Assembly (NCBI GenBank): GCA_000165345.1
Contig: CM000436.1
Location: 448,001 to 512,000, forward strand
Direction: 5' to 3'
Length of the DNA: 64,000 nt
Shown: piece by piece, positions 1-64,000 of the stretch
Layout: each line of letters opens with the position of its first letter
Numbering within the stretch: the stretch's first letter is position 1
Position numbers and translations under genes: made by a program
The notes under the pieces: generated by a model
Told to the model about the DNA's origin: nothing
The model's input: only the letters and a program-made list of their open reading frames with translations
The model's database searches: none

Positions 1-1026
1 CACTATAAGGTATTTAGAAGAAATTAAACTCTCTCTTAATAGTTTTCCTTTATTCAAATCTAAATCGTCATCATCAAATTGGGCTATCTCAATTTTTGTA
101 AATCTGAAACTTTTTATTGAAGAAAGACTATCATCTTTGAATTCATCTAGGTTGAAAGTTTCACCTAGACTTTGAGAAATATCAGGAACTGAAATCAAGT
201 CATTTAAAGTTAATCTCCTTCTTAAAAGTGGATAAATTGTATTCTTTTCAAAGGAACAAAAATCCGAGTCTTTTCTGGGCTCAACATCTACCACTATTGA
301 TTTAATATTTCTCAAAAAGAGAAGAATATCATGTACGAAAGTGTTACGAATTGCAGATAAAATTGATGAGAATTTCTGTTTCATGTTCTTCTCAAATGGA
401 AGATAGTGCAATGTTCCTAAGTTGCTTGAACTTTGGACAAATTTAGGCCCAAATTCAGATCTTATATTATCAAACCTCCAAGGAGTCCCATATAAACTAA
501 TATTTGAATGAATTGTTTTTACTACTTCTGGGAAATCTGACTCTTCTATCCATTTTGGTACAATATAACTCAATTCAATTTCTTCATCAGGTTTACTTGA
601 AAACTTTATAGAGTATCCACCACTAAATATACAAGGATTATCAGTTATTTTAAATATTGACCTATATCCAATACCTTTTTCTCCTGTAAAATATCTTGAT
701 TCTGAATTCTTTTTAGACGAATTTCCAATATCGCATACAGACTCGATATTTTCACGTGTCATCCCTTTTTCATTTATATGGAATACCAAACAATCCCATC
801 TTAACAATATGTAAACTTGAGGGATACCCTCACCTATTTCATTAAAATTAAAGTTAGAGTCATCTGCATTCTGAAGAAGCTCCAATAATACACGTCCAAA
901 AGATGAATAAAGTTCATTTGATAATATTCCTATTGACCTGTCTTGCCTGTCTCTTTGAGATTTATTTGAAACGAATAAGCTCTCTCTTATCTCTTGAATG
1001 TGCTTCTTTGTTTGTTCATTTTGCAT
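1..1026 (-). CDS. Sacsin-like GHKL/HATPase_c ATPase-domain protein; partial, with only the N-terminal ~342 codons inside the window and the C-terminus beyond position 1
   Basis: The reverse strand reads continuously from an ATG at 1026..1024 (MQNEQTKKHIQEIRE...) to the window edge. It contains the motif ...LELLQNADDS..., typical of the sacsin/Hsp90-like GHKL ATP-binding Bergerat fold. It is missing from the ORF track because no stop codon lies inside the window. Confidence 0.45.
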   Translation of the reverse strand, partial: MQNEQTKKHIQEIRESLFVSNKSQRDRQDRSIGILSNELYSSFGRVLLELLQNADDSNFNFNEIGEGIPQVYILLRWDCLVFHINEKGMTRENIESVCDIGNSSKKNSESRYFTGEKGIGYRSIFKITDNPCIFSGGYSIKFSSKPDEEIELSYIVPKWIEESDFPEVVKTIHSNISLYGTPWRFDNIRSEFGPKFVQSSSNLGTLHYLPFEKNMKQKFSSILSAIRNTFVHDILLFLRNIKSIVVDVEPRKDSDFCSFEKNTIYPLLRRRLTLNDLISVPDISQSLGETFNLDEFKDDSLSSIKSFRFTKIEIAQFDDDDLDLNKGKLLRESLISSKYLIV

Positions 1027-1663
1027 CTTATTTGGCTCCCATTATATTTTAGTAATTTCCCTATTATATTTAAGACCTATTTCAAAACTTCCAATTTTAC
1101 AGCTTATTATTTTATTTTTTTAATTAACTAATTTATAGCTAAAATATTACTACTTTATCTGATTTACTTTCCTGACAAAATTTATCTAATTATAAGAAAA
1201 TTAGTAGTTTCCACATAAAATAATATAATGCCAAATTTAAAGAAAATTTATTAAATTAAATATACAAATATATTTCCCTCCAAAATCAAGTTCAACAAAT
1301 TATTAAATTTCTCCATATTTTTTTTTCATAAACTTAATTGACTAAATACTGTACAAATCCTATTCCTTTCTTTCATAATAGCTTTATTTTTCATTCAATG
1401 TCGTCTTTCAGACTTTTATTACTATTCATGCTTTAAACCAGAAATATTCAATTAATAACAATTTACATGCAAACATTAACGTTAGAGGTTCTATTCCCAA
1501 AGGGGCAGCTTTTTTTTTAATTTAACAATAAACCTTTTAAGAAAAATCAAGGAGAATTTTGCATGCATGCAAAATTTCAATATAAATGAGAAATAATGAA
1601 ATAAAGAAATAAAGCATTAAAGAAAAGTAGAAATTATATATGAATTAGAAAAATTGACTTGAA

Positions 1664-3091
1664 TTATATTGAAAGACTTGTTTTAAAAGATATTGTTTTG
1701 AGTTCATATGAATTTATATCTAAAAGCACCAAAGTAGGGTTATTAGAGAACTCAGGAATGGTGAAGCATAATGGTCCATTATTAGGGAATCTATATGACC
1801 CAAATTCTGATTGATTTCCTGCAAAAATGACTTGTGGAAAAGATTCATCGGTATAATCCAAAGCAAAAGGATCACGATCGAAGAATGGGTAAGTAGGTAT
1901 TACATCAGGGCATGTAGGAGCAATATTTCTTGATTCAACACAAAATTTGAGAGCATCAATAGGCTTCGAATATGAAGAAAATAGAGAAATCTTTGAAATA
2001 CATTGGCCAGAAACACCAGTTACTCTTACATTGTTAATAGAAAACAAGCAAGGATTTGTGAAAGAATTAAACGACTGATAGTTTCTTGAATTTTTGAATA
2101 TATAAGGCTGGAAAGGAGGTTGAGGAAGAGAAATTGGAACAGGATCATCCTCTCCAGGCATGATCGCAAGAGATATAGTGGAAGCCAGCTGAGAAATAAA
2201 GGAATCAACCACACCAAGCCTGCTTGAAAGCAACTCATTATTTACAACTAACTTGGTTCCAGTACCAGTAACAGTCTCTTTTGCAGTATCTAAAAGTCTA
2301 ATAATGTTTCCTGCTATAATTAAGTAAGCAATTTGTGATGATAAAAGTTTGTGTTCGCTACTATATGAAGAAACTCCCATAATGAAATCACGAAATAATT
2401 GTAAAGATAATGAATTCTCTATTTCTGATCCTATATTTAAACCGGAAACAAAAGCCAAATATACTGGCTGAGAAGACTTCCCTAATGTATATTCTTTTCC
2501 AATAATCTCTTCAGGAGGAGAGGCAAAAGTCAAATCCGAGACTAGAAAGTTGCCCCCTGAATTTTGTACTCCCCTTACTGCTAGTATGGTACCAGAAATC
2601 AAATTATTCATTGAAAATACATCTTCTTTTAGAGTCAATGGAATTCTTGATGAACTATCCTCTATATAAACCTTGTCATCATTACTAGTATAATTGCTTA
2701 ATTGACTGTTCTTTGTAGCCTCTTCGATATCTTGAAGATACTCATCCAAAATTGTTGGTCTATTTTTCATTTCCTTTGTCACAAACCCCATGATAATGCA
2801 TTCAGACTCAATTTTCATATCTTTAAGCTCATTCAAAATAGGTATCGATCTATCCTCAGGGTTACCCTGACTTGCAATCTTCTCAACTTTTTCCTGTTCT
2901 ACTGAAAGATGGCACTTCCACTTTCTCTGTACTGCTTTCAATAAAAATGGACGCAAACTCATGAACCTTGAAAAACATAAGTGGCAGTACTGGTGTGGAA
3001 AGCTGTAATCTTTTACTCTAAATCGTTCACATTCATTCTTAATATCTACTTCCGGCCGTTTCAGGCTCTTAACATCTTTTTCTAATTTCAT
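1664..3091 (-). CDS. POLD2: DNA polymerase delta subunit 2 (Pol31/POLD2 family, B-subunit phosphoesterase domain)
   Basis: The 475-aa ORF starts with ATG at 3091. Its C-terminal half is collinear with POLD2: MPGEDDPVPISLPQPPF, TGVSGQCISKISLFSS, PTCPDVIPTYPFFDRDPFALDY and VIFAGNQSEFGSYRF match the human MPGEFDP...FxCGNxxSFG motifs. Confidence 0.85.
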   Translation of the reverse strand: MKLEKDVKSLKRPEVDIKNECERFRVKDYSFPHQYCHLCFSRFMSLRPFLLKAVQRKWKCHLSVEQEKVEKIASQGNPEDRSIPILNELKDMKIESECIIMGFVTKEMKNRPTILDEYLQDIEEATKNSQLSNYTSNDDKVYIEDSSSRIPLTLKEDVFSMNNLISGTILAVRGVQNSGGNFLVSDLTFASPPEEIIGKEYTLGKSSQPVYLAFVSGLNIGSEIENSLSLQLFRDFIMGVSSYSSEHKLLSSQIAYLIIAGNIIRLLDTAKETVTGTGTKLVVNNELLSSRLGVVDSFISQLASTISLAIMPGEDDPVPISLPQPPFQPYIFKNSRNYQSFNSFTNPCLFSINNVRVTGVSGQCISKISLFSSYSKPIDALKFCVESRNIAPTCPDVIPTYPFFDRDPFALDYTDESFPQVIFAGNQSEFGSYRFPNNGPLCFTIPEFSNNPTLVLLDINSYELKTISFKTSLSI

Positions 3092-3234
3092 TGGGAAATA
3101 CCTTGATCCTCTCTAATGCTTATAAATGAAACACACAACACCTAAGTTCTTTGCTTAATCTATTTTCCTTCTTATTTTATCGATCCCCCTTTCCCACTTT
3201 TAAAATATTCTCGACTCCCTATTAAAAAACAATG

Positions 3235-3291
3235 GGCGGGAGCTCACTCACATTCATTACTATTACTAGTCTAAGCATGTTGGCGCCAAAA
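3235..3291. promoter_or_regulatory. E2F/DP-like G/C boxes in the POLD2-Sld5 divergent promoter: GGCGGG at 3235-3240 and TTGGCGCCAAAA at 3280-3291
   Basis: Palindromic TTGGCGCCAAAA and GGGCGGGAG lie 145-200 nt upstream of the POLD2 ATG on the minus strand. The same motif class recurs upstream of most genes in this window, and E2F-type boxes are classic for replication genes. Confidence 0.45.
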
Positions 3292-3576
3292 CATGTATTT
3301 CATAAACTAATAATAAATTCTTTTTGGCAACAAAAAGAATTTGTTAAGATGACATACAGATAGTTTATAAGAATTTTAACTAACTTTTATTTCTTTTCTT
3401 TCAAAATCTAATTATTTCTTTCACTATTTAACATTTAATTATTCATCTCTTGAAGTCAGAGACAAAATAACCCAATTTTTCCTCTTTTTAACAACATTCC
3501 ATTTGTCACCCTTAATTAGCACCATTTCTTTTTCTTGTTTTGTTCTAATACTCACTTTTCTTCTTTTGTGGGAAAC

Positions 3577-3588
3577 TTCCCGCCAAAA
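3577..3588. promoter_or_regulatory. E2F-like box TTCCCGCCAAAA, about 125 nt upstream of the Sld5 ATG
   Basis: The motif matches the GGCGGGAA class found genome-wide in this window. Confidence 0.4.
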
Positions 3589-3712
3589 CTATTTTTATTG
3601 AAATTAATCATTACTATTAAGAGTTTGATTCAAGTAGTAAAAGTAGGAAAAGTGAAAGAAAACTAAAGTAATAGGTTTGAACTTTGATAAGACTTTATAT
3701 AGACTGAAACTA

Positions 3713-4826
3713 ATGAATCATAATGAGGAGGACCGTCTTCCACTGGAAAAAGGTAGGTTAAAGGTGTAATTGACATACTAGTTTCTAAACACATGTGAGG
3801 TAACGTGTGTGTTGGCTCTAGAATTGCCAAGAGCTAATACACTTGGTACTTTAAAAAAGGCTTTGGACTGGGATATAATCTAATAATTAACTTATTTTGT
3901 TTACCTTACATTCTTTGAATCTCTAATTTAGAAAATTCGGGGATTAATTTAATTGATGGGAATGACTTGGAATATATTGATAATATATACAGCTCAAAGA
4001 ACTTTGGTTTATCAGATGACTCCCATATTAAGAATCTGAGAAATTCTCAAGAGACTTTGCTTATGGTAAGTTTTATTGTCCAATAATTATATCAACAAAA
4101 ATCCTAAACCACTCATTAACTTAACTTTAAATTAACAAGTCATGGATCAATGAGTTAGTATCTCCTGAACTATTAACATACTGTGAGTCTTCAATACAAA
4201 CTCTCTCTCACTCTATTTTCAAAGAAAAAGAAAAACAAAGAATTATGGAAGTTGATGGAGGAATTCTAGGTATCGAAGATAAAATCGAACGTGATCTAAT
4301 TAACCTCCATATTAACAGATCAACTAATATGCTCAAAATGTATCTGAAACAGAGAATAATGAAGATTTCAGAATTCCCTGATTTCTCTATTGCTAATTCA
4401 AGAACTAATAACGATCTAAACTCTGAATCAAATATCAGTCCTGAAGAAGCTATTTTCGCTTTAAAGCTTTCCAAGCTTCAATGGAAGTATTTAGATGAAA
4501 CCATCTCCAAGATGAAAAATACCCTAGCAACAGACTCCTCCGTCCCAATTCCAGCCCCATCCTTACATAGATCCGTAAGATTCAAATGCATTGACTCCAT
4601 TGGAAGAGTTCAATTACAATCTCTTGTAACCCCTGAAAATGTTTCTTTTACTCAATTTGATACTCAAAACCACTTTTCTCAAAATGATTCAGAAGGAGTC
4701 ATCAATATTGAAAAGGGAAAGATATATACATGTAAATATGAAGATGTAAGAACTCTTTTGGACCAAAATACCATCCAACTTTGGCCTTGGCCTCCCATTA
4801 CTAGCAACAAAAACTACTCTTATTAG
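3713..4826 (+). CDS. SLD5: GINS complex subunit Sld5 (GINS4), 3 exons: 3713..3752, 3932..4065, 4140..4826
   Basis: Exon 1 (MNHNEEDRLPLEK) ends with a GTAGGT donor. Exon 2 (NSGINLIDGNDLEY...SQETLLM) ends with a GTAAGT donor. Exon 3 starts after an AG at 4138-4139 and reads SWINELVSPELLTYCESSIQTL...IERDLINLHINRSTNMLKMYLKQRIMKI, which resembles human SLD5 AWMNEKFAPELLE...RYVLSSYLRCRLMKIEKF. Without splicing, in-frame stop codons interrupt the reading frame. Listed ORF 4245..4826 is the 3' part of exon 3. Confidence 0.6.
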
Positions 4827-5285
4827 CTATTTATTTAAAAAAAAAAAGAAAAGAAAAAAAAAAACCTCATTCTCTACCCTCCAAAAAAGCTCAAAAAAGA
4901 GCTCATATAGTCTCATTAACCATTAATATTTACCAATTCATGCTCTTCAAGCTTCCCGCCAATTATTCTATGTGTTATTACTACCTCTGTTTTGCATGTG
5001 TTTTGCCATGAGGGGTTTCGGCGCGGCCCCACAGCGCCAAACTTTGAGTAAATGCAATATGTGCCTAAAGTGTGTTGATAAAAGCCGAAATTTGAAATTA
5101 TATGTTAAACAAAGAGAATTCGTAAGTCCGAATTTATTTGCATACTCAATTATATACATATTATACGTTCTTATATTATATAATAAAAAATAAGCTTAGG
5201 ATCCTTGATATTATAGGAGAAAAAAATAGCTATATAAGGGTTAGTAAGGTCACGAGAGATCATTGATTTTGAATATTGGGAGAAA

Positions 5286-5966
5286 ATGTACAGAGAACAA
5301 TCATCAACAGTTTTGGATTCTCCTATGAATGGAGGTAGTGCTAAACTTGGAGCTTCTAGTTCATCATCTATGAGCTCAAATTTCACTAGAATGGACAGTT
5401 TTAATCGATCAGGAAGCAAAACAGGGTCAATTGCGCCAAAATCTTCAGAATATGGTCCAACAGTACAGCAGATTTTGGAAACTTATGAGAGTCTTAGATT
5501 GAAAGCTCAAGGACTTGCTAAGAGAAAATTGAGATCCTGGGATGGAGACTTCTTTTGCCTTTCATCTTTCCAAAAAGTATCACAACCAAAAGAAATTACA
5601 GATCGACTTGAAAGGAATCTTCGATACTTCTTACTAAATTATATTGTAATTATACTGGGTATGACTATGCTCTCTCTAATTTTGAATCCTATTTCTTTAA
5701 TCATTATTTTAATATCAACCTTTTCTTCAGCTTTTGTAGCATCTAGACCAACAGATATGGTAGTATTGCCAGGAGATAATGTAATTAGCAAGAAAGTGGC
5801 TTTATATGTGATAGCAGGAACATCAACTGTGATCATTCTTGTATTTTCAGGAGCTCTATTATTCACATCCTTGGCAGTATCGCTCATTCTTGTATGTATC
5901 CATGCAGTCATACACATTGGAAAGTCTAATTACGACCAGGTTGCAAACTTAGAGAGCGAAGTATAA
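5286..5966 (+). CDS. PRA1 (prenylated Rab acceptor / Yip3) family membrane protein
   Basis: ATG at 5286. The sequence LRSWDGDFF...RLERNLRYFLLNY is followed by hydrophobic hairpin segments, matching the PRA1 signature (RPWxxFF ... NLxYYxxNY). Confidence 0.8.
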   Translation: MYREQSSTVLDSPMNGGSAKLGASSSSSMSSNFTRMDSFNRSGSKTGSIAPKSSEYGPTVQQILETYESLRLKAQGLAKRKLRSWDGDFFCLSSFQKVSQPKEITDRLERNLRYFLLNYIVIILGMTMLSLILNPISLIIILISTFSSAFVASRPTDMVVLPGDNVISKKVALYVIAGTSTVIILVFSGALLFTSLAVSLILVCIHAVIHIGKSNYDQVANLESEV

Positions 5967-6109
5967 TACCTAGAAGTTAATTACAATGAAAATAGATCCA
6001 GCTATAAAGATTAGAAACTAAAAAGATTCACAAAGTTTTAGTACTTAATAGATTAAATTATATATATCATCTAAATATAGTCTTTACACTTATCAGTACC
6101 TGCTTATAA

Positions 6110-6751
6110 TTAGAGCTTCTCCTGAACTCTTTTAGAGACTATTCTAAGGTGGTTGTAGACTTTTCCAGGAGGAGTTCCCAAAATTAAACTACATAGAGCA
6201 TCTCTTGCTAATTTAATATTATGAAAGGCTCCCATTAAATGGAGTTTCTGACCAGCTAAGACAATCCTAGTTCTGGTTGAATTTTCTATAGCATACTTTG
6301 TTTTACCATCCCTACCAGAAATACGACCAATACAACGTGACAAATGTGCTCCATTCAATCTTTTTACGTCTTTAATTTCAAAGCTTTCTATATAAAGATC
6401 ATCCAATCTCAAAAGAGCAATGGCATCTTGAAGCTCAAATCCAAGTAGAAAAGCCTTAATAAAGTCAACTCCTTTTTGAAGAGATCCAATATCAGTGCAA
6501 TCTGGCCCATATTTAAGCTCTACACATCTTCTCTTTGTATTCATTCTTACATGTAATCCCATATGTTCTACCAAAGGAGTAACAATATTAATCCATTGGT
6601 TCTTTAAAGGAGTCATTCTATTTTCAGGAACCATCACTCTTCTTATTTCATTACTTCTGTTAACTTCTGTTCCAGTTAAAGGCTTAAAAGGTCCTTCAGT
6701 CCGTCTCTCCTCCTCAACCATATCCATATCCATACTCTTTGTTTCTCCCAT
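6110..6751 (-). CDS. PNO1: PNO1/Dim2 KH-domain pre-40S ribosome biogenesis factor
   Basis: The 213-aa ORF starts with ATG at 6751. RRVMVPENRMTPLKNQWINIV...CVELKYGPDCTDIGSLQKGVDFIKAFLLGF...IGRISGRDGKTKYAIENSTRTRIVLAGQKLHLMG is a KH-domain protein of the PNO1 family. Confidence 0.8.
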   Translation of the reverse strand: MGETKSMDMDMVEEERRTEGPFKPLTGTEVNRSNEIRRVMVPENRMTPLKNQWINIVTPLVEHMGLHVRMNTKRRCVELKYGPDCTDIGSLQKGVDFIKAFLLGFELQDAIALLRLDDLYIESFEIKDVKRLNGAHLSRCIGRISGRDGKTKYAIENSTRTRIVLAGQKLHLMGAFHNIKLARDALCSLILGTPPGKVYNHLRIVSKRVQEKL

Positions 6752-6905
6752 ATGTAATAAACCTAAAGAAATATACTTCTAAGATATCCAATTCTTCTTT
6801 TCCCTACAAAAATCTACTCTGGAAAAATCTTAATAATCTCCTCCTTAATTATTCTTCTTCGCTGCTTAACTCTATTTTATACCGTCAAAATTAACCATTG
6901 GGTGT

Positions 6906-6929
6906 GCCCGCCTAAAAGTTGGCGCCGAA
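6906..6929. promoter_or_regulatory. E2F-like boxes GCCCGCC and TTGGCGCCGAA in the PNO1/kinase divergent promoter
   Basis: The sequence GTGCCCGCCTAAAAGTTGGCGCCGAAGG lies between two divergently oriented start codons. Confidence 0.4.
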
Positions 6930-7308
6930 GGCTTAAAAATGGGTTTTTGGAGGGGAAAGTCATCTTAAGAATAAAAGAAAGAGGAAGATGTGGAATATAT
7001 TTTATTAGAAGAAAAAGTGTTGAAATGTAATGAGAGTGCTTTAAAAGATATAGGTGTGAAAATCGGACTACATTCATGTGAGGTTAAATCTGTTACTTGG
7101 AATGTAATGTTATTTAGTGTTAATAATAGAGGTAATTTATATGAATTACTATTATAACATAAAATTTATATGGATTAAAATAAGATTAAAAGGAGAAGAA
7201 TTAGTAAGAAACAATATTCTTAGAAATAAATAAGAACTTTAGAAGCTTAAAAAAGCAAAATAACAAAATCTGTGCAACAGTAATAGCTTTAACTAAGGTT
7301 TTTAATCA

Positions 7309-8523
7309 ATGATGATTACAAAAGGAGGAGATTACTCAGAATATTCAGAAATACATACACAGGATATTGAGAAATCTAAAGATTATGACCAAGAATGTGT
7401 AGAATTAAGGAAAAGTGTGAGAGAATATCTCGAAAAAGAAAGCAAAATAAACTTATACTTTTCAGAAAAGAAGAGTTATTTGATAAACAAAGAATTTGTA
7501 GATATTCAGGTCCAATTAAACTCACAACTTTGCCCAAAAGTTAAACTTTGGAAACGAATTGAAGAACCAAACTCAAAAGAATTCTCCAAATTAAAAAATA
7601 ACCCAACTCAACATCTTTTTGCAATTAAAATCTATTCAAAACCCCAACTCATTCGGAGAAACATTGTCTATTCTTCAGACAGGAAAATCAGGACCCAAAT
7701 GCATCGTGTAATTAACGAAATCAAGATTCTACAATTCCTTGCAAAAACCGATCCCACATACTACTATATTGCTAAATTACACAAAGTTCTTGAATCTTTT
7801 CCTTCTACCTTATCTTCCGGAAAATTGTATCTCATCTTTGACTTTTTTCCGATTGGACCCACAATGGCGCCCGACACAGGGGCAAGGCGCGCGCGCGCGT
7901 GCCCGGGGTTTGAAAAGAATCTTTTAGTGTATACTCCAAGTCCTGCATTAGAGAGGACAGAGGTAAGTATAAGGAGAATGGCTTACTGTATTGGAGTAGC
8001 TCTATCTAGACTTCATGAGTTAGGGATTGTTCATAGAGATGTAAAACCTGATAATATTATGCTTACACATACTGGAGATGCATTTTTGAATGACTTTAAT
8101 TCTGCAGAATTTTTAATTCAAGGTAAATATGTTCAGGGCACTGAAGGAACATATGCATTTTTTCCTCCTGAGCATTGTAATATAAACAACAATAGCAATA
8201 AAATTGTTACTGAAAGGAACGAATCATCCGAAATCAATGAACAAGAAGAATGTTCCCAATCTACGCTCCAATTGGGATGTCCAGCAGATATGTGGGCTCT
8301 TGGAGTCACAATTTGGTGTTGGTTTTATGGTACACTACCTTTTCAAGGAAATAGTATTTTAGAGCTTTTTGACAATATTACAAAATGTAAGATTGAGTTC
8401 CCTAGACAGCCTACTTTATCAAATGAGTGTATTAATGCCATTTTGCATCTTTTAGACCCAGAACCGAATTCCCGTTGGACTGCTCGTCAGTTTCTTGAGT
8501 CCGACTGGTTTTCTAAAAACTAA
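7309..8523 (+). CDS. Serine/threonine protein kinase with a divergent N-lobe and a GC-rich in-frame insert
   Basis: ATG at 7309. Kinase motifs are present: LFAIKIYSK (VAIK-like), HRDVKPDNIML (catalytic loop) and DMWALGVTIWCWFYGTLPF (subdomain IX). No clear glycine loop is visible. Confidence 0.75.
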   Translation: MMITKGGDYSEYSEIHTQDIEKSKDYDQECVELRKSVREYLEKESKINLYFSEKKSYLINKEFVDIQVQLNSQLCPKVKLWKRIEEPNSKEFSKLKNNPTQHLFAIKIYSKPQLIRRNIVYSSDRKIRTQMHRVINEIKILQFLAKTDPTYYYIAKLHKVLESFPSTLSSGKLYLIFDFFPIGPTMAPDTGARRARACPGFEKNLLVYTPSPALERTEVSIRRMAYCIGVALSRLHELGIVHRDVKPDNIMLTHTGDAFLNDFNSAEFLIQGKYVQGTEGTYAFFPPEHCNINNNSNKIVTERNESSEINEQEECSQSTLQLGCPADMWALGVTIWCWFYGTLPFQGNSILELFDNITKCKIEFPRQPTLSNECINAILHLLDPEPNSRWTARQFLESDWFSKN

Positions 8524-8966
8524 TTAAATTAACCTAAATTTGCTACCTTTAATTATTATTACTGACATTTTTTTCCGATACCCTTATTTTCTCTTTGCAT
8601 GCATGCATGTAGTTCATTCCTAGAACTCGAACATTTGGGTTTCACTGCCATAATTTAGAAAATAAAACTTAAATAAAATACTTAAAATACTTATTACTAA
8701 TAATAATGATAATAATAATCGAGGTCACATATCTTTTTCTACTTTTATTTAAAAAAAAATACATAGAAATATCATTACGATGTTTTTTTTTATCTGTAAA
8801 ATGTTTTTTAAAAAAAGAAAATATATCAATTCCCGATTCTATTATTGGCCCATATAATGCTTCATAGTGTATTATCATCCTCCGATTTACTCCACTTTCG
8901 ATTCTTTTATTCCCATCTAATGAGGAATTTTTCTTTTGTCCTTTCCTATTTTATTATCATCTTTTA

Positions 8967-10448
8967 TTACTTAGAATGTTGAATATAATTGTCTCTTGGA
9001 TAATACTTTTGTAATAAATCATGCTTAATCTTCTTAAGCATATCTTCAGGGAATGTTCTAAGAAGTTCCCAAGCAAGATCCAAACTCTCAAAAATATCTC
9101 TCTTCTCATATGGACCTTGAGAAAGGAACTTGGACTCGAATTTACTAGTGAACTCAAGATATAATAAATCATCAGCTGAAAGAGCTTCCTCTCCTACAAC
9201 TGCTACCATAGCTCTAGTATCCTGGCCAATAGCATAATTAGCATAAAGTTGATCAGAAACTGATGGATGATCTTCTCTAGTTAAACCAGTACCAATACCA
9301 GACTTCATAAGACGAGACAATGATGGTAAAACATTAATTGGTGGATAAATCTGTCTGTTATAGAGAGCTCTATCAACAAAGATCTGTCCTTCTGTAATGT
9401 AACCAGTAAGATCTGGAATTGGATGGGTAATATCATCATTTGGCATTGTTAAAATTGGGAATTGAGTAATTGAACCATTTCTACCCTCAATTCTTCCAGC
9501 TCTTTCATAAATAGTTGAAAGATCTGTATACATATAACCAGGATAACCTCTTCTACCAGGAACTTCCTCTCTCGCAGCAGAAACCTCTCTAAGAGCATCT
9601 GCATAAGAACTCATATCAGTCATAACAACAAATACATGTAAATCCTTCTCATAAGCCAAGTACTCTGCTGTTGTTAATGCCAATTTTGGAGTTAAAATTC
9701 TTTCAATAGTTGGATCATTAGCTAAATTCAAAAAGAGGCATACTCTTTCCATAGAACCATTTTCCTCAAAATCACGTCTAAAGAATCTTGCAGTCTCCAT
9801 ATTAACTCCCATAGCAGCAAATACTACAGCAAAATTATCATCAGAATGATCCATAACATCTTTTCCGGATACTAGAGAAGCTTGACGGCAAATTTGTGCA
9901 CCAATATCATTATGTGGAAGTCCTGCAGCAGAAAATAATGGAATCTTCTGACCTCTAACAACTGAGTTCATAACATCAATTGCAGAAATTCCTGTCTGAA
10001 TCATTTCTCTTGGATGAACTCTACAGTATGGATTAATTGGACTACCATTAATATCAATATAATCTTCAGCAAAAATTGGAGGGCCATTATCAATTGGTTT
10101 TCCGCTTCCATTAAATGTTCTACCCAACATATCTTCTGTTATTGGCATACACAATACATCCCCAGTAAATTCAACTCTACATGATTGATTGTCAATGCCT
10201 GTAGTACCCTCAAATACTTGCACAACAGCTCTACTTCCTTTGACCTCCAAAACTTGTCCTTCTCTAATAGAACCATCTCCCAAAGTAATTCTTACAATTT
10301 CATTGTATTTTGGGAACTTTACATTATCTAAAATTACTAATGGACCTTGAACTCCTGAAACTGTTCTATACTCCATTCTAGGAGCGATATTATAGTTTCG
10401 TGTAACTGCTGCTACATTTGCCTCATAAGCCTGGCCTGAAGTTACCAT
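8967..10448 (-). CDS. VMA2: V-type H+-ATPase subunit B
   Basis: The 493-aa ORF starts with ATG at 10448 and shows near-complete collinearity with V-ATPase B subunits (GQVLEV...[28 protein letters not shown]...[23 protein letters not shown]...). Confidence 0.95.
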
Positions 10449-10696
10449 CTTTCTGTAATTACTATCACTCTGAAAAAGACTATTATAACTTCTTCAAATT
10501 TTTTATTTATTATCCTAAATTTATAATATTTATATTTTTTTAGGACTCCAAATTTTCAGTGATATTTCCTTTTTTTTTCCTTATTCAATACAAAAAAAAA
10601 TTCTTAAATTTCTTCAATTCAAATTATATTCCCACCAATATTAATATTCCCTCTCGCCTTTTCTTTATTATTAATCAATAGCTTTGAATTTAGTAA

Positions 10697-10721
10697 ATAT
10701 ATATATATATATATATATATA
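10697..10721. repeat. (AT)12 dinucleotide microsatellite
   Basis: A perfect atatat... run lies in the intergenic region between the V-ATPase B and W2-protein genes. Confidence 0.9.
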
Positions 10722-11250
10722 CTCTTATTTATTTATTAGACTGTAAACAATTTCCCGGTAAAAAAGTACGCAATTTATTATCTCACATAATTCTTTATTA
10801 ATTTTTTTTTTATTATTAATTTACTTTTATTTATTTTTCCTTTTGATAAATTAATCTTTGTTTCCTTCGATATTTATATCCCAAATTTTTCATTTATACT
10901 AATATTTTCAACTAGGCGCCATATGTCTCTAACATCCCGCATGTTTTTGTACCGCCATTATATAGTTTAATGCCAAGACGAATTTAGGCGGGTACTTTTA
11001 ATAAATATTTTTTCCCAATAAATAATTGGGGGAAAGAGAAAACCCATATGAAAAAAAAAGAAAAAGGTGCCATAGTAAAAGAGCACCAAGTGACGGAGCA
11101 AAGTATTTTTTTCAAGGTTAAAAATTAATATTCCATATTAATTTTTATTCTTTATATTTGAAGAGGGATCAGAATCACTTTTACTTTCGAGTGTACAATA
11201 TTACCATTAACTTGTATTGAGGTGATTATTACCAATTATAGTATAATAAG

Positions 11251-13212
11251 ATGCCACCCAAATCAAAAGGTCAGACTATCCAACTTAGGGACTTGCAAAG
11301 AATGGCATATGAGAATGGGGAAGTAATGGAAGGAATTTTGCCAACTCAAAGTCTTGGTCTTGAAAGGACTGATAGTTATAATAGTAATCGAGGCGGTAGT
11401 AGAATGTCGAGTAGATATGATAATGATGAGAAGATTGCTCAAATGCTTGAAACAGACTGGAGAAAAGGCAGAGATGGTGGTGATCTTCAAAGAACAAACT
11501 CTAAATCCGGAAGAGATAGATTTAATCGACCAGATATCGATGATGCAATTTATAATACCAATTGGAGAGATGATGCAGGTAGATCCACAGAAAAGCCAAA
11601 ACCTGAGCTGGATTTTAGAAGGGGTACATCTAAAAATTATGATAACTCTTCTGAACCCAGCTCAATCAACTTCAATTGGCGAGATAGCTCCAATTCTGCG
11701 CAAAGTGGTACAGGATCATCTTCAGGTTTTGGATCAAGATTTGGACGTGAAAACTCTGCTAAAGTGCATGTTGACGATAGACCAGACTATCTGAAGAATA
11801 GATTTAAGAAGAGGACTGATATTGAAAATACTACCCAAAGTAATGGTAGTAACAATGTTACCAATAGCTCAAATATTGATAATATTTCCTTTTCTCAAAA
11901 ACTTAATATTTCAGATCCCAAGCCATCATCTAATACGGCTAGTAACCATTCTTCATCTCTTAACGGTATTTTGAATTTGAATAATAGGCCACAGCAATCC
12001 AATAATACTCAAACAACTTCCAAGGTTGAGAAGAAACCAAAACAAGTTAAGAAGATTCAACCTGTTAAGGAAACGAAAAAAATCGACGATTCTGAAACAA
12101 ATCTTGCATTATGGGAAGTTTCTGATCCAATAATTTTGAACACATTTGAAAAAGAGTTATTTGCATTCTTAACTGGAGAAACCCCAAAAGAAAATTCTTC
12201 TCCAGCTTCCCCAATTGAACCTAACACATACTCACCCCCAAGTTCTGATAAAATACATGGATTTATTTCAAACTTTGTAGAAAAATCCATTTCTCCTGAG
12301 GATTCACAATCTCTTTCAATTATTGCCAAGCTTTCCCATGTATTTACTTTATTCTCAACTGCAATGCGCTGTATTGATGACGTTATTTTACTCTCTAAAA
12401 GTCTCTCACCAATATTTAATCACTTTATTACCAAAAACAAAGCGGGAGAAGCTACTGCAAAGCTTTACATCCTTATTGAGATTCAAAGAATGGCTTCTGT
12501 GATCGGAAATCCGAAAGTTGATAATGTTACTAGTATTCTTGAGTCTCTATGGATTTCACTTTTAAAATCCAAAATCGTTTCTAGAGATACATTCAATCTT
12601 TGGCTAAGTAAGAATGATCTTTTAGGTGAAGATAGCAAGCTTGGAAGAAAAAACGCTCTCTTTGAGGTAAGTTTATTCCTTTTTGGAGTTGATTAATTAA
12701 AGTTGAAATATGAAAGATGGTCGATTAAGGACCAATTCTTGGGATTATGTGTGCTATTTATGGCCAAAACATCCTGTAATTTTGTTTAAGTTAATAATAT
12801 ATGTTGTAACTTGAGACTTTTACAATATGCTTTGGCCAAGATTCAATTTGAAAGATTTAGGTTATTTACAATCCATGGACTATAAATTGTCATATGATTT
12901 TGAACCAATTGTATCGCAAATTGGTCAATTTGTTCATTTTCATTTTGATATTTTGGTCTCATTTTAAGATATTGTTTATAATAAAGGCCTTTCATACATA
13001 TCCATATTACATACACAATTTCCAAGCACTTAATAGAGATCCCAAAATTTTACACATATTTTCTCATAATATTAATCAACTTATATATAATCACAATTCA
13101 ATTTTTATTATTACCTTAATGCTTTTTTTAGTTGACTGCATTCTTTGATTGGCTTAATCATGACGAAGTAGCTTTTTCAGAAGAGGAAAATGAAGATGAT
13201 GAAGATTTTTAA
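11251..13212 (+). CDS. W2-domain protein (eIF4G/eIF5/eIF2B-epsilon-type C-terminal domain with terminal acidic/aromatic AA-box); 2 exons: 11251..12666 and 13132..13212
   Basis: The long ORF ends ...GRKNALFE immediately before a GTAAGT donor at 12667. A downstream in-frame exon after tttttttAG (AG at 13130-13131) encodes LTAFFDWLNHDEVAFSEEENEDDEDF*. That is the canonical W2 AA-box tail seen in eIF4G, eIF5, BZW and eIF2B-epsilon. The N-terminus is RG/D-rich low complexity. Confidence 0.5.
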
Positions 13213-13668
13213 TTAACTATTAATATAACCACTCCATCTTTCACTCTGTATTAACACATTTATTCCACGTTTAGTAGCTTGATATTTATAATTATACTCT
13301 GCTTCTGATACTATTTATATGTAAAATTGACTTTTATTCAGTTTAATGCTCTTGTGCATTTTTATTGTAATTATTTAAAAAAATTTAATGTGGACGGCTG
13401 ACGTAGCTAAAAAGAGAATTTCTTTTTATATATAATTTTATAAATTGTGTGTATTTTGAATATAAAATAAATTAATTCCAAAATTGGAAAACCAGAGTAA
13501 AATGCATGCAATTTTGAATTTTTAGATTATTGAAAAGTACTAGAAGATTATTAAAGCTGAGTTTGTGTGATCATTAAATTAACCATAATTAGAATCAAGA
13601 CTTAGTGAACTTTCTTTGAATATTTGTGGTAAACTTGATTTAGAATTACTTTTTAAATTAATGTAAAA

Positions 13669-13998
13669 ATGGCAGATCCAAGTGCTATGCTTAATTATAA
13701 TGCTGAACTGATGAAATGCCTGGAAGAATTGAAGGAAAAAAGGGATGAAGTCAACAGGCAAATAAAGAGGGAAGAAGAGGATAAGGCAAAGATCCAGCGT
13801 GAATTAGGGATTCTGAATGAACGTTTGAAAAGAGTATCTGAAAGTCTTCAAAGAAAAACAATCGCAAGAGCTGAATATGATAAGACCATTCAAGAGATTG
13901 AAGGAGCATACACTAAAATCTTGGAATCTTCTCAAACTCTTCTCCATGTGTTAAAGAGAGAATCTGTTAATCTATCCAATCCAAAGAAGAGGGCTTGA
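13669..13998 (+). CDS. SSNA1: SSNA1/NA14/DIP13 family coiled-coil microtubule-associated protein
   Basis: The 109-aa protein LNYNAELMKCLEELKEKRDEVNRQIKREEEDKAKIQRELGILNERLKRVSESLQRKTIARAEYDKTIQEIEGAYTKILESSQTLLHVLKRE aligns along its length with human SSNA1 (LQNYNNELVKCIEEL...KILESSQTLLSVLKRE). Confidence 0.8.
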   Translation: MADPSAMLNYNAELMKCLEELKEKRDEVNRQIKREEEDKAKIQRELGILNERLKRVSESLQRKTIARAEYDKTIQEIEGAYTKILESSQTLLHVLKRESVNLSNPKKRA

Positions 13999-14347
13999 TT
14001 TGAGCATAGTATTAAAAATATATAAAAGAAGGCCAAAAACTGGTGTATCTTCTTTAAGTTTTGTCTTTAGAATCACTTGTAAGAAGGTGGAAAGCTGAAT
14101 TTCTTGTACTATTATGTTTTTCCATCATGATACAAGTATTATACTTTTATGATGAGATTACAATTAGTTGAGTCTTTCTTTTTTCTTGATAAGTCACTTA
14201 TATATAAACAAAATGCTTTTTTTTCGTAATGAAGTGCTTGTTAGATATTTGAAAATTCTAGTAAATAAACAATTGTGGCTTAAAATTAGCTCAAGTTAAG
14301 AATTGGAAAAAGTATAAAATAAAAAAGCTTACCAAAAACTCAAGCTC

Positions 14348-15757
14348 TTAACCCCATGTCTCCTTTAAAATAGTTGATAAATCCTCCTTTGTAACTGTTG
14401 CAGGATTTGTATGAATAGCTTCATCACTTAAAGCTCTAGAAATCATTCTATCCAAGTTCATTTGTAATGTATTGAAATTTAAATTATCAATTACACTCTT
14501 TTTACTAAGAATTGGTATTGTCCTCAATGCATTTTCTTCTGTAACATAGGCTCGAGTTTCTTTATCAGATATTGAAAATGATCCAGATACATGATTGATA
14601 AATTCTTGATTATCTATTTCTATACATTGCGAGAATACTGACAATTTAACACCTATTGGGTCAAACCATCCTTTAGACTTGAAATTAGATAGAGAAGAAT
14701 GAATTGAACTGAGAGAATCTGGAAGTAAGAGAGTCTTTTTTATTTCATCAATTCTGTTTAAAAGTGCCTGTATTTTATTAGAATTTGAATCTTCTGGGTT
14801 ACTTATTCCAAGTTCAACTGAAAGATTTGCAATCAAAGGCCCCACAGTCTGGCTTTTCTTTATATTAAAGTTGAGCACTTGAGTAATCACAATACTGTCA
14901 ATAAGTCCATGAGGAAGTGTAAATACTTCTGAAATACTTCTGGATAAGATTGTTCCAAGACCTACATCAGTTGCTGAAATTGCAACTCCAGATATTGAAG
15001 CAGCCTTATGGATTTCTTGCAATAAACTAATATCCTTCTCAATGACAGCTTTAGTCAAACTATTAAATAAAATTCTTAAAGACTGAATAGCCATACATGA
15101 TGAATAATGGTTTGAAGAATTACTAATGTAAGACTCTAATCCATGAAGAAGAGCTCTCATACCTGTAATAGAAGCCACAAACATTGGAATTGTTAATATG
15201 AAACTCGAGTCTATTACTGATATATCTGGTAAAAACGCCACACCTGAAACTATCATTTGTCTGCCATCATCATTCCTTAAAACCGCCGTAGATGTCACTT
15301 CTGACCCAGAACCACATGTTGTCGGAATGCATACCAACTTCTTTATTAAACTCCCTCTTCTATGTATCATTGCCTTTTTTGAACTCTTTTCCTTATCATT
15401 ATTGTTAGTTCCCATTGCAAGTGAACGCAAAGTCGTATTCGGATCCTCGTATAAAACTCTTAGTACTTTTGCTATATCCATACAATGTCCTCCACCCATC
15501 CCTATTATACAGTCAGGCTTATATGATTTCATCTGCAAAAGAATTGTGCTTAATGCATTCGCATCTGACTCACATAGCTCAGAAAACTCTATTTGAATTC
15601 CATTCTTCTTCACCATCGACTCAACTCTCATCGCCTGACATTTTACTGCTGAAGAAAATACCAATATGGCTCGCCCCACATTTGAATCCAACAAATCTGA
15701 GATTATATCTCTAAAGGAATCCATATTATAGTATATTATTGGTGTAAGAATTAACAT
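14348..15757 (-). CDS. Iron-containing (group III) alcohol dehydrogenase, monofunctional
   Basis: Fe-ADH motifs are present: PDCIIGMGGGHCMDIAKV, CIPTTCGSGSEVT and GMRALLHGLESY. The tracked ORF starts with TTG at 15787. The first ATG whose downstream sequence fits the family N-terminus (MLILTPIIYYN ~ FxxPxxIxFG) is at 15757. An alternative ATG lies at 15724. Confidence 0.8.
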   Translation of the reverse strand: MLILTPIIYYNMDSFRDIISDLLDSNVGRAILVFSSAVKCQAMRVESMVKKNGIQIEFSELCESDANALSTILLQMKSYKPDCIIGMGGGHCMDIAKVLRVLYEDPNTTLRSLAMGTNNNDKEKSSKKAMIHRRGSLIKKLVCIPTTCGSGSEVTSTAVLRNDDGRQMIVSGVAFLPDISVIDSSFILTIPMFVASITGMRALLHGLESYISNSSNHYSSCMAIQSLRILFNSLTKAVIEKDISLLQEIHKAASISGVAISATDVGLGTILSRSISEVFTLPHGLIDSIVITQVLNFNIKKSQTVGPLIANLSVELGISNPEDSNSNKIQALLNRIDEIKKTLLLPDSLSSIHSSLSNFKSKGWFDPIGVKLSVFSQCIEIDNQEFINHVSGSFSISDKETRAYVTEENALRTIPILSKKSVIDNLNFNTLQMNLDRMISRALSDEAIHTNPATVTKEDLSTILKETWG

Positions 15758-15936
15758 TTTTTTTATCTTAACAACTATATTAATCAATATTTACCCAAAT
15801 TTTCTCAAAAAAAAAATACTCTTTAGCTCAAAAAAATACTTTAAATGACTATTTTTCACAACAAATTGTCCAACTGCCATTACTGTCAAAAGTGCATGCA
15901 AACATGCAATTTATTCTCTACATTACGTCATTCCAC

Positions 15937-15950
15937 TTAGGCGCCAAACC
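15937..15950. promoter_or_regulatory. E2F-like box TTAGGCGCCAAACC with adjacent GCATGCA elements (15892-15910)
   Basis: It lies between the divergent Fe-ADH and membrane-protein genes. Confidence 0.4.
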
Positions 15951-16125
15951 TTAAGTAAAATCCTATACCGGGTAATATATTGAAAAAAAATTATATTAAT
16001 GGATCAACCAAAAATTGTACAAAAATATTAAAAGTCGTCTCAGATGGTTCCTAAAGTTAACAAATTAGTTTGATGTTTATTAATACTTGGTTATTTATAC
16101 TCTAATTGGGAGTAACATTTTAATA

Positions 16126-16934
16126 ATGACCGAGATTGAGGTAGCTTTGAGTTTTACTTCGTTTTTAATGCTTGTACTTACAAGTAGTATTCCTAATTTG
16201 TACAGATACATTGCATTGCTGTTAATTGAATTATGTTCGTGTATTATTGTTTCCATTCTACTTATTATCAAGCCCAAGTCTAATCAACGTTCTCTCTTAC
16301 CCACTATTGCATTAATTTCATATTCACTTATTAATGGTTTTATTGGAACTATTCTAACTATTTTTACTGCTTTTTTCTTGGGAGCTCACCTTGTTGACTT
16401 TGGAACCATTGTATTGTCTCTTTATTTTGGATTGGTTACTTTTAGAACATGTATATTTACTGGTTTTAAAAGTCTATTAGTTATGATTATTAAAAGGTAA
16501 GTGTATAAGTATAATGAGGAGAAATAAACAAGAAAAGTATATATTGGTCTCAAATGATTAAAACACTTAAGGGGTTTAAATGAGCTTAATATTTTATTAT
16601 TAAGTGATTTAAAAAAAAGAAATTGAATCTTTTCAATTTTATGATGAGCAAATATATCTACAAGAGAAAAATCCAAGCAAGTCAATTTTTCTCCTTTTTC
16701 TTTTATTCAATAATTTTAACTATTTAAATTATTTAGTCCTACTTTAAAGCCAAAAGATAGTAATATTGCTCCTATATTCTATTCTGCCTTATTAGCTTAC
16801 TTTTCTTGTTTTTCATGTATTCTTCAGTCAAACAACAACCTATTAAAATGGCCAAATTTTATACTCTTAGGAGCTGTTTTTGGAAGATTTCTAGGTACAT
16901 TATACAAGCTTTTTACTGGGAAGCCAAATGGTAA
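16126..16934 (+). CDS. Small multi-pass membrane protein (hypothetical), putative 2 exons: 16126..16496 and 16796..16934
   Basis: The hydrophobic ORF has four or more predicted TM segments. The first ATG is at 16126; the track start at 16087 is TTG. The ORF terminates at a GTAAGT donor at 16497. A downstream in-frame hydrophobic exon follows ...cttattAG and ends at a TAA at 16932-16934. The splice model is tentative. Confidence 0.35.
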
Positions 16935-17116
16935 AAGCAAATCAAAAGAATAGATCTTGTATGAATTAATTTAGAAGTATTTAGTATTAAGAAAATTATC
17001 AAGTATTTTAATATTTTGTTTATTATTTAGCAACTATTAGTCTTATATTATCTGTACTATTGAAATTTTCCAATTTTGACAATATTAAGTATTTTTAATG
17101 TACTTAATCTCAGTAA

Positions 17117-19893
17117 TTAATGTTCTGGATATCTGACAAATCCAGAATAAGCGTCAATATAGAGTTGTTTAATCTCATTTAAAAGAGGGAATCTTGGATT
17201 AGCTCCCACACATTGATCATCAAGAGCATGGATACTCATAGACTCAACTTTTGACATATAATGTTCTTCCTCTATTCCATGATCTTTAACACACATTGGA
17301 ACTTGTAATGTTTTCTTGAGATTTTGTATTGCTTCAACTAGAATTCTAATATTAATACTCTCTTGATCCAAATTACTATCAAAGCTCTGATTGGACTTGA
17401 AATGCAAGATATCAACAAGCTTTGCATATCTACTCTTTGCTACAGGATACTTGTACTGAGATAGAATGGACTGTTTTGTTGGTCTATTAGATGCATTGTA
17501 AGAAATAATATGTGGTAAAAGTATTGCATTTGCAATTCCATGTGGAATATGCATTTGAGCTCCCAGTTGGTGAGCTAGAGCATGGCAAATTCCAAGAAAA
17601 GCATTTGAGAATGCCATACCAGCAATAGATGAAGCATTGTGTACATATTCTCTTGCCTTGGCATCTGCATTGATAACAGAGTTTGGCAAATGATCGAATA
17701 TAAGTCTCATAGCTTGAATGCAAAGTCCATCAGTGTATTCAGAAGCATAGGTTGCAACAAAAGCTTCAAGGGCATGTGTTAGAGCATCTAAGCCAGTTGC
17801 AGCTGCAAGGAACCTTGGCATAGAAAGAACAAAGTTGGCATCAACAATGGCCATATCAGGAGTAAGCTTGTAAGAAGCAATAGGATATTTGATTCCAGTG
17901 CTGTTATCAGTAATTACAGCAAATGGAGTCATTTCTGCTCCAGTACCAGAAGTAGTAGGAATACAAATAAATCTTTGAATTTTTCCACCGCTGGGAGGTA
18001 GTTTGACAATTCTCTTTCTAATATCCATAAATCTAGTAACAACTTCATTCCATTTGACAGTTGGATGTTCATACATAAGCCTTACAAGCTTGGAAGCGTC
18101 CATAGGAGAGCCTCCTCCAAAACCAATAAGACAATCTGGTTTGCTTACATTTAATCTTTTAACAATTTCCTTGACAGTTTCAACATCAGGTTCAGGAGGG
18201 ACTTCTGCAAACATCTCAGAGGCTACTCCTACAGACTTGAGACCTTCAATAAGATTATCAACAAACCCAAGACTAACCATGACTCTATCAGTAATAATGT
18301 AGGCTTTCTTTAAATTGATTTCTTTGAGATCTTGTAAAGCTTCTTCAAGGCATCCTCTATTGAAATAAATAGAAGGTGGAACCTTAAACCAGGAGATGTG
18401 GTCCCTTCTTTGTACAACTTGCTTGTAATTAAGCAAATGTTTTACACCAATTCCCTCAGCTGTTGAAGTATGGCCCCAGGAACCACATCCCAAAGTCAAA
18501 GAAGGAGTTTGACGGAAGTTAAACATTTCACCCATTGCTCCTTGAGCAGCTGGCATGCAAACTAGAACTCTTCCAGTGGGAATGCTTCTCTGGAACTCAG
18601 TAATTCTGCGTTTTCCTTCATCAGAATTTGGGTCAGTATATATACAAGATGTGTGTCCCAAACCACCAAATTCAACTAAGGCTTTTGCCTTGGAAACACC
18701 ATCATTAAAGTCGCTAGCTCTGATGATTGACAATACAGGACACAACTTTTCGTGAGACAGTTTCTCCCCTCTTCCAATTTCGTTGATTTCAGCAAGAATC
18801 ATAACAGCATCTTTTGGGATATCAATGGATGCCATCTTTGCGATTTCAACTGCACTAATTCCAACAGATTTAGGATTCATATTTCCATTTTCGTCAATTA
18901 ATAAATTCCCAAGTCTCTGGAGCTCATCTTTTGAAGAAATGATATGTACTCCTCTATTTTTGAATCCAGAAATCAACTTATCATATACTGAATCTAGAAC
19001 CACCAAACATTGTTCGGATGCGCAAATTAAACTGTTATCAAATGTTTTGGATAAAATTACTGAGTTCACAACCATTTCCAAATCTGAGAGTTCATCAACT
19101 AATACTGGTGAATTTCCTGCTCCTCCTCCCAAGGCTGGTTTTCCACATGAATAAGCTGCCTTCACCAAAGCCACTGAACCTGTTGCTAGAATGGCACTGA
19201 CAGAGCTATGGTTCATTAAGGAATTACATAAGGAAATACTTGCAACATCGATCCAACCAATACAATCCTCTGGAGCTCCTGCTTCTATTGCTGCATCCCT
19301 GATAATTTTGGCTGCTCTTATGGAGCTTCTAGCAGTTCTTGGATGAGGAGAAAATACTATGCAGTTTCTTGTCTTAAGGGAGATGAGGGATTTGAAGATC
19401 GTTGTAGATGTTGGATTTGTACATGGAGAGATTCCTGCCAAAATTCCCAATGGTTCAGCAACAATATCAATTCCTCCAAATTCATCATGTTCAATTACTC
19501 CTACAGTCTTTGTATTTCTGTACTTATTATAAATATTCTCTGATGCAAAGTGATTCTTTATTATCTTATCCTCTAACAATCCCATTCCACCATCTTCTAT
19601 TGCTAATACTGCCAACTCATATCTTGCACAGTTTGCTGCCAAGGAAGCTCTTTGAAAAATATAATCAACTTGCTCTTGAGAAAGTTTTAAAAAAGCTTTC
19701 TGAGCTACTTCCACCTTTAATTAGAAGAAAAATATATAAATAATAATCAAATCCAAGTTAATTCATATTTTTGGAGCTAGGAACAATCTGTTCCTCAATT
19801 TTCTCTTACCTTTTTTAATAATTCATCCAAGGACTCAACAGAATCGACCAGCTTTCCAATGCTCTGTGATACCTCAGGAATGTAAGCACTCAT
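17117..19893 (-). CDS. adhE: Bifunctional aldehyde/alcohol dehydrogenase AdhE, 2 exons: 19893..19810 and 19714..17117
   Basis: The 865-aa main ORF has ALDH and Fe-ADH domains. The tracked ORF begins with GTG at 19714 and has an in-frame TAA three codons upstream, so it has no usable ATG. An 84-nt upstream exon encodes MSAYIPEVSQSIGKLVDSVESLDELLKK, followed by a GTAAGA donor. An AG acceptor sits directly before GTGGAAGTAGCT. The spliced N-terminus ...ELDELLKKVEVAQKAFLKLSQEQVDYIFQRASLAA matches the E. coli AdhE N-terminus ...ELNALVERVKKAQREYASFTQEQVDKIFRAAALAA. Confidence 0.85.
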
Positions 19894-20620
19894 ATTTGAA
19901 AATCTGGAAAAATAATAAACAGTGTATTTATTTTCTTAATAATTATTTTCCTATAAATTATTCTCTAGCTCTGCTGATTAGTTTATTTACTCATTTTTTT
20001 TAATATCGCATGTAAACTCTACAAAAGTAGGCCGGTAAATACAAAAATTGCATGTAAACAATAAAAATGCATGCAATCCTCGAATTTCTGTCAAATTTTA
20101 AATTATTGAACTTATTTTCGATTCTTATGAATACTATTATTTTTAATGCTTTACTATTCGCCTTTTTCATTTATATACTAATTGATTCAAATACACAACA
20201 ACTTATTCCATTTCTTTAATTCTTCTGACATTGCTAGCTAAAAAAAATTTTGTAAATAACTAAATTTCAAAATAAATAAAATAGCATAATCCTGTAATTA
20301 CCTAGAATTAGTTTCATTAGAACAATACGTTGATGGAATCCTCTATTCAAATCCTTCTATTTACTTTCACATATTTTTTTTTTTACCTATTCGTCATTCA
20401 CAAAAATCCTATACCGGCATTAAATTTAGGCGCCAAAACTAATTATTTTCTCTTTTTCTATTCCATTTCAACATATAATAAGATTAACAAGTTAAAGCCA
20501 ATTTTATTTCTATAGAAATTTGGGGAGTTTTTTTTTGTAAAGTTTCTCCTTAAATTAATTGCTCCCCCTCAACTTTCTACTTTCAGTTTTATTTATACCC
20601 CACAACATGGAAAGGCAATT

Positions 20621-21556
20621 ATGAATAGTGAATGCAAGACTTTAGAAAAAGATATAGGTCTTGCTTATTGTAAAGTACTCTTGGTGGGTGTTGGAGGAAT
20701 TGGAACAGAAATCCTTAGATGTCTGATATTCTCCGGATTTAGACGAATTGATATCGTTGACTATGACTACGTTGAAGTCTCCAATATTTCCAGACAACTA
20801 TTTTTCAACCTTGGAGATGAAGGAAAGTCCAAGGTGCATGTTTTGGCGGCAAACGCAACAAACCACTTCAAGTCAGCAAAAGGATTAGAAATCAAGCCTT
20901 TTCATTCTGACATTTCCGACTTTTTCTCAAAGTTCAATGTGACCCCATCCGACTACAAAATCATTCTTTCTGGTTTGGATAATATTCATGCAAGAAGGAC
21001 ATTGAATGCTATAGTAATGACGCAATCTAGTCCTCAAGCTTATCCAATACTATTAGATAGTGGTACTGAAGGATTTAATGGCCATTCTAGAATCATTATT
21101 CCGGGAGAAACATCCTGCTATGAATGTACAATGGGACTCAACGTCCAAGATACTAACTTTCCACTCTGTGAAATCAAAGAATTCCCTAGAACACCTATTC
21201 ATTGTATAGCATATGCAAATTTTATATATGAGGAAGATGAACAAGACAATGAGGACTTTAAAAATCACAAAATTCTTAAGATTTATCAACTAGCACAAGA
21301 ACATGCAAAATCTTTTGGAATTCAGGGAGTCACTTTAGAATTAACAAAACAAATTATTGGAAATATCTTCCCAACACTTCTTTCTACAAATACAATTATT
21401 GCATCCTCTGTGGTTTCCCAGGCCATTAAGTATCTAAGAGGCTCTGGACAAGCCAAGAACCTTAAAAACTATTTTATGTATTATGGTCAAACAGGTATAT
21501 ATTCATCCTGCTTTGAAATTCACAAAGACGAAAACTGTATTTTTTGTAAGATATAA
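20621..21556 (+). CDS. UBA3: NEDD8-activating enzyme E1 catalytic subunit (UBA3-like ThiF/E1)
   Basis: VLLVGVGGIGTEILRCLIFSGF...DYDYVEVSNISRQ, SGTEGFNGHSRIIIPGETSCYECT, and FPLCEIKEFPRTPIHCIAY with the C-terminal ENCIFC motif are collinear with human UBA3 (...[24 protein letters not shown]...FPMCTIASMPRLPEHCIEY...ENCPACS). Confidence 0.85.
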   Translation: MNSECKTLEKDIGLAYCKVLLVGVGGIGTEILRCLIFSGFRRIDIVDYDYVEVSNISRQLFFNLGDEGKSKVHVLAANATNHFKSAKGLEIKPFHSDISDFFSKFNVTPSDYKIILSGLDNIHARRTLNAIVMTQSSPQAYPILLDSGTEGFNGHSRIIIPGETSCYECTMGLNVQDTNFPLCEIKEFPRTPIHCIAYANFIYEEDEQDNEDFKNHKILKIYQLAQEHAKSFGIQGVTLELTKQIIGNIFPTLLSTNTIIASSVVSQAIKYLRGSGQAKNLKNYFMYYGQTGIYSSCFEIHKDENCIFCKI

Positions 21557-21718
21557 AATTATAGTTGGACTATCCGATCCATTCATATTTACTCATTTAT
21601 TATTCACTATTAACTTATTTATTTCTACCGGAAGTCCTTTTCTCTAAGACTCCCAATCTAGAATTAATCTCATCTTTCAAATAAAAATTAGATTACATTC
21701 TATCCGATTTATTGTCTA

Positions 21719-43551: not shown

Positions 43552-44649
43552 ATGAACTTTAGATTAGTTTCAGTTCTAGTTGCATTATTTGCAGTAGTTC
43601 AATTTGCGGTGTCAACTTCAGTAATAGGACTTTTGGAAGGGTTTTCAAAGTACTTTTATAGTTTAAGTTATGAAAGAAAGCAAAATATAGTACATGAAGC
43701 AGTACAAGAATTACAGAGTGTATTTCCACAAGGAATGGAAACAATAAGTCTTCCAGAATCAGTAGATTTAGATACATGCAAAGCTACTTTACAAAAAGCA
43801 GTACAACAAAATCATGAATGGTATCTATTAGCTATGGGACAATTCACTCAGTTAAAGTTTTATAACAGTTTCTTAAATGAAAAGGTATCAGGTGATTTAA
43901 AAGAAGCCATTGAAAAAGCTTCAATGAGTAGCAATTCACAAGGATCATCAGATTCAATTGTTGTTAATGGTGTTTTATATAATACTCAGCAACTTTCACA
44001 GGTGTTAGCAGATGCTCAGGCTTTAAGAGAAGAAAATGTTCAACTTAGAAATGCATTGAGTAGTGTTAGAGAAGATCTTGAGAAATCTGCTACTACAATT
44101 GAAGAATTGAAGTTGGAGGCACAATCTTCATTACAAGAAGCCATTAGAGCAAAGGCTGATATTAATAAATTTGAAAAGAGACTTTCAGTATGTAGACGTA
44201 ATGAATATAATCTAAAGAAGATCATATATGAAAACAAGAGAGGAAGATTCAGTAGATTTAAGTCAGCCATTTCAAAGCCTTTCAGAGCTCACAAATTGAA
44301 GAAAGCACTTGGAAAGGAAGGATACAAGGCACATAAACAAAAGAAACAGGCTGATTCTAAGAAGAGGAAAGAAATGGTGAAGAAGATTAAGAAGGAGATG
44401 AGGCAATCCAAGAGCGATAAGAGAAAGAAGCTTTTGAATAAATCTATTGCACCAGGAGAAGATACTCCAATTCCTTCAAGTGTTGAGAGTTCTCTCCAAA
44501 CTGAGCAGAGTCTTGGAAAAGGCGAAACAAGCACTTCAAATCCATTAGAAAACTCAGTTTCTTCTGTTGCCTCTTTCTCAACTACTGAAAACTCAAAGAG
44601 TGAAAAGGGCGATTCATCTATGGGATCGATTTTTGAGGGTTCCAGCTAA
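43552..44649 (+). CDS. Secreted coiled-coil protein with Lys-rich and Ser-rich C-terminal tail, hypothetical
   Basis: The track start at 43522 is TTG. ATG at 43552 gives the signal peptide MNFRLVSVLVALFAVVQFAVSTS. There is a central heptad-like region (LREENVQLRNALSSVREDLEKSATTIEELKLEAQ). Confidence 0.5.
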   Translation: MNFRLVSVLVALFAVVQFAVSTSVIGLLEGFSKYFYSLSYERKQNIVHEAVQELQSVFPQGMETISLPESVDLDTCKATLQKAVQQNHEWYLLAMGQFTQLKFYNSFLNEKVSGDLKEAIEKASMSSNSQGSSDSIVVNGVLYNTQQLSQVLADAQALREENVQLRNALSSVREDLEKSATTIEELKLEAQSSLQEAIRAKADINKFEKRLSVCRRNEYNLKKIIYENKRGRFSRFKSAISKPFRAHKLKKALGKEGYKAHKQKKQADSKKRKEMVKKIKKEMRQSKSDKRKKLLNKSIAPGEDTPIPSSVESSLQTEQSLGKGETSTSNPLENSVSSVASFSTTENSKSEKGDSSMGSIFEGSS

Positions 44650-45220
44650 ATTTATTGATTTCTTACAATGTAATATTCTTCCAGCAATTGGTGAAGATTG
44701 TAAAGAATAAGAATCAAGATTGATAAAGAGATGCAAACAATTTAAATTTTTTTTTTCTTGTTTCATATCACATTTTAGATTCATTTGTATTCTTATTTAA
44801 TTTCGCTATATCTTTTCTATTCTATGTTATTGTAATTCATTATTAATTAATATTTAGCTCTTACAATAATGATAGTTCTATATGATATTACAAATTCCAA
44901 TTCGAAGCTAATAAGTTATTATAACTTGGAAAAAGAAGTAAAACTTAAAATTCTGGAATTTATTAACCTTAAAATAAATTAAGTTTTTTGGTCATTTTTT
45001 TTAACTATTTACATGCAAAATTACATGCAGTAAATCAATGTGGATAAAAACAATCACAAATTGTATACCGGCATTTGTAATTTTACACGTGTATTCATGC
45101 AAGGTGAATAACAAATGATATAAGAAAGAAAAAAAAATTAATAATAATAATAATTAAGAAAGCATGGAAAATTTATAAATATAAGATAATATCTTGATAA
45201 ATTTCGTATAAGTTTAAAAA

Positions 45221-45994
45221 TCACTTCTTTTGGTTCTTAGAAATTTCAGCCCATTTCTGTCTAGATTTTTTCTTTTTAGCTAAAATAGTCTTTTTAGTCT
45301 TAATTAACTTAGACTTATTGTCTTTAACTTTAATTCCTTGAGCTTTCTTCATTGCCTTTTCCATAGCAATTTCCTTAATCTTAGCCTTTTGTTCTTCTTC
45401 AGGCAAACTATTAATAAGCTCTTCCTCCTTTTTAAGGGCATTTAAGGCATTATTAATTTTTTTCATCTTTGATTCTTTCTTCTGCAGGTAATCAGCAGTA
45501 CTTGGAATAGATAAAGTACTATCAATAATTCTTCCAAACTTGAAGGATGATTCAGATTGTTGTATTTCATCAGATTCAGGTTTAATATTCTTTTTATCAA
45601 TTGCTTTCTGAGCAGTTTTTGTTGTTGATTTTTTTGAATTTTGTTTATTTCTCCTACTATTTACATTATTTTGTTTTAATTCTTGAATTTTTTTGGCCAA
45701 TCTTTGCTCTAAATCATTTCTAGTAAGTTTTGAGTTACTTTTATCAGAACTGGTTTTTTGTGTATTTGACTCTAATTGATAATCCTTATTGCTTCCATTT
45801 TTATTCACATTAAAGTAATCTCTAATATGACCAAAAGCAGGTAGCAAATTCCTTATTCCAAATTTATCCCTTCTAGTCTGAGAGTTAAGTTCTTTCTCAT
45901 TTTGAATATTCTCCGATGCCAATAAAATATTATAGGGAATATATCCTAATATTGACGAAAACGAACCCAGTTCTTTCCAAATATTTGCCGTCAT
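45221..45994 (-). CDS. SURF6/Rrp14-like nucleolar ribosome-biogenesis protein
   Basis: The C-terminus ...FKFGRIID...LKKEEELINSLPEEEQKAKIKEIAMEKAMKKAQGIKVKDNKSKLIKTKKTILAKKKKSRQKWAEISK matches the SURF6 domain pattern (F-FG ... A-KA-G-KVKDD-KLLKK ... K-KKKS-K-W-ER). ATG at 45994. Confidence 0.6.
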   Translation of the reverse strand: MTANIWKELGSFSSILGYIPYNILLASENIQNEKELNSQTRRDKFGIRNLLPAFGHIRDYFNVNKNGSNKDYQLESNTQKTSSDKSNSKLTRNDLEQRLAKKIQELKQNNVNSRRNKQNSKKSTTKTAQKAIDKKNIKPESDEIQQSESSFKFGRIIDSTLSIPSTADYLQKKESKMKKINNALNALKKEEELINSLPEEEQKAKIKEIAMEKAMKKAQGIKVKDNKSKLIKTKKTILAKKKKSRQKWAEISKNQKK

Positions 45995-47471
45995 TTTCTA
46001 AATTAACTGTCAAATACTTACTGAAAATCTTTGATTGAAGTATGTGGACAATTATTTGAAAGAATTAGTTTTCTTTATTTTGATTTTGATTATTTTAAAT
46101 CTCGCCAACTGCCGCCCAAAATTGCCGCCTAGTCATTTTGACATTCACTAGGCATTTCAAATAGGAGTATTCAATGGGGGAGGAAAACATTAAAGGTCAG
46201 ATGGAGAGAGGATTAAAAGAAAAAAAAGCAGGGACAGAGTTGAGGATCAGACAAGATGAAGGTTGATGTAACTGGAGCGAACAGAGCAATCTTCACAAAA
46301 GTAGCAGTTGGAACTAAAAGAGATTTTTTAGAGCTAAAAAAAAATAGATGACAGAACACTTTCAAAAATATAATTAGTTTGAAAAAAAAAAAAATTTTAA
46401 TTTGTAGATATTCAGCCATGTCAAATATACCCTTAATATTGTCATTATTATTATCATTATTATTGCATTCATCATCAAATGGCAGACAATCCTTACAAAA
46501 AATGAGTATTACACTAATTAAAATTTAGACTTGGTAAGAGGCCGATGGCTGTATGAAAACCTTACCACAACTTCCCTTCCCATAGTTCCAAATGGCATCC
46601 ATCAATATGAAACATATACTGATATTCTGACAGCGCATTTGTTAATGAGTAAATCAAATGCAGCACATAAATGCAATCCTAACTTGGCCAAATCATCAAT
46701 TGCTGTCCATATAACTAGATCAAGGTCTTCCTATTCAATACCTTAAATCACTTAGCAAGTAATTCTGGCCTTCACTCATCCATTCATACTTTACCAGTCA
46801 AGCCCTTTAAATATATTATAGTTATTCCCATGTGGGCAGAACATGGCGCGCTTGTATGTAAATGTGCATGCAAATTCTTAGTGAATAAATGACAAGCAAT
46901 ACTTCTTAAATAAAAAAAAAATGATTACTCTTTCTTCCTTCCTTCAAGGATAAAGCAGGCTTTAGTTATAGTTATAATCGTAATAGATGGGCGATCTATC
47001 TTCTTTCTTTTTTTCTTCCTTCTTTCCCCTCCTTTATGAAAAAAAATTCTGTAAAGTATTGAATAAAGGCCAATTTCAAAAGGCGGGTCCTTTAACTCAA
47101 TAAAATTGTGGTATAAATCATAAAATGATTTAAATTCTTTCATCTTAAATTCAAACAAGAGGATTTAAGGGAATAGATAGTGACTAATGTACTGGAATAG
47201 AGGTGTGGCTTAATTTAGAAAGGACATAAACTTGAATATCTACAAATAAACATCGCATTTTAGCTTGAATAACATTATTATGACCTTTTCTTCTTCATCC
47301 ATTCCTGTGATATATTATTGAAAAGGAAACTAGTCACCTTCATGCTTCAATTCGAATTCTAGCTATTTACTCCAGAAATATTAAAAATATTAACGGAATA
47401 AAGACACCAATATTGCATAATTTACCATTAGCACCAGAATAAAAAAAAAAAGAAGAAACAAAGATTTGATT

Positions 47472-48692
47472 TTAAGTATATAAGGCAGAATCAATTTGGG
47501 CGGGAATTGGTGAAATCTCTGTGGCCAATTCTTTTTCAATTCTATATAAGTTATAGCGATCTTCATAAGTTATAAGGTTGATTGCGAGCCCAAGATGCCC
47601 AAATCTCCCAGATCTACCAATTCTGTGAAGGTATGTTTCGGAATATTTAGGGAAGTCAAAATTAATAACGACATTAACAGATTGGATATCAATACCTCTT
47701 GTGATAAGATCAGATGATACAAGACACCTACATGCACCGTTTCTGAAGTCATGAAATACTCTATTTCTGTGAGACTGGAGCATTCTTGCGTGAATATAAA
47801 AGCATGAGCTTCCAAGCTCAGTAATTTTCTTTGCTAAAAGTTCAACTCTTGTAACAGAATTACAAAATATAATGGCTTGGTTAATTTGTAGTTTACTAAA
47901 TAAAGTATTAAGACAATGTAATTTCTGCTTCTCTTCAACAAAAGCATAATATTGTGTAACACCCTTTAAAGTGAGCTCGTCCATTAGATTAATTTCATGA
48001 GCATTTGCAAGATATTTATCCTTAAAACCTTTAACAGTTACGGGGAAAGTAGCAGAATATAAGAGAATTTGCCTTTCTTTTGGTAAAAACTCTATGAGTT
48101 CCTCAATAATTGGCTGAAATTCTGGACTTAATAATTTATCGGCCTCATCCATAATAAACATAAAACAACCACTCAAGTTACACACCTTCTTATTAGACAG
48201 ATCCAAAATACGACCAGGAGTTCCTACCAATACATGAACTGGGTTGTTTAAACGTAATATATCATCTCTTAAAGATGTACCACCAGTACTAACCATACAC
48301 TGGACATTGATATGCTTACCAAGCTGCTTCACAATACTGCTAGTTTGTAAAGCAAGTTCTCTTGTTGGGACAAGAATCAAGCCTTGAATAATGTTCTTTT
48401 TAGTATTGATTTTCTCTAATAATGGTATAACAAATGCTGCAGTCTTACCTGTTCCATTCTTTGCTCTTGCTAGGATATCTTTGCCTGCAAGAGCCACTGG
48501 TATACTTTCTTCTTGAATTGGTGATGGTCTCTCAAATCCTTTTTCATAAATTCCCATCAAAAGTTCTCTTTTTAAAAAGTAGTCCTCAAAATCACTACCC
48601 TTTGTTTTAGTTACATCGTCTGTCTTGAACCTAGGATCTTTAGGAGGGATGTTCAAGCCCTTCATATCATTACTTAATCTTTCAGTCTTCAT
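47472..48692 (-). CDS. DHH1: DEAD-box ATP-dependent RNA helicase Dhh1/DDX6
   Basis: [45 protein letters not shown] and [10 protein letters not shown] motifs are present, with near-complete identity to the Dhh1/DDX6 core. ATG at 48692. Confidence 0.9.
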
Positions 48693-48730
48693 ATCCTATT
48701 TTTCAATATTATTCTCTATGTGTATAAAGT

Positions 48731-48803
48731 TATATATATATATTACATAAATACATACATATATATATATTTATATTTATATATATATATATGTATATAT
48801 ATT
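48731..48803. repeat. TA-rich compound microsatellite ((TA)n with interruptions)
   Basis: The run atatatatattacataaatacatacatatatatatatttatatttatatatatatatatgtatatatatt is directly visible. Confidence 0.8.
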
Positions 48804-49014
48804 AGTAGTAAAGGTCTCGTATTTTTGCTATTTATGATGTTATAATCTAGTAAATTCTTCTAGACTATTAAAATCTAGCTCTATTACTTTTTGTTTTACC
48901 TTATTGATCTTTGTTATCCTGGAACTTTAATTTTATCTTTAGACTTTCTGCGAGACACGTTTTTTTTTTAATTAAATACCTTTATGTACCCCTCAGCTAC
49001 TAATAAATATAATA

Positions 49015-49042
49015 TTTAGGCGGCAACACCGCCCCGCCTATT
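49015..49042. promoter_or_regulatory. Dense G/C box TTTAGGCGGCAACACCGCCCCGCCTATT, about 320 nt upstream of the DEAD-box helicase
   Basis: It contains three overlapping GGCGG/CCGCC elements in 28 nt. Confidence 0.4.
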
Positions 49043-50158
49043 ATCTAGTGATTATTATATTTGTTAATTTACTATTAAAAATAATTATGGATAATTTTCA
49101 ATATAAAGAAAGTAAATACGAAGATATTTGCTATTATATATGCAATACTAATTATCAATTAAATTTATTGATTTAGAATTCAAAACAATGACGTATAGAT
49201 GTAATAGCGATACATTTGCGACTTTAGTTGAGTACAACTCATTTCTTTTTTTCTGTCAAATACATTAAAATCTTATATTGTTAATTTGGATACTTTATAT
49301 TTCAAGCCCCATTAGGGATTTTTAAAAAATTTTCTAAGCTTTGTGTGATGTTTGGCGTCATCCTCGTAATTACGTGGAAATTAATTGCAAAGCTTTGTTT
49401 AGAAAGAATAGAACTTAATATAGAAAGTTGATTTAAAGAATGAAAAAGTTGTTAAATTAGTCAAATATCCCATTTTTTAAGTAGTAAATCAATAATGAAC
49501 ATAATAATCAAATCTATTTGGATTTTGTACTGCTTTTCATATAGATTATTTACAAAAATAATTTGAAAACCAAACTATTAAAATATAAATAGCTAAAAAT
49601 ATGTTAAATTTTCAGAGAATTAAATAATAGAATCTTTCCCTATTCTTATTCTGCATACACATGCATTAAGGAAATTATGGCTTTTAAATAGATATTTACT
49701 TAGGAAAGAAAAATAAAGGTTTCTTTAAAGATTCCAGAAAGTGTTAATAAATAAAACATAGAAAAAATTTAAGCAATAAGAAATAAATGAACCTAATAAG
49801 TTAAAAATTTCATTAAAAACCTGCTCATTCAGATTTTCTAGACTTTACTTTATTTTCTTTATATATTTAATATATTTACAATACAATTATATATATTTAT
49901 ACGCATGCAAATATTTAAAGAGTTGGCGCCAAAGAGTTTTAGAAATATTTGACAGGAACAGGTTAAAGAATAATTAAATGGTAATAATAAATGATATTAT
50001 CTAAGAAAAAGATTAAATGAATGAGAGAATTGAATGAAGGAAGAGCTTTTTAACTTTTGATTTTTGGAATGGAATAATATTATATTGAAGATTATGTTAC
50101 TATAAGAAGAAATAATAATAATAGACATTAGAATAGTTTGAATAGACAATCTTGAAAA

Positions 50159-51541
50159 ATGAAGTTATTAAAATCAAAGAATTCCGGGAATGGATTTGGA
50201 TATGTAAAATTAAAGATTGAATCAGAAGATGATATCTGGGAGTTGTATAATTTAATTCTATCAGGAGATAGTGTTCGTTCAGTAACATATAGAAAGACTC
50301 ATAAGGAAAATACATCTGGTACGGTTTCTGTTAAAGTGCATAAGTTGGTAATGACAGTAATAGTAAAGAATACTGAATACGGAGGCAAGACTTTAAGAGT
50401 GAGTGGATTTAATGCAATAGATAATGAACACGTGAAAATGGGACAACATCACACTTTGGAGCTTAAGGTAGGGTCAGAATTGATTTTATATAAAAGAAGT
50501 TGGGACTGGTTAGCAAGAACACGCTTGGATGAAGCTTGCAAAAAGAAGATTGGAACAGGAGACGATATTTTGATTTTGTTAATAGGAAATGGAGTAGCAA
50601 ATATGTTTCTGGTTTCATCTCAAAAGACCACCAAGTTATTTACTGTTAGTCATAATATTACAAGAGGAGGTCAAAATAACAATAATTCATATAAAGAAAG
50701 CAAGAACAAATTCTTTCAAATGATAATTCAAAATTTAGTTTCTCATTTAAACTTTGATGATTTGGATAATATTATATTAGGAGGCCCAGGTTTCTTCAAG
50801 GATGATTTTTTCAAGTATTTGTTTGATTCAGATAATCAAAAGAATAAAGAATTTACTAGTATTTTAAAGAGAAAGAAGCATATCTTTATTATCACAAAAA
50901 CAAGTAGTGTATTTCAATCATCAATTGATGAAATTCTTTTAAGCGAAGATTTTCAGGAAAAACTTAAAGATACTAAAGCTTTCCAACAAGTTAAATTAAT
51001 TCAACATTTTCAATATCTTCTTGCTACTAATCCTGATCTTGTTTGCTATGGACTAAAAAGCACAGAAAATGCTTTGGAAAATAATGCAATCGAAACACTC
51101 ATGGTTTCTGATGCTCTTGTTAGATCTGACTGTCTTAAAATTAGGTCCAAGTTAGCTAATATTACAGGAATGAATAATAGTATGGGCGGCAAAACCTGTA
51201 TTTTTTCATCTACACATAATTCAGGTAAAACTTTAGAAAATATGTCAGGGATTGCAGCAATCTTAAGATTTCCTGTTGAGCATTTACAGGAATGTGAAGT
51301 TGATGAACCTAATCAGGCATGGGAAACTGGAGATGAAGGGGGAGGGAGAGATGATGGTCAAGATGAGGATTTTGATTGGTTTAAAAAAGAAAAAGACGAA
51401 ATTAAGAAACACCAAATGTCACAACTAGATAATAATTCTCTTGAAAAACAGTTCCAACAAAATTCAACAATTAGCGATAATTTTCTTGCAAGCTTGAAGA
51501 GCGATAAGCAAGATGATGATTTTTTCTCTGAAATGGATTAA
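50159..51541 (+). CDS. PELO: Pelota/Dom34 ribosome-rescue factor with an acidic C-terminal extension
   Basis: The N-terminus MKLLKSKNSGNGFGYVKLKIESEDDIWELYNLILSGDSVRSVTYRK... is canonical Pelota. The central and eRF1-like domains are collinear with the family. ATG at 50159. Confidence 0.9.
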   Translation: MKLLKSKNSGNGFGYVKLKIESEDDIWELYNLILSGDSVRSVTYRKTHKENTSGTVSVKVHKLVMTVIVKNTEYGGKTLRVSGFNAIDNEHVKMGQHHTLELKVGSELILYKRSWDWLARTRLDEACKKKIGTGDDILILLIGNGVANMFLVSSQKTTKLFTVSHNITRGGQNNNNSYKESKNKFFQMIIQNLVSHLNFDDLDNIILGGPGFFKDDFFKYLFDSDNQKNKEFTSILKRKKHIFIITKTSSVFQSSIDEILLSEDFQEKLKDTKAFQQVKLIQHFQYLLATNPDLVCYGLKSTENALENNAIETLMVSDALVRSDCLKIRSKLANITGMNNSMGGKTCIFSSTHNSGKTLENMSGIAAILRFPVEHLQECEVDEPNQAWETGDEGGGRDDGQDEDFDWFKKEKDEIKKHQMSQLDNNSLEKQFQQNSTISDNFLASLKSDKQDDDFFSEMD

Positions 51542-51953
51542 TTTCCTCTATTCTATTTTTTTTTTTGCATGTATTTAAAGGCGCCAAACACACGTCATTT
51601 ATTTGCATGCATTATTAAAAATTCTTTGTATTTTTAATCAACAATTAGAATAGGCGGTAATATTCTTTAAATTAGCAATTAATTATATAATTCTAACTCC
51701 ATGTTTTTCCTTTCGTATTCCGCACAACGGCCCTAAATTAAAACTCCAGAACACTAGATCAAACAAGTAAGACTTAGTGTGAGAGAAGAAGTCGTCAAAA
51801 TTAATATGGATTAGATAATACTAGTTTTTAATATTCCTGAATATTCTAGATAATAAGTATTTCCTAGTGTTTTAGTAAGATAAAGAAGAAAAGAAGCTAA
51901 GTAGTCTTTACTCTATATCTAAAAAAATAATAGAAAGCTTATCCATAAAATGT

Positions 51954-53348
51954 TTACTCCTCATCTTCTCCGCCTCCGCTCTGGTTCTTTAAAGTTCGTC
52001 TTCTGACACGGCCTGCACGTCCTCCTCCGAATGGAGATGTTAAGGCAAAGTCAATGTGTTTCTCAGAGTCGAGTCTGACCATGAATGATGGTACATCGAC
52101 TATTTGACGTCCAACACGGATGTGGTTTTGTCTAATTAAGACACGAGCATGGTGAATACTCTTTGCCAATCCGAGCTTGAAAACACGGGTTTGGAGTCTT
52201 CTCTCAAGGAACTTGCTAATAGTTAAACCAAGTACATAATCCAATTTTCTCTCTTCCTCAGAAAGGAGTCCAAGTCTTTCCATACGTCTTAAAAGGGCCT
52301 CACCTATAATTATAAATGAAAGTTAATAAAGAATCTAACCAGAATTAGGTAGAGGAGATATGCGGCCATATTCTAAAGTAGTTAAAGAAGTCAATATATA
52401 CAACACATCATATACTTCTATATAGAGCCATTCCACATTCCTTTTCTTCTCTTTTCATATAATCTCAGAGAAGAAAAAAACATACAAAAAGTTGTGAAAA
52501 TGGATAAATAATAAGTATAAATGTATTGGTGAAGAGAGCGTGCGGTTAGGAATAACCATCTACAGGTAGGTAGATAAGAGTAGAGAGATTTTCAAGATCA
52601 TTAAATGATTTGATTTAAATTAGGCTTTGAGATTGTATATGGGGGGAACGGGTAAGCTTCAAACGGGAAGTATGTCCTGATATGTCCATAAGACAATACC
52701 AGAACCAAACTTTGATCGGAGCCACCAACTTTTTCCCACATGTTAATATTGCATACGATATTACAACGTAAGCCATCCAGCTCACATTACTTACAATCTT
52801 AAAGATTGCTAAATATACATATGCATAGAATAATCTCACTCTCAGCCCTACTTTCGACCAATCATTCCTCTTCTCTACCATCATTCACTCTCTTATTAAC
52901 TTCATTAACCAAAATACTTGCATATTACCTCCATTAATTATAACTGGATATATTACAGCCACTAATCATAGCAGCGACGTGTAAATAATATCCAGATCAA
53001 TTATGTTAAACTTACCTTGAAAAACACGGATTGGATCCTTCTCGTCTAAAGTTAATAAGTGACGAGCAGCAGCTCTGATCTTAGCAAGGGTGTATTGAAC
53101 ACGCCATACTTCACGCTTATTCTTTAAACCATATTCACCAATGAGCTTCATTTCAGCATCCAAACGTTCCTATAGAAATTGACGATATAGTTATAATCAA
53201 TGTTCATATATATTTTTCAAATTTTCAGTTTTCTCCACAATTACACTCCAAGCAGTGTTATTGCAGAGAACTTTAATGTACTTACCTTCTCGAATGGACG
53301 CTTTGGTTGACGAGATGTCTTTGAGTGATTTGTATATGACTTAACCAT
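51954..53348 (-). CDS. RPS9: 40S ribosomal protein S9 (uS4), 3 exons: 53348..53286, 53169..53016 and 52303..51954
   Basis: Exon 1 encodes [21 protein letters not shown] and ends with a GTAAGT donor. Exon 2 encodes [51 protein letters not shown](G) and ends with a GTAAGT donor. Exon 3 follows a TATAG acceptor and encodes (G)[13 protein letters not shown]...[35 protein letters not shown].... The spliced product is 188 aa and collinear with human RPS9. Intron 2 is 712 nt, which is long for this genome. Confidence 0.8.
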
Positions 53349-53534
53349 TTTCTCCTTATATATATAATTTCTCCGTCAGGGTGAAAAAATTACAGAGTCG
53401 TGAAATTGCAATCTCTTTAAAACCTTTATGGTCTCTTATTTTAATTTTAAACCTATTACTATTACTTTCTTCTAGTCTATTATTACCTTTGCAATTACTA
53501 TTTATATATGTTATATTATATTATTAATTACTTC

Positions 53535-53550
53535 AAACTTGGCGCCTAAA
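53535..53550. promoter_or_regulatory. E2F-like box AAACTTGGCGCCTAAA, about 190 nt upstream of the RPS9 ATG; further boxes at 53776-53804 and 53856-53867
   Basis: Motif class as elsewhere in this window. Confidence 0.4.
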
Positions 53551-54055
53551 GCATTATTTTTTGCTTTTCAATTAAAAATATAATATATAAATATATATAT
53601 TTATATAATATTTATATTTGAAATTGTTTATTTAAATATAAAAAAGCTAAATTAAAGTTCCAAACATTTATTTTATTTCTTCATTATACCCTTAGTAACA
53701 AATTATCTATTTCACCTATGAGACAGGAATGATTTATACACTGAGACGACCTAATTAAATATTATAAGTACCGTAAATTCCCGCCTAAAGAAGGCAGCGC
53801 CAACTTCTTCCGAAAATTATTGTGTGGTGAAGCTTGTCAGTTAATTAGTTTTGGAAAGGCGGGTTCAATAGAAGCTGATAAGAAAAAAGTCAAATAATAT
53901 TTTTGTTTCCAAAAAGAAGTGTATAAAGTGACTGGGGGGAGGGGATAGAATTAATACTGATATTACAAATGGAAAAGACTTAAAACTAATATATATATTA
54001 CTTCTTTTTTTTTCTTATAAAATGATTTGCTTATAATAAAATAATACACGTGTCT

Positions 54056-54073
54056 GCATGCATGCATGCATAA
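54056..54073. promoter_or_regulatory. (TGCA)n/GCATGC cluster TGCATGCATGCATGCATA
   Basis: Overlapping GCATGC palindromes, the AP2-type motif class, lie in the RPS9 upstream / DP downstream region. Confidence 0.35.
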
Positions 54074-54482
54074 CGGTAAAGTGGGTTACGGCCGTGCAAG
54101 AAATAGATAACGGCGCCAGGAAGAAAAAATAGTTAAGAAAGAAAAAATAAAGGAAAATTACAAATAGTGGTAGCAGTTGTCTTATATTAGTCAACAAGAA
54201 AAAAAAAGTAAATTGTTATGTTTACTTTAAAGAAAAAATATAATTATATAAATGAGTATGTGGTTGTAAGGGATGAATGTGGAACAAGCAATCACGAACT
54301 AAATTGCTGCTGCATGCAAAAATTAAACAAGCGAATATAAGTGAATTTAATATGTATTTACAAAGATTGTAATGTATAAGTAATATACATAAATCTCTCA
54401 ATATCTCGATTAATTATAAAGTATGTTTCAGATCAATAATAGTTGTCATAAAGAAGTGCAATAATATACACATCATCTCTAA

Positions 54483-55364
54483 TTAGTTCTTTAGTTCATC
54501 AGAAATTGGATTGTTTGCATTACTACTTGCAGGAGGTGGATTCAAATGAGGGTGTTGGACTGGCTGAAGAAGCTGATTAAGACCAATATAGTCAGCCACA
54601 TTAATTACATCCTTATCATTACAAGTAGAAATCCTCTGTCTAACAGTTTCTTGTAGAGCATTAACCTGAGCTTCAAAAGCTGTCAAATAAGCAATCTTGG
54701 CGGTTTCAACTTCAGCTCTTGCCTGCTCCTCAGATCTAAGTTCATCTGGGCCGCTTGAAAGTCTTCCAGTATGATCCATTCTTGATCTCTCTACAAGTTG
54801 ATCAATAAGAGGTCTATCTGGATCTAAACCTGCCCAAATAAGATTCTTACCAACTCCAACGCTTCTTCTTACAACTCCAATAGCTAATAATACATTCAAA
54901 ACATCATAAACTCTTCTTCTAATATTCTTGGCTTCGGGATTCTTAGAACGACCTGGACCATCTCCTAATTCCATATTAATTAGATGCTCAGTCATTTCAT
55001 GATAAGAGGCGACCTTAATTGCACTAACTTTTTCACATACTCTGTGACTAAAAACTCCTAATTTACAGCGGTTTCTCATTTGGCTTGGCGTACCTCCATA
55101 TTCTGCCACGCCGCCGGCTCCATTACCTGCACCTCCGGCACCAGCACCAGTACCAGCTAAGTGATGTTGAGGCAATAACGATAAATGAGGTAAAGATGAG
55201 TGATCAGCAGAAACTAATTGCTCATTTGTTCCTCCCGCTGATGTTCCTTGTGGCATTTTAAATTGTCCAGGGTGATGCTGCTCCATGCCTCCCCCAACAG
55301 ATACTGGGTGTTGAGAATATCCACTTGGAACAAACCCTCCAGCTCCTAAGTTTGCGTTATTCAT
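54483..55364 (-). CDS. TFDP: E2F dimerisation partner (DP/TFDP family winged-helix transcription factor)
   Basis: FSHRVCEKVSAIKVASYHEMTEHL...NIRRRVYDVLNVLLAIGVVRR matches the DP1 DNA-binding domain (FSMKVCEKV...NIRRRVYDALNVLMAMNII), and a coiled-coil dimerisation region follows. The track start is TTG at 55373; the first ATG is at 55364. Confidence 0.8.
   Translation of the reverse strand: MNNANLGAGGFVPSGYSQHPVSVGGGMEQHHPGQFKMPQGTSAGGTNEQLVSADHSSLPHLSLLPQHHLAGTGAGAGGAGNGAGGVAEYGGTPSQMRNRCKLGVFSHRVCEKVSAIKVASYHEMTEHLINMELGDGPGRSKNPEAKNIRRRVYDVLNVLLAIGVVRRSVGVGKNLIWAGLDPDRPLIDQLVERSRMDHTGRLSSGPDELRSEEQARAEVETAKIAYLTAFEAQVNALQETVRQRISTCNDKDVINVADYIGLNQLLQPVQHPHLNPPPASSNANNPISDELKN

Positions 55365-64000: not shown

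Follow-up and report, generated by a model that had tools for sequence, protein, structure and literature searches.

A conserved GC-box pair within a Cryptosporidium parvum kinase coding sequence: a candidate dual-use coding and regulatory element

Related systems and the host kinase

Gene regulation in Cryptosporidium is poorly understood, and E2F/DP is thought to be the dominant regulator. Among upstream motifs, the E2F/DP1 core [C/G]GCGC[G/C] is the most abundant (PMC3734150); it also dominates in ATAC-seq peaks (bioRxiv 10.1101/2025.01.17.633476) and ranks first among the motifs that precede antisense lncRNAs (PMC7840661). The full 8-mer has been published as [A/T][C/G]GCGC[G/C][A/T] (PMC12246861), and the C. 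parvum genes for these factors are cgd1_1560 and cgd6_1430 (CpE2F) and cgd7_3650 and cgd8_1850 (DP). The GC-rich island described here, which lies inside a kinase gene, shares with the Cryptosporidium E2F/DP1 promoter elements (TTTGGCGCCAAA; PMC3734150, PMC12246861, bioRxiv 10.1101/2025.01.17.633476) the palindromic G/C core, the pairing of cores a few to 30 bp apart, and conservation at orthologous positions as deep as that of syntenic promoter boxes. Unlike these elements, the island is located in the middle of a coding sequence (CDS), has neither the T-rich 5' nor the A-rich 3' flank, and contains a CG run that is not the form used by the promoters of the window (the whole 64-kb stretch of DNA analysed); no transcript is known to start near it.

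Inserts are frequent in C. parvum kinases and are mostly of unknown function (PMC3227725). The loop encoded by the island resembles the apicomplexan kinase insert loops of the C. parvum kinome (PMC3227725) in that it is in frame, variable among lineages, positioned after the hinge and structurally tolerated, but it differs in that its DNA is better kept than its peptide and its composition is opposite to that of the genome. The GC-rich elements of Plasmodium falciparum (RUF6 ncRNA genes; PMC7840661) are likewise short, sharply bounded GC islands in an AT-rich apicomplexan genome with a proposed regulatory role. RUF6 genes, however, are intergenic, about 135 nt long, separately transcribed and multicopy, whereas the kinase island is 45 nt, single-copy and coding, and has no Rfam match or related copy in the window. 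With Z-DNA-forming (CG)n tracts and quasi-palindrome mutation hotspots, the island has in common a 12-nt alternating CG run, a perfect palindrome and clustered multi-base substitutions at the edges; in contrast to them, its run has long been kept within a reading frame. Exonic transcription-factor binding sites that constrain codon choice, or 'duons', have been described for human exons. As in these, the bases of the island are both codons and a candidate DNA-binding site, with unusual conserved synonymous choices over the motif; unlike the human cases, the island is a candidate site from sequence, belongs to a tiny, AT-rich genome that has very few families of transcription factors, and encodes a dispensable-looking loop rather than a constrained domain.

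The host ORF of the island (7309-8523, forward strand) encodes a CaMKK/Elm1/LKB1-like Ser/Thr protein kinase of 404 aa, with 100% identity to the annotated 'protein kinase [C. parvum Iowa II]'. In assembly GCA_048859185.1 the gene occupies 446,054-447,268 of CM109968.1, and the island about 446,609-446,653. The name given to the C. hominis orthologue relates it to the Elm1p/Pak1p SNF1-activating kinases, and the closest relatives with solved structures are CaMKK2, CaMKK1 and STK11. The GC content of the gene is 36%, as compared with 31.9% for the 64-kb window, and the gene on its 3' side is convergent.

Since an AlphaFold2 model calculated from a 10-sequence alignment had a mean pLDDT of 41 and was unusable, the sequence alignment with CaMKK2 was used in its place. 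In the phmmer alignment, residues 172-188 of the query corresponded to positions 119-134 of the CaMKK2 chain and residue 232 to position 156, with 44 residues between the aligned blocks in the C. parvum kinase as compared with 22 in CaMKK2. This places an insert loop between the hinge and helix E, at residues about 189-212 (7873-7944, forward strand; borders approximate), in agreement with the original prediction of an insert between kinase subdomains V and VIa. The island covers the Met-Ala-Pro of the hinge motif GPTMAP and the first dozen residues of this roughly 22-residue surface insert. The loop is in frame and without stops, between the kinase motifs LYLIFDFFPIGPTMAP upstream and YCIGVALSRLHELGIVHRDVKPDN downstream, and is present in all orthologues, although its length (30-57 residues across Cryptosporidium species) and its sequence vary. 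As part of a CaMKK/Elm1-like kinase gene, the GC island is coding sequence translated in the ordinary way, and its predicted in-frame position in the kinase CDS was borne out by the translation of the ORF.

The GC island and its conservation

The island (ATGGCGCCCGACACAGGGGCAAGGCGCGCGCGCGCGTGCCCGGGG; 7864-7908, forward strand) comprises codons M186-G200, which read ATG GCG CCC GAC ACA GGG GCA AGG CGC GCG CGC GCG TGC CCG GGG, begins 555 nt inside the 1215-nt CDS, and is translated in frame as ...PTMAPDTGARRARACPGF.... Its GC content of 82.2% is the maximum among all 45-bp windows of the 64 kb, tied only by a second island at 37043-37087, so that the island of about 80% GC originally reported against a background of about 30% is confirmed. 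Two boxes, to which no strand is assigned, lie within it. Box 1 is the palindromic GGCGCC at 7866-7871, contained in the codons ATG-GCG-CCC for Met-Ala-Pro of the hinge. Box 2 is an alternating G/C run at 7887-7899 that codes for Arg-Ala-Arg-Ala and can be read as (CG)6 at 7888-7899 or equivalently as (GC)6 at 7887-7898; the run had been described as (CG)5 and is one unit longer, whereas GGCGCC is located as described. The ancestral form of box 2, TGCGCGCGCGCGGG (Cys-Ala-Arg-Ala-Gly), starts 24 nt past the ATG of box 1. GCGCGCGCGC occurs once in the window and in none of 100 dinucleotide-preserving shuffles, and the (CG)6 at 7888-7899 is long enough for a candidate Z-DNA-forming tract (alternating CG, about six repeats or more).

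A dispersed GC-rich repeat or mobile insertion was considered and rejected, as the window held no related copies (local alignments of the island to four other GC-rich spots, at 4994, 34250, 37043 and 55103, scored the same as shuffles), the CG run was unique, and a scan of metagenome contigs with GGACCCACNATGGCGCC-N(14-20)-GCGCGCGC gave no match. In C. felis, the one species compared, the site orthologous to the second island at 37043-37087 is not GC-rich.

Both boxes were found in a fixed register in eight species of three lineages, at 69-97% nucleotide identity to C. parvum; besides C. parvum, these are C. hominis, C. meleagridis, chipmunk genotype I, C. ubiquitum and three further taxa. Outside C. 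parvum, the boxes were found at eight loci from seven taxa. While ATGGCGCC and the CG run are kept in register in the eight species, the spacer and the neighbouring residues vary. Box 1 is identical in 8/8 box-bearing species, with Ala187 encoded by GCG in every one, and a run of at least 8 alternating G/C in the same register, with R196 encoded by CGC, is likewise present in 8/8. C. felis, although its amino acids differ there (MEPAN...), has CCCGCC and CGCGCG at this site. In the outgroups C. bovis and C. muris, the island position is occupied by loops that are longer, AT-rich and unrelated. Judged from these alignments, the boxes evidently arose before the split of the three intestinal Cryptosporidium lineages and have been kept as GGCGCC plus a (CG)4-6 run. 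The suggestion of a recent insertion is contradicted by the presence of the same boxes, in the same register, in eight species of three lineages.

Among C. parvum, C. hominis, C. tyzzeri and C. meleagridis, visibly more variation is seen in the peptide around the run than in any other segment, yet CGC-GCG is fixed. A substitution cluster flanking this CGC-GCG core (7888-7905, forward strand) contains 6 of the 36 parvum-hominis differences of the whole gene, a degree of clustering matched in 221 of 20,000 permutations; all six alter amino acids, and the (CG)5-6 run persists. Peptide 193-199 differs in every close taxon, and C198R is the sole differing residue of P0058, a Logan-derived variant protein otherwise identical to that of C. 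parvum. Amino-acid conservation of the insert across distant orthologues, which the original prediction named as the mark of ordinary coding sequence, was found only in one respect: the loop occurs in all orthologues, but the peptide is poorly conserved between the closest species while the nucleotides are kept.

A perfect palindrome of 10-16 bp is centred on the run in every species, and that of C. hominis, TGAGCGCGCGCGCTCA, is the product of five clustered changes. Selection for extended dyad symmetry was rejected, as a longer palindrome (3 nt more on each side) is confined to C. hominis, an event with an estimated chance of about 1/64 for one species and about 0.12 over eight, which is not significant. 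Microsatellite slippage was also rejected: the interspecies differences are substitutions rather than gains or losses of repeat units, and since length changes are independent of repeat units, the run does not behave as a slipping microsatellite.

Codon choice and competing explanations

Under local codon usage, the island peptide would be expected to have 54% GC, as compared with the 77% observed; of 200,000 re-encodings made with this usage, none was as GC-rich as the actual sequence. G/C occupies 13 of 16 third positions in the island, as compared with a GC3 of 0.24 in 22 other ORFs. The relative codon frequencies of GCG and CGC are 0.04 and 0.013, respectively, and all GCG (3/3) and CGC (2/2) codons of the gene are inside the island; even the GC-richer orthologues use CGC for only a minority of their Arg residues. 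At third positions, the pairwise identity over the run is 0.85 (gene mean 0.62), which ranks in the top three among 6-codon windows although the loop around it is otherwise poorly conserved; two other windows of the gene reach 0.85-0.89, and the island was tested post hoc, the region having been picked for its GC content. GCG187 and CGC196 are among the 15 codons, out of 103 four- or six-fold degenerate codons with an invariant amino acid, that are identical in all eight species; third positions are otherwise only about 20% invariant across lineages, and when the GC-rich P0006 is compared with the AT-rich lineages, G/C-ending codons are retained at a rate of about 0.29 per codon. From the use of the rarest Ala and Arg codons of these genomes beyond the need of the peptide, and from the drift of the peptide around a fixed CGC-GCG, we infer that the constraint looks to be nucleotide-level rather than peptide-level. 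Since the DNA of the island is kept more faithfully than the loop it encodes, it may also serve as a DNA control site.

A serious alternative, in our view somewhat less probable than the explanation preferred below, is that the island has no separate function and is a fast-evolving Ala/Arg/Gly/Pro-rich surface loop, like the common C. parvum kinase inserts of mostly unknown function (PMC3227725), whose GC-rich coding persists neutrally or mutationally. Hairpin- or palindrome-templated repair or template switching could regenerate the (CG)n quasi-palindrome, or repair could be locally GC-biased; the substitution cluster at the run flanks between very close taxa is what is expected of a mutagenic self-complementary sequence, and the palindrome found on the run in every species fits such a process. 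The 54% GC required by the peptide alone, and the synonymous conservation of the run, which is not unique within the gene, point in the same direction. However, the rarest codons (GCG, CGC, GCG) have been kept in three lineages with AT-rich genomes (GC3 0.29-0.37) in spite of the low per-codon retention, the length changes are not in repeat units, and an extension of the palindrome past the run is notable only in C. hominis. In addition, C. bovis and C. muris are AT-rich at the island position, so that the GC block must have originated, and then lasted, in the face of the compositional trend. The substitution cluster at the run edges, together with the uniqueness in 64 kb of (CG)6, a classical Z-forming sequence, and the G/C-ending codons that reach past both boxes (CCC GAC ... 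GGG ... CCG GGG), would also be consistent with a DNA-structural element. In this reading the tract would adopt the Z-DNA or cruciform form when transcription supercoils the DNA and would mark a spot that is free of nucleosomes or prone to recombination, and GC-biased gene conversion would have raised the G/C content of nearby codons. We regard this as very unlikely, as the island is only 45 bp long with sharp borders, which is narrower than typical gene-conversion tracts, and box 1 is equally conserved without being alternating.

An element acting in the mRNA, either a stable G/C structure and/or a rare-codon cluster that slows ribosomes once synthesis of the N-lobe and hinge is complete, or a target of an RNA-binding protein, appears unlikely, though it too stays a contender. 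In an mRNA that is AU-rich elsewhere, the folds of the 54-60 nt around the island do have energies of -13 to -23.5 kcal/mol, RNAalifold allows pairing between the two boxes (93.5% of cells paired), the relative usage of 10/16 codons is 0.15 or less, and the island lies at the junction of the N-lobe and C-lobe. Nevertheless, the stability does not exceed that of dinucleotide-preserving shuffles (z -0.82 to +2.1 for 54-60 nt and -0.55 to +1.14 for 111-117 nt), the predicted structures vary among species, the covariation score, with a single compensatory pair, was matched by 86 of 500 shuffles, and the conserved feature is an exact sequence in a fixed register rather than pairing potential. A specific RNA hairpin was accordingly set aside as unsupported, its folds being no stabler and its covariation no greater than those of shuffles; an Rfam scan of the island at E up to 1 gave no family match, and a tRNA scan found nothing. 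At the level of splicing, the C. ubiquitum gene model has an intron or alternatively spliced segment of 54 nt (GTTCGAGG...TCTTTTAG) over the CG run, and deleting nt 566-619 of the 1212-nt gene reproduces the annotated 385-aa product exactly. An intron is nonetheless highly improbable, as the borders of the C. ubiquitum segment (GTTCGA...TTTTAG) are replaced at the 5' side by GG rather than GT in C. parvum, C. hominis and C. meleagridis (GGGGCA or GGGGCG), the segment is in frame and stop-free in all species, every other annotation translates it, and its deletion loses FEK(N/S)LL (FEKSLL in C. ubiquitum), which is kept in 6/7 other species of the clade and appears as IERNLL in P0006. Finally, only the extreme contrast in composition favors a recent insertion, contamination or an assembly artefact, the last of which had been raised in the original prediction, and we consider the probability negligible: the identical kinase protein is encoded on 23 or more contigs from independent assemblies and sequencing runs, so that the island is no assembly artefact; the boxes occur at the eight other loci in seven other taxa; and the island does not resemble the other GC-rich spots in the window.

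A candidate E2F/DP box pair and its implications

The explanation we prefer, to which we would give somewhat less than an even chance, is that the island is a GC-box pair of the E2F/DP type and a candidate for dual use as coding and cis-regulatory sequence. The tolerant kinase loop would host a recognition element in double-stranded DNA, most probably a pair of core sites for E2F/DP transcription factors, [C/G]GCGC[G/C]. The same bases would double as codons and as a protein-binding site, which would fix the codon choice and leave the peptide free to drift. The site might control a start that is internal or antisense, or it might modulate the host gene or its neighbours.

In the 64-kb window, GGCGCC was found 19 times as compared with 0.70 expected, and the [C/G]GCGC[G/C] cores are distributed over 18 intergenic sites versus only 3 loci within ORFs. 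The island contains this core hexamer as GGCGCC at 7866 and as five overlapping matches starting at 7886, 7888, 7890, 7892 and 7894, each of them GGCGCG or CGCGCG. At the syntenic loci of other species, cores within other CDSs are sporadic and species-specific, whereas the conservation of the kinase box pair reaches as deep as that of the neighbouring syntenic promoter pairs; the PRA1-upstream promoter also has, in several species, paired cores 5-30 bp apart. A local promoter matrix was built from the 18 intergenic boxes of the window (consensus TTTTGGCGCCAAAA; training scores 8.4-20.1, median near 18). On this matrix, box 1 scored 12.3 bits, the third lowest relative to the training set, and the CG run 6.9 bits or less; the promoters of the window use GGCGCC or GGCGCG, never CGCGCG. 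The A/T flanks of the published 8-mer are absent from both boxes (T-GGCGCC-C for box 1; A-GGCGCG-C and G-CGCGCG-T at the run ends), and while E2F/DP1 sites are expected in upstream non-coding DNA or open chromatin, the island is mid-CDS and without an obvious downstream target. Hence, the proposed identity with the local promoter boxes holds for the GGCGCC core, which dominates the intergenic regions of the window, but not for the CG run, and the proposal of a binding site or exonised regulatory element stays viable as a candidate whose flanks depart from the E2F consensus.

Nothing positive speaks for the proposed internal promoter: 12 probes spread over the gene all failed to match, on either strand, the lncRNA set of Li et al. 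2021 (of which an estimated 90% or so was covered), while positive controls matched. The GenBank tag CPATCC_003980, mapped with some uncertainty to CryptoDB identifiers, gave no hits. More tentatively, the island can be viewed as a putative intragenic protein-binding DNA element, for E2F/DP or an unknown CG-box factor, that may have been kept throughout the radiation of the intestinal clade. Such an element could drive an internal or antisense transcript of an SNF1/AMPK-activating kinase, and the second island, at 37043-37087, might belong to the same putative class. If this reading is true, the kinase island would be the first apicomplexan sequence documented to serve both as code and as regulatory element.

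To our knowledge, published motif work has all been confined to upstream non-coding DNA. Even if it reflects no more than mutation, the island is useful as a hypervariable marker separating parvum, tyzzeri, hominis and meleagridis, and it holds the sole amino-acid difference between protein variants at the C. parvum identity level. If the preferred explanation is true, the island would be a small, readily recodable CRISPR test case for E2F function. It would also explain odd clusters of rare codons, and would warn that gene finders may splice out such islands, as apparently happened in the C. ubiquitum model. The regulatory elements of a 9-Mb genome would then be able to hide in coding sequences.

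Composition and coding context of the GC island

The GC island (7864-7908, + strand; ATGGCGCCCGACACAGGGGCAAGGCGCGCGCGCGCGTGCCCGGGG) contained 82.2% GC, as compared with 31.9% for the window, and was the most GC-rich of all 45-bp windows (99.9th percentile, 69%), its sole tie being a second island at 37043-37087. As originally predicted, it lies in frame within the kinase CDS; its codons correspond to M186-G200 within ...GPTMAPDTGARRARACPGF..., in the frame of ORF 7309-8523 (+). GGCGCC occurs at 7866 (box 1), and an alternating run, predicted as (CG)5, was present at 7888-7899 (box 2) as (CG)6, one unit above the earlier count. GCGCGCGCGC was found once in the window and never in 100 dinucleotide-preserving shuffles, and GGCGCC was found 19 times against 0.70 expected.

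When the same 16 residues were re-encoded with local codon usage (the 22 other ORFs of the window), 54% GC was expected, as compared with 77% observed, a value never reached in 200,000 random re-encodings. The relative frequencies in these ORFs were 0.04 for GCG among Ala codons and 0.013 for CGC among Arg codons; all GCG (3/3) and CGC (2/2) codons of the kinase gene are inside the island. CGC is a minority Arg codon in the GC-richer orthologues, too. The island is more GC-rich than its peptide requires.

ORF 7309-8523 showed 100% identity with 'protein kinase [Cryptosporidium parvum Iowa II]', and the depositors of the C. hominis orthologue relate it to Elm1p/Pak1p, kinases that activate SNF1 in yeast. 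The solved structures nearest in sequence were CaMKK2, CaMKK1 and LKB1/STK11. Since the kinase LYLIFDFFPIGPTMAP aligned with the CaMKK2 hinge LYMVFELVNQGPVMEV, and the next aligned block followed after 44 residues, as compared with 22 in CaMKK2, this alignment places box 1 (Met-Ala-Pro) in the conserved hinge and the remainder of the island at the start of an approximately 22-residue insert before helix E, in agreement with the predicted location between subdomains V and VIa. An AlphaFold model of the kinase, built from a shallow alignment, had a pLDDT of 41 and was unusable.

Conservation of the island among Cryptosporidium species

The original prediction had raised the possibilities of an assembly artefact and of a recent insertion. 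An artefact is effectively excluded, as independent assemblies and sequencing runs yielded at least 23 contigs that encode an identical protein. We compared the syntenic locus (PRA1, PNO1, kinase, V-ATPase B), or the gene alone, in ten other taxa. ATGGCGCC was present in eight taxa (C. parvum, C. hominis, C. meleagridis, chipmunk genotype I, C. ubiquitum and three SRA-run assemblies), with 8-13 nt of alternating G/C located 24 nt past its ATG; the box 2 consensus, TGCGCGCGCGCGGG, codes for Cys-Ala-Arg-Ala-Gly. The GC fraction of the 45 bp was 0.69-0.82 in these taxa, in genes of 36-52% GC. A recent insertion is effectively excluded, because both boxes are common to these eight taxa, which fall into three lineages (neighbour-joining tree, loop left out) and have 69-97% nucleotide identity to C. 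parvum. The corresponding position in C. felis has CCCGCC and CGCGCG but encodes other amino acids, and the loops of C. bovis and C. muris are longer, AT-rich and unalignable.

In the deposited C. ubiquitum model, 54 nt over the CG run (GTTCGAGG...TCTTTTAG; locus L002 3566-3619, gene nt 566-619, in frame) are spliced out. Such an intron is effectively excluded: C. parvum, C. hominis and C. meleagridis show GG, not GT, at its 5' border; splicing would remove FEK(N/S)LL, which is kept in six of the seven other clade species (IERNLL in the seventh); and the region is open in frame in every species. The intron is probably a gene-model artefact deleting conserved residues, probably provoked by the non-coding-like composition of the island. 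Taken together, the island is a genuine, ancient and translated sequence of the kinase insert loop.

Only 20% of third positions were invariant among the eight taxa, and only 15 of the 103 four-/six-fold codons with an invariant amino acid were identical in all eight, GCG187 and CGC196 included. Third-position pairwise identity was 0.85 over the run versus a gene mean of 0.62, placing the run in the top three 6-codon windows of the gene, the two others equalling it. G/C-ending codons of P0006, a GC-rich taxon, had the identical codon in AT-rich lineages only about 29% of the time. C. parvum and C. hominis show 36 differences, six of which lie within 7888-7905 and all change amino acids; this clustering was matched by 221 of 20,000 permutations. 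Residues 193-199 read RRARACP in C. parvum, RRARARP in a Logan variant, RCARALP in C. tyzzeri, RCERARS in C. hominis and RSARAGS in C. meleagridis, with CGC-GCG (R196-A197) never changing. These comparisons, which were partly post hoc and of moderate significance, the region having been chosen for its GC content, suggest a constraint at the nucleotide level, with selection on the nucleotides apparently maintaining both G/C boxes.

The Logan-assembled protein P0058 differs from the Iowa II protein solely by C198R (codon at 7900-7902, within the island); if TGC to CGC, this change would extend the CG run.

Other G/C boxes and GC-rich sites

The second 82%-GC island (37025-37110) likewise lies in a CDS, that of a PASRT-repeat protein with an approximately 27-aa repeat (34044-37451, +; annotated in C. 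felis as 'XP motif-containing protein'). The island contains CCCGCC, CCCCGGGG, GGCGCC and GGCGGGAAA, and encodes GAPAPGAPAG in place of one repeat's usual QYPADPNHGF; the corresponding site of the C. felis orthologue has neither a high GC content nor the boxes. A canonical TTTGGCGCCCAAA box (37970-37975) lies between this gene and the convergent gene 38063-40228 (-), a position at which an mRNA promoter would not be expected. GGCGCC at 42619-42624, in ORF 41284-42726 (+) and 107 nt before its stop, scored 13.6 bits on a matrix built from local intergenic sites, and may be a promoter box of the next gene (43522, +) extending into the upstream CDS. The G-rich GGAGGTAGTGGAGG-type repeats at 27786-27896 (62% GC; ORF 26816-27949, +) appear to form a low-complexity repeat, rich in Gly and Ser, within the coding sequence.

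A 67%-GC intergenic island (4992-5050) lies upstream of the PRA1-family gene (5286-5966) and bears TTTCGGCGCGG and AGCGCCAAAC boxes; C. hominis, C. meleagridis and P0006 have paired boxes at the corresponding position. It resembles an ordinary promoter of E2F type and shows that local promoters are able to form small GC islands. An AP2_1-type motif, TGCATGCATGCATG, is located 73 nt past the kinase stop (~8594-8609; L010, 4288; L009, 4280-4296; L002, 4344) in the 3'-3' intergenic region. TAGGCGCCAA lies directly 5' of it in C. hominis, E2F-like cores occur there also in C. meleagridis, C. ubiquitum and P0006, and an 8-bp deletion takes out the box in C. parvum Iowa II. This site may be the promoter of an antisense/non-coding transcript differing between C. 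parvum and C. hominis. Among the 7.3-kb syntenic loci, that of C. muris has no [C/G]GCGC[G/C] or GGCGGG core and that of C. bovis one cluster only (L008 and L007), with 9-25 matches per locus in intestinal-clade species; box usage may differ between Cryptosporidium clades.

Possible roles of the island

The [C/G]GCGC[G/C] core occurs at 18 intergenic sites of the window, mostly as TTGGCGCCAAA, and within long ORFs at only three places, the kinase island, 37076 and 42619. In the literature this core is identified as the E2F/DP1 motif: it is the commonest of the upstream motifs in C. parvum (PMC3734150), predominates in ATAC-seq peaks (bioRxiv 10.1101/2025.01.17.633476) and ranks first in the 100 bp preceding antisense lncRNAs (PMC7840661). 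GCGC-type sequences are not a reported target of any C. parvum AP2 domain. In the syntenic loci, promoter boxes were conserved to a depth equal to that of the island's boxes, and cores in other CDSs were sporadic and species-specific. The PRA1-upstream promoter also has paired cores 5-30 bp apart, as in the island. However, the published E2F/DP 8-mer (PMC12246861), with its A/T flanks, is absent from both boxes, and local promoter boxes never use CGCGCG, unlike the island's CG run. Box 1 scored 12.3 bits on the local matrix and the run at most 6.9 bits (training sites, 8.4-20.1).

We tentatively favor, as the most likely mechanism, a dual use of the island as coding sequence and as a putative DNA-binding element of E2F/DP type. 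The main rival, neutral or mutational persistence, seems rather unlikely. In its favor, every species has a perfectly palindromic run, and clustered changes created a 16-bp perfect palindrome in C. hominis, which would fit template-switch mutagenesis. A role at the mRNA level is improbable, as the island folds no more stably than composition-matched shuffles, with folds varying by species, and the single compensatory pair of the alignment consensus had a covariation score matched by 86 of 500 shuffles; Rfam and tRNA scans of the island gave no match. A Z-DNA or recombination element is very improbable. The island bore no likeness to the window's other GC-rich spots that would indicate a repeat or mobile origin, and a metagenome scan gave no match. 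Of twelve probes spanning the gene on either strand, none matched the portion of the published lncRNA FASTA that was compared, which did contain the control primers, although a promoter may sit outside its own transcript. With dual use as our preferred reading, we regard the island as a modestly interesting lead.

Follow-up and report, generated by a model that had tools for sequence, protein, structure and literature searches.

The AdhE gene in the analysed stretch of DNA (the window, 64,000 nt) is cgd8_1720, on the minus strand of Cryptosporidium parvum/hominis chromosome 8. Its long open reading frame is almost certainly joined to a short upstream exon by removal of a canonical phase-0 GT-AG spliceosomal intron of 95 nt, which would make the 867-aa and 822-aa models of the protein truncated mis-annotations. 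An intron occupies the same position in the AdhE gene of Vitrella brassicaformis, and the Cryptosporidium intron was probably inherited from the common ancestor of the Cryptosporidium and chromerid AdhE genes, as the last remaining intron of a gene that once had more.

Results

Direct reading of the sequence places AdhE exon 1 at positions 19810-19893 of the minus strand, on which all features described below also lie. The exon comprises 84 nt, which correspond to the start codon ATG (19893-19891) and 27 further codons, MSAYIPEVSQSIGKLVDSVESLDELLKK (MSAY...ELLKK), and the peptides that it encodes include LVDSVESLDELLK and SAYIPEVSQSIGK. The intron (19715-19809; 24% GC) opens with the 5′ splice site GTAAGA (19804-19809) and closes with the 3′ splice site TTAAAG (19715-19720), which is preceded by a T-rich tract. 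Exon 2 (17117-19714) contains 865 codons and a stop, and it encodes all of the Fe-ADH domain and the greater part of the aldehyde dehydrogenase domain. Within the intron, an in-frame TAA (19721-19723) closes the long ORF on its upstream side, three codons before the GTG (19714-19712) that opens it. This "GTG start" arises from ORF calling in the bacterial style, and translation does not initiate there. The intron length leaves a remainder of 2 when divided by 3, stops occur in all three frames, and the frames of exon 1 and exon 2 are joined only by removal of exactly 95 nt. Splicing would place the AAG of codon 28 (Lys) next to the GTG of codon 29 (Val) and is predicted to yield a bifunctional aldehyde/alcohol dehydrogenase of 893 aa, translated from the ATG at 19893; without splicing, the RNA would encode no more than a peptide of 32 residues, from a 32-codon ORF at 19795-19893 (MSAY...KKVREN, then a stop). 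When the spliced product was aligned with Vitrella and bacterial AdhE, no gap was found across the junction. The intron is typical in size and composition for C. parvum, in which 688 introns have a mean of 99 bp and 22% GC (PMC4637869), and its GTAAGA is a near-consensus 5′ splice site for the genus, where the consensus GTAAGT accounts for 84% of introns (PMC2483917). The initial annotation of this DNA had described a 5′ intron, an 84-nt exon and a long ORF with a TAA three codons before its GTG, and all of these features are present and had been placed correctly to the base.

Based on its domains and its similarity over the full length, the predicted protein is AdhE, a bifunctional acetaldehyde-CoA/alcohol dehydrogenase. 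Matches to PF00171, PF00465 and PF25137 correspond to an N-terminal aldehyde dehydrogenase fused to a C-terminal iron-type alcohol dehydrogenase, and alignments to bacterial AdhEs cover 97-99% of the length with 50-53% identity. The N-terminal part matches the solved AdhE structures 6AHC, 6TQH and 7DAG with E values of about 1e-79 to 1e-83, and the position of Cys259, within an ICASEQ motif, is invariant. It had also been proposed that exon 1 restores homology to the N-terminus of bacterial AdhE, which is only about half right because roughly 13 of its 28 residues (about 16-28) align. The solved structures align from query residue 14-18 and the Pfam Aldedh domain from residue 20, and L22, which is encoded by exon 1, is conserved in at least 90% of 54 AdhE sequences. 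In contrast, the first 15 or so residues do not align with bacterial AdhE and form an extension common only to the eukaryotic clade. A neighbouring Fe-ADH gene was considered as a recent copy of the C-terminal half of AdhE and rejected, as the two are only 28% identical.

Exon 1 is exactly 84 nt long in five of five Cryptosporidium genomes, which represent both gastric and intestinal clades, whereas the intron measures 95, 120, 91, 82 and 68 nt in the five species. Substitutions within exon 1 fall mostly at third codon positions (0/1/8, 6/0/15, 6/4/15 and 7/1/16 by codon position), and the identity of the intron between species drops to 38-59% with many gaps. Judged by these patterns, exon 1 evolves like coding sequence, which suggests coding constraint across the genus, and the intron is divergent with insertions and deletions. 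The splice sites are retained: the donor is GTAAGT in three of the orthologues or GTAGGT, such that all five species carry GTA[A/G]G, and an AG stands directly before the codons for V-x-[V/I]-A-Q in all five. A TTAAC/CTAAC motif is found 23-78 nt from the AG in four of the five species; because C. parvum is reported to lack a clear branch-point consensus, we do not rely on TTAAC as a branch point. The idea that the intron hosts an RNA or other structured element was rejected, since folding of the whole intron is no better than that of shuffled sequences (z -1.1 to +0.5), and no Rfam match was found in positions 19500-20700. A small intron hairpin, with the arms GGAACA/TGTTCC in the window and in C. 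felis and GAGCA/TGCTC in C. ubiquitum (a difference of one compensatory pair), is not significant.

A contig from a relative with 94% amino acid identity (Logan contig L001) carries the 893-aa ORF without interruption. L001 maps to the window as two blocks, 19921-19808 and 19718-17116, which skip exactly the intron stretch, and its alignment to the C. ubiquitum genome is divided in the same way. Because no poly(A) tail was found on L001, we infer its status as a transcript, and it could in principle be genomic DNA of a species that lost the intron. Taken together, the frame logic, the conservation across the genus, the intronless contig and an identical GenBank protein uphold the central claim of the initial annotation, that a 5′ intron splits a first exon from the long ORF.

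The 893-aa GenBank protein matches the spliced model residue for residue (KAL3126394.1, KAL5366904.1, PPS98165.1 and QOY39926.1, from C. parvum and C. hominis; UniRef A0A7S7REL6_CRYPV), and the current GenBank models of the two species present the same gene model as ours, with no difference. Furthermore, in the comparison with related species that had been suggested at the outset, the same exon 1 is shared by the models of C. meleagridis, C. canis, C. felis, the C. xiaoi group and C. andersoni, which are 893-895 aa long. The intron and the 893-aa model are already known, and analysis of the window re-derives the gene model from sequence alone; because the intron is in curated annotation, it has little discovery value in itself. 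Introns of the IOWA-ATCC annotation are reported to be 100% supported by RNA-seq (Baptista et al., 2022; PMC8744675), which suggests that splicing occurs in C. parvum itself if QOY39926.1 belongs, as we assume, to that annotation.

Three incompatible AdhE protein models nevertheless coexist in public databases. The legacy 867-aa and 822-aa models describe the same locus with the same exon 2, and both lack exon 1. The 867-aa model of the original Iowa II annotation (EAK89685.1/XP_627078.1; P0227) begins with LKVEVAQ, without a Met, right after the TAA. The 822-aa models, which include that of C. hominis TU502 (XP_668075.1/CUV07719.1) and that of C. tyzzeri (TRY49977.1), begin at an internal ATG (19583-19585) that encodes Met72 of the spliced protein, and they omit 71 residues, some of them from conserved parts of the aldehyde dehydrogenase domain. 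A 2024 enzymology paper described the gene as "intronless" and used the 822-aa form as its CpAdhE, with a recombinant protein that was ADH-active in assays of the ADH half-reaction only (PMC11225183). The forward primer of that study corresponds to 19552-19585 with 0 mismatches, which places the start of the construct at Met72. AdhE is pursued as an anti-cryptosporidial drug target, and the 2024 inhibitor screen used an enzyme without these 71 N-terminal residues; therefore, its kinetics, oligomeric state and acetyl-CoA-reducing activity may not represent those of native AdhE.

The deposition of the exact 822-aa sequence and the activity of the recombinant protein are what would be expected if the gene had no functional intron, with translation from Met72 and an upstream "exon" that is a chance ORF or an upstream ORF. 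We consider this explanation highly improbable. The 43 codons from the acceptor to Met72 are conserved at the protein level as far as bacteria and contain 11 of the 12 positions upstream of Met72 that are conserved in at least 90% of the 54 AdhEs. The constraint on exon 1 and its constant length beside an intron of varying length, together with the exact union of both pieces in L001, also argue against a start at Met72. Moreover, the 822-aa product would be missing what corresponds to the first 58 or so residues of E. coli AdhE, which belong to the aldehyde dehydrogenase domain, and the aldehyde dehydrogenase half-reaction lay outside the assays of the 2024 paper. Another explanation retains the intron and moves its acceptor 15 nt downstream, to an in-frame AG at 19700-19701, which would give an 888-aa protein without VEVAQ, as either the sole form or an alternative isoform. 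In C. ubiquitum, the annotated protein (P0002) is based on the corresponding site and drops VEIAQ. However, L001 joins at the upstream AG, the models of all other species use the upstream site, and V-x-[V/I]-A-Q is kept in all Cryptosporidium species, Vitrella and bacteria, with its Gln (Q33) conserved in at least 90% of the same 54 sequences. Use of the downstream AG in the window is accordingly very doubtful, and the acceptor choice in C. ubiquitum is probably a mis-annotation.

We also compared the intron with those of other AdhE genes. The AdhE gene of V. brassicaformis (CDMY01000291.1; protein P0006) contains 17 introns, and intron 1 lies at the Cryptosporidium intron position. Both introns fall at column 28 of the alignment in phase 0, directly before V-x-V-A-Q, with no gaps from the junction to the conserved QEQVD.IF block, and their lengths are 96 nt in Vitrella and 95 nt in Cryptosporidium. 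The genes differ in that Vitrella has 16 more introns, none of which is kept in Cryptosporidium, and in that the donor in Vitrella is GTCAGC, in place of the GTAAGA of the window; the sequences of the two introns cannot be aligned. Vitrella is a free-living alga. A tree built by the simple neighbour-joining method set a eukaryotic sample limited to Cryptosporidium, Vitrella, Lankesteria, P0007, P0010, L008 and P0122 beside about 40 bacterial AdhEs of greatest similarity (the top hits), and the eukaryotic sequences formed one clade in 200 of 200 bootstraps (100%). Because the Vitrella intron shares its position and phase and the sequences form one clade with full bootstrap support, the Cryptosporidium intron is probably an old survivor rather than a recent gain, and both the acquisition of the gene and the gain of the intron probably predate the chromerid/apicomplexan split. 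An N-terminal profile search for intron-split members of the clade returned mostly bacterial metagenome fragments, and its useful results were exon 1 of L008, another lineage of the clade, and one new lineage of the clade, L012. The only intron of L008 is identical in position and phase to Vitrella intron 2. Both L008 and L012 read through the intron-1 position without an intron, such that an inherited origin requires one or two additional losses.

A real intron could instead have been gained independently in the Cryptosporidium lineage, and the match with Vitrella would then reflect parallel insertions into a preferred AG|GT proto-splice site. Both intron-1 junctions read (A/G)AG|GT, and the AG|GT of Cryptosporidium is such a site. 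If gains occurred only at AG|G, the probability of coincidence with a Vitrella intron position would be about 0.09, with 3 of the 32 AG|G sites in the coding sequence of the window coinciding with Vitrella introns. The absence of intron 1 from L008 and L012 also fits independent gain, as does an intron in L012 that is seemingly at a position not shared by Vitrella, which, if so, would mean that intron positions in the clade are not all inherited. However, the probability of the intron-1 coincidence is 0.006 under a uniform model, and the match of the L008 intron to Vitrella intron 2 adds a second, independent coincidence, at the junction AC|A, which is no proto-splice site. Both coincidences together have a probability of about 4e-5 with the uniform model and about 6e-4 with insertion restricted to AG|G, and this latter, conservative estimate may be inflated, as AG|G at former intron sites can be the footprint of lost introns. 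In addition, the Cryptosporidium lineage is marked by strong intron loss, with about 10% of genes containing introns. We therefore regard independent gain as rather unlikely and inheritance of the intron from an ancestor shared with Vitrella as the better explanation.

Discussion

On balance, we favour a history in which AdhE came from bacteria and gained introns, including at least Vitrella introns 1 and 2 and possibly many of the 17, before the chromerid/apicomplexan split, after which Cryptosporidium kept only the 5′-most intron. The proposal in the initial annotation that the intron was gained after transfer is true by logic, since the bacterial ancestry of AdhE genes makes all of their introns post-transfer gains, but the gain is not a Cryptosporidium novelty, as the Vitrella intron lies at the identical column and phase. 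The ancestor that acquired AdhE was presumably not yet a gut parasite.

According to the common account (PMC4777385), Cryptosporidium acquired AdhE from a bacterium of the gut in adapting to life in the intestine. The reading of the intron as an ancient relic, if true, contradicts this account, and it would also provide a dated, gene-level case in which a transferred gene gained introns and then lost them with a 5′ bias. The shared intron and the clade with Vitrella and gregarines indicate that both gene and intron are older than the genus, which casts a textbook case of gut adaptation through horizontal transfer in a new light. In a literature search, we found nothing specific that describes the shared Vitrella intron or an alveolate AdhE clade; the literature held only the general remark that apicomplexan introns are probably reduced.

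The pattern of retention can be compared with the 5′-biased intron retention in intron-poor genomes that Mourier and Jeffares in 2003 and Roy and Penny in 2007 reportedly described, with a model of cDNA-mediated loss. As in that model, the single surviving intron of Cryptosporidium is the 5′-most of the ancestral set, and the independent L008 lineage keeps only the second-most 5′ intron. The present case differs in that the AdhE genes are of bacterial ancestry, and it is by analogy that the same mechanism of loss may have operated here.

AdhE is preceded by a short coding exon and an intron

The window has a GC content of 27-38% and long, tightly packed, uninterrupted ORFs, one of which encodes most of AdhE on the minus strand. 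The spliced protein contains aldehyde dehydrogenase and iron-ADH domains, as in AdhE, matches Cryptosporidium AdhE best, and shares 50-53% identity with bacterial AdhEs over nearly its full length. Both published C. parvum AdhE cloning primers match without mismatch, at 19552-19585(-) and 17117-17151(+), and because the exact 893-aa sequence is also on record for C. parvum/C. hominis, we assign the locus by sequence to the cgd8_1720 region of chromosome 8 in one of these species.

Exon 1 begins with an ATG at 19893, encodes 28 codons (MSAYIPEVSQSIGKLVDSVESLDELLKK), and ends at 19810, directly before the 5' splice site GTAAGA. The 3' splice site TTAAAG (19720-19715) abuts a GTG at 19714, from which exon 2 continues for 865 codons to the stop at 17117. 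An in-frame TAA (19723-19721) ends the exon 2 ORF three codons 5' of this GTG, and the "GTG start" is a bacterial-style ORF caller's rendering of the first codon of exon 2. The initial annotation had described this 84-nt exon, its splice signals, the 95-nt intron and the TAA from sequence, and its coordinates proved exact to the base. The intron (24% GC) is not a multiple of three in length and contains stops in every frame, such that only exact excision of the 95 nt unites the two exons; translation of unspliced RNA would yield a 32-residue peptide. A short hairpin, GGAACA-GAT-TGTTCC, lies within the intron (19775-19795, minus strand) and is also present in C. felis, with a counterpart in C. 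ubiquitum, GAGCA...TGCTC, that represents one compensatory pair. The folding energy of the whole intron was no better than that of shuffled sequences, and the hairpin is probably due to chance.

Four lines of evidence support the intron

We examined the AdhE locus in the genomes of C. ubiquitum, C. felis, a C. xiaoi-group species and C. andersoni, which cover the deepest split of the genus. In all four orthologues, exon 1 is 84 nt long, the donor reads GTA[A/G]G and the acceptor AG lies immediately 5' of V-x-[V/I]-A-Q, with intron lengths of 91, 82, 120 and 68 nt. Exon 1 evolves in the manner of coding sequence: the four orthologues differ from the window at 0/1/8, 6/0/15, 7/1/16 and 6/4/15 sites by codon position, a pattern also seen in the opening 84 nt of exon 2. 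The introns share only 38-59% identity with that of the window, with 14-27 gap columns.

An intronless form was found in L001, a 2,839-nt Logan contig (run SRR31831731) whose source is a relative with a 94% identical protein; the contig encodes the whole 893-aa ORF without interruption. Its alignment to the window falls into two blocks, 19921-19808 and 19718-17116, whose 6-nt overlap corresponds to the AAAG|GT repeat at both intron boundaries, and against the C. ubiquitum genome it likewise splits in two. The contig has no poly(A) tail and extends 56 nt 5' of the ATG and 101 nt 3' of the stop; from this shape we infer that it derives from RNA. The protein upstream of Met72, the first internal methionine, is also conserved: 12 positions (L22, Q33, Q41, V44, D45, I47, F48, A55, R59, L62, A63 and A66) reach at least 90% conservation among 54 AdhEs from eukaryotes and bacteria, and alignment with solved AdhE structures begins at residue 14-18. 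In length and composition the intron is typical of C. parvum introns (n=688, mean 99 bp, 22% GC; PMC4637869), and its donor is one base off the Cryptosporidium consensus, GTAAGT (PMC2483917). Taken together, the orthologues, the mode of evolution, L001 and protein conservation indicate that the proposed upstream exon and intron are real and that the mechanism would be ordinary splicing.

Truncated AdhE models remain in circulation

The intron is not new, as present annotation already includes it. The exact 893-aa protein has been deposited for C. parvum/C. hominis (KAL3126394.1, KAL5366904.1, PPS98165.1 and QOY39926.1), the last presumably derived from the IOWA-ATCC annotation, for which 1,926 updates were made and whose authors state that RNA-seq backs all of its introns (Baptista et al., 2022; PMC8744675). 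The comparison with related species that the initial annotation had proposed showed exon 1 to be shared by 893-895-aa models of C. meleagridis, C. canis, C. felis, the C. xiaoi group and C. andersoni. Two junction variants are probably annotation errors: the C. ubiquitum model (L003, about 3085-3190) uses an AG 15 nt downstream as acceptor and loses VEIAQ (888 aa), and C. canis protein P0224 inserts VSWGL at the junction (898 aa).

Legacy models persist. EAK89685.1/XP_627078.1 (867 aa) is the stop-to-stop ORF 17117-19720, with the N-terminus LKVEVAQ and without a methionine, and XP_668075.1, CUV07719.1 and TRY49977.1 (822 aa) start at Met72. A 2024 enzymology study, which describes the gene as intronless and coding for 822 amino acids, amplified the ORF from genomic DNA beginning at ATGGGATTGTTAGAG (Met72) and assayed the ADH half-reaction alone (PMC11225183). 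Because the window protein aligns to E. coli AdhE with a constant offset of 13, that construct lacks residues corresponding to roughly the first 58 of the bacterial protein. The community is worth alerting, as truncated models affect published enzymology.

In all Cryptosporidium genomes examined, a ThiF-family E1, AdhE, a small membrane protein (PIG-F in C. andersoni) and a monofunctional Fe-ADH follow one another in this order, with the neighbours in the window at 14348-15787(-), 16087-16500(+) and 20621-21556(+). Huang et al. (2004; PMC545779) list this Fe-ADH (EAK89684) as eubacterial. It shares only 28% identity with the AdhE C-terminal half, and we rejected it as a recent AdhE duplicate. 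Elsewhere, the long stop-to-stop ORFs 26768-27949(+) and 54483-55475(-) have their first ATG 55 and 37 codons inside, and may be genes with unrecognised 5' exons or with long leaders. GC skew is strongly positive (+0.19 to +0.27) over ~10 kb (24000-34000), a stretch with large genes on both strands, and is near zero or negative elsewhere.

The intron position is common to Cryptosporidium and Vitrella

Outside Cryptosporidium, the closest AdhE, at 55% identity, is that of Vitrella brassicaformis, a free-living chromerid alga. Against L007, an intronless contig coding for the annotated protein, the Vitrella genomic locus (L006) shows 17 GT-AG introns. Intron 1 lies in phase 0 after codon 26 (...DLLMEE|VYVAQD), and in a three-way alignment it occupies the same column, 28, and phase as the Cryptosporidium intron, with gap-free alignment from the junction to the conserved QEQVD.IF block. 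AdhE has a head-to-head neighbour 245 nt away, a pyruvate formate-lyase gene (PF02901/PF01228) in positions 1-2001 of both L006 and L007, such that this free-living alga carries two bacterial-type anaerobic-fermentation genes side by side, both covered by intronless L007.

Neighbour-joining trees (200 bootstraps) of eukaryotic AdhEs and the ~40 closest bacterial AdhEs (top hits only) placed all Cryptosporidium, Vitrella, the gregarine Lankesteria and four further sequences in one clade in 200/200 bootstraps, with Cryptosporidium sister to all others; these trees are distance-based and leave out AdhE of Entamoeba, Giardia, green algae and fungi. The third lineage of the clade, L008 (14-kb genomic contig, 45% GC, Logan SRR31860988; AdhE at 5520-8403), lacks intron 1. 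The one GT-AG intron that it has (208 nt, GTAAGC...TTGCAG), in the codon following EYVHS, matches Vitrella intron 2 exactly in position and phase (column 91, phase 2), and the ORF beyond it runs for 800 codons without a break. The fourth lineage, L012 (Logan SRR33454302, 29% GC, 788-1402), is continuous in frame through positions 1 and 2 and appears to exit the AdhE frame at AAT G|GTGAGC, where a putative phase-1 donor lies 7 codons 3' of Vitrella intron 3; the contig stops before any acceptor, and this position would not be common with Vitrella.

Read most simply, the ancestral AdhE of the clade would already have held introns 1 and 2 at a minimum, and lineages with compact genomes would each have retained a different 5'-proximal intron. 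With 17 Vitrella introns in 2,682 coding positions, one coincidence has a chance of ~0.006 and both (Cryptosporidium and L008) ~4e-5 jointly, assuming uniform insertion. Independent gain in Cryptosporidium would account for the absence of intron 1 from L008 and L012, and the L012 exit, 7 codons from any Vitrella intron, is in keeping with it. Moreover, if insertion is confined to AG|G sites, the chance of the Cryptosporidium coincidence rises to 3/32 (~0.09). However, the second coincidence, at the AC|A junction of L008, falls outside such sites, and we consider independent gain unlikely and inheritance of the Cryptosporidium intron probable. The AdhE CDS of the window also has AG|G at nt 500 and 619 (exon 2), exactly where Vitrella introns 3 and 4 sit; such motifs could be footprints that lost introns left in the exon, or could coincide by chance (3 of 32 AG|G sites).

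The initial annotation was correct that the intron was gained after transfer, because spliceosomal introns in a bacterially derived gene necessarily postdate its transfer. The shared position and the common clade suggest that transfer and gain are both old and predate the genus Cryptosporidium; that intron and gene are probably ancient also merits the community's attention. Our literature search found no paper on an intron common to Cryptosporidium and Vitrella AdhE, and apicomplexan intron reduction has been raised as a possibility needing confirmation (Woo et al., 2015; PMC4501334). An old gene and intron conflict with the account that AdhE is an intestinal adaptation which Cryptosporidium took up from a gut bacterium (PMC4777385). 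Huang et al. (2004) reported that the bacterial affinity of AdhE dissolves once other protists are added, and AdhE is absent from their transfer list.
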